From the NCBI GenBank assembly GCA_050575255.1, contig JBNZDD010013632.1:2302480-2366479 (forward strand): a stretch of DNA of 64,000 nt, written 5' to 3'. Positions 1 to 64,000 of this stretch are shown piece by piece. How positions within the stretch are numbered: position 1 is the stretch's first letter; every line of letters starts with the position of its first letter. The notes beneath the pieces are model-generated. The model was not told where the DNA came from. It ran no database searches and saw only the letters and a list, made by a program, of their open reading frames with translations. Origin of the DNA: Harriotta raleighana (lineage: Eukaryota). The translations under genes were made by a program, and so were the position numbers.

Positions 1-3000
1 CGTGTAACAGTCAAAATGTTTAAATGGATGTGTTCAACCATTCGTTTAAACTCAAGTAAGTCAAAGTACTCCAGGATCCCGATTGAAAAGCTGGACAAAT
101 ACTGAAATACAAGTTAAGGGCAAAAAAAAGAAAAGCCCTTCAGCCTTCTCTGATTTGAAAGAACAAGCTGCTAACCAGATGAAGGCCTAGTTTAGCACTA
201 AAATTAAAATAGTGTAGAGGAAACAAGAGAACCATCACTGTCTTCTATTTCAGCAACCTCTCGAAATGGCACTAAACCTGAATTTGGGGTTTGACAAGAA
301 CCTCTAGCAGATTCTATTGCAACACAATACATCACCTCACTTGATGGTGAAATCCCCTGAAGCACTTTGAGGCATCTCAACAACGTCATAAGGTGACAAA
401 TCAAAATGTGAGGATTAGTATCATGCCCCAGATCAAAACCTCTTAGTTTGACAATATGTTTCCCTATGTTTCCAGTTAATTAATGTGTGTGTTTCCAAGG
501 CTTATATTTGTTCATTGCTCTTTATTTCCGACAACTTATTATTTCTCCGGGTTCCCTTTTTCCCCCCATTAAATTTCTCTGTCGACACCTATGTAAGAGT
601 GAGCATGTGAGATAAAACATTCATTTAAAAAAAACACTGAAGCAATACAAAAGTAGACTTTTCTTTAGACTCTTCCAGCGGATTTTGCTTTTAGGAAGGG
701 AACGTGCAATGCCTATCAAAATCTAGTAAAGTTCCATACAATTATCCTGTTTGAACCCTGCCTGTCCAGAAGTTAGTAAACCTTTTTGTGATAAGAACTG
801 TGTGAATCCCAAGCAAGTAGGAATATCAGCTATTTGGGGCATCGCAGATTTTTGAATTTCAGATTGATATTTTCTGTTCATTACCAAATTTTAACTTGGC
901 ACCTAATGAAGATTTCCAGTTTTGTATTGACATGAAATAACCACCCCTGGCAAGTTTGATTTACCGTGAAATTTAGTTTTGTTTAAAGACAGATGTTTAT
1001 ATTATATGCAGCAGGATTATTTCACATGGAACAATCGTAGCTTGTCTTTTACCCCCTCTCTTCCCCTAAACTGCCTTCTTTTTGCCCAGTTGATGCACCT
1101 CTTTATTACAGTCAATGATTCTTTACATCTGTGGAGTCTCCTTCTTTATGAATCAGATTCAGTTCAACAAATATTTTTACAGGATAGAAAATAAACAAGA
1201 ATAAAAATTTGAACAAAACCCTCTCAAATGACCAGATTTAGCGCTTCATTGAGAACCTTTACATAAATACACGGGTCAGTGAAGAGGTCAGAGTCAAAAG
1301 ATTTCCATTATAGTAACACTTTGAGTCATTTACTTAAGATGTATCACTGGATGCTTTACTTTTGCAGATTTGTTAAAGGCAAACTCAGTAAATTCTGCAA
1401 ACCTCTTCTGGTTGCAACTTGGTATCCAGATAAACACATATATTAGCGAAAACTATGGAAGCATTTTTCAATTTTTTAAAAATGTATTCACCTCTGGCTT
1501 TGATTTGGATGTATGGGAACAAGTAAAAGAGAAATATTAAATGGAATAATGCATTGGGAGGGATACAGAGGAAAATAAGCTCAGTTATATCTCTGATTTA
1601 ATTTAACCAGATTGATCCCCAAAATGGCAATGAATCAAAAGACTATATGGCTGAGAAACTAATTGTTTAGTGTTTTTATTTAAGTTTCATACCCTGGTAA
1701 TAGATTGAAGGGAAGCTTCAGGGATATGTAATTTTATTTTCCTGGCATTTCCTTTAAGTGTTTGGGAACTCTTTGTACGGACAGAGAAGGAGCCAGGAAC
1801 ACGGGAAACAATTGAACGGGAAGCTTAGGCAAGAAAGAAGGGACGCACAGTGAATGTTCGTGTGATTACTGCATGTCACTTGCAATGAGACATAAATCTA
1901 GATTCAGCATGTGTGCACAAATAATTTTTCCTATGGGAAAATACAAACAAATAAATGTATAAAAAATCTCTCAATCGTTTTTTGCCATCTGTGAATTATA
2001 TTTGGGAAAGCTGACTTCAAATAGTAAAATCCTGAGGGGATTCAAGGCTCTGACAGCACAGAACTGCCTCATGTCATCTATTTTACCTGTCCCTGTTACA
2101 GTTTCTGTTCCATTTAACCTTTGACCCTTTTGGAATTGCTTTAGTATTTCTACATTGCACTAAAAACCACAAAAATGAAATCATTTGTAAGTTTTATTTC
2201 CAATTCCTATATTGAGCAGCTTTCTGTTGTGGTTTCCAATCTGACTAACCATATTAATATTCCAAATTCGCAGAATATTAGCCTCAGGTTATTCAGTGGA
2301 GAGAGGAGTTTGAAACAAAGAGCATTTAAAGAATCCAGATCACTATTCCTGTATGTTTCCTCCAGGTGTGTCTGAATCCCAATCTTAACAAAGCAACACA
2401 GAAATGTTCATTATAGAGGACATTCATTCGCCCATAATGTCTGCCACAAATGAGATGCTGTTAAAACAAATGTCCTTTTTGTCTTCCTATTTCCTAGATC
2501 AAATGTCCTCACTCGCCAGTTTGTGTTAAATTAAGGGCTTTGTGTTGGAAGACTTACATCCACTTGCAAACTCGTGTGATGCAAGACCCTATAACTTCAG
2601 GCGCAAAACCATTCATTCCCTTTCCACAGTGCCATCGAGTCCATGAAATTTGCAAATGATCAAAATCGATAGCTTTTGAATTCAGAAGATAGCAGATTTG
2701 AGTGTTGAGATTGATCATTCAAATCTGCCTGCCTCAGAAATGTAATCAGATCCTAGCTGATGTGGTAAGTGGAGTTCAGTTCAGGGTTGGTTCTCTGCTA
2801 TGAAGAGGACAATTCATGGGGCAACTTTGAATCTAAGCCTCCTCTCCCATTGACCTATTGTGAAGGTCAATCGCTTCAATCGTTTCCCTCTTTCCCAAAG
2901 GATCAGAATGTGTGATGAGCAAGTGGGAGAAAATTGGAATTAAAGAATGTTTTTTTAAAAAAAAAACTGATTTGATGGTGGGATCATTTGAGAGTTGCAT

Positions 3001-3195
3001 TCAACTTTTTCTCATTGAATATATTGGAATTGCTTCCCCCCACACCTATCCCAACATATTCAATTTGAAAACCTTTAGCCTGAAAACTCAGTCTGAAGAC
3101 TTTTAACTCGAGAAACGTAACAAAATCTTGATGGGGGGGAGGGGGGAATAGCCCAGAACATTTTTACTATTGGGAATAACTAAGTTGTCGCCTAC

Positions 3196-3261
3196 CTGGT
3201 ACTGCTGGAGTTTCAAGCTGATTGCCACAGTGTTCAGCTTCTATCTCAGGCATTACCGCAT
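3196..3261 (-). CDS. DACH2: DACH2 penultimate-type exon, 66 nt: (D)AVMPEIEAEHCGNQLETPAVP
   Basis: Not in ORF track. Acceptor cctgctttttag|AT, donor CAG|gtaggc. PEIE matches the recalled Dachshund P[ED]IE C-terminal motif. Confidence 0.88.
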
Positions 3262-4565
3262 CTAAAAAGCAGGAAGGTTTTAAACATAATTTTTAACCAG
3301 CAGATTTTGTTTTATTTAAACTGAGAAATCCTTGTGCATCTGAAATACAATATGTTGATTTGGTAAAAAGAGTGAGCCCTGGCTTGTGTGGCAGCTTATC
3401 ATGTGATCACTAATGAGCAAAAGGATTTTCTTCCAACAGTTCAGTAACTCTATTAACCTCTGATCCCATCAAATCCACAACGTGCATAATGTTCCATGGC
3501 TAATTTTTACACACATCAGAATGTGTGTGACTATAATTAAAATGTGTTCATTATACATAATGAAAAGCTATAATACAATCTGGAAATGAGTCACAGACAT
3601 GTGCAAAATCAATTCATTCATTCATTTGTTATTATGTTCACAATGTGTGGTTTCTGGTGTGACTGTACTTGGAATAATGAGACGAGGTTATGTTTGTAAA
3701 ATAAATTTGAGATTCCCCTGTTTTGTGCTGACCAGAAATGCATAGCAAGCTCTGAATTAGCAGTTTATTTTTTGTTTGCAGCAGATTCCTCACTTGGCAG
3801 ACTTCTTGTGTAAATGCGACTAAATGCTTTAAGTCACAAAGGATGTGAGGCAAGAGTGGCAATCATCATTGAACTGTTGCTTCCACGGTTTTGTGTGGCA
3901 CTTAGGTCACAGAGCATATTAATAAAGGTTTTTGTTTAAGGATGACTTCTCATCTTCTGCTGTAAATGATTTTAAAGTTATAATGTTTTGCTGAGTGTTA
4001 TTTAATTGAAAGACAAAGGCAACGTTTATTTGCATCTGGCACAGTAATCAGGGGAACAAATTGGCACATTATATTTCTTCACTTCTGCTGTTTGCATAGG
4101 TTCCTCCATCCATAGCTAAGCAATCAATCATGATACAAACCCCCTATGTAACAGTGTGCCCCACTTTACCCTGTAGCAAAAGAAAATCAATCAGCTTAAA
4201 TTTGTATTGGGAAATGAACTTCAAAAGCCAAGTATCATGGTTCAGTGAAGATTAAAACCTTAGCCCGCTAAATAAACAGTCATTCTATATGGCTAACATT
4301 TTTCAGGTTATAATTGAGAACTTTGGGGGGTTTTTCCGACCCAATATTTGCATTCACAATGTCTGTATTGCAAAGGGTAGAAACTTTAATCCTTCAAAAT
4401 GTATGTGGAAATTGTATATTTTCTTCCCCTCTCTTTTAGAGCAATTGTTTAATTCATGTTTTAGTTTCAAACCAAACAGCCTTTTCTCAGACTGAGCCAA
4501 CTGATGAAGTGATTGCTTGCACTACAAGCTTGGCCACTTAACTAAGTATAAAACAGTAGTCATAC

Positions 4566-4709
4566 CATTGAGGACCCTGAGATTTTCTGAGGATGTTGCT
4601 TGTTGTAAAGCTTGCTCCACTTGTTCCCGTCGCTTTGACTCAAACTCCAGTGCTTCTTGCAATTTCCTCTTTGCCTTTTTCTCTTTCTTCAGTCGCTTTT
4701 GAATTGTTG
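4566..4709 (-). CDS. DACH2: DACH2 exon, 144 nt: (A)TIQKRLKKEKKAKRKLQEALEFESKRREQVEQALQQATSSENLRVLN(D)
   Basis: Acceptor tatttcag|CA, donor G|gtatga. Contains the basic motif QKRLKKEKKAKRKLQEALE. Confidence 0.97.
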
Positions 4710-5190
4710 CTGAAATAGCCATGGAGAGGTTTAAAGCCGTTAGGTTGACATGATTCACTGATTAAAATAGATACAAACTATAAAAGACTTAAGATTCTAC
4801 CTGATTCGTTGATTATCTTCAGTATTTTCTTTTTATAAAATTAGATAGATATTATCTCAAACACAATCAATAACTTGTTTTGGGAAAGGATAGGATTTTG
4901 TGCTGAAGATTTATTTTGATTTATGCCTTCAAATTGCAAGCAACTCTTAAAGGTTAAAATCAGGTGGTTAGGTATTTGCCAGTAATGCTTCTGGTGTGCA
5001 CCAAATCCAAGCACACAACCGTAGTCACAAATATTGTGATGTGGTCATACAGCTGAGTGTAAAGCAGCTTCTCTCCCAAGAAAATGATATGGAGCAATAT
5101 CTGTGCTGCAATTTACAGAATAATATTCAGTGTATGCGTCATCTCATCAATAGCACTTCCATAAACTGTGCACATAACAAGCTTTTGGTG

Positions 5191-6298
5191 GCGGAGGAGG
5201 GTTAGGCGCTGCCACCGCCGCTACCGAAACCGCTGCCGCGACCAGAACCTCTACAACTACCGAGGACCCGGGCACAGGAGGCAGATCTACACCCCGTGCG
5301 TCTGCGTCTGCGGGGAGCTAGCACGGGTACATCCGAGCACGGCGTCGTCTTCGGTGGACACGGACGTGGGGAGCTCGCTCATCGGCGACATGTTCGAGCG
5401 GCTCCCGCCTGGAAGGCCTTTTGCCTGATCCGGTGCTGCAGGCGGCGGACCAGCTCGTCGCGGGAGATCCCGGCGGCGGTCAAGCTGCTGCCGCCGAGCA
5501 AACTGGCCAGACACACCGTGTCCGAGGTACCAGAGCCGTCACCGAATCACCTGGTCACCAGCTGAGGAGCCACTCGTTTTTTTTTACCACACTGGGCCTA
5601 GTTCCCGCCTTTTCGAATATCGTCCAGGCGGGCAGCGAGGACAGTGAGCAATTGCTGGACTGTTGTTAATGGTTGCTGTTGTTGCTTTTGCTGCTGTTAT
5701 TGTTGCTTTTTTGTTTGTTTATTGTTGTTGATATTGTTGTTTGTTGTTGTTAATACCCCCACCCCCTAACCTTTCCCCCTCCTTTGTCCCCCTCCTTTTT
5801 CTTCTTCTTCTTCCCTCCCTCCCTTTCCCTCCCTCTTCCCTCTTACTTCCATCTGATTTTCTCCCAGATATTGTCCCCCTCTTCCCTCTTACCCCTCTCT
5901 TCCCTCTTATCCCCCCTTCTCTCCATTTCTCCCTGATTTTGCCCTCTACCCACCTTTCCCTCCCTCTTCTCCCTTGCTCCCTCCTTTTCTCTGATTTGCC
6001 CCTTGCCTTCTTTTCTCCCCCTTTTCCTCCCTGATTTTACCCCATCGCCTTTCACCACCGTCTCCCCCCTTACCCTTTTTTTCCCCTTTCTCCCCTGGCC
6101 CCAATTCCACAACTGTTTGTGGGACACTGCTGTGTGCAATTTGGCTGCCGCATTTCGCCCACAAATATACAGTTGTTTTTTCCTGTACTTCTTCCCCCTG
6201 CTCCCTACTTGCTCCCTACTTGACTGTACAGAGCCTTGGGGCGTCCTCCCGACATGAAAGGCTCTATATAAATGTAATCTTGATTGATTGATTGATTT
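5191..6298 (+). mobile_element. Composite non-autonomous retroposon: GC/CpG-rich head, (TTG)-like microsatellite, C/T tract, SINE-derived body, L2-type tail, (TGAT)n
   Basis: Flanked by the 8-bp direct repeat TTTTGGTG (5183-5190 and 6299-6306). 6103-6172 matches the SINE body at 23378-23447. 6221-6278 matches L2 3' ends at 21930-21986 and 54420-54477. Confidence 0.75.
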
Positions 6299-6398
6299 TT
6301 TTGGTGAAGTAAGAATAGAAAAAGTCATTTAGAATAATTGAAAATGGGTTATAGTCCAAAGATTTTTAGGAATATTGAAAAAAAATTCAGATTAATGA

Positions 6399-6625
6399 AA
6401 CAAAAGCAGAAATCGCTGGTCAGGCAGCATCTATGGAGAAAGCAAAGTGAGTCAACATTTTGGGTCCATGACCATTCATCAGAACTGTTCTGACGAAGGG
6501 TCGCAGACCCGAAACATTGACTCACTTTTCTTTTCTCCATAGATGTTACCTGACCTGCTGACTGTTCCCAGCAATTTCTGGGTTTTTTCAGATTTCTAGC
6601 ATTTGCAGTATTTTGCGTTTTTGTT
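6399..6625. mobile_element. Penelope-like-derived palindromic element with two degenerate hammerhead ribozyme cores
   Basis: Imperfect inverted repeat centred on 6486 (arms about 6418-6485 and 6487-6555). Plus strand: CTGACGA-A-GGGTC-gca-GACCC-GAAA (6490-6514). Mirror core on minus strand: CTGATGA-A-tGGTC-atg-GACCc-AAAA. Confidence 0.75.
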
Positions 6626-8521
6626 CACATTAATGAATATGTGTGACTGGCAATCATACCCCAGCTTCCAACTTCTAACACAAATGTTGCACATCTGGAT
6701 TGTATTACAAAGGTACTTGAACTGCAATGCCATTGCTGCTGATTTTGCTTTATCATTGTAAATAACTATTGCGATCAAGAATGTTTGCTAAATAGATTTC
6801 CCACTGGGAATTAATTTCCTATTCATAAATTTTTCATTTAATTACATAAGCTATTTAATTGGATAGAAGTCATCTGCCCCAAGATTCCCAAATCAGGCAG
6901 AAAATGTTGGTAGTGTCACCATTTGAATATCTGGAAAAGGAGATTCTGAAGCTCTGAAACACTAAACCGAATGGTTTGGTCTTAAAAAGACCAATCTGAT
7001 CTTCATCCATTGTGGAATGGTTTAGAATTCCAAAATGTATAAATTAATCGTGATTAATTCTCTGCCTAAATCGGAATAAGTGAGATGAAGGTGAAAGGAG
7101 AGATTTCTATCTGGTGAAGACAAGCCATTGGCCAGATCATAAAAGGGGCAACCAATTTTAAAGCCACTTTGATTCTCAATATATGCAATACTGCTGTACT
7201 AAGCCTTTTTGGACTATAAATGGTGGCTGAAGGGAGTGTTCACTTTAAACCACAAAGCAACAGGAGTTTAGTCTCAGTTGTCATAAACCACTAGTTTATC
7301 AGGGTACATGTATGGCACCAAATAAAACACAGTTGAATCTTGATAAACCTATAAGTAGTTTGCCAAAAAATACGCACTTGACTGCAGATTTACATGAGCT
7401 GCAGATAAAAAGTAGCTAATTTGCAAATCGCTCTTCCGCTTTTCACCATTTTAAGTGTAAACCTGTATTTTATAATTATCAGATCAGACTTCTAAAAGTA
7501 CGCTGCTGCGTCTGGGTGAAGTGTGGTTGTGGTTAGTTTCATTTAGTGCTCAGCATTAAAACCTGGATAATTTAATGAGTGACTAACTTGCTGCTCTAAT
7601 TGGCTGTGTTTCAAAGTGATGATGTGTGCCTTCGCAACCAAGAATTTGCAAGTGGTAAATCTCGGGGCCCAAAAGGCTGGTATAACCAGAGGGGATAAAG
7701 TCATGGGGTGCAATTACCAGCACTGCTTCCATCCACCTTCTGGTGGTTAGTACAGATGGCCATCACGTCAAAGATTGCTTTTTTAGTTTGGCCATAACAT
7801 CCAGACTTTTTCAAGAAGAGCTTTTTTAAAATAAAAAAAGGGAAACTGAGCAATGTTTCATATCAGCATCAACTTCAATACAATGGGGGTGATTGTAAGT
7901 CATTCAATGCATTACAAAGCTGTGCTTGAACTGTGTATTCATTAATTCCAAAGTTAACTGCAATTTAATGAAACCTAATTTTAATCTCTATAATGTACTT
8001 AGATGCAACTAAGTACTTAAATGTCAGAACAAGGTTATACTTCACAAATTGAAAACCACATCAATTTCTATTTGCTATGATCATGTCAGATATAATGACG
8101 TGCGGTAATATATTTTTTTATTTGCCCTCTGTATTGATTCAATATATTTTTGAAATTTTTTTGCTTCACTTTGTCAAATATTTAGCCACATCACTGGAGT
8201 AATACAGTATTTTCAGGGCTCTTTTTACTCCCTCTTGTTCCCATCAGCACTCTGTCTTGTTCTCTGGGACCTTCTTAGCAAAATAATTATCCTGAGGAAA
8301 CTGAGAGTAATTTTGTTTCTGGAGTTGAGAGTCACTGGAAATATGTTTGGCAACTTGACATATTTGTAAGAACATCTTGACTATATGCTGCTCCTCAGTA
8401 AGTGCATTGAACTCTACCATCCACTTCTGTGTTGTTTGAGCCGTTGATATGCCCTAACCAAACAGTCAAACACTTTTATCATCCCCTGGTTCAATTGTAT
8501 CTCACCGTCCACCAAACTCAC

Positions 8522-8669
8522 CTCTATTATGCTGTTCTGCCGTGAGTTGCCGCTCTAAGGTTTCTCTCATTTCTCTCTCCCTGAAGAGCTCCAGCTTGAG
8601 TTCTTTCTTCTCCTGTTGTATCTGCTTTTCCTGCACACGTGCATTGTCTACAGCCACCTTCAACAAGCC
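8522..8669 (-). CDS. DACH2: DACH2 exon, 148 nt: GLLKVAVDNARVQEKQIQQEKKELKLELFREREMRETLERQLTAEQHNR (DACHbox-C coiled coil)
   Basis: Acceptor cttccacag|GGC, donor AG|gtgagt. Confidence 0.97.
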
Positions 8670-8716
8670 CTGTGGAAGCACAGCATGTAAATTCAAGCAG
8701 TAATATAGTCAATAAA

Positions 8717-8820
8717 GATAATAATAATCCTTGCATTTGATATAGAGCTTTTCACGTCTTCTAGACATCTCAAAGAGCTTCACAGAATATACTGTAAAGT
8801 GAATTAACTGTATATTTGTG
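8717..8820 (-). mobile_element. 5'-truncated tRNA-SINE 3' tail
   Basis: Reverse complement of the tail gtgaagc..tttgagatgtctaga..gtgaaaagc.ctatatcaaatgcaaggattattatt shared with 23440-23540. Confidence 0.85.
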
Positions 8821-10206
8821 TGTAGCATGCCTTTCAAAATGCATGTGACACTTAAGCCTTAATAATGTACAAGGCAACGTAATCTGTCTAAACAAACTCA
8901 CTATTACATCCATACTGCCCATTAGTCTTACTTTGAATGGAATAAAACCAGAACTCTATTCCTAGCTGAACAAATGCATATTACGCTCAACACATTTTAG
9001 AAGTGGAATAGAGGATGATGTCATTATTAATCGATTGAAAATGATATTCACTAAAGTCTGGTGGTGCTTGATATCTAAACATCTGTGACAACTCAAGCCC
9101 TACTATAGATTATTGCTGGACATGATTCTTCTGGCATTTGTGCTGCTAGTAATTTATGGAAATAAGATTCTAAATCTGTAAATGCCTCAGATTTTCCTGA
9201 ACCCAGTTATCTTCAAATGAGATGTCATTTCCTGAGGAAAATGTCTCATGATCCAGTCAACAATCTTTTTTTAACCAGAATTACTTCTGAAACTCTCCCA
9301 ATGTTGCCGTGTCCTGACTTCAGTTACAGAGCCAAATACTGTATTCTCCCAATGCCCTAGTTATACTGCACAAGTCAGTGTAATTTCATGAAGTAACATC
9401 CACAACTTTTCATTCCCTTGAGATTGTGGTCATTGAAGGCAATGCTGTCATCTATGCTTTTAAATAGAATCTCATTATTCTGAATGCTCAGTATTAGACC
9501 ACAAAGACCTCAGACACTGGACAGTTGAGGACTTCCACCACATTGACCAGCAATGTAACTAAATCCAACACACTGAGTCCATTTTGTTTTTATCCTTATT
9601 CTACTGCCTTTAAATTGAATGTGAAAATTTCAAAATAAATATTGAATTTTATATCAATCTCCTGATGTGGAAGGTGCTATACAAATGTAATTTGTTGTTG
9701 TTGAAATGAGAGATCCTCCCCTTTCTACAGTACTTTTTTTCTACCCCTGTTTTAAAAACAATTGATAAATGGTTTTAGTGACGATGTCATTATTTTGTAG
9801 CCCCCTATAATGCTGGTTTTTAGGAGGATTTATTTCCAACTTTATCCAACTATATTTGTGTGGGAAAATGATATTCACAAAGTAGAACCATATTTCTTCA
9901 GTATTGGAGTGAGGTCATTCCAATGGTATTTGTTATGCAATGCAAAATGTGAGATGTTAAGTGCCTAATTACATAATTAATCATTATTAACTGCAATTTT
10001 CTGTATTTGTTGCATCACTGCTTTCAAAAATTTGGCCTTTTGTTGAAGGAGGGAATTAGGTTCTTACACATTAAAGAAAATGTTCATCTACTAAAGACAC
10101 ATTTTACAGGATTCTTTTCATTACTTTGAGGAAAAGGATTGAAATATGGTTAAGATAAATAAGAGACCTGCTTGAAATATATTATCATTCAGATTGGGGA
10201 ATGTTA

Positions 10207-10502
10207 AATAATAATCCTTGCATTTTGATATAACGCTTTTCACGTCTTCTAGATGTCTCAAAGCGCTTCACAGAATATACTGTAAAGTAGATTGACTGTA
10301 TATTGATGGGCAAAACATGGCAGCCAATTATGCACAGCAGTGACCCACAAACAGTCGTGGATTGAAACAACCAATTTTTTTTTTAAGAGATTATTATTAG
10401 GCATGTGGAGTAAGGAAAGTTGCCCAAGATTTTGCCCTGCCTGGAACTGAACCCAGGTCTCTCACTTGTAAGGCAAGTGGTCTAACCACTGAGCTACAAT
10501 AC
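10207..10502 (-). mobile_element. tRNA-derived SINE with Deu/L2-type tail, near full length
   Basis: Minus strand has A box (tagctcagtgg) and B box (ggttcagttcc); colinear with 23221-23540; ends in (ATT)n. Confidence 0.9.
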
Positions 10503-10574
10503 TTCAACACTGAGGGTAACTTGGCCAGATTCAACCAAGACAAATATCATTTCTGAAAGAGTTAGGGTGTACCA

Positions 10575-10850
10575 GTAACCACAGGTTCCAAGTTTAATTC
10601 CAGTCTGTGCAGAGTCAGCTTAATCCAGCCTGGAAGAATATTAGAATTAGTTTTAGCAACTCAACCAGTGAGAAGGTGATGAGGCCTCCTGCAATGTATG
10701 CACATGTTGAAGTGAAAACAAGTTTCTGAGGTTGTGTAGGAAGAATAAGTACTTAGGGCAACTAGCATAACCTCCCTGGCACTGGTGCCAATGGAACTGT
10801 GTCTTAATATGAGTCAGCGACTTCAAATAAGGAAGAGAAAAAGGTTAAAA
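10575..10850 (+). mobile_element. Ancient decayed SINE family copy (AmnSINE2-like, tentative name)
   Basis: Shares tctgtgc.gag..agct.a...cagcc and the 3' gcc.atggaac motif with 21675-22130, 28060-28370, 43150-43386 and 45660-45985. Confidence 0.5.
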
Positions 10851-11563
10851 ACAAAAATCAAACTATGATCTGAGAGTCCATCCTGTAAATCCTAGAGAGA
10901 ATACATAGAAGGCTGATCGTATCCAAAGCATATTTGGATGTAACCCAAGAGAGGATTTAATTTGATTCAACAAAATATACATAATCCAATTCGATAAGGA
11001 TCTCAACTAAACCAGTATTTAAATCTCACTGCAATTCAATCTGACTTATCCAATTATTTTTAAAACTTATTTTCATAATTAGTTTTATTGTAAATTCAGA
11101 TTTTTTTTCTCTGGATTCCTCAACCATTATCCTTATTGAGATGTTAATCCACAGGTGAAATGCAGTGTTCTCTGTCCTCTACCCCCAAAAAATAACTTTC
11201 TTAACTTTTTGACAAAATGACGACTAGAATTTGTCACTGTGTTTCAAGAGCACAAAAATGCAAATATTCCCTGTTTGAAATCAAGAGCAAATTCTTGTTT
11301 GTTTTCAATGTTCTATATCCAGATTTTACAAACTCCAAACTGCAGTGGATATCAGTCATTAAAATTGAACTTGATCTATTTCACTAGTAATCTCCCAATA
11401 CATAGGCAAACATGCAGACAATATTCTTTTTAGCACTCAAACAATGTCAAGCATGTATATGCCGAGCTATAACCACCGTAAAGCATGATTGACACCACCA
11501 TTCCCCCACCCCCCGCCCCCCACATTACATACACAGCAGCAGCTAAATGTTGACCAGGTTTAC

Positions 11564-11709
11564 CTGAATGTTCGTTAGTAGAGTTTCTATTGAAGACAAT
11601 CCGTCAGCAAATAAAAATGGTGCAGGGAACCCAGGGGGTAAGGCCTGACCAGCCATGTGAAACTTTTCAATGCTGGTTCTGATTGCTGGCATCACAAGTT
11701 GTGTCTCAT
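11564..11709 (-). CDS. DACH2: DACH2 exon, 146 nt: (D)ETQLVMPAIRTSIEKFHMAGQALPPGFPAPFLFADGLSSIETLLTNIQ (start of DACHbox-C)
   Basis: Acceptor tgttgcag|AT, donor CAG|gtaaac. Contains the SSIETLLTNIQ motif. Confidence 0.96.
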
Positions 11710-12589
11710 CTGCAACATTATATAAAAAAAGAAGTAATTTATCAGATACTGTAAGCATGGGTAAAGGGAAAAATCTACATGCAACAGAATCATCCTTATT
11801 GAGTATTGTGTGATCCTAATTTTAAAATGGAGTCACTGAGACATTAATTTATCTGTAGCATAGCAGGTACCAATAATGTGAAAAATCCCATCCACCATAT
11901 ATTCCTGAGTCATTAATACCGTTACTATCATGTGTGGAATAATGTACTTGTGGGGATCATTTACAGGCTTTATACGGGCCTTTCCGAGTTGGTTTGAGAC
12001 CAATAATGTATTGTGCGAGCATAAGCCCAAACCATCATGGGAATCGAAACACATCTGTACTAAATCCTCTGACCATCTGCTATTATATATAATACAGAAA
12101 ATACATTTTGCCATTTTCAATTTGTGAGAAAATGGTCGGCGTTGCCTCAGGAAGCTTACTGCGCAGGTGAAAAGGCCATTGTGTAATGCAGAACATAATT
12201 TTATTGTGATGAGTGGTTCTGTATACTGTATTAGCCCTTCTGATGTGAACGTTGCAACATTCCAGGGAGCACTGCTCACTCTCCTAAATCTCTAAGCTAT
12301 TCTCTTCCTTTTATATAACAAAGAGGGTAAAATCCTGACTTCTCTTTAGCTGTGGATTTTTTTGATATGGCTTACTAAACAAATGATACATTTATAACAG
12401 GCAGATGAAAGCACACATAAAGAAGTCCTTTATCAGGGGAATTATATTATTATTATAATATAACATTTGTTACTTTTATGTATGTTCAAGGAAACTATTT
12501 GGATGCAGAAATCAATTCTAATGACACCGGTTTGTGTAATTTTACCATTCACCTTAGCCCTGGGTGTGCACAAGAGAGGTTAGTGTCAC

Positions 12590-13110
12590 TTTGTGGCAGC
12601 AATAAAGAAGGCAAAAAGGATGGTGGGGTATATTACTAAAACAGCTCAGGTCCCTAGATATCACACTCCAGTTATACAGTGCTCTGGTGAGACTGCACCT
12701 CGAGTATTGTGCACAGTTCTGGCCACATAAGGGAGCTGTCTGGGCCTTTGAGGCAGTGGAGAGAATAATCCTCAGGGTTAGAGGAATGAGCAATGATTGA
12801 CTCATGAAGGCTCTTTGGTCTCAAAAGAAGAGAGAACCTTTATAGAGATATGGAAAATTTTAAATGGGATTTTTAAAAAAGTAAACAAACACATCGCTTA
12901 CAAATTCCCCAAGGCAATAGAATGAGAAGATACTCGTTTAGATTTGCAAAGGGCAATTTCAGGACAGACAATTGGAAGTATTTATTTACCCAGAGGGTAA
13001 CTAACGAATGGAACAGGTTACCAGGAAGAGTGGTTGAGACCATTCAGGAAACTGGACGCTTTTTAAAAAATGCACAGCATGATGCTGTCATACGAAAAGG
13101 GTAGGATGGA
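12590..13110 (+). mobile_element. CR1 LINE 3' fragment (degenerate ORF2 C-terminus)
   Basis: Translates to QLYSALVRLHLEYCAQFW (about 12669-12722) and FTQRVTNEWNRLPGRVVE, both characteristic CR1 ORF2 C-terminal motifs; frames are broken. Confidence 0.9.
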
Positions 13111-14749
13111 TATTCTGTTAGGGAAGTCAAATGAGTTGAGATTTGAATTGCAATTCTTGCAGGTTGACTGAGATGTAGCAACACAAGTGCTGGAGAATTT
13201 TCAAGATTCACCTGTCTTATTAACCCAAGTAAAGAAGAGATTAATCTTTTTTTAATTCTGGAAAGGGAGAACATTGGCTGAATTAAATGTATTTCTCAGC
13301 TATTGTTCAGTGAAACTGAGCTGACCATTATGAAGTACTGGACTACAGTTAAAAGCTGTGATGCCGTGATATGTTGATCCACGATCAATAAACTTGATTT
13401 GTTCTTGTTTCAGGACTTTTTTTTACTAAGCCAAACAGTTTGATTTATCTACCTCCAATCCAATAATTCAGAAAGATAAAGTAATCTTTTTTTTTCTTCT
13501 CCTGCTACTTTCAAATTGCTTGTCATTTTTATTAAACATATTCCTGTAATTTGAAAAGTGCACTTAAGATTTTTGCTTGAGCTGTGCAAAATATCCATTG
13601 AAATGCCAAGTGGAAACGCAAGAACCCACACGTATTAACAAATCCTGGCCATGCTCACTCCCTGAACCAGCAATGTTGTTCAATTTACTGCTGCCACTAA
13701 TGAAATAATTCATTGCAAAGCAGTCTGAAAATTGGAGATGTAAAGACAGCATCAGTAGTAAAACACAAGGTCATTTTAATTTTGTGCAGTCGATCTCCCA
13801 CCAGTACTGCCACTAATAGCCAGAGAAGTTTGCACCATATAATGTGCAATAGCATTTTAAGATTAGCCTTTGAGAATCGCAGGAATATATCTGTATGAAA
13901 ATAATTCATTTCAATATGTTGTAGACTTATTGTGACGGACACCATGAACAGAGAAGAGTAATCTTCTGTAGTTCCATGGGAGCGTTTAACATCTTAGATG
14001 ATAGATCTTTGTTCTCAAGGCTTCATAGAAAAGGAAATGTGATTTTTGCTCAGAAGTTCCAAAGGACACTCAGTTCTCAGACAAGTTATTTATCCTAAGT
14101 ACTGTAGTTGTTTTTGCTGTAATATTCTTAATTGTCAGCTTTCTGCTTTGGCTCTCAAAGTGTTTTTAAAGAGTGACTTTTGCAAAGTCAGCAAGGATAT
14201 TATTGAAGCTCATTCAAATGGAACCAAGAAATGTTTTCCCTAAACTCTCTCCCCCTCTCTCTCTCTTGTTTTGTGCTTTCAAATCATAGAGCAGCCTTGA
14301 AGCAACATAAATTTGCACAAATACTTCAAGCAGAAACATATTAAAGCTGTAGCAAAGATGTCAGTTATAATTAAGAAAGGTTTCTTATTTTTCAACCTGA
14401 TAACAATGCAGTTCTAATCATAAAATGGTGTTAGTGTAACCCCCATAACTGAAACACAAATAACATGTTTACATTGGGGAGCATAAAAATGGTACGTTAA
14501 CTCTTAATTCTCCATCATTTCTAATGAAATATTTCAGGCAGACTTTCCTGTTTCTGCTCTGGTCATGTAATTTAGAATCATGGCAAATGGTAAAAACTTG
14601 TGAATCTTTTGGAAATTCAATATTTTGTGTTGTTTTAATTTATTTTTGAAAAAATATAGGCTGTTGTCACTGGGCTACAAATTTTTTCAAATTGGATAAT
14701 TTATGTTTGATAATTTACCCCTTAATGTCACAAATAACATTAATTTTAT

Positions 14750-15040
14750 GGAATCCTATAGCTCAGTGGTTAGAGCACTCGCTTCACAGTGAAGACCTGG
14801 GTTGGATTCCCGACAATGTGAAATGTTGAGCAAGTTTCCCTAATCAGTACACTTCTCCAGTGGTATAATACCTTTAATTGTAATTAAGAAATATATAATT
14901 TGGTCATTCAATCCACGATTGTTTGTGGGACGCCACTGTGCACAATTGTTTTGCCTACAAAATATCGTCAATTCACTTTACAGTACTTTGAGACGTCTCG
15001 AACACATGATAAGGTGCTATATCAAATGCAAGGATTATTA
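14750..15040 (+). mobile_element. tRNA-derived SINE copy
   Basis: A box tagctcagtgg, B box ggttggattccc, body tgtttgtgggac, tail ctatatcaaatgcaaggattatta. Confidence 0.88.
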
Positions 15041-18000
15041 ATTGTCAGAAAGCAAAAACAAACCACTTAGGATAAATAACTCTTCTGAGAAATGATTGTC
15101 CTTTGGAATTTCTGAGCAGAAATCGCTTTTCCTTTTCTGTGAAGCTTTGAGGACAAAGATCTATCATCTATGGATTATTATGAGCTTTGCTTCCAGCTGG
15201 TGTGGTATACACGCACACAGGCCATCTGTAGTAATGAACAATTTCTGGAGCAGGAAAGAAATCCAACATCTATGTAGAAAAAAGCACCCAGTTGCTTCCA
15301 CAAACTCGAGACCAGTTCCCTGGTGTTTTATTTGGGAGTGGGTGTCTCACCACTGGCCTGAAAACCCATTTGTCTGAGCAAGACTGTGTGTTTCCTCTTA
15401 AGGGGAAGCTTGCTCAGTGGGTTTTTTTAAGTATCGTATAACTTTTGCATTCTGTTCATTTTGATTATACTGTGTGCTATTTTCACAGTTAAGAGGAAGT
15501 GTTATCCTAGTTAGATTGGTCGGACATGTCTCTCTGTGCTGAAAATAAAGCACCTTAATCAAGACAGGACTTTTATTTTAAAAAAAGCAAAGATGCATTC
15601 AATGTGAAATTAGGGGCAATCTTGTCCAATTTGCAGTGTTGATAACACATCAGTGTGTACATTACTTTATAATTCCTCACTACAAGAGAGCAGCTCAAAA
15701 CGTGACCCTTTCATGACATACAGCCATTTGTCCTTTTCATAACCTATTCGTTTACAGTTGACCAATTGCATAAACTGTTTTCCCCCCCCTTAAAGCTCTA
15801 AATTACAACTTTAACATCTGCAGTACAATTCAGTGGCTTCTGCTGTACTTTTAAGCCTGTCTACATTGTGACTCTGGCAGAGAGGTTGTCATTTAAACTG
15901 AATTGATATTTTCCCCACTTCCTCAGACAGGATCCCATCAACACAGGGAAATAAATAGACCTGTGGAAGTCGTCTTGCTATGATTCATTCTGATAATCTG
16001 CCCCGGGAGAGGCAGCAGGAGATCATACACGAGATTGAGCTTCTCGAAGAAGACAAATAGGACAGGCAGTGCATTGAGGGTGGGAATTGGGATGACAGTA
16101 CCAGAGGTCACATTGATTTCCAGCAGGAATTTCCAATGATAAGATAACCTCTTGCTCTCTGTTACCTATTGTTCATTGGCTAGTTGTCGAACAAGAACTG
16201 CATTTCAAATGTGCTTGTAAAGGCATCACCATTATTTTCTGTAATTGCTTGATTGTGAATTTTGCAGTGTTTTTGCAAGCCAGTTGCATTGGAAAAGAGG
16301 CATTGCACCTTTAAATTAATTTTAAATATGCAGTAAATGATCTCCTGTCACATTTCCATAAATGCTTTTGGATGAAAGAGCCAGTCCACAGCCCAGAGAT
16401 CCCAGCGGCGAGATTCTGTGTAATACATCTGTGATCATTTTGGGTCGTAATTTATGATTTCAGTCATTAACAAATATCATTTGTGCCATGGCCTCATTTT
16501 GCGATCCATTCTTTGACTTTTTAATCCTGATGCACAATTTCCTCCTTGGTTTGATGATTGATAACACTAAAAAAAAGCTTCAACAATTTTTTTTTGGGGG
16601 GGAAATCAGATTATGGTTAAAATAATGTTTAAAATGATCATAAAAGTATTTTTTAATGACTTTCTTGGTGACTTTTTAGATTCTTGCCCCAGGTCAATTA
16701 TGGTCTATTACAGGGGGGTGAGGGGGAGACAAAGCTGCCTGCAATTGTTTAAATTCATACACAAGTATTGTAACACTAATTTTAGACAGCCCAACATTAC
16801 AGTTACAGGGGGATTTGGCTCTGTTTATAATAATAGGTGCTTTTAAACTTCTGCTGGTTGTTCTAAAAAAAATCATGTTGCATTACTAACTTGCATTCAA
16901 AAATTAGGTTCCACTGGTGATAAACTGTAACGGTTGGCTGGTCATTTAAGTGTCTTCTTTGTGTAAAACATTCTTGATGATGGCCATTAAATGAAGTACT
17001 ACATTGGTATAACTAGACACTAAAATGGTCCAGGAGGGTCCAGAGGAAAATAATCCAGGCTATAATTTTGAAGGAAACTTGTATTCAAAGGTTGTATTAC
17101 ATACGGAATGATGTAGAGGGAGTTCAGAATTTGAACTATCTACTCGATTGCTATGATTGAAAGCTTTTCCTGAAGCAGTGTGCCATAAAATCCAGTTGCA
17201 ATAGTCACACTGATGTAAATTGTGAATGTTGTGTAGCAGCGTGGATAAACAGCCTATATTTTGAAAGGCACAGCAATGGCTGTGTTTTAACTATAGGCCA
17301 GTCTCAAGTCCCATATTTCAGTTCCATGATACTTTTAAAAGTTCCCTTTTATCAACTGGTCATCTGCCCCAGTTTCAAATGATGGTGGTGTCACTTTTAT
17401 GATGGTCTGAGTGCCAAAGTAATGGATCATCAGATATAATCTGCCAATGTAACTCCCAATACGTTAGGATTAGTTTACAAGAAAGGAAGGTGGTTGGCAG
17501 AAGCTGGGTATCTGACACTAAACAACATCTGACCCTCACTTGTCAACATCTTTCTTTTAATGATAAAACAAAATGAAATCATTTAACAAGCTTGACATGT
17601 TGGGGAGCAATTAAAAGCTTTTTTAGAAAAAAATAATGATTTAAAATAATTTACTGTATATAGATGAAATCTGCTTCCATTTAGATTAATATAAGCTATT
17701 TATTTGAGCAGAATTATTCTTTTAACCTCCACAGCTGACCTTTTATTGCAAAACACCTGCTTCCCGTTTAATGGATCAAACAATGTATTACATAGATGTT
17801 TTCATCTTACTTCCAGTGTTGATGTTCATTACACAGGAGAAAATGTTGTAATGCCATTTTTAGGCTGGTTATATTTCAGCTTTATTGCCATTTTTAGGAT
17901 GGTTATTATATTTCATTCTTTTTTTAAAAAAAACAAGACCACCCAGCCTTTACTAACAAATTCCAAGTTCCATGCCATTTCCAAAACATTTTAAATAATT

Positions 18001-18906
18001 TTTGACTTTGGGAAGGAAAGGAGGTTAGAACCCTTTCACCTTTTAATGCCTTGGACTGAATCCAGCCCAGATTGATGGGACAAAGTCTCTCTCTGACTGT
18101 TGGCTGCAAGGGATTTTGTTGAACAAAGCTTGGTCAACATTAAACCAATTCCTAGCAGGCATGATTCTCCTGCTCAAACTACTCCTAATTTGGCATTGAA
18201 TTTACAATCACAAAAATGACGTGTATAATATGAAAAACGCCACACAAGTGTAGCTGGCAATGCTGTAAGGCATATCCATCTAGCAGAGTAGAAGGAACTT
18301 GACTCATGCACCTAGATATGTTTTTACTTGGTCTGGGAGTGCTTGATTTTCCACTGCTAAAATCCCTCAGCTTCGCAGGAACTACAAATTCATCCTGCAA
18401 TCTTGTGGAAAACAATGTTTTTAACTCGGTGTAACCATCCAGCCCCAAATTCCTCCCACACACTCCATCCTGGAGTCTTTATACCTCACCCAATCCCTTC
18501 CCACCTTTAAAGCCTAAATTAGAACTAACTTTCCACTGTGCAATAGATTACTTTTCACTTCCCTCTCCCACCCACTGCCACCTCCACACTTTGTGCTCCC
18601 AGTCAGCCATCTGAAGACATTATATAAGTGTAAATTGTTGGTCGAATTCATGCCTTTTGGGATCAATTGAAGGGATGTATGAAGGAAGCTTCCACCACCT
18701 CCTTTGTTGTTAGTGCTGGGTTCGTGGACTAACACACTGTCGATTTTCCTTTTTTCCTCTCTTGTCTACTGGGAAATCTAAAATTATTGGGATTCAAACC
18801 TAAAAGTCCAAGTTGAAAATGCAGTATGCTTTTAAACTTGCTTTAAAACACTTTGAGGTGGTATGATTACTGAATTTCTCAATCTGAATTTCAAAGATTT
18901 TGCCAT

Positions 18907-19135
18907 GAACATAAGAAATGCTAGATGATAAAAATGACCGAGGTCCATCTAGTTTGCCTTCCACCTTCCTGGCGGTCATGTGCACAAATTTCCTGAACTA
19001 CCTATGTATGTATTGTAATCTACAGTATCCCATAATGTTACTTCCTAAAAGTAAACTATCTCATCTGTGTTTGACAGAATCAACACTTCCTACTTCAACC
19101 ATTGTGAACTCCTCCACATAATCTGGACCCCTAGT
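18907..19135 (-). mobile_element. CR1-like LINE 3' end, decayed
   Basis: Reverse complement ends ..tagatggacctcggtc..ttttatcatc..tttcttatgttc, typical of a CR1 3' UTR and terminal repeat. Confidence 0.55.
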
Positions 19136-21674
19136 TTGTCATAGAGTGCATGTGTTTGATAAAACTTATGATAATTGCTGGCTGAACCACGGTGTCCATG
19201 GTTGAGCTCTCGTGTGCACTTTGCAAGGCAGGACAGCAGTCTCCTAGAATTTACCCCTGCATGACCATCCATTCTCCAGCCTGGCGGGGAACTGCAAAAA
19301 GTTCACTCAACTGAGGCAAGTGACAGGCAGCGTGTTAAACTGCTTTTTGCCATAAACAATGGGATATCTGGCAAAGCCTTGATCTTCCGAGCTTGTCTAC
19401 ATCGCAAGTCTTTTTAGTTATAAATTATACAGGAACAATATAGTGTTCCAGGAAAGATATTAAAGCCAGGCAGAAACACGGTTAAATGTCATCTGTTAAA
19501 GTTTAGGTGATCTGGTAAATTTAGTGCCAGATTCAGAAGCTCAGACGCAAAATTTATGAGCCTGGAATGCATAATCCCAATTTTTCCGTTGATATTTTGC
19601 AAACACTTATGAATTGATCTACAGTTGGAGAAACAGATGGTCAGGTATGGAGTACAAAGAATTATTTCACATATTGTTCCACTAACCCTTCCAATTTCTC
19701 CAAATAAGTTTTCCGTGATGGTATCCCTCTTTCCCTGTGTATAAATTACAGTACAAATCAAATTCTTGAATTACTGCAGTCATCCATACTTCAAAATCTT
19801 ATTATTTTTTCTGTAAGTATTAATTAACACGGCAAAAGTACAATCTTAGAAGCATGAACTGTGAGCTTTGGAGAGGGTAAATGTGTTGTTTGGATTTGAG
19901 TCGGTAACATGGTAACACTGGGATAGTGGGTTATTAGATTTCCAGTTATCAATTTCAAAGCCGTAAACCATTCACCTTTTCACACTGCAAAGAATGTTCT
20001 GCTTGTTCCACCCCACCTCCCGCTTCAAATTTCCTAAGAATTAAGTGAACCTTATACATAATGTAAGTGACATTTTTGATGGTACTGTATATCAGTAACA
20101 TATTTTACATTTCTTAAATATTGCAATCCATCAAACTGATCTAAAAATCTTTGCTTATTCATGGTAACATCACCTACTAATATTTGTGATGGTCAGAATA
20201 TGGTCTTGGTTCTGGGCAGTATGTTTTGTCTGTTCTGTGTATCATTCATAAGCAAAAGTACAACAAAAAAAAATAACAGTACTAAAAGTGCAATTAAAAG
20301 TTTGTATGTTGTGAAATATTTGATGCCTGTTGCATCCAGATGGAAAGTTAAAGACTGATTATAAGATCACTTTTAAATCTGTTTATAAAACCAGATTTTA
20401 AATAATGCGTTTTCTTTTAGGAAACTACCTTCAATAGAGTAAATGTTCTACTGTAATCAGATTAAAATCATGGCAGAGGTGTCTTTGATTTATTTTTGGA
20501 ACTACACTAACCCGTTTAAGAATATAAAGAATGGGTAAATCTTTAATGGCGGAAGCCTTTAAANGAGTAAATGTTCTACTGTAATCAGATTCAAATCATG
20601 GCAGAGGTGTCTTTGATTTATTTTTGGAACTACACTAACCTGTTTAAGAATATAAAGAATGGGTAAATCTTTAATGGCGGAAGCCTTTAAAAGTAAAAGC
20701 CTTTACTTCGAATAGAGTATAAGTAAACGTGAAACCAAATTTTGAATGTTCTTGCAACAAATCCATTAAAATTGCTTGGCACATTGTTTGCTTATCCAAA
20801 TTGAAATATACAGGTATGTATTTGAAAATGGTGTGATCTGAGTATTGGGTGTGTGACAGAACTCAGGTATGCCTGTGACTTAACATGGTGCGGTAAGGTG
20901 CACTGTTGTTAACTGAAGTCACTGAAGCACTGTTACTGTTATAGGAAAACCTGACCTGGTTGGAGTGATGCTGAATTGACTATTAGCTATAAGGTAGATG
21001 GATGGAATGACTGTGCCAGCTTGCGCACTGCATAGAAATAACAACCAACGGTGCACTGTAGATTGCCAGTGTGTTCAAGGGAAAATGAGAGTAATACAGT
21101 ACTAGTTGTCAAGTAATACAGTACCAGCAGTGACATCAGCCATCATTGCAGCTAAATTAAATACAGATGGTGAAATCTGCACTAAACGGGTCAATGGAAC
21201 ATTTAAGAAAGACGGAGCACATATTTGGACCAAATCCAGGCAATTTTCGTGGTTTCTGTTATTTTTAAAATTAGGTAAACCTAATTGATTGTGGTTGCCA
21301 TAATGATACACAAGTGTTAAAGGTGTTTGGTGAGCAATACAGTATTTTCCCTCCCACTGTAAACATGCTAGGATTGAGGAAGGGCTGCTGCGCTCAATCA
21401 CATATTAATGCGGGAAAGTTTTTAATATTTACTAGGGAACGACTTGCTTGGTGACTGCCTGATTGAATAATTCAACAAAAACAACTGGACTAATAAATGC
21501 TGACTGACTCAAAGCAGATTATTTAATAGAGAGGATTCGGAAGATCATAGGCAATTGCTGTAAAGCACAAATGAGAAAAGAATTACCAAAGCTTTTGGGG
21601 ATAGCCTTGCAAAGTCTCCAATCCATGACTACTCTTATTGATTGTGCTTACAAGAAGTCACTGTGCAGCATCAC

Positions 21675-22130
21675 TGATCTGTGCTGATTTAGCTGATTCC
21701 CTATGAAATTGCCTACCCCGTCCATTCAGCGGGCTCTGGTCTGCTCCATGTCCCCACCCGATCCGCCCTACCATCAGTGGACTGGCTTTCAGCCTCTCTG
21801 CCCCCACACTCCCTTCACTTTGCTTCCTCCCTTGACTCCTTCAAGGCTGGTCTCAAGACCCTCCTCTTCGATTCTGCCTTCTGCTGCTCTCCCAACTATC
21901 TCCCTCCCCATTGCTCGGGTCCCGACCTCACTGTTCAGCGCCTTGGGATGTTCTCCCAATGTGAAAGGCACTCTATAAATGTAATTTTGTTGTTGTTGAT
22001 TTCAGCCAGAGCAATGGCTGGGATGCTACAAGTGGCCTGGTGAGATCTTGGGCTCGGGAGGAGAAAAACCATTGTTGCCAATTCTGATTCTTGAACGCTA
22101 TCTAGTGGCAGACTTTCCCCTCCACTTATC
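21675..22130 (+). mobile_element. Ancient SINE copy interrupted by an L2 3' fragment (21699-21996)
   Basis: Host sequence tctgtgctgatttagctgatt|...|tcagccagagc. Insert has L2-type ctcaagaccctcctcttcga and ends aggcactctataaatgtaatt(ttg)n. Confidence 0.75.
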
Positions 22131-22694
22131 CAATGTTTGAACCCATCTTTGATGCCCAGCAGAGCCAAAAGACCTGCCGACTCTATCTTTTATGACTTAT
22201 AACATAAACTCCAGTGAGTGGCCGGTGCTCGTTAAGCTATCAATAAAAAGGAAAAGGAGAGGACGGTTGACAAGAAAGGGAAAGAAAAAGTTGCTGTTAA
22301 TGATTTTGCACTTTAAAAACTGACTTATTCTCTGCAATGCTGAGGGTGCTTCATTCACATTTGTGTCCAGATTTCACCATTTGTTTGAATTTCAGCAACA
22401 TTCTTAATTAGCAGATAACCTAATTCATTCAGATCTGTTAACAAAACATGCCTGCTTGTGCTCACGTGGCGTTGATAAATTGTGGAAACTATTAGCTTGA
22501 AAGTAACTGTCAGGTTTTATTTGTGCTGGACATTAGTCACTACATTTTCTGGCTTCAGTATACCTCGTGCATCGAACAAATTCTAGAATGACTCACTATC
22601 TCTCCATTTCATTTTTTCACCCACCCCCACTGTTGTGGATGTGAACCAACCGAAACCTCAATGTTTGAATAGATTAGAATAAGGAAGGTATACA

Positions 22695-22980
22695 GTTAAC
22701 CCTTGTCGAAGGTGACTTTATCGATTGCAAATTCAAGTATACGCGACAAAACGAAAGCATCACGTTTTTGTGGCAGAACGCGTAAAACTTGTGTATACAC
22801 GTCAGCTGGCCCCCGCGCGCATGCACACGTGTGAGTTCGCCAACAGCCGCCGACTAAATCCAATGATTCCTCAGCTGGCTGGTCCCACGCACATGCGCAC
22901 TGTTGACGAGGCCGTCAGATCCCGACTAAAGCCTTGGCTGGCTGGCCCTGTGCGCAATGCATTCTTGGGTAAGGTTTAGA
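22695..22980. mobile_element. CpG-rich small element, possibly a degenerate piggyBac-type MITE
   Basis: TTAA-CCCTT left end, AAGGT-TTAG right end (imperfect); internal subrepeats gctggc..gcgcatgc and cgactaaa; sharp CpG enrichment against the flanks. Confidence 0.4.
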
Positions 22981-23220
22981 TAACTGTTCAGCCTGATGTA
23001 TTGCATGATAAACAGAAGAGACAGAGCGAGAGACATTCTCCTACAGAGCCCGAGCAGCTCGCCAATCTCCGATGATGGTACCTGTTCCCCCCACTGATGC
23101 AATTTTATTGAATCCCATTCACCTTTTTTCTTCTTGTGGCTTTTAATATTAATTTCCCTACAGTATTTATCCAATTTCTATTTTAAATGCTGTCATAGTC
23201 TTAGATAGCATTAGTAGATT

Positions 23221-23540
23221 GTGGAGCTCCTGTGGCTTAGTGGTTAGAGCACTCGCCTAACAAGCATGAGACCTGTGTTCGAATCCAGGCAGATCAGGGC
23301 GAAACCTTGGGCAAGTTTCCTTACTCCACATGCCTAATAATCCCTCCAAAAAACCCACAATAATAAAATTGGTCATTTCAATCTATGACTGTTTGTGGGA
23401 CACTGCTGTACGCCATTGGCTGCCACATTCCGCCCACAATATACAGTCAATGCACTTTACAGTATATTCTGTGAAGCACTTTGGGACGTTGATAAGATGT
23501 GAAAAGCACTATATCAAATGCAAGGATTATTATTATAATA
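23221..23540 (+). mobile_element. Full-length tRNA-derived SINE with intact Pol III boxes
   Basis: A box TGGCTTAGTGG 23233-23243, B box GTTCGAATCC 23277-23286, Deu/L2-type tail, (ATT)n end. Confidence 0.92.
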
Positions 23541-24390
23541 TTATATAGATTTATAGAGAGCAGTGCATTCATGGAGCAGACAGAAGCAATCAATTCTATG
23601 GCAAAGTGGGCATTTTTTTCCCACACAAGAACTGGACCATCAACCATTCATGAAAAGATTTCCAGGCTGAAGATCAGCAATGAGGTGACCACATGCTAAT
23701 GTGCATAATAGGCTAGAAAATTGCAGTTTTGGTTTGCGTCCTAGCAGTAGAGCAACACAACATGTGTCCTGCAATATACACGAGGAGGTGGCACTTTCCA
23801 CTGGGTTTTTAAAGTAGCAAAAGTTGTGCTGAGGTCCTGCTGAGGAGTGAGCCCCAGCAGCTTGTTTGGTGAAGTTTCCTTTCGTTTTAATTTTAAATGA
23901 AATATTTTAAAAAGATTTACAGTGAAGAATGAAAGTATAACAGCTGGCGTCTGCTCTACATTAGTTATATTGGAACAATCATTGAGTGGAATTTTCCCCT
24001 CACACACTTATGCATAACAGGAAAATTGTATGGCATTTAATAGAAAGCAGCATGGTGCTCTGAGACATCATGTGGTACTGTGCCATGATATTTCAGCCTG
24101 TGGCAAGCCTTGGATACTTTGTGCAAAAGTAGTTTATGGGAAGAGGCCCAATTCCAACATTTTCTTTGAGACATATTCCGCAATTTATAATCTGACACTT
24201 TTTTTCTGACACACTTTAATCTTCAATTTGTTCTCAAACTATAATCAATGTTGGTTAGATGGGTGGGAAGGGAAATGACTAATGACATTGCATGATCAAA
24301 GTGCTGTTTGAAAATCTTGTGCTATACTTTTAACATGTTTTTAAATGATGGTTCGATCTCTTTGTGCTTAACTAATATCAGTTGACGATC

Positions 24391-24900
24391 TGGCTCACAT
24401 GGTAGCACTCTCACCCCTGAGGCAGAAGGCTCATTTCTGGAATTTGAACGCGCATAGGACTGACACTCCACTGCGCTGCTGAGGGGAGAGCTGCAATGCC
24501 GGAGATGCTAATCTTCAAATCGGAAATTAAATCGAGGTCTCATTTGCCTGTTCAATTAGGCGCTAAAGATTCTATGTGACTATTAAAAAAGAGAATATTC
24601 GAATAATAATCCTAGTATATGAAAACAAAAATGCCTGATCGCATCATTGAGATGTCTCAAAGAGCTCCACAGAAAATGGTGCAAAGTGGAGTGACTGTAT
24701 TTTATGGACGAGTTTCTCCCAGGGTCCTGGCCAACAATCCCCTGCCCCAACCCCCCCAGACAGAAAAAAAAACTGTCATTCACTTCATTGTTGTTTGTGG
24801 GATACTGCTGAGTGCAAATTGGATTGACTTTTCAGTAAATCCTATGAGATGTCCTTCTGATGTGGAAGGTGCTATATCAAATGCAAGGATTTTCATTATT
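24391..24900 (+). mobile_element. Deu-domain SINE (SacSINE1/AmnSINE1-like) with an inverted SINE tail inserted at about 24602-24710
   Basis: ctgacactcca..gctgagggg.g.gctgca.tg.cggag..ttaaatcgaggtc..taaagat is the recalled Deu-domain pattern. Host resumes at ttctcccagggtcctggccaac. Confidence 0.75.
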
Positions 24901-27900
24901 GCATCACCATTGCCAAGGGATATCTGTCATTGAGAAAACTGGGGGAAGCAACATAAATAAACCTATCCCTTTGAAAATAGGTTTATTAGCAATAAACAGA
25001 AACAAGCAGGGATAGCTCCTTAATTGAAGTCCTGTTACACAGTGGCAAGATGAGAATAGTCCTTACATTTGAATTAGAAAAGTAGATCAATTAAAATAAT
25101 TAAGCAAACTGAGAGAACAAGATTTGATTGAAGTTCCCTCTTGTAGTTTTTTCCTAGCCATCCTAAGCAGTGTGGTTTCAAACTAAAGACTTTCTTGGCA
25201 GTTTGTTGATATTAATACATGGAATTTCTGTTTTTTTAAATAACAAAAAAAAACATGTGAGCTCAAACTTGCCACAGGGCTGTCATTAATCTTTGCTATA
25301 AACCGCTCCAAATAGCAGTAACTGTTAGGCATTAGTTCTGGTTGAAATTAGCATTTTTTCAAAAGTCCAGTCAGGCGTCACTCTGTTAGTGCATTGGAAC
25401 CAGCTTTCAGGGTTAAAAGCTACAGAAACTGGCTGTAAGATGCATTTGGGTGCTCGCCAAAACAAAGCCTCGGAGGGGGGGAAAAAAGAAAGTCATTATT
25501 TCCATGAGATGAAAGGCAATAGTAAAATAAGATGGAATAGTGATATGCTTAATTAGCATGCATCAAACACCAGGGTTGCAAACATTTTCATCTTTGGAGT
25601 TTAAAAACTAAATCATGAAGCTGATTTCCAAATTGATGTATGCCATGATCTACTTATCAGCAACAATAAGGCATTCATTCATAGCAAAGCTTCCTACTCA
25701 CTCCGTCCAGTACATTGAAATAAAGGTCAAATCATCACAAAAAGTGCAGAGTGTTGTTTACACTGCACTTTTGATATGGAAGCTGGGCTTGCACTGTAAA
25801 TCTTCATTTATGCTTTGACATGTTTGTCAATCATGAAAAAAACCTATTTGTGGACCAATCTGAAAGATTGATCAGAATTGTTTTGCTGACTGAATATCAG
25901 CTTCTGTAGCCTGTGAGCTGTGAACCCAGAACATTGTCGTTCCACATTTATTACCCTCAGAGCTCTTTTGGAATGCTAACTTTCTCTTATACTGCATCTA
26001 GTAGTGGTATATTTCCACAGCACTGCTGAACGCTAGAAATTTATCAGTCAAATCTCATGCTCCCATTTTCACTAATAATTTCTATCACATGCTCACTATT
26101 TGGCATCTAACAGCCTGACAGTATTTGTTTAATTTGAGGTCTGAACAGCAAATCTGACATCAAAATTACAAAGGTACTAGTTTACTCTTTGCTATCATGA
26201 ATCTTATGTTGTAATCCTTTTTTTTCTTGAGACCTGAAGACGTTTTTCTAATCGAAAGTGTTGAATGTGGAACAGTATTGTTTTCTAACCAACTGTTGAC
26301 TGTTCGTTCAGTTAATAGTAATGGTTCATAAGTTATGGATTTGGAAAGAATTAGAAACAATTATTCAAATGTAAGGATTCTGAACAAATGTCCACAATGA
26401 GATCACCACTGTTCAGGTGCCCAATCCCATCACTGCAACTCAACCATGACACTGGATACACAACAGTAAACATGACGTATTCTAGTGAAAGATAACAAGT
26501 TGTTTACTCTAGTTGTATAACAATGGAAAACTAATGGTAGGCACCAAACATGGCATTCTGTGTGCAAAACTGGACGTGGTTTGCTTTTATAGACAATTCA
26601 CACTGGCTTAAATTCTGCAAAATTTTAAATTCTTTAGATTTGCTTGAAAAAAGATTCAATGAGTACCCCATGCAAAATCACGCATTAGAAACTACTCAGT
26701 GTAGCATAATACCTGTACTAACTTTCAATATGAAAATACTGTTAAGATTATTTCTCAATCTTTTGTTGCACTGAATATTGATGCAATAAGCATACCAACT
26801 AACAAGCCTTGTCTGTTATCTTTGATTTTCACATTTCTTTGCTATGTCTTCTAGATTCATAAAGCAATGGTTTTACATTTTCAAAGTAAACCATTCCTGA
26901 TTGGTTCAGAATGCCCAAATTCAATTTTTTTTTAAAAAAGGCAGAACTCACTAAATTTTCAATTAATTCACTGCAAATATTTTGGGGAAAATACTTTTCA
27001 CATCGTGAAACACATTCTTCGATGTCTAACTGCACATTAATTCAAAACTCTTGAATACATAATTTTGTATCTACTGTATTGGGAGATAAGTGGCAGCAAA
27101 GGATTCAGACCATTGCATGTGTCCTACAAAATCCTATATCTGTATGTCTGGGTTAAATTCTAGAATAGTTCACACTTATCACAAGAATGGGTTACAAATT
27201 ATTGCAGAACATGTCTGCAATCTGATCCAAATTATCCAAGTGCAATGTGTATAATTTGAGAGTTTTCGATGTGAATTCCATATGGTATATCTACTTTGCA
27301 AGCACTGACTATTCTTCAGTGTAGTTTCCTTACTTTTCTGTTCCTCTATTTTTCCATCTATGCCAAGGTCATATCCTTCAGTCACTTCAAGTGCACCTTT
27401 TTATTTTTTAACTTTTCAGGCTGATAAAATGTTTAGGGTAATGCCCCAAAATGAAACAAACCCATACGACTCATTTCACTGTCAGTTACTCTACATGTTT
27501 GCACCTGCTTTTCTCCCAGAAGATATAATTCTGCTTGACAGTGATGGATTAGACGTTTACTACAGGGAAACCCATAGCTGTAACAAGTGAAGATACACAG
27601 GCTAGTGAGTACTGATCACCAGAACAACTGATGTCTTGTTAAACTCTTAAGTGTCGAGGCAATTAGTTTGTTGTGGTCTTTGGGGTTTAGTTGGGCTGAG
27701 GGGAATTTGGGTTTTTGTCAATATTGACTAGAGGTCATTCTACATGTGGTCCCTGTATTTACTTGACTTAAAGCAATGTGTTGATCTTAGCCTTCCTCTC
27801 TTGTTTTGGTATCTTGCTTCTTTTGGGCAGCAGGTTTGCTATATTTTGTTTTAGAGTACAACTATGAGCTTTCTGGGAGAGGTCAAAAACTAACTATTTA

Positions 27901-28059
27901 TTTACCCAGCAATGGATGGAGATCAACTGCAACTCATTGTTATAAGCAAATATCTTGTCACCAGTTTCTGATAGTACTCCATAAGTAAAAGGAAAGATAT
28001 GTTCTCTAAAACCTCGTAACCAGTTCAACATAGATATGCTGTACCGAAGGGCTCCTTAT

Positions 28060-28370
28060 CCACATCCCAGTAATTTCCCCAAATCCACTAAGTCAATGCA
28101 GTAGTATAGGATAGTTTGGTGTCCTTGGGCTAGAAAGGGAATCAAAATGTTTGACATTACATCTGATCATTAACCTAGCACCCCAGCTGGGAAGTTAAAC
28201 ATGTGGAGATGTCAGCTGTGGATATTATTGGGCTCAGCTGTGAAGCCCATCACAGATAATAAGCTAAAGATAACCTTATTTCTTTGGATTCACATATGAA
28301 TAATTGCTTGAACATGATACCAAGTCACAGCCAGTAACCAGAGAACTTTAACTTTCGATGAATTGGGAAA
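28060..28370 (+). mobile_element. Ancient decayed SINE family copy
   Basis: gggctcagctgtgaagccc (about 28230) matches ggggctcagctgtgatgcc (about 45862). Confidence 0.55.
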
Positions 28371-28441
28371 AGTAAGCCATTTGTCTTTTTCTCGTCTCCC
28401 CACTCCCCCTTAATTAAATCTGTTTTTGAAAGCTGCCCTAC

Positions 28442-28522
28442 CTTTCTCCTTTTGGCTTCTCTTTATATTGGGTCCATTATCATGATCAACGTGCTCCCCG
28501 TCTCTAGTCCCAGGCAGGCCAG
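28442..28522 (-). CDS. DACH2: DACH2 small exon, 81 nt, phase 1-1: (S)GLPGTRDGEHVDHDNGPNIKRSQKEK(D)
   Basis: Not in ORF track. Acceptor ttctttgccacag|CT, donor AAG|gtaggg. Phase fits both neighbours; resembles the recalled DACH2 segment ..DQDNG..KK.. and DACH1 ..KRMHIEK|D. Confidence 0.85.
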
Positions 28523-29942
28523 CTGTGGCAAAGAATTGTAACATTATTCCACAACTTTGTCTGAACCACAACCAGAGATGTTATCCGATAACATTCTTTC
28601 TGGTTGCCACAAAACTCCTAGATGTTAAATTGCCTGGTAATGTTTGGTCCAGACCCCAGTTCCTTATCGCTCCGTTTTTTTTAAAATCCAAAAGTTCAGT
28701 GTTACTTTAATAAGCAGCTACCTAAAACCAAACTCTCATAACTCACTGATATGTTTAGAATTGCAGCATTGCATTACACTGCATATGTTCTACTGTTATT
28801 TGCAGATAAAACGCTCCTGTTGAAAATGACAAGAACGCTCCTGTTATGACACTATTACAGTACATTCAGTATTTGCAGTCTATCAATGTTGACTATTTTA
28901 TATCCTGAAAATATGATCATAGCTATTATTATAAACTAATATGAAACCAATGCTTCCATAAAGGCACAAGGGTGTTTTCATTAAGGCCTAATAAATGTCT
29001 TTGTTTGTCCAGAAGAAAAGATTTCTTACAGATGTGAATAAAAATTAAGCTAATTTATTTTTAATTTGGAATTTTTTATACCTTCATATAACACTTATTA
29101 TAAATTACCATTAAAATCATCAGAATAAGTAAGAACAATATAATTTGAGATTTAAATTCTGAAAACAAAGTTTGCAATTATTCTTTATTTTTGGCTAGCA
29201 TTTTGAATTAATTATTCAAGCAGATTTAAAATGTCACCTCCAAATTCATCTCGACTATCTTGCTGTTGGGAAGTGATACCTTAGTCAAATTTTTGTTCAA
29301 ATTTAACAACAGCTAAATTTTGTTTAGCTTTTGCCAGGGTTATCATGATCTGGAAATACCTGATTCATTTTTGCAGCGTGAACATGTTTATGGTTTAAGT
29401 ATTGCAATATTGCTTTAGAATATTTACTAAATGTTATTTGTGTGTATCCAAGTATGGAGCACAATTTAAGATCATAGCGCTTGCTTTGCAATCCTTGCTC
29501 TGGGGTTATTGTCACTGAACACTCACTATTTGCTGCACATTTGCCATTGATGCCCACCATGAGATCCACCTCATCAAAAAAAATGCGAAACACAATAGAA
29601 CATATCACATATTATAGTAATTGTAGATAAAACATAAGTGATTTGCTTAAAGTCTTCTCTTGTGGTCACGATAATACTTACAAATCACTCAAACTTCATT
29701 ATCATTAGCTGACCTCCAATCAAAGTGATTATTGCCTTGTAATCATTACCCTCTTCCGACTGCTTGGATCAATAATTATGTAAGATCACACAATAATGTG
29801 TTGTTGGTTACAGATTAACCATTAAATATTGAAGGTAAGATTAAGAATTGAGGTCAAGTGACCTATCTCGGAGACTGCCATCTGGCAGAGTTATTGGTCT
29901 GTGCAACAGTATGGAGTTGAAGCAGCAAAGGAAGTTGCTTAC

Positions 29943-30078
29943 ATATTCTGTCAGCAGCAATATCATGTTGAGATGGTGAACTGGACACACTGCTGCTCTG
30001 GTGTGAAGAGGGGTGACTTCTTGGTCGCTGACTGTCTTCAAGGGAGGGTGCTGGAGATGGGCTATTGTGAACCCGTTC
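29943..30078 (-). CDS. DACH2: DACH2 exon, 136 nt: ERVHNSPSPAPSLEDSQRPRSHPSSHQSSSVSSSPSQHDIAADRI
   Basis: Different frame from the listed ORF. Acceptor tttgccaatag|GAA, donor T|gtaagc. SPSPAPSLE and SSSVSSSP are Dachshund motifs. Confidence 0.95.
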
Positions 30079-33000
30079 CTATTGGCAAACAAAAATACAA
30101 GAGGTTATGACGTTTTAATGGCAAGTTGTATCATTTGCAACATTTCAAACAATGAGATTAATTGATATAATTCTATGAAATTTATACCAACTCAACCGCA
30201 TATTGTTACTGCTGCTGACACTGTGGTGAATTTTTTTGTATTTAGCGCTTTCAATAGGTTTTTGTTCTAAGTATCTTAAATGCATTTACATGGAATACTC
30301 CCGTTGTGTGATACAATGGCACAGCTAGAACATCCAGCATTAATATCAGATTGCGAAACTATGAAAACTAGCCCTACCCATTGAATAATGAATGCAATTT
30401 TCTGCGTTTGTAACAAGGGAAGGGTTTTTAAATTGCATGCTTCATTTATCACAAATAAGGTGAGTAGTGAAGAGTTTGGGGCAGACAGAATGAAGCCAGC
30501 AAAGGGAGTGAGTTCATGTGTTTCCACTGTGACTCTCTCGACCCTTACAGGAAATAAGCTTGTGTTCAACAGACTGTGAATTAGCTAGCCCAGATATCCT
30601 GCATATACAATATGAGTGACATTTGTGAATTCTTTATTGATCTAAGACAGTCTGAATGGATATTAATGCCACATTTGTAATAACTTACATTTCAAAAGTA
30701 ACACTGTGGGTCCTCTTAAAGGGTCAGGACACTTGCGGTTATGACCAAACTAATTAAAATATTCAGCTTCTGCCTCATCAGTTCTCTGTCCTTTATTCCA
30801 TTTTAGAAACTAATTTCTTCATACACAATGGCTATTTCCATCACTTCTTACTAGTATCAAATGTTTATATTTGTGTGAGGTATTCATCTTTCCAAAAATG
30901 AAAAGGATTGTAAATTGAGTCCCTAAAAGGTGATCAATTAGCTGCTGTCAGCACTGGGGCTATGTTTCCTTTGTGAAATTGTGCGCAAACCCAGAGTTTG
31001 TAATTGGGGACTTGTAGTGTCCGTGTGTGTGTGCACACTGAGTTTTGTACCCTACTCCTGGTTTAAATGTTGCTGTAATGGGCAGTCGGCTTGCTTGGCA
31101 GCACAGTGGCAAAGCAGTGTAGCATCAGCTGTTCACAAATGGTCACATCTGTGGATTAGTGCTAAAGCTCTACACACATCTGGTGCTATTAGTCAGTGAA
31201 GCCACTCGGCTGAGACTGGTATAAAAGTAACAGGGCTGGTATAATCGAGTCAACCACAACTGACTTGTGCTTCACTACTTAGAAGAGATTGTAGCCATTT
31301 TCACTCCAGGTACATATGTTTTTCGTGCTACAGTTGTTTTAACGTTACTTTGTCTGGTAGAGCAAAAAATTGCAGCTGGAAGTTACACTCCAAATCGCTC
31401 TTACCTCTGGAGCCATGTTCTAGGCATAGAAGAACTCTGCATGTGTTTGGTTATGCAAAGTTGCTGAATAACTGATAATTCTTTTAAATTATTTACACGC
31501 TAAGGGTGCCACATGCTTTCTCTAACAGCAAAAGCATAATGAACCTCGCTGGAACGTTTAAAATGAATATTTGTTAAGTTCAAAAGTTCCCTTTGCATTA
31601 GTCCCTGTGAACCCAGAACTGTACAGCAGCAAATGCCATTGATTTTCTGAGAATCGAGTCACAGAATCCAAGTCACTTAAACGAGAGTTGCCCTGCGTTT
31701 CTAAATTCTGATTCGATGGAGGAAATGCATCAACTTGACCCTAATTGTGAAATATAACTAGTGCATAAATCTACCCCGAATATGGAAGGGCATCGTGGAA
31801 TAAACGATCAGACCCTCGGGAGAATTTAAACCTGAATCTGGGCCACTGTCTTAATGTATTGTTGTTTATTTTAAGGCATGACTAGTTTAGGAATTGTGCT
31901 TAAGTGTGTAACTAAACAAACCTATTATCAGTCAGTGCACTAATGAGTGGACATGCTTTCTGTTACTTCAGCTCCACAAGCAGTGCCTCATTAGGCAGCT
32001 ACTATTCTGTGGAAGCTGGTTTTAAATCTGCTAAGTAACTATATCATTTGCTAAATAAATCAAATGACTAATGACATGACATTAAGCCAAGCAGTAAAGG
32101 CTTAATGATGAAAGCAATCATATATGTATGAGCATAGTGAAAGTGCATAGACGTACAAAAACGTGTTTTCCAAAACCATTTTTTATGTGGTATAGGCGAC
32201 CTCCAATGCCTCCGCAATGATGCGCAAGGATTGGTAGGGGAGTGGTGGTTCAAGTGAATTATCCTTTTTGTAAAAAAAAAAGTTCATTCCTCTCAATGGA
32301 ATTATATACAATTTTCAGGAGTTTAATCTCAGCAGTTATCTTGGTTTTAAACAGTAAACTTGCTGCTAATTATGGAACTAGATTTTTAAAAGTCACCTAA
32401 CATTGCAGGTGCTGGAGTTATTTGCTCGCCATCTGGCCACGGGTTTGTTTCAGGAATAATAAGTATAAAAGACTAAGTTGCTGAAATTAGTTGTGTGTCT
32501 CTCCATCAAAGATGCTGCCACAAAGGGCTTTCTGTACTGATACAAGTTGTGTTCATGTTACTGTAACTGCTTCCACTGTTTGAGCATTAAAATGATCACA
32601 ATTGCGAACAATATTGAAAGACAAATGGCTACAGACTGTTCGGAACATAGGCCCTTCTACTTTAGCTCAGAATAGGAAGCAGCAAGAGTTCAGTACAATT
32701 TAGTCAGGATTTACTATGGAGAGCTGAAGGAGTAACATTGGTCCTAAATGGTTTTGTGAGATGTGAGCTGTACACCTCTAGCTCTGCCCAGTTGGACACG
32801 ATCTACATGGACTGCAGCTGTGAGTGACCTTTAAGACTCTGCGATTCTATAATCAGAATTGAATTAATTTTTAACTAACCTTGTCCTTAATGCATCATTA
32901 CGGCATTTTGAGTTTTTAATTGTGTTCTATATAAGCATTAATATTCAAACCCCAAGAATTTGTGATTTTTTAATCTAAAATTCACCTTTTGTATATTTTA

Positions 33001-34404
33001 TACATAGTAACTGTATTAATGTTCGAGGAAAAGCTAAAAGGAGACTTTTAGTACCTAAACACTTTTCAATCTTCCAAATTAGCAACTATCGACCCTTTCC
33101 CCAGCACCCATCATTTTGGGACCCTCTTAACAAGTCCTGATGTAAGTGTTGCTGGGAAATCCACTTGTTTCTCTTTGTTTTTGACATGACGGCTAAAGCT
33201 TCAGGCTGCCTTCAAGACTGTTTTAAAGGACATTTCCTACCTTGTGTCTAAACTGGGAAAGGATAAATATTATCCTCTAATTTGATGAGGTTAACTTTGC
33301 GTAGTTCGGATCACATCTGAGGACTCTGCCTATGGCCACCATCCCTTTCTCCCTGGCTCAACTTTGAGCCTCACCACTGTTAGATGCTCCCAAGACTCTA
33401 TCTCATGTGAAGGACTCTATATTGGTGCAAAAGTACAAGATCCTCAGATTTCACCACTGGAATAATGCACAGTGCTATGCTAAGCTTTCGAGACGATGTT
33501 GCTATGAGATCGAATCGGCATATGTTTGAATGGTACCAAATGCGAGAAGAGATTTGGATTGGTTTGACTCGATGGGAACAAAACTAGTCACTGAATATAG
33601 ATGCTTCCTACCAGGTGGTAAATGCGTTATCCATTCCAAAAAAAATATAAGTCAATAATTTGGACATGTTGTCAGTATTCCCACGGCCTTTTCTTGGCTT
33701 TTAGAATTTGAGTAAACGGCTTTGCAACTCTACTGTACTTTCATCAGCTTGGTGGTCCTTATGCCACCAATGGCTGGTGGAGGGGGAATTCAATGTCACA
33801 AATCTATTGATGCCTTTAGACATTGTGACAGAAACATGGGAAGCCAGCACATCCTCCCGACGTGAAAGACGCTATATGTTGTTGTTGCCCTCTACCTATC
33901 GAGAATCCAAATTCAAATGAGGAAAGGGTTGTTTAGGTAGAAGGAAATAAACTGAAATATCGATGTTGTGCTGCTACGACTCATTTGAAGAGAAGTTCTC
34001 AGTCTTATTTCTCTCCCCAATACACACTGTAACAATCAGCAAAGGCTGAACAGGAAGCTTGCATTTCAGGGGCCAAATTCTGCACCAGAACTACAGCCGA
34101 GAGCATTAAAACATGACTGCTGCTCTTTGAGCAGAGATACAGTACAGCAATTCCCAGTACATGTAGAGTCGAATGCGTACATGCGTTCTATTGCTAGATC
34201 TATAAATGATCTGCAAATCTGAAATCACCATATAACACTGCTGTCCATTTGTAGTCCTATTCTTAAGGCACACCAAGTAACACTCCACATCCCTGCACTG
34301 AACAATCAACAGCCTAAACGGTATTCCGATGCTACACAAAGAAAAACAAAATACTGATGAAGCAACCACGTACAGTGTACGGATTGCAGTGGCGTTTGTC
34401 TTAC

Positions 34405-34577
34405 CTTAATCACTGAAGATCCTGCTCGAGAAAGGGGACTGTGCATTTGGGCTGCCACGGCCATGTTAGCTATGGTGCTGAGGTGACTCATCTGGCTCAT
34501 TGCCATGGTAACTGAAGCAGGAGGTAGACTGACTGGGATGAGGGGGTGGGGCATCATCATGAATGGCAACTCTAGTC
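34405..34577 (-). CDS. DACH2: DACH2 exon, 173 nt: (R)LELPFMMMPHPLIPVSLPPASVTMAMSQMSHLSTIANMAVAAQMHSPLSRAGSSVIK
   Basis: Acceptor ccctccaaaaag|GA, donor AAG|gtaaga. Contains the conserved Dachshund motif LPFMMMPHPL. Confidence 0.96.
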
Positions 34578-35756
34578 CTTTTTGGAGGGTGGAAAAAGCA
34601 CACAAAAACAAGTTTGCATACCACCAAAACCAGCCTGAACATTGCTTTGTTAAAACATTACTCTGCTCCCGTTTTAACATCACTGTTTTCACGGTTTCTC
34701 TGATTTAAGCTTGTGGCTATTTTTAAAGAAACAAATGAAATTTTAAAATATGAGAACCCAAGAAGTTTTTTTTTAAATCAGAAAAGAATAGAAATATGAA
34801 TAGGTATATCACAGATGTTTAGTAAGTATTAGATTACACTTGCAGGACATTTTGTAATATTTCTGTCCAGTTGTTAGTTATCGATTCATTTCCTTCTACA
34901 GAGAATATTGCATTCTGGAAGGAAGAAAGATAAGATTGTGCAACCATCCCATCATAGATCTCTTAACATCCAAGAAACACTTCATCTCAGATACTCATTT
35001 CTCCAACGACTACCCACCTACCTCCACCTGGATATAATATATACATGGGAGATGACTAATATATAATAATAATCCTTACATTTGATAATAATAATTACAT
35101 TACATAAGCACTATTCCCTATACACAGATGTTTTTTCCAGAGAAACGTGTAAACTCAATGCCCAAACTGGTGGCAAACTCGCAGCAGAAATAAGAAATGC
35201 TGCCAATGAGGAACATCCAATACAACAAGCGTACAAAAACACTACCCCTACCTATCTATACTCTAATTCGGTATTAGAATATAATTAGATTTGTTGGCAT
35301 AATTTATGCCTGTTTTCTGGACCTTCTCATGNCAAGGTTATTCTAATTAGATTTGTTGGCATAATTTATGCCTGTTTTCTGGACCTTCTCATGGAGATAA
35401 TATATTGGCTCTTGTAATTATCTTAAGAGAAGTATTTTTAAATTCATTCTACAGATGGACTTTGGAAGAAATTGTATAGAACACCTCAGGTCTTAAAAAG
35501 AATTTTAAGTACAAAGTTACTTTCTATTTTAATCTGATTATGATCTTACTTGCTTTATTCAATGTGTTTAAGTGCTCTGAGCAAACCAGGATTATTCTGA
35601 TCAACATCAGAATGCCTTATTTTAAACCCACCATAATTCTGGGCAAATAATGCAAAAACAATGTACTGTATTACAATTTTGGTAAGAATTTGTAATGAAT
35701 GACTTCTACCATCAAACATTCACAGAACCTGTGCTGGTTTCAAATTGTTTGATGTA

Positions 35757-36140
35757 CAACAACAACAAAATTACATTTGTATGGTGCCCTTCATGTCGGG
35801 AGAACGTCCCAAAGTCCTGGACAGTCAGTATCTCGGTCCCTAGCTGAGGTCGGGATCGTGGAGGGAAGGGGGGTTAGTTACCAATGGCACAGTCGAAGAG
35901 GAGGGTCATGAGGCAGATGTGAAGGAGGCTAGGGAGGGGGTGAGGTGGAGGGATTGCGTGCGTGATGGAATTCCAAAGGTTGGGGACAGAGTGACTGAAG
36001 GCTCACCTGCCGATGGTGGGACGGGTCGGTCAGAGTACCTGGAGCAGACAGGAACCTGCTGAGTGGAGGGAGTGGGCAGATTGCTAGGGGGTCACAGAGG
36101 TAGAGTGGGGCAAAGCCATGGAGGGCTTTAAAGGTGTAAT
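35757..36140 (-). mobile_element. L2 LINE 3' fragment
   Basis: Begins (caa)n-aattacatttgtatggtgcccttcatgtcgggag, the reverse complement of the L2 tail at 21940-21996; purine-rich body. Confidence 0.85.
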
Positions 36141-37667
36141 GTTAAACCTTAAAATGTTAAGGTGCTAAATGTACAAAATACAAGAGATTTTGAAATAGGC
36201 TTCCATATGAGGTGCATGTGCCCCTGAAATGTACATTTCTGTATGTTACGAGTATAATACTTGGGCTATTGATACATTTTACACATTATTTGAGTTCACT
36301 GAAAGCTTTGTGTGTGGAGAGAAAGCTAATAGTTAAATTCAATTGTCTGCACAATATTAACATTTTGAATTTCTTTACTTTTGATAAGTAATGATAACTA
36401 TGACACTTAACCCAAATGGGTCTTTCACTTACAGGGTTGTAGACATGCCTGTACTGTCTCTCCAAATTCTAGTGATGAGACCATTCAACTATCAATGATG
36501 AATTGGATTACTGGCTCCTAGGAAAACGTTTTAGCCTTGGTACCTGTTTATCAACCTCTAAAGGATACAGGAGCAATTAGGTGTTGAATTCCGAACTTTC
36601 TGGTCCCAAATCTGATGCTCAAAGGAAATAAGTACCCAGGGTATATATTTTGTCAGATCTGATATAAGTGCGAGTCACTCATGGCATTAGTTGTGATGGC
36701 CAAAATAATGGTTGTTTTGGGGGTGAAAATGTAGACATTTATAAACAAATCATCATTCTTTTTAACCCCACACTGAGCAATGTTTTTGGTGATCAGTTAA
36801 CCATCTTTTTAATAGGTTTTGTGAGCATAACCTCTCGACTCCTTTTCCCATACTTTCAAAAAAAGCAGATTTATTTTGTATGTCACACTCAACAAACCTT
36901 CAAAAGAAATCCAGAGTTGTATTCATCATGCTAAACATAAAAAGGTTTCCGTTTCATAAGCAAGATGAAGGGTTATGGTTAAAGGTAAATTAAGCAAAAA
37001 CTAGTCTTTCTTTCTTCCATTGAATAGGTTGAGACCCACAGATGTTCTACTAATTGCCTATGAATGAAGAACCCTGTCTCTTATACTCCTTGTGTTTAAA
37101 GCATCTCTCGCTCACTCCCACCCCAAACTAAGCAATATGTTCCTTGTAGATTATCAGAGCAACTTCTAACTGCCTTATGCATGTGACCATGTAATATCTT
37201 TGATTGAATGGCATTCGCAATAATCAAGATATCAAAAATTGAGGTGGTTAAGTTATTCCAATACTGGGGCCTTGAAGGCATTTGCACGTAATCAACAAAT
37301 AAACTGTGCCATAAGTAGAGCAGTCTCATCTTTACGTGTGTTTGCGTTTGCTGCTTACCGTGGACAAGATGGTAGATACACGTTACAGTTGTAAAGTACA
37401 AGTTAAAAACACCTACCATTTGTAGTGGATAATTGTTCTACAATTATTTTATTTTATACCAAGACTTTTTTTAATTTCAGATATATGATTTCTTATTCAG
37501 TTACTCAAAAAAAACCACAAGCGCATATATATATATATATTGTCATTTTTTTGTATCTCTCTATCTCTGACTCTCAGACACACAGTCATACATAGTAATT
37601 GCTTAGCACGTCCTCACAGGTCTGCTCTTGCTGGCCTAAGAAAAAGGTACATGCGGACCATGCTTAC

Positions 37668-37823
37668 TGTTGGCTAACAGGTGGTTCTGTTGGAGTGGAC
37701 TAAGCGGGTGTGTGGCTGCGAGACTGTGCTGACCAGACACTGTGGCGTGGCTGACTACATGCTGTGACCCTGTGGTGGTGGGTGACTGGAGTTTCTCCTT
37801 GTCCCACGAAGATTCACTTCCAC
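37668..37823 (-). CDS. DACH2: DACH2 exon, 156 nt, phase 1-1: GSESSWDKEKLQSPTTTGSQHVVSHATVSGQHSLAATHPLSPLQQNHLLAN(R)
   Basis: Not in ORF track; read manually. Acceptor gcacttcag|GT, donor A|gtaagc. GSESSWDK and PLQQNHLL match recalled DACH2. Confidence 0.93.
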
Positions 37824-40800
37824 CTGAAGTGCATGAACAAACGGATCATAAATTAGGTAATCAGAAACAAAGAGAGAACATTTACTCCTCGTCTCAGTAG
37901 ACTAAGCAATTGAGTTTGTGAGCACAGCTGGAAAAAAAACCTTCATACGAGGCACAGAGAACACAAGTTAATATTCAATACAGAACTTTTTTTTAAAGGA
38001 CATTAGTCATTTTATTCTTTGGATTTTATCAGCAGCGACTCCAACTAGTTCTGATGAATTTCTGTATTTAGAGTTATAAATCACAACGTAGGAGCCGAGA
38101 GAAGGCATATCATAAACAGAGGCACAGTCTGGTGATTGAAATTGCAGTGAGTTTTTATTCAATATTGCACAGTTTCAGGTGTAGAGCGGTTATTATCTGT
38201 TTGCTTCTCTACATGTATTTAAGCCAAAGATCTGTAGTCACTTCTATCGTAGGAGCCACATGACATCTAAAATAAACCCATTTCAAAATTGCCAGAAATA
38301 AAATATATATAGATATACACACTTCCATGGAAAGTGTTTTAAACCCCACGTTCATTTTACATAAAATCTGAAATCAATTTTTAAAACAGTGTTTGATGAA
38401 AAGATGGTATAGACAATTAGCATTTATGGATAAGTAAATTATCTGCAAATACACCTAAGCAGTATTTAATACTTTGAGAAGCTTACTTCACTATTTTTTC
38501 ATTAACCTTTAAAATGGCAATCTAGAACTAAATTGTGACTTTGTTTCACTCCATCCTCATTACAGAGTTTTCAATTTATGATCATTTATGGGGGGGAAGC
38601 TTATTTAATGGACTGAGAAATCAAATATTTCAGAATTAATAGCAAATCATTCCCACAAGCTGAGACCTTGGGTGTAGATGCCCACTGCTTCTCTTAAGGC
38701 CAATGAATTGGACTAACACAGTCTAAGATTGACAAGATGCTCAGTATTCTGATCACAAAACCCATCCTCCGTATAAACTATTCGATGGCAAATGGTTTAT
38801 ATTAGTCATGTGAAAACTAAAGCAAGGTTAAAGAATAGGGTTACAAACTGACATTTCTGGATTTTATTTCTGGTCATATCCAATGTTTGCCTTTTCTGGA
38901 ATATGTTGGAATAGAAAATATTTTCTTTTTTAACTTATTTAAATATACAACGCATAGTTTAAAGAAATTTACAGCAAAGAATACAAGCAGTTGGTTAATA
39001 AGGAAAAATATCCAAAGGAAAGTTAAAAACCGAGTTGAATGATATTCATTACAATATCCATTACATCTATATGTAATCAGTAACAACATCTAGTTTTAAT
39101 ATTCATAAGGTTATCCATGATTCACCTTTCTATTTATAACTCAGATTCATACATAAACAGGATTAAAACGAATGTGGTTCACAAAGTAAAATAATTTGTT
39201 TAAAATGGTTTGACTCAGAAATTTTGATATTTGCAATCTTCTGTTTCCAATTATTTAAAGTGTTGTTAGAGCAATCTACCCATTCAGGTATTTGAACACA
39301 ATGTGCTCTTGATGCTCAGTGGAGTAGTCATGTTGGAAATTAATATTTTTATTGCATACTAGTGCATCGTATTTAAAATGGGAACACATTAAATTGGTAA
39401 TAGAGAAATCTTAAAATCAATGTGCATGAGATTGCTCATTATGCAGAGAGAGATCTATGGGTAAACAAGCAGGTGGTGTTTTTCATTACAGATTTGAAGA
39501 CTGATTATTTTTGATGATAATATGAATTAAATTTCTTCTCTGTAGAGTTCTGACTATTACATAGGGGAACATTCCTAATAGACAGAGAATGTCTACAGCA
39601 ACACTAATGGCTTTGGTAAATACCTGAGGCAAATGTGCTGTCACCTTGACATCTATAATTCACTGGATACTTGCAGAGAGATACTTGTGGTGGTGTATTA
39701 ATTATAACCTTTTGACCTTAAAGACAATAGGCTATTTTTTCCTTTTGGGATAGGAGTGATGAGGGTGTGGGCAGCGGGGGGGTCTCCTAACCATGTCTCA
39801 AAGGAAAAAGTCAGACTTTGTGGCAGACTTAATGATTGGATTCACTTGGTATTTTATCAGTATTTCCACTGTCATATTCAAAGTATGCAAGTTGGATGAT
39901 AATATGTACTGCTTTGAGTTACTAAAGCTACAACTTCATTTTGTGTGTCTGGAAGAGGGGCGATGACCCTTGAAACTGACCCGTAAATGTGTGATCTCCC
40001 CCAAAATAGATTTTTTAATAGTTTATCTTGTTGAATTCTTACTCCTTTCATTAGCAAACACCAGAGTATCTTGCACATCGGAACTGAGCCTGATATCACT
40101 CTGAACACACTGATCCCCACAACCAAGCACAGCAGTCTTTGCCAATCCTGTGGCCTAACAATGGTACAAAATATCTATTTGATGCTGACCTCGTACATGC
40201 TGGAAATCTAGCTTGCGTCACTACAAAAACATTTCTTAAAAAAGTTTTCAAAAGCACTGATCACTTTTCAAGATTACCCGAACACAAAGGAACTCAGCCA
40301 CATGCATTTCCTAATTTGTAAATGATTCAGTAAAGGAACGGGTGGGGTGGGGGAACTATTTGTACAAGAAGCTGATATCAGTTATCCACTTCATGGCTCT
40401 TTGCAGAATATTGCTGTGCACAATTGGCTGCCACCTACCCACCTCCACCACACACACAGGTAATGGATATATAGTTAGTTTGAAGAATCAATCCTCACTG
40501 ATGAATCTCACTGTTTCCAGTTACAAGCCAATTTGGAACTGTAAATCCAGATTATTAACTCTGTGGTCCTATTTGGTAAGATTACATTGGTAAGGGAAAT
40601 CCCATTGTAAGCACTTTATAAACCAGCAAAAACATGTATCCTTCATGGTAAGATAAGACTTGTAACTCTGGAACTGTCAATGTCTTATTTAAGATGTCAG
40701 GATGACCGCACAGTGTAAGGGCTTGGATTCAGCAGGACCAAAGATGGTAACGTTGGAGGAGCTGGACTGTGTTCCAAGCTCAACAACAACAAAATTACAT

Positions 40801-43149
40801 TTATAGAGCTCAGAATCTATTAGGTGAAGGATGACTTCTATGTACTAATGCTTTCACTGAACAGCAAAGCACTTTGCCTAGAAATGTCCAGAAATTATAG
40901 CATTCAAAAATACATTTCATTGAATTTCATTACACCCAAAAATGACAGTTAAAAGTCAGATGAATCACAACACTATAATTCTATCATGTTGCCTCTGTGA
41001 AATGAAATACAGAAACATAATGGGACTTTGTTCATTTCTGAAATATAGAAAGTAGATGTATGTTTCTTTATTACTTTTAATAACATTTTTATGGGTATGG
41101 AATGGCATTTTAATGTTTAGATTGTGTTTTGTCTGTTACATAGACCTTGGCAATACAAATCTCTTAAAGTTTTATGGATTTAAGCCATAAATGTTAGTTT
41201 TCCTGGGACATATAAAAAAATGAAAATAGATTGTGGCTTGCAAACAAAGCCCCTCAGGCAAAATTATGTTGATCCCACTTTGTTTTGTGTTTGTGCAGAA
41301 ATTTCAACTAACATCTTCTTGCCTGGAGGGCTTCCGGTGTAATTTTTTCCCTTCATTTCTGAGATGGGCTCCAGTCTACTTCTAATTGAAGTATTTTACA
41401 TTAAACTGAACCAACAACACAATTGGGGAACAAAATGCAATATTCCAAATGAAATTATCACATCAAAGCTGTTATAAAAGGCTGCATTTTTCACTCCCAA
41501 CATTCCATCATGTGTTGTTCCTAAATGGTTCCTAAATATCTAAATAATGATCAAAAGTAAATTATGCATAAGTTTAAACGATTAAACCCTTGAAATTCAA
41601 TCTTCGGTTTTATTGGAATACCAATTTATTATATCGCAATCATAATCCAATAGTTTCATACATTTTCTTTTCAGTTTAGTTTGAGGTGCAGTTGAATTCG
41701 TGACTGTGCCCATCTCTCTCAATAGTTGTGTGATAATGTGGTAAAATGCCATTGCTTAAGATTAGATCTGAATTGAGTGCAGTTTATCAAATGAAAAGTT
41801 ATGTCCTCAGAGGAAATTGTATGGAACCAGTGGAATTAGTTTATGCAGCGATGTGCAGTGTGCTAAGAAATTGTCCAATATTAACTGACGTATATCCTTT
41901 AAGTCTGATAACACACAACTTCCTCCCATGGATAAAGAGACTCATTCAGTTAAAGAGCCGGGTGCTGATATTTGTAGACCTTGTGCCCATTGTGTTTTTT
42001 TAAGAAAAGGAAATGATTTGTCTATTATAATTATAATGTGGTAAGTCTCCTCTTTCATGTTTTACTATTGCTGTGTAAGCACGATATCCATTTCCCCAGC
42101 AGATATGCTTTTCAAAATATCAAAACTACAATGATGTTTTCAAAGAGGCTGCTTCCGAAACATTGATCAAATGTGTTTTTTTTTTGCAATTAGGCACTGG
42201 CTGGGCCACTCAATCCATACTTTGATAACACTTTAGATGTTATGCTATACACATTCTTTCATTTCTTTACAGTAATGGGTTTTGTTTTTGTCTCCATTGT
42301 TGGACAGAAGAAAATTAGTGAAGTGGTAATAAAATGAATGCTGTTCTATAGAGAATGGGGAATGGGGGGAGGAGAGAAGAGAATAGGGCAGTAGTGAGTC
42401 TTTATTATTGTCATCATTATTGTGATTGCCAACTGGAACGCAACTATTTCAAACAGTCTTTCAGTGACACTACTGTCTTCTCCAGAAGCCTAACCTGCCA
42501 CATTATCGTACCATGATGCCACTTGGGTGATTAATATAGCTCATATTCCAAGCAAGTACCAAGGCCTGCTAACAAATTGCATGTGTTTGTCATATTTCTT
42601 CTGAGCAATGCCATCTGCCAGAAGTGGCATTTTCATGGCTCTTCACCCTGACTCCTGCCAAGGAATCATCTGGCAGTGCCTAATGCTGCACAAAAAAGGG
42701 ATTAAGGATGAAATGCAACAGAGAATATTGATAATTTTCTGTAACTGGTAAAGAATGAAGATGAATGAGGAAGCAAAAGCAATTAGTTCACCAGGCTTTA
42801 CAGCTGTGCTCTCGGACTGGCTCCCCTGGCCTTATCCAGCCAACATACAGCACTCTATGTGCAGCATTCAATACTGTAATATAATGCATTGCTCTCAAAA
42901 TGTTCACATTCAGTACTTTTCAAATCCATAGAAACCCGGAAGTTGATATTGTACTGTGAAAAGTCATTTTCCTTTGACTTGATGTTGATCTGTTTATGGC
43001 AGCTTGAATAGAAAGAAAATATTTTTACTTCACCCCATTGTTGTGATTTTCAATATTTAAGGTCAACTTATAGCAGTACTTGCCTTGCTTTCAAAATAAC
43101 ATTTTTAGGGAAAAAACGTGCTAAACAGCAGTATTAGCTTCAGATTCAA

Positions 43150-43386
43150 GAGAGAGAGAGGTGAATATCTACCAGAGTTCCTGGTCCTATTTGCTATTGA
43201 ATGCCTGCACCCCCTTCTCCAACTCTACATATGTAGACTGATATCAGCTGAAGATGAGTTTGTACTGTCTAATAACCTGTTAAGGCTCACTGGACTGATT
43301 GTGAGGTATGCAGAGAGTTATTTATGCCCATGAAACCATATCCCAATAGAAAATAGTTCTTCCAGGAGGAGGGAGTAGGAAAGGAA
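43150..43386 (+). mobile_element. Ancient decayed SINE family copy (3' half)
   Basis: ccagagttcctggtcct, aggctcac, gaggta..agag, gcccatgaaaccata are colinear with the other copies. Confidence 0.45.
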
Positions 43387-43429
43387 ACAACATTCCTTTC
43401 CTACTCCCTCCTCCTGGAAGAACTATTTT
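43350..43429. repeat. Perfect inverted repeat, 37-bp arms, 6-nt loop
   Basis: aaaatagttcttccaggaggagggagtaggaaaggaa (43350-43386), loop acaaca, exact reverse complement (43393-43429). Confidence 0.98.
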
Positions 43430-44959
43430 GAATATTAGCCAGTCAGGAATGTCTACAAATTGTCACTAACCATGACAGTAGCTAACTGGGCAGCACATTG
43501 TTTCACTGTGATAAGTGCCTATATGCAGCATTAAAAAATCTTTCTAGCCCATCTTTTACATTATTATTATAATTATTAGATGATACATCAGTACAAGAAC
43601 AAACCTCAACATTTTCAGAACCTTCTGGTATGATTGGCTTAGATGAGCAGCTAAAAGTCAATCAATATTCTTCAAGGCCTGTTCTTCCAAGGCCCATGAA
43701 GTACAGTATTTTGAATTTGACAAAACTAAAACAAAATCTCCTTCGGGGAATGTTAATGGGCATTGTGTAAATCTAAAAAAAAACATTCCTTTTCTGCCCA
43801 GCTCAGTATTAGAGTGTATTGTGCAAGCATTTTATCCACTCTGCCCTACAGAGATCTGAGCATTCATGTTTTCCTCTGATGTTGCTTCAATATATCATAT
43901 GATGGGAATAACTCCTCAAAGTCTAACAATCTAAAGAGCGTGACTGAGATTTGTTTGTGAAATCAAAAGATTCTGAGTTTACTTAGAAGCCTTCATCCAT
44001 TACTGTACTGACCTTTCTTTCCAGAAGCGAAGTGAGGGAATGTTTAATGTCTGCTTTGTGGTGGAATTAAAGGGTTTTCTTCGAATTTCAAATGAAAAGA
44101 ATATTTTAGTAGCAGAGTCCTCAGATCTGCACTAAAACTGTTTCCTGTCAGTTAAGGGGACTCGTTGACTTGAAAAAGCATTTGTCAAACACAAAAAGGA
44201 GGTGAATCATGTTGAAATGGATCATTATGTCATTTGAACCTGACATCACTATGATGGACATAACACACAACCCTTTCGACCATTCTCTCTTGCGCTCTCT
44301 TTCTCTCTTCCCTCCCCTTCCCGTGACTACCATCCCCAATGATGATAACATGCATGTATAGCATGCTTGCACAATAACTGTAAAATGTTGTCCTTAAATT
44401 TGCAGTCACACTCTTCTAAATCATCTAATTACTGAGTTTCTGCTATTCGTCAAAAAATGTTCTCATACATTTGCTGAGGAAAAAGAAGCATCTTTATACG
44501 GGTGATAAATGATTCAAGATGGAGAAATGGCACTATTGAACTGTACAAGGTATTCTGAACTTTATTACACCGGTGGTTTGTAAGTCTTTGAGTAGATGTC
44601 AAAGCTTGTATTTTGTAAATTCTGAACAAATAGTTGTTTTGAGAGGCTGGAGCACAGGATATTGGCACTCGCTTGTTCTGTGTATCAAATGATATTTTGT
44701 CTGAACAGCCATTCACTTACCGGCCTATTTTCACCCAATGTCCAATGATGCTAATAGACCACAAATACTACAGTACATCTATTATTTTATTCACAAAAAG
44801 AATGCATTTGAAAGATGTGCAAAAGAGTATCAGAATTTTTAATAATCATATACAATAGAAAATTAGCTTCCACTCCATTGGATCTAAGGAGGGAACAAAT
44901 TCACCATAGATTGCTTTTCAGGTATGTCTGAGGAAATTTGTGTACAAGTGTGTGTGTGA

Positions 44960-45055
44960 ACAGTGTATACTGTAAATGGAATTGACTGCATATTGTGGGC
45001 AAAACACAGCAGCCAATTTTGCATAGCAGGGTCCCACAAATAGTCGTGAATTGAA
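44960..45055 (-). mobile_element. tRNA-SINE body fragment
   Basis: tatactgtaaa..attgactg..cagccaatt..cccacaaa matches 10275-10365. Confidence 0.75.
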
Positions 45056-45659
45056 AATTACTGCACCCTTGCACTTGTTGAGCATCCCGTAGTCTAAGTG
45101 AACTCTTACTATCTTCACGGGTATTTATGCAGTGGCAATAACTATTCAACAAAGTACCTGGTACCTTTGTATTCCATGACTACTAAAACCTTCACCGACT
45201 ATAATTTTAAAATGTAAATGTTATTAAATGGTATGGGGAAAATTATTTTCAAATTTTTCATTTTAAATTTGCTAATGAACAGGTAGTGAACAGTAAACCA
45301 GTTATGATTCACTATGCAGTAATACCTCTCCTCCATCAAATATAAATTCTAATCTGCTAATGGCCCTCTTACAAATGGGACAGCATTATTTCTGTGGAGC
45401 TGATGTGAAGCAGTTGATGCTTTTCCATTGCTTTTAGGCACATACAAACGTGGAGATTGTGAGGTCATGATACATTCTTCAGGCATTAAATCTAGAGTGA
45501 GCTAGGAGGTGCCAAGTGGCCTTATTTAGGATTTTGATTGCAGTGGGATTTGTCTGCCAGAAAAGACAATGCCACTAACGCAGGTAGTATAGTCAGTCAG
45601 TCACAGCACCCCAGGGTGGCTGGTGTTTCATTATTTTTGTAATTTACTAATTAAAGTTT

Positions 45660-45985
45660 CAGAAATGGCTCTTAGCCAGTTGCCCAGTGTAGAATGGAGT
45701 TGGTTGATCTCAGAAAAGGGAAATATAGGGATACTACAACTAATCTCCTGTGTAAGTGAAATGGGTGGTGGTGGTAAAAGTGGGGGGTGGGAAACACAGT
45801 GGTGTCTCACTGATTGCTGTCCAGTCACCTCTGCAGGAAAGTGTTGGGTGAGAACAGACAGGGGCTCAGCTGTGATGCCTTCCCCAGTGAAATACTCTAT
45901 CTGCATTCACACTTGGGGAGAGGTCACTTTGGCATGGTACCCCAAGAGAGGGTCCAAACTTTGAGAAGAGGAGATCGCAGATGAA
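45660..45985 (+). mobile_element. Ancient decayed SINE family copy
   Basis: gagttggttgatctcag, ctgattgctgtccagt..ctgcaggaaagtg, gggctcagctgtgatgcc shared with other copies. Confidence 0.6.
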
Positions 45986-48900
45986 AATGAAGTTCCATTA
46001 TTAATGTAGCTTCCAAATGATTCCGTAAATATTTGCTTTGTTTAATCATAGTCAAACCTAGCTCTGAGGTGTTAACATTGTATGAATACCACATTTTTCC
46101 ACAAAGAACAGATGTATTGGAGTGGGGTCCAATTGAAAGTGTTTGGGGATTTTAGAAATGATTGAACCCGATTTGGATTCTCTGTGTAGAATCCTCACCA
46201 TATAGATAGCAAACAAAAAATGTCCTTAACTGAAATAACACTGAATTTCTCACAAAACAATTCTTAGAATATTTCTCTGAGGACAACTACATGACCGCCT
46301 GAGCCAAACCCTGTCACGTCAGGAACTTGGCACAGTGAGAGTGTATTCTGATTTAAAGTGACCCATATTTGAAAGAGTACACTGCAACACAATCGATCAC
46401 ATCAATCTATCAGGTTACAGAAAGAAACTCTTGAATTCCAAGTACCTAGTGAAAATTAAATTCCTGCAAATCCTGCAGTAAAATAGCCTGTAATAATTGC
46501 CCAAGTCACTTTGATCATTCATAACACAAAACCAGCCTTGAAAATGCTCATTTCCCCTTTGATATAGAATGTTTATGGATATTTTCTGCATGTCTGATCA
46601 AAGAGCCAGATTGAACTATGTTTCCTTGTGTTCTTAATCAATCTGAAATTTATGAGCGGCTGAAATATGTGTGACATACATAAGCAATTATAGTCTGATG
46701 TACAGTTTCATGATCAAATGAAGGGATCTGTTGTGTTAATGGTTATGCTGCAATTTTTCCTTTAAATGGAAGGATTATATGGAAAAGCAACAGCGCAAAG
46801 AATTACAGAAATACTGTTAACACATCTTGTTCTACCCTCTGGGCTAGTACAGAACAATGGAAAAACAAAATAACTCTACAAATTGGACAGCAGTGCCAGT
46901 ACTGTTCTGATGCTTTTGTTTTACAGACCATTTGGTGTTGGGAATTTCTGGATAGCAAGCCAAAGTTTGCAAACTGAGGGGACAGTGTGGGGTAATGAAT
47001 TTACAGAAATGAATTTCTGTAACAGAAATGGAACTCCCTGCTATAAATACTCTTTTTTTCAGTTGTTGCAACAGTTGATTTTTGACATATTGAAGGGCGC
47101 AGTGTTTCAAAGAAAATGTTTACATAAAGGTCGCAATTTCAAGTTCTTTAAACATCTCTGAATCATGAAAGTGTTAGACATGTATGTCCTTCAGCTTCTT
47201 TGGTTTGGCTAAAGGCTTAGACTGTTCAAAACTGTTTGAAGCCTTTAGCGGCCGTACTCCCTTTTCCATATGATGAACTACTGTACAGTGGTGCCTTTGA
47301 AGGAGAATATTCTTGTCTCCTTACAGCAGTCCTTTCTAAGATGACATCGCTGATTGGATCAGCAAGAAGGGCAACAACAACAACAGAAATCACTGTTACC
47401 AGGACTATGCACCAATCCAAAAAAAAGTCACTTTTCTAACCCATATTAGCCTTCACTGTGCGAGGTGCAGCCAGTACAGGAAAACTTACGGTTAGTTCTC
47501 AATCTATATAGAGGGACTGTAACTTGGTACTTGCCCTCCACACCATTCTTCTCCTGTTTGTTGACCCATTTCTTAAAAGTTTTCCTCAAAGTGAACTGAA
47601 AATCCTGCTTTACAGATGTGTAAGGAAATGGTTTCTTAAGGAATACCATTCCCAGTCTCGCAGTGCAAATTTGATTGGTTCAAAACACCCTGGACTTTCT
47701 TCCCTGTGTCCTCCTTGGAACTCTGAGCAAACTCTGCATTTTAAGGGTATGAAGGGACCAGTCACACACAGATGCATATGAGCCCAAACGCATTTTCAGT
47801 ATTTCCTGTATATAGCATGGAAAGAGCTCTGGGACATTATCCTGTGTGAAAGATGCTGTTAAAATGCAATTTGTTGTTAGTGACGGGCAAAACCGGAACA
47901 CTTTTGTCCGAATCCAAAGCAATGCAAATCGGGGGATGTTTAAATAAACTTCCTGCTCTACTTTACTCTATTGGCTGGGAGTAAAGCTTCTTTACTCTGG
48001 GGAGAAAAAGGGCAGCATGAGATTATTTCCCACGTGTAAATAAAATGACGGTCCATTGAGGGCAGATGTAGCACCTTTTACATCACCACACAATTCTACA
48101 CTCTGTTTCCACACAGATGGATCCTATCTGCACATGAGTGGTTCAAGTACCATTAATAGGATAGTGCAGGGGCAGATGCTTTGGGGAAATTTGGGTGGGG
48201 GGGAATCAGCCTTAAGTCCTGCTACAGGATTGCACTGCATCTGGATGCTGTGATATGTCTAAATGTTCATCATCTCTGCTGAAAACCATCCTTTTTGTAC
48301 ATTTCTAGTCTTTTTTTTAATGTGTCTAAATTTCCAACATTCGAGGTCAGGGTCTTAAGGTATGTAATGCATCTGATTCACCCAAAAATTGTGTTGTACT
48401 TTTGAGATAATCTGTCTCTGATTTGCTGGTGAACCTGTTGGGGAAGATCTGTTGGGGATCTGTGAATCTAAGCACCCCAATTCTGAGTTCCTGCTCATAT
48501 AATGGCTTGTGTGAAATTCTACCTTTTGAATCAAATTTGAAGGAGGAAAAAAAGCTTTTACTGGACAGGTCACCACCCTCCTGCATGACTGACAACCATA
48601 ACAAATGAATGCTTTAGTCTATCGACTCTGCCAGACAGACTTTGGTACAGTGTGTTTAAATGTTCTCAGCACCCACCAGTCCATCACCAATAGAAAAGCT
48701 GCAAAATCGTAGTACTTAATTTCCCACTTATAACCCAAATCTTTAAATTAATATCCCAACCCATTGTCACTTATCAAACCAATATGGTTTTAAAATTATC
48801 TGTGTGTGTATATATATATTTTAAAAAAACTATTGTATAAAAATCTTATAGATTTGCCATATCTAAGAAAACCTACATGATTTATTTATTTAATTCCAGT

Positions 48901-51781
48901 GAAAATCTGTAGGATAAATGTTCAAACAATAATACATTTTTGTGACACCATCCCAGACTTTGTCATGTTTTCTGAATATCTATGCTTAGATTTTTATTAC
49001 AGGTTTTATGCCTGAAAAGGTTGTTGTGTCCTATGAAATTTGAAAGTGTGATATTTTGAAGGAATCCCAAATCCTATTGGGCATTTTAAATATGAAAACA
49101 TTGAAATGAATTTCTGAGTTGACTGGTCAACATTTGCACCACCACATTAGTTGACAGAAAATCTAATTTTTCTGAATTCATTTACTTTTATCTTTTGGCA
49201 CAGAAACTTTGTATATTTCTGTGACAATTCCTAACATTGTTGCCAAGGCAGCCAAATTAGATTTTTTTAAAAACATCGGACTCCTGTTTGCAGGCCCTGC
49301 TTTAACACCACTCATTTTATTAGAAGAGCATCATCTGTTGTAAGTTACATACAATTCCCACATCTAATTACAACCAGGATTTCAGGGTCATTAAACAAAA
49401 TACATTTGCATCAGCAAGACTAGAAATTGAGACTAAAATCACAGAACTCGAGTCACCGAACCTGCCACAGCTTTCTTCCCTTTCTATTGCAACACTTCCT
49501 CCTTGACCTTTTCTTGTCTATTGCTTCCTTAACTTTTTGAGCTAAACCTCTCTAATGGCATGAAACTGTATCTTGCAAGAATTCGATTGAACACAGAACG
49601 TATCAAAATATGGCTTGGTACGTGACAATCTTATTGAACCAAGTCTGATTAGAATCTTTGCCTAATAAACGCACACAGTAAATCACGGGGTGAAGATTAG
49701 ATTGGAAAAGTTGCTTTGCCCTTACTTTTTCAGTACTTTTACTGAATGTCTGAAATTTGTAGATACCAATTTTGTTTGCTCGGTCTTTCAGTTTAGCACT
49801 TTTGTTGGCAAAAGGAGGATACTTTGACCAAAAGAGTGGTCCTTTGAAAGGGGTTTATTATTTTTATTTTTATTTTTTTCTATTGCAAGCAGAGGTCAGA
49901 CCATGAGTAATTTGTGCCTGAAAGATGAAAAGTATTTTGGGGCTGTGGAATGTGATGCTGATTAAATTGAATACTACTCGACCAATTTTCAATTAGGGAT
50001 ACGAGTTGTTCCTCCAACATATGAATTTTACTATTATACATCAGAAACACAAACTGTGATACAAGTGGAACAAAAAGAATCTTGCAATGAAGTAATTGGT
50101 TAAACACAGTTTGAAGTTACTGTATCTTTTTAACCAATCTAATTTTCTTTAGTTCACAATTCATATCAGCAATCTCTATACATGTGGGTCCCTAAATTAT
50201 TTGGAACACAACTAATTACAATAGACTTCAAAATAAATGTAGAATTTCAAAAGGAAGCCCCACATAGTGAGTCAGGATAATGAATATACTAAGTTAGTTT
50301 TGTGAAAAAAACACTCACACAGAGCTTATAAAAGCTCCGTTATTGTGCAATTAAACTAAGAACATGTGGCTTTGTCTGTCAGTAAGATGTGATTCATTGC
50401 AGGTACAAGCCCTAAAAGGTTCTGCTAAGAATTGCATCCCATGCATTATCACTGGCCTAATCTGCATCCACCTTTCTTTGCTGGCTCTGCAATCATGCAT
50501 CCGAGAGGTTCCTGCTTTGTTAAATAATACATGTGATTTTCTTTTAAAATGTCAACCTTTAGTCCCAACCCTGCTGCAGTGTCCTTTGTGATGTTGATTT
50601 TCTCTGACAAGATTCCATTACAATTGACTGCCTTGCAAGTAAACCTGTAGCTCGTAAGCTTTTCACCTTCAATTACTTTCTTTTCTGCTTTGAGGACTGT
50701 GTTCTAATTTCTTGAAGGCTAAGGTTACATTGTGGACAAAAAATTTGAGTGTGAATTGCAGTTAGATTTTATTTGTGCTTTGATAAAGGAACATAAATGT
50801 GAATGGATTATTGCCTATGTGGCATTTTGTGACTCGGAACAGATTGCACAGTGCTAAAGGTTAAAACTGTCAAAGAGCTTATGGTAATTACGTAAAGTGA
50901 AAGACAAATACTTCCTAAACCCAGCCTGAGATTATTAAAAACAGTAGTTTATTGCTACACATTTCATGTATCTAGTGCTCAGAAACTCCCTAATTTCAAA
51001 CTTTATCTGAACTCCCTTCTGTGCAATCAGCCCGCGCTTTTCATATTCTAACAGTACCTCACAGGCTGCATTAGCATCAGCACAATTGCTGTAGCTTTTA
51101 GTCTGCTGTCATCTTGGTCGTGAGATCCTCTGTGTGCAAAGCAACTAAAGTTCAAACTGTCCACCATGTGAATGCAAATAAATGTTTTCAATTTGTGTCC
51201 GAGGTTCACCCCAGCATCGCTTGCAGTCATTTTCAAATGTTATTTTATATCAGATGAAAAATAACAGAATTTTTTTTACACACCCGTTTTGTTGTTTCAC
51301 GCTGGTGGGGAAAAAAAAGGAAATGAGCTTTGCAGCCCAGGAAATGGGCCTTCCTCACACAAAACAAATGTTATTTGGCTGACGTATATATTGGCTCCTA
51401 TCTCTGACAGGATGAGAGCCCAACGTGATTATCACTAACAACGTTTTGATTTTCCTCATTTTCTGCTGCAAATATGCACCCTACCCATGTAAGGAGTGCA
51501 ACATAAATGCAAGTTATTGATACTTGAACGAGCGTGGAAAAGTTACAAAGCAGCATGACATGAAAGAGTTAGAATTAGTAGTGATACACTTGTTCACCAA
51601 CAACAGTGGTGATACACTTATTCACACTATTCACACTACCCTGACCCATTCACTGGAGTTACAAATCGAGGTTTAACACAATTAAAATAGTATGTGGTAC
51701 GAATGGACATCTAAGAAGCTGGAAGAAAATGTATCATCAGGAGTATGGCTCCTTACCTGATTATACAATGGTATTAATGAT

Positions 51782-52695
51782 CGCTTCACAGAATATATTG
51801 TAAAGTGAGTTGACTGTATATTTGTGAACGAAACACAGCAGCCAATTGCACACAGCAGTGTCCCCCAAACAGTCGTGGATTGAAATGACCAATTCATTAT
51901 TGTTTTTTAATGAGGGATTACTACAGTAAAAGCCCGTTTTTCCGTGACTCAATGAACCGGAAAACCCATTGAACCAGAACCTCAAAAAAAAGTCCTGATT
52001 CGATAAACCAGAAGTTATCCGGCAGAATAGTGATGACACATTTAATGAATTGATTGTTGCACACGAGCACTAATACAGGTATTTGGGCTGGCTGATAGTC
52101 GAGTCTAAACTCGCTCCTACTCCTTTTAAAAGTCGCGATACTAGTGTTTTTTAAAAAGTTGCCATTTGGTTTTCTCCATAGGGTCGGCCTTTGCGAAGTT
52201 AAGTATAAATAATAAAGTACTAATACAATATTCTGTTATTGTAGTATCTGTTATTAGTGTATTTAGTCTATTATTTATATAGTATTGTTTAACATTTACA
52301 ATAAAGTAGCCATACAATATTCTGTTATTACAGTATCTGTTATTACTGTATTTACTCTATTACAGTATTTATATGGTATAGTGCACAACATTTACAATAA
52401 TATACCCATGCAATATTGTTATAATCTGTTATTATTTAGTCTATTATTAATATGGTATGTGTTAAAATAATTTTTAATTACTTTTTTTTTTAAATTGTTA
52501 AAAAAAAGTTCAACCGGAAAACCGCTTGATCGCCACTGGCCAGGTCCCGTGGGGACTGGATAAACTGACTTTTACTGTATTAGGTGTGTGAAGAAAGAGA
52601 ACTTGCCCACGATTTCATCCTGCCTGGAATTGAACCCAGGTTTCTCGCTCATAAGGCAAGTGTTCTAACAGTACTGAGCTACAGTACTCCACAAT
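51782..52695 (-). mobile_element. tRNA-derived SINE split by a MITE insertion (SINE parts 51782-51923 and 52578-52695)
   Basis: Removing the MITE restores gagggattacta-ttaggtgtgtg, colinear with 10385-10410. Confidence 0.88.
51924..52577. mobile_element. Tc1/mariner (pogo/Tigger-like) MITE with TA target duplication
   Basis: TA|CAGTAAAAGcccgtttttcc ... ggataaactgaCTTTTACTG|TA; AT-rich internal subrepeats at 52200-52470. Confidence 0.88.
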
Positions 52696-54249
52696 GTCAC
52701 CGTATCATATGTTAAACACACTTTCCTTCCTTATAACTATGATACTGATGCAGATAACCAGAAGCCAAAATGTACCAAATGACTGGTATGTTGCTGGCTC
52801 TCTGGCTGTGGAGGTTTCCCTTCTCTTCCCTCACTGGTAGATTTCAATTGATCTGACATCATTAACATGCACAGCAGCTCTAACACCAACCAGATAACAA
52901 AAAATCAAAGCCAAAACTTCAACCCAACCCAAATCCTTAGATTCATTGCCAAAAGAACTTGATGAAGATTACAAAATGGGGGTGGTCTATGTAATTGTTC
53001 TCATCACTTGGCTATGGTTACATGATTTCAATTTTCTATGTCAAGTTGTTATCAATCTGAAAAACAATTAATTAATAACCACTGCAAACTGTTACTTTAA
53101 CTATCGTAGAACTGATTGTTGAAGTTTTACTGCAATATAAGCAAACAATCATTCACAGGTTGATACTACTGTATCAAGCAGAGAGAGTACTTTAATCCCC
53201 TCACCTCAGCAAATAACAATTTGAGATTATTCACCAGCAATTGCCCCTGAAAATTATTTTGGATTGTTCAGTTTATGTAATTTGTTGGAAAACCATCTCC
53301 TGTAAAGTGCGATGCTCAAAGACAGTGTCGCAGGCACATTGAAAATTACAAAACATCTAACTCTGCTGATGTGACAAGCACCAGAATCAATTGGCCAACT
53401 GTTTTGTGTGAACTTGCACACACGTCTTAATCTTTTATGGATTACAGAGCACAGGCAGCAATAAATTGCAAAGCAATTTACTAAAACAATAAAGCGTGGT
53501 ATTTTGTATTTGGAGCACAGCAGAATTGTAGCAGGCTGAAAGCCGTCAGGGAATCATGATGCAAAGGCATGTAGAAACCATTAAATAAAGACTGAAAACA
53601 CTACCAGTTGAAGTAAAACCTGCTCAAGGCTATAGCTCAGTTTCACGCCCAATTCAGTGAATATTCAATTAGATACTCTTCGGTGAGCTGCACTGTATAT
53701 TACAAAGGGGTATGATCTGTAACTGATGACAAGTTGTAAAAATATTAGGCTTGATAAGTGCAACAAGCCAGGAATGATTCACATAGTGCTTTGAATATGC
53801 ATGTTTGTGTAAATTATTGATGATTTTCCTGACGCAGCATTTTCACAAGCCTCAGTGTTCCTTGAAATCATAAACTGAAGCCAAGAAGTTTTGATTGTCC
53901 CCTTCAACTGAATATGTAAATTAGGATTTGGAAATCATGCCTTTTATGTGCAGTGTAGTGAATCCCAAATTGTTAATAAGAATTGATGGGTATTCGTTTG
54001 ACAATCATTTACTGGGTGTTGAAGTATTACTTTAAAAAATACTCAACTTTACAGCATGTTTGATACTAAATAGAATATACTACTAATTCGTATCATTTGA
54101 TATTGTCACCAAAATAAATAAACCAGTGTTGTTCAGGCTGACAAATTCACACTTCAGGTTGAATTCTAATCTAAATCTGTTCAGACCACTGAAATGTTGT
54201 ATACATTGTAGGGTATGGTGCCTTACTGTGGGAACCTGAGCCATTGCTA

Positions 54250-54897
54250 TTGAGTTGTGTCTTCCTTAGACTTCACTAGCTTGCCCCCTCCCTTGCCTCC
54301 TTCAATACCCATCTCAAGACCCTCGTCTTCGACCGTGCCTTTGGTCACCCTCCTACCTTTACCCTCTCCTCATTGTCCTCCACTCCTCATGATCCCAACC
54401 ACCAGCTCGGATGCGGATCCCTAACTATCCAACGCCTTGGGGTATCCTCCTGACGTGAAAGGCTCTCTACAAATGTACAGTAAAAGCTTGGTTATCCAGC
54501 ACCCAACCAACTGGAACAATCAACCAATCAGTATCTCCCAATACAATTCACCATTCCAGCAACGTAGCCATCCTGGACACTCGTGGTATGCTCACTTTCC
54601 GCATGCGTGTGCATGCGTGTGTTGGTGCACTTATTAAACTTACCGAACGCTGGAATTTTTATTTTACCAATCATTTTACCGAGTGTGCTGCAATGCTTTA
54701 TTGGTAAGTATCCATATAATAGTCTGTTATTATTTAGTCTATTATTAATATGGTATGTTTTAAAATAAGTTAATTTTTTGTGTAGGATTTTCGTCAAACT
54801 TGCCGCTCAAATATCCGGCATATTTAATTAACCGGCACCGGTCAGGTCCCGAGGGTGCTGGATAACCTAAGCTTTTAATGTACTTTGTTGTTATTGA
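54250..54897 (+). mobile_element. L2 3' fragment whose tail is split by a MITE
   Basis: ctcaagaccctcgtcttcgacc..gtgaaaggctctctacaaatgta|MITE|ctttgttgttattg. Confidence 0.8.
54478..54880. mobile_element. Tc1/mariner MITE, same family as 51924-52577
   Basis: TA|cagtaaaagcttggttatccagcaccc ... gggtgctggataacctaagcttttaatg|TA (TIR about 27 bp). Shares tctgttattatttagtctattattaatatggtatgt with the other copy. Confidence 0.9.
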
Positions 54898-55693
54898 TAT
54901 TCACAAACTAGAAGTTATAATCAATGTTCAGTCTTATTTGTAAACTTTGTATAATCTGTATGCAACTTTTGTATGCAACTTTTGGCCTTAAATTTTTTTT
55001 ATTGCAATGTGCGACTCTAGAATCTATAAACAATGCAAATTTAAACAATAAATTAAATGGCCAACCTTGTCAATTTTGCAGATGTCAGACGACTAACCGT
55101 TCTACTGATGAAGGCAAATTGAATACCTTCTTTAACTGCCGAGTTCAGCCAGCAGAAAAATCAAAGCACTGTCGGTAAAATAGCTTACTTAACCTTCTGA
55201 TTCTTCATTCTAAATACTGATAATTTTTTTTATTCCAGCCTTGTTAAATATCTTCATTATAAACATGTAGAAATTGGGGGAAATCATTTCTACACTTGCA
55301 AAGTGTAGAATAGCAAATAGGCTGAGTTCACATATTGGATTTCTCTCATACTGTGTGGGAAAACACTTCTGTAATATGATTTATAAAATACTGAGATCTA
55401 ATCAATAATCTGTAGCCTGCCAAAATATCATTTTTCATTTAGATCCATTAAAATGCATGAAAATGAAGAAACATTGACTTTTAGCGTGACTTTTGCAATC
55501 CCATAATGTATAGTTCAAGATAGCAAACTAACTTTTTTCAGGGTTTCTGCTATAATCTCATTGTCTTGCTAAAAGCAATTTTGAAAGTATTCTTAGAGTG
55601 GTGTGAAATGTCTGGCAATAACTGGTATTGGCAAACAAACTCCAAAATGAGTGAATTTTGAGTAGCTTAATGGTAGAGACTGTAGAAACTCAC

Positions 55694-55825
55694 CCGCATT
55701 GGAATTCAGTTCTTCATTCTCAGACTCTGTGCCATTTTGAGTACCATTACCATGAAGATTATTCATTGCTGCAAGTCTCAGCTTTTGCAACTTCATCGCT
55801 TCAGCCATGGCTGCTGCAGTTAAAC
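55694..55825 (-). CDS. DACH2: DACH2 exon, 132 nt, phase 1-1: (G)LTAAAMAEAMKLQKLRLAAMNNLHGNGTQNGTESENEELNSNA(G)
   Basis: Acceptor ttgtttgccag|GT, donor G|gtgagt. Lacks the poly-Ala run recalled for DACH1, so DACH2-like. Confidence 0.95.
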
Positions 55826-56974
55826 CTGGCAAACAAGTGATGAAAACAAGGTCACTTGTAAAAGATGATGGTTCAGTTATTAGAATTGTCTTTACCTAAG
55901 GTTAAAGATTATTAAATAATTTTCAAAGCACTGTGGCAGGATTGTCCAATTTAAGACTTAATATTTAAAATGTTTGCTTCACCACTGCACTCCCACATTG
56001 AAGACCCAAGTTCAAATACCATTCTTGACTAATATTTATATTCAGGTTTCTTATAAAGGGCAAGTATCATTTTGGGGAGATTGTCCAGAGGAGTTGGCTA
56101 AAAATATTTTGGATTAGGGTTTCTACGTTTGTTAATTGATGGGAGGAATATTCTTGATGGTGACCTTGAAGTTTTCTGACCATTAGCTGGACTGTTGCAC
56201 CACCACAACTGAGTTGAGAGGACATAAATTGGCAAAACAATTTCAAATGTTGTGTAAAATGTTCATCGTTTCTAATGCATACTGAACATATTCTACTTCA
56301 ATTGGCCAATGGGAACGCCACTGTACTTTGGAGGATCCTGAAGGTATATGCGTAGACAAATAAAACTAGCATAAAGCTATAAAATGATTCTTTTCATTTG
56401 AGAAGACATGCTTGCTTGCAGTGAATATCGCTGTGATATTGATGATCATACAATATAGTGTAAGGGAAAGCAATGACAATCTGCAATGTGACTGGCAGAT
56501 AATTATTTGATGGTACATGTGAACAAATACGCAATTTGCAACACTCAAATTCTATCAGATGACTATGAAGAAGAATGAAATATCATATTTTATTTCTCCC
56601 CTGGATGACAAAACAATAAGGAATTGAAAATGCTCTTCCAATTACAGATTTTTAAATTGCCTCTCAAAAAAAAGGCTTAATGGTATTTTTCTCATTTGAA
56701 AACTAATAAAATAGCTCTCAAATAACCAGCACAATCCCCAAGATGTCTATGACAAACATTTCTCATTCAAAGGTTAGCAAAAAAAGTCAGTCAATAGTTC
56801 TGTTCAAAGTGATCAAATTTGCTTGGAAAATGATAAATCAACACCTGCAGCATACTTTATTCTATTCTTTAATATCTTGGGAGTCTTCTGAAAATGAATA
56901 TTTATTGTTAGTATGTCCAGAGGGTAACAAAATGTACATTTGTAAAGCTAATATTTAAGGTAATTAATCATTGC

Positions 56975-57090
56975 AATAGTGGTTGAGACTCAAGTTTAAA
57001 AAGCTGCTTGATGCTGTGATAGATAGAAGCTAGGATAGGAGAAAGGGATCAGGTAGGCTGAAGGACTTTCTTCATCCCAACTAATATTGT
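56975..57090 (+). mobile_element. CR1 3' end remnant
   Basis: gtggttgagac and tgatgctgt resemble 13030-13095. Confidence 0.45.
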
Positions 57091-60000
57091 AAAATGTAGT
57101 CCTAAACTTAAATTTATTACTTTCAACTTGGATTTATCTGGATGATTCTTCAGTCTCTCAAAATGTGTTGTATAACCATAAATGCTTCAACCTTAGGGCA
57201 CTGGGATTGATCAATGTTTTGCATCACTGTATATATAACTTCCCTCTTAATTTGATCACATCTCTGTGAAAAACTGTGTAAAACATTGCCACAACATGCT
57301 AAGCCATCAGAGGAACTGACGTTTCTGTCTTAATGTTTTACATATCTAAGTCCTGACAGATATGTAGGTCTTTGCCAAGATGTATTTTCTTTGATTTGGA
57401 TTTCTACAGACTGACGCTGAAAAGAATATTTTAACTGTTCCATCACCTTAGTCTGTTTTAATCATTGATTCAGTCAAACCAGAAGACATTTGGTATAAAT
57501 TTATACTTTACAGAAAGGTGATTAGATTTCTCAAATGCATTGTACGAGAGAGAGTTTGCAAGCATTGCCTCTACAATGCCTTCATGGTAGTCGTGCAAGT
57601 TCCTGATGTACTCTCAACCACTATGTACTGTACAAATACTGTTACACCTGACAGTAAAGTGAGCAAGGCAATATAACAACATTCCTCCAGCTCCCACAAA
57701 ACTGATTAACTTATGTCTCGTTCTGGATTCACTTATCTTTACCACTCTTCTATTTACAATTGCCATGGCACATAACATGTTCAGCGGTGGCAGTGTGATC
57801 AAAACGAAGCATAAGTACATGGAACAGAACCAGTGGGTTCTTCTAATACGTCTGCAAATGGGCAATGAATGTGGCAGTATAAGGTAAGTAAAATGGGAGG
57901 AAATCCATTTCAGTCACATTGAGGATGATGTATTAAAGTGTACTATAGAGCCTGGTGCACTAAATGTTAAGAACTAAATAATTGAAGTACACTTGATGTT
58001 TGGGATGGGGATTTACACTTTTTTAAAAAAATACATAGATCAGACATTCTTTAGAGCAGTTGTTAATGCAAAGTGGTTTTGTTGAGATTGGATTTTTGCC
58101 TGGATCAGGTGAGCAGCTGCCCGACTTTGAAGTTTCAATTATTATGTTGTTTTGTGCAGAGATCCATATAATGTAATTAAATCAATACCATCTCTTTTAC
58201 ATTACGTGTTTGTTTTTGTATGTTACTGTTTAAGTGTTAATGGGCTTGGTCTGATGTGACATGATTAACATTTGTTTAAATGAAGACACAAATGCTATTC
58301 ATTTTAAAATGGACACGAGCAGTATCCAAGCAGTAATAACATTGGCTTACTAAGTAGAAGACCATAGCTTTAGTTTCCAATGCTGAAAACTGGAAGTGCA
58401 CTCAACAATTTTGATGAGGTTTATTGGCCTTATTCATAGTTGGGGATTTTAGCTTGGGAGAAGTAAAGCAATCTCTCACTCTGTTGGCCACACACGTCAG
58501 TTAGAAGATTATCAGAGATTTATTACTGCTGGTAAAGACATCTTCAGTTTGTACCTTTGAAGGGGAAGAGCAGGCAAATATTTTTTTTTTTAAAAAGAGT
58601 AAAATAGGAGATCTGAACATAATTAATGTAAATTAAATAAGATTTCAGAGCATGAATAGTAATAGTTCCTTTAATCCCGTACCAGTGGACCAAAAGTGGA
58701 GCAGCAAACATCTACTCACTGCTTTACCGTTTCCAGTGCAGATCTTTACAATGTTCTCCCCAATAGTTATATTTCTTCCACTATTCACTGTTTTCCAAGA
58801 ATTGGTTCAGTATTAAATAGATTTCTATGATAAATCATAGGCATATATTTGAAATGCATGTGTAAAATCATTGCACATATGAAACAAATGTATTTCAAAA
58901 CTTAATTGTACTACTACTCAAAGAGTTAAGCTTATCCATGTTGACAACACATTTGGACTACCACTAAGTTGTGTGATCTTCAATCCCTCTGGTCTATGTA
59001 ATAGTACACTTGCCTTTCCGTGTATTAACATCTATTTTAATTCTCAACCTATAATAGCAGATGGTTGAGAATGCATTACAAAGATGTATGTGGCCGTTGG
59101 AGACTACATAAACCTCACTAATTCATTTCCCTGCCAGCCATTATTTTTTTTCCCTTCTCTTTCTTAAAGTACATCTGGCATTATGCCAGATTGAAGAATA
59201 TGAGAAGTTAGCAGAAAATGCAAAACAATAATATCTGGTGTTAGAAAGGTAAAATTACAGGGAAATTCAGTTATGTTCTGGAGTCATAAAATGAAATGTG
59301 TAACGGAAGTATCAGAAGTTGGTCTTGACCCGTTTGCAGAAAATCTTGTAGAAAATGCAGAGATAAGGCAAGGAGAAGGTCAAACGTTTACAGAATAAGA
59401 ACACTACCATCGTTTTCAATAATTTAAGATCTAAGGTTGCTCGTGATGACACTGCAGCTTTCACAAAGGACTGCACATTACTGCTGGCAGAGGTGTAGGT
59501 GTGTGTTCCATTTCTTCACGCTTTGAAAATATTATTGAGCATGTCGAAACACCATTTCCTGATTTTTGTTGGGAGTTACAATGATTACTTTTATTTCAGA
59601 GGGGGAGGGTTGAATTTTGCGGTCATCAGACATCAATGCATGTCATGTGTTGAAGAATGAAATTTTGCTTTTTCTGCATCTTGTGCCAGTATCCCAGGTC
59701 AGCGATAATACAGCTATATGGAGTGCTGAATTCCCTTTACTCTACAGAAGTGCCCCTTCGCTTCAGTCTCACAAGTGCAATCCCCTTCTGGCCCAGTGTG
59801 AGTGCTTTCTCTTCCCACATCACTCATTCTTACAGCTGATGTGCCTGAAGACAGTTTGTGCCAATTCACTGCCTTTCCTAAAACTGTTTTGCTCTACGGT
59901 AAGAATTGGATTGATGTCCCCAGCTAGCCTGAGTAAGATTTGAATTAATGTCCCAGAAAGAAAAAGAATGTGGTCTGTTCATATCACCCATTCCATTGGA

Positions 60001-60999
60001 TATTGCTCCAGAGTACAGCGAACAATATCCAAGGACATGTTTTAAAAGTTCAAATAGTTTGCCAAATTATTAAATATAAGTATTATCTGACTTTCCCTTC
60101 CAGTGAAAATGTCCTACTACATTATCACCTCAGATACATGTTATCAGTGTAAGATTTTAATTGTAATTTTTTTTAAAATCAGCTGAGTCAATTAGAAGCA
60201 AATGTTTGCTTCTTTTTCCATTTCCCCAGCAATTTTTTTTAAGCCTCCAGTGCCTTACCGTCTTGGCTTTTATGGTGTATCTGTGGGATTCAACGTTAAG
60301 TTATTGCATTTCTGAACTATCACGTCGCCAGTTTTTATTTCTGTATGAGTTATTACTACATTGCTTGCTGACAGATGTGTACAGGCACAGTAACAATGCT
60401 TTATCACATTTTATAGGTCTGATTGAGCATCTACTGCAACCAGTAGCACATTGTCCTAGCTAAAGTTGGATACATTCCAACTAAGCCTTAACTCAGACCA
60501 GTGAATGTAGTGATTAGAAGACCATATTGAATGATCTGAAATTTTTACCAGATCCATCACATTTGCAAGTGCAGGGTATCTTTTTAGCTGATTCTTCTAT
60601 TCACTCAAATACAGCTGAGGAAAAAGATCTACACATGCTTGATAGATCACACTGTTGAAATGAGCTGTTTGAAGCTCCGATACAAAGCTTCATGTCTTGC
60701 TTCAATCATTCACAATTCATTTTCATTAATTTAGTGAAAACAATTAGCTAATAGCCTGAGCTAGATTTACTGATCTTTACTGACCTACTTAAAATATTTG
60801 GTAGATATAAGAGAACAACTTTCATATGTGCATAAGAACATTTCAAGGAAGGCAAACGTGTCCTTTCCCAACAACTGCATGAACCCACTTTGGTAGAAGT
60901 CTACATTTCTTCTCATTTTGGATGTTGATGCTGAGGAAATTGTGTTCAATTGTTACTGCTTTAGTCTGGTTAAATGCCTCGTTGACAAATGAGATTTTG

Positions 61000-61205
61000 T
61001 AGCGAGGTCCATTTTCGCTGTTCAGGTGGACATCAAATATTCCATTGCCATTTGAGTTTCTCCAGGTGTCCTGACCAGCTACTACTAGTCTGTCACTTCA
61101 TTGTTGTTTTTGTGGACTATTGCTGTATGCAAAACGGCTGTTGTTTGCAAACAAAATATATTGCACTTTACATAAAATTTGTGAAACGCATTGAGACATT
61201 TGATG
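61000..61205 (+). mobile_element. Decayed Deu-domain SINE
   Basis: cgaggtcc..ttcaggtggacatcaaat..tttctccaggtgtcctgacca..cacttcattgttg parallels 24530-24810. Confidence 0.65.
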
Positions 61206-62289
61206 TTGCATGTTATATGCTGCATCATTAATTTAGCATTTTATGCTTGATTTAACACTGGGAAAGTACTGCGGAAATTGTTAAAGGATTGTTTTGATTC
61301 TGAATTCTGACTCATTCAACTCGCTGCACTACTTTTATTTAGTCAGTTGGTTCCCACCAGTTCCTGTTTAGTCACAGCTACAGCTTGTTTGATGTTCACA
61401 CCAAATTAGATCGTTCACTCGGGCTAGATTTGCTCACTTCCTTTTGGTCACATGCAGAAAATCGTGTCTTCGAAATGTGACAATGTTTACCCCTCCTGAT
61501 CCACATCGTGCTATTCAGTTTGTCAAGTTTCCAGGGCGAAAATGCTTGAATGTTGAGCAATGATATATCCCAATATATAATTCCAATTTATCAGCTGTTC
61601 CTCTTAACCTCTGGAACCTGTTTTTGACTCCAATCCAGACAACTGGAGTGAAACCTCTGTGATGGTTGTAAAGGATTCTGAGTGAACAGGGTTTGAACTA
61701 TACAGGACAATTGTAATTTTGTTGTTGTTAAGCAGCCTCAATACTTTGTAATTTCGCAGAAATTGGAAAGACCATTAGCAAAAATGGAATGAGAAAGAAC
61801 ACACTGGGGGAGTTGAAGGGATAGAGTTTTTGGAATTTCGGATTGAAACATATTGCAGTACCAATGCAGAATGAACTGTACACTACAGTTTTCCACAAAC
61901 TGATCTCTGAGCACTAACAGAATGCAAAGTGCGTGTGTGTGGGGTAGGCAAGAGAGAGAGAAATCATAATTCCCTGACTATCATTTTTCACTGTGATGAA
62001 GTGTGGTAAAATTATTCCAAAAAATCAATTGTCTTAAGTTTCTGTTTGAAGATTGAGGGGAGATTTAGCTGATGGCCAGAAATGAGGGGAAAAATAGCTC
62101 ATTGAGAATTGCCTTATTACTGTGAAAATTGTCAAAATCAATCATGTCATTAGTCAGCAATGTAGCCTTGCGAAATACAGCAGTCTCTCCCAAAACAGAC
62201 CATCATCTTACACAATTCTCTTAATCCTTTGAAGACTTGAGGCATTTATCGCTTTTGTAAAGCAAAATTCTATGACACCATGGTATGTT

Positions 62290-62447
62290 TAAGACCCTCC
62301 TCTTTGACTGTATCTTCAGCCAAGCTATCATCCCTGCACTTCACTGCTCCTGATCACAACCCCTGCTCGAGTCCAAATCACTGACTGTCCAGATCCTTAC
62401 GACGTCCTCCCATCATAAAAAGAGCTATTCAAATGTAATTTGTTGCT
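62290..62447 (+). mobile_element. L2 3' fragment
   Basis: aagaccctcctctttgactg..gacgtcctccc..gagctattcaaatgtaatttgttg. Confidence 0.75.
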
Positions 62448-62635
62448 CTACTATTTTTATGAATGTGTTACTAGAAAATGCTGGAAAACACTATCCAAGA
62501 CAGTGAGCATGACCACATACATGAGGCAATTCTTACTACCTTTTACTAGGATGCTAATTGGTGAAGCCATCCTCATAGCAGAATATTTTGAACCATTTGA
62601 CTTGAGAAATTAATGTGAGTGAGCTGTTGTGTCAT

Positions 62636-62875
62636 TGGCGAAACCTTGGGAAAGTTTCCTTACTCCATCGGCCTAATAATAATCCCTCAAAAAAACAATA
62701 AGAAATTGGTAATTTCAATCTGTGACTGTTTGTGACACTGCTGTGCACAATTGGCTGCCGCATTTTCGCCCACAAATATACAGTCAATTCACTTTACAAT
62801 ATATTCTGTTAAGCACTTTGAGACATCTAGAAAACATGAAAAGTGCTATATCAAATGCAAACATTATTATTATTG
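62636..62875 (+). mobile_element. 5'-truncated tRNA-SINE
   Basis: Colinear with 23298-23540. Confidence 0.9.
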
Positions 62876-63389
62876 ATAGCACTAATATCTTATCTTTATA
62901 TTTTTAGTTTTAACTTGCACAGAATAAACATAATCGTGAGACAGCACAAGCCGACAATATGTAATTCATGTGATCTAAGTCGAGTTTCTGTATATTACAT
63001 GGTAATTGTATTTCAACAAGCACACTGATTCAATGATTGTCCAGAAAACTTAGCTCAAACAATACCTTGGCTTTGAAATATTGCAAACTGTTGCTAAGTT
63101 ATAGGCTTTTTAATCCTCAGAACAATCATTTGGCCGATATTAATTCAAATGATTGTATCTAAGTTAATTTATCAGAGCTGCCTGGCAAACGTATTGAAAT
63201 TGTTCACGAAATCTGATAAATTCAAATGTACCCAGTTATTCATTTATCATATAGATTTCATCAGCTTGAAAGCTACGATCGGAAAAATGAACATTAGGCT
63301 AAAAAAACATGCATACTAATCCTGGCTCATTGCTCAACATCTGATTTGCAGCTGACCTAAAGAAATAGTCCTGTGAGTCGATAGGAACA

Positions 63390-63495
63390 TTATAATATTA
63401 ATAATAATTCTTGCATTTGATATAGAGCCTTATCATGTCATTGAGACATCTCAAGTCGATCTACAGAATATAGTGTGAAGCGGATTGACTGTACA
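63390..63495 (-). mobile_element. SINE 3' tail fragment
   Basis: ataataattcttgcatttgatatagagc.. matches 8717-8820. Confidence 0.8.
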
Positions 63496-64000
63496 ACTTG
63501 GTGGTTTTCTAAAAGAGAACAAGAGGAAAGTCCCAAATTATAATCTGAATCTGTAACTGAACTCTGGATGCTCCAATGTAACAAAATTTGGAAATCTTAA
63601 AATGACAAATTTTTCATTGTCTGTACTTTTGTATGTTAGTGAGAACGACTTTCTGACCAAACACAAATGAAAATGGGTTTGTTCAGACAAGCTAATTATT
63701 AAAACTGAAAGGAAGAGCAAATATTTACAATCATGTATTTCTATGAATTCAAATTTATTAAACGCATCAAAGTTGTGTAAGAATGGACACAAATGCTGGA
63801 TGTTGAACCTCACTCACTGTGTATCATACTTTGCTGAGACTGCTCTCAAGAATGACAAAATATTATATCAGAAACTTTGGATGTTTTATGAAATTAGATA
63901 TTGTTCAAATAGCCTTGCAATCATAAGACATTTCAGCAAATAAACAACTTGTATACACTATTGGAAGAAAATGGAAAAATAGACTTTCATTCTCAGGATT

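Follow-up and report, generated by a model that had tools for sequence, protein, structure and literature searches.

SVA and LAVA elements are built from a hexamer repeat, an Alu-like part, a GC-rich VNTR and a SINE-R part. In two such elements, SVA_F1 (MAST2 exon 1) and chimpanzee pt_SVA_D6 (STK40 exon 1), GC-rich host-gene sequence took the place of the 5' part, possibly through splicing, and the new form was then amplified; the GC-rich exon of SVA_F1 is said to act as a promoter (PMC6139936). LINEs of the L2 type, for their part, recognise the 3' ends of their templates stringently, as reviewed in PMC3747384. Here we analysed a 64,000-nt stretch of DNA from Harriotta raleighana (contig JBNZDD010013632.1), hereafter the window, in which an insert at 5183..6306 had been likened to an SVA in a preliminary description. 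The analogy is apt in that the element is composite and non-autonomous, though it is not an SVA. We consider it probable that the insert is a copy, clipped at its 5' end, of a composite retroposon that combines broken coding sequence of H2B and RUNDC1 with simple repeats, part of a SINE and the tail of an L2. L2 likely copied this retroposon, whose source elements likely fixed A-to-I edits in rounds. Its parts and their order, the copy number, the common tail, the pattern of 5' truncation, the ladder of tiers and the excess of A>G on one strand are observed directly in the genome.

Modules and copies of the element

All modules lie on the + strand, in the order described earlier. The 8-bp direct repeat TTTTGGTG is present at both ends with 1108 bp in between, the left copy (5183..5190) being a possible TSD in which GGTG is perhaps element sequence, and the right copy occupying 6299..6306. 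The GC- and CpG-rich head (5191-5660) has 64.5% GC and a CpG o/e of 1.0 vs 0.32 for the whole window. It opens with a 5' tip (5191..5215) that, by comparison with family copies, is ~10 nt short, and continues with a low-complexity expansion (5216..5278), Arg-rich in the H2B frame and likely derived from the N-terminal tail of an H2B variant (compared by eye with locus L179, without a clean alignment). A decayed coding sequence for the histone H2B fold follows (5279..5563, from H2B matches), then a RUNDC1 5' coding remnant (5564..5660), internally deleted, corresponding to about residues 28-47 and 92-104 of C. milii RUNDC1 and recognisable only via older copies. The T9 run at 5577-5585 is indeed present, and is private to the window copy, where it originated by a 6-nt deletion. 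Downstream, the (TTG)n tract, the C/T tract and the (TTGA)4.5 tail were all found as described: a degenerate (TTG)n (5661..5754) with the repeat unit of local L2 tails, possibly an earlier tail; a C/T-rich tract (5755..6097) whose length varies between copies; and, after a SINE piece, a family-specific spacer with a private 11-bp tandem duplication (6174..6220), the L2 3' tail with its predicted stem-loop fold (6221..6282) and the (TTGA/GATT)n terminal repeat (6280..6298). The SINE piece (6098..6173) is the 3' body piece of the local tRNA-headed SINE, assigned by alignment to the SINE consensus; ~70 nt of it are common to six other SINE copies of the window, five of which align to the family consensus at 86-91% and one at 74%. 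We take this SINE to be putatively CmiSINE/SacSINE1-CM-like, going by the description in PMC5499810.

Other features of the window were recorded alongside. The element is antisense to a stop-free frame with a charged coiled-coil stretch at 4522-4761 (-), presumably a DACH exon, a label that a Pfam search of this exon did not confirm. A ~190-bp MITE-like palindrome at 6399-6588, with nested inverted repeats and arms 81-84% complementary, gave only sub-threshold miRNA-type Rfam matches. The window also holds a 128-bp tandem duplication at 95% (20428-20697), a second CpG-rich patch (22601-23200) and an ARAGORN tRNA-Ile(TAT) at 52616-52687 (-), possibly a SINE head.

A search of the 1.1-Gb genome with the head, the check proposed in the preliminary description, returned 887 candidates, and 40 of the 40 scored were matches at 76-85% (self excluded); with an in-frame copy as the protein query there were 938 candidates, and all 150 scored were matches. 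The insert is one member of a multi-copy chimeric non-autonomous family, as had been proposed, and module order, 5' start and L2-derived tail recur at other loci. The order is the same in 53 distinct loci, 36 of which carry a (GATT)n tail, and among 30 loci picked by a 27-nt head pattern the tail matched in 22, a count that includes one (GTT)n tail, one tandem pair (two loci) and the window copy itself. A 36-nt tail pattern had 842 exact matches genome-wide (reversed control, 0); among the first 30 of these loci, 21 run into family sequence to variable depth, 9 end inside the tail and 1 reaches H2B. The tail loci are thus mostly 5'-truncated and 3'-anchored, as LINE mobilisation predicts. By rough scaling, 842/(5/38) and 98/(16/53), the genome would hold several thousand copies with the tail and several hundred with the head. 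Close pairs (L011/L012, L085/L088 and L005/L013) have element sequence in common and unlike flanks, the tree of the youngest tier is star-like, and diagnostic indels are mosaic. A possible 5' transduction in L006/L070 was rejected: the flanks are 100% identical, which indicates a duplication, and L070 was left out of the divergence counts, leaving 52 copies.

The common start is AA(G/A)ATGGCGG, found in 36/53 copies with unrelated sequence upstream (search allowing two mismatches), and it resembles the TISU/YY1 element AAGATGG described in PMC2518114. The window copy, which had been called full-length, lacks the AAGATGG/AAAATGG motif and begins ~10 nt downstream of it, without the 5' tip of those copies. 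Because full copies begin at a YY1/TISU-like motif, an internal Pol II promoter is plausible for the family; with the motif lost from the window copy, the suggested antisense firing against the host gene becomes less likely there.

The L2-type 3' end was borne out, in that the final ~61 nt of the element match an RT-encoding L2 at its 3' end with 80-92% identity. Sixteen L2-like ORF2 ends, from the window and other loci, bear the ~61-nt tail at this identity and are mostly (GTT)n-terminated, and L130 carries a 492-aa RT ORF with RVT_1. L2 and the oldest tier of the family terminate in (GTT)n, unlike the window copy with its (TTGA/GATT)n. We assume the L2 clade label from familiar ORF2 C-terminal motifs and PMC5499810 rather than from a tree. 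The element was likely copied in trans by the L2 reverse transcriptase, to judge from the shared tail. Within the window, a partner L2 3' end with the common tail and (GTT)n lies at ~21800-21995 (+), and weaker tail matches lie near 35766-35826, 54424-54477 and 62383-62441. At L091/L099, L2 ORF2-like sequence runs straight into the final 37 nt of the family tail. An old-tier copy, L164 (G000:C13676:~110300-111850), has a second internal 5' tip and a tRNA-SINE (ATT)n tail replacing the L2 tail, which suggests a tail exchange.

Two expectations concerning age did not hold. The CpGs had been thought undecayed, and in the window copy 11.4% of CpG sites and 7.5% of the remaining sites depart from the consensus; the supposedly young family is middle-aged, the mean distance of its copies to the consensus being 6.5% at non-CpG and 18% at CpG sites. 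At 1.0-1.1e-3 per site per Myr (PMC5499810) the family would be roughly 60 Myr old, a loose date, and the alternative rate given there is six times slower. The 8-bp repeat is weak as evidence of a TSD, because the left GGTG also fits the 5' sequence of the element and family TSDs are short: in 38 rows, which include two with mis-set 3' ends (L080 and L083), TSDs of at least 6 bp occur in 6 (1.9 expected from mismatched pairs) and TSDs are absent or <5 bp in 25. The left flank and head were also compared with other organisms (four sequencing runs). Contigs of two of them match the left flank at a difference of ~6-10%, and the match ends at 5186; one record (X7) has different letters beyond that position, and the two organisms have related sequence mainly from ~5410 on. 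At the left-flank joint, this suggests an empty site, together with a less-edited relative, in other organisms.

Host coding sequence in the head and the ladder of tiers

The head had been described as an anonymous CpG island with no credible ORF, to be compared with L2 5' UTRs. It is not an L2 5' UTR; it is captured protein-coding sequence, from an H2B variant and RUNDC1, and these two with a short tip account for it. Frames +1 and +3 of the window head both match histone H2B and are colinear, +1 corresponding to the first half and +3 to the second, though such single-frame matches are weak (E 0.0003-0.06 for most). Host H2B genes are matched far better by the family consensus (72-73% over ~220 nt, E down to 2e-29), with 71 gapless codons against host H2B and a GC3 of 0.92, and copy L002 exceeds the Pfam Histone cut-off. 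In the window, the H2B part (5279..5563) carries a subfamily +2 insertion near 5405 and a younger-tier -1 frameshift near 5527. Tree analysis places the elements at 100% with L179, a decayed single-copy H2B variant, and this is the closest candidate source found. The RUNDC1 part of old copies has its best match in C. milii RUNDC1 (E 3e-23) with an alignment as query, where a single-sequence query gave no match, and a graded deletion series connects the old RUNDC1 piece to 5564-5660 of the window. The stretch 3' of the H2B stop was considered as a histone stem-loop remnant, which was rejected, the stretch being RUNDC1 coding sequence. Protein relatives of the in-frame copies went no further than ordinary H2B (names checked for 10 of 150), and neither an intact parent H2B variant nor host RUNDC1 exon 1 was found in the gapped assembly. 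An H2B.K identity for L179 (PMC8857922) was weighed and did not gain support; neither an intron nor a parent was found. Divergence of the copies by codon position is 0.061/0.050/0.054, with 13 stops in 52 copies; the copies evolve neutrally, and therefore we claim no protein function. The head gave no Rfam match to a ribozyme or structured RNA and folds no better than shuffles (z -1.2).

Older relatives, found by a Pfam histone search and follow-up retrieval, place the window copy in a series of four tiers, sampled by similarity searches and not at random: a form with RUNDC1 only, an old one with H2B and RUNDC1, an intermediate one and the form seen in the window. The RUNDC1-only form has the 5' part of RUNDC1 and (TTG)n and occurs as a tandem pair on one contig. 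H2B stays in frame throughout in old-tier copies, and a longer RUNDC1-matching piece follows. The end of L179 (...CCAGCT|GTAAAT) and RUNDC1 (...CCAGAG|GAGGAG) together reproduce the element junction exactly, which fits splicing at CT|GT and AG|GA and also 1-nt microhomology; the acceptor lacks a polypyrimidine tract. On these letters, splicing and template switching are about equally probable origins of the joint. The AAAATG tip may derive from RUNDC1's own 5' end or from an edited H2B tail.

Two histone loci deserve mention in their own right. At L179/L235 (G000:C13655:~141350-142420), the decayed single-copy H2B variant has a long Gly-rich tail, and a truncated young-tier family copy lies ~350 nt past it; the arrangement could reflect a chimera formed by template switching or, alternatively, a parent gene that has decayed. 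A histone cluster on G000:C13217 (L045/L047 and L168-L170) holds a divergent H2B in one intact and one frameshifted copy, three tandem H3 genes and an H2A variant, and no stem-loop was visible within 90 nt 3' of the stop of the divergent H2B.

The tiers can be arranged into an inferred course of assembly. A RUNDC1 5' fragment would have been joined to a (TTG)n/CT/SINE/L2-tail unit, after which an H2B variant would have been added upstream, either by splicing of a cryptic GT at the H2B stop to a RUNDC1 AG or by a template switch. The RUNDC1 middle would then have been lost, a frameshift would have struck the H2B C-terminal helix, and (GATT)n would have become the new tail. Source RNAs would thereafter have carried ADAR-type edits that were reverse-transcribed and inherited, with Pol II transcription likely starting from the YY1/TISU-like tip and the GC-rich head.

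One-strand A>G changes and alternative readings

Within the H2B part, 34 ancestral A and 30 ancestral T sites were compared, and the tiers differ at the former. A>G stands at 1-5 of the A sites in old copies, 6-10 in intermediate copies and mostly 11-16 in young copies (exceptions being two young copies with 8 and 9; the window copy has G at 14/34), and T>C stands at 1-5 of the T sites in all tiers (80 rows, some alignments partial). The A>G changes are nested across tiers. From host to consensus, A>G occurred at 15/37 sites vs 2/30 for T>C (p=0.0017), and from the intermediate to the young tier at 12/63 vs 2/67 (p=0.004). A's with a 5' A/T neighbour changed in 6/6 cases vs 9/31 after C/G (p=0.002), and ADAR is known to prefer a 5' U/A neighbour. 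GC-biased gene conversion was rejected, as it should lift T>C just as much and T>C shows no rise. Given the family, the excess probably reflects ADAR editing, on the pattern of changed letters. Read in the H2B frame, the A>G changes are a large part of why the decayed protein looks Arg/Cys-rich.

A>G could instead have accumulated in long-lived source loci of the same L2-driven composite family through transcription-coupled mutation or an error bias of Pol II or the L2 RT. Transcription-linked A>G asymmetry is known, and two results would fit such an origin. No dsRNA substrate was found in the folds: when the un-edited core (213 nt) was folded locally, the A's that were edited later showed no preference for pairing (0.23 vs 0.40). 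Nor is there an excess of private A>G in individual copies (71/2765, vs 82/3713 for T>C), so that editing, where it is the cause, must have been episodic and confined to source elements. Against mutation or polymerase error stand the size of the bias, 6- to 8-fold with a 5' neighbour preference, and its absence from the 3' module, which shows 0 A>G among 29-31 A's between tiers, though this module may be constrained. We regard a non-ADAR origin as unlikely. The star-like tree of the young tier, the gapless H2B alignment over 71 codons and the high GC3 would also be expected if the copies were processed pseudogenes of one fast-evolving host H2B-variant gene with a read-through 3' UTR containing RUNDC1 and repeats. 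Yet a search with the frameshifted pattern gave 98 matches, and one with the in-frame pattern gave 0 (an in-frame pattern would miss old-tier copies); the close pairs combine a common element with unlike flanks, structure differs by tier, and no protein relative of the in-frame copies other than ordinary H2B was found. No single intact parent of the same structure was found in the gapped assembly, and we give the pseudogene reading little credence. The consensus is Arg/Cys-rich in the H2B frame, which recalls a sperm-specific, protamine-like H2B as the origin of the head. This was rejected, and we hold it to be extremely improbable, because old-tier copies and L179 have ordinary Lys/Tyr/Asn residues there, the Arg/Cys/Gly residues stemming largely from A>G changes and repeat expansion.

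We therefore return to a composite retroposon with edited source elements. Somewhat more tentatively, we favour a chimaera-specific, L2-driven lineage shaped by serial capture of host mRNAs and an RNA-editing ratchet, with every rung kept from a RUNDC1-only founder to the heavily edited H2B-headed form. If so, SVA-style gene capture arose independently in cartilaginous fish, via a LINE with stringent tail recognition; a piece of host mRNA with an L2 tail can spread to hundreds of copies; and RNA editing feeds heritable mutations into a non-LTR retroposon. The nested tiers would let the site preference and timing of editing be tested, and would form a fossil record of it that can be dated. On the practical side, several hundred H2B-like matches in the Harriotta raleighana genome are retroposon copies, not histone genes.

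Relation to described elements

In the literature searched, with supplements and TE libraries (Repbase, Dfam) outside its scope, we found no histone- or RUNDC1-headed retroposon and no inherited editing in one. The window element is neither a classical SINE nor a plain set of pseudogenes. A classical SINE head (tRNA, 5S or 7SL) was sought, with no Rfam match at E<=1 and no ARAGORN tRNA inside the element. The element carries the tail of an RT-encoding L2, and its copies are 3'-anchored with variable 5' truncation, as in L2-dependent non-autonomous retroposons. By description, it resembles the CmiSINEs and SacSINE1-CM of Callorhinchus milii (partner L2-2_CM; PMC5499810, whose main text has the word "histone" once, in an unrelated context) in its L2-derived 3' tail and local tRNA-SINE 3' body piece. 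Unlike them as described, it has no tRNA head or CORE, is ~1.07 kb long and has an mRNA-derived head. An unconventional head on a LINE-dependent unit is also described for SINEs whose heads are not of Pol III type (SINEU, SINE28 and GC-rich heads of unclear origin) and for the ORF1-bearing HAL1/HeT-A (PMC5786205); here, by contrast, the head consists of two broken host protein genes, neither structural RNA nor LINE ORF1.

With its H2B, RUNDC1, (TTG)n, CT, SINE piece, L2 tail and (GATT)n, the family is not SVA/LAVA. It lacks the hexamer, Alu-like, VNTR and SINE-R parts of SVA_F1, and it ends in an L2 tail and a microsatellite where SVA has L1 and poly(A). Its capture takes in most of a histone coding region together with RUNDC1, and it has hundreds of head-bearing copies and a cumulative A>G ladder. 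Like SVA_F1, it has captured GC-rich host-gene sequence at its 5' end and amplified it along with the rest of the element.
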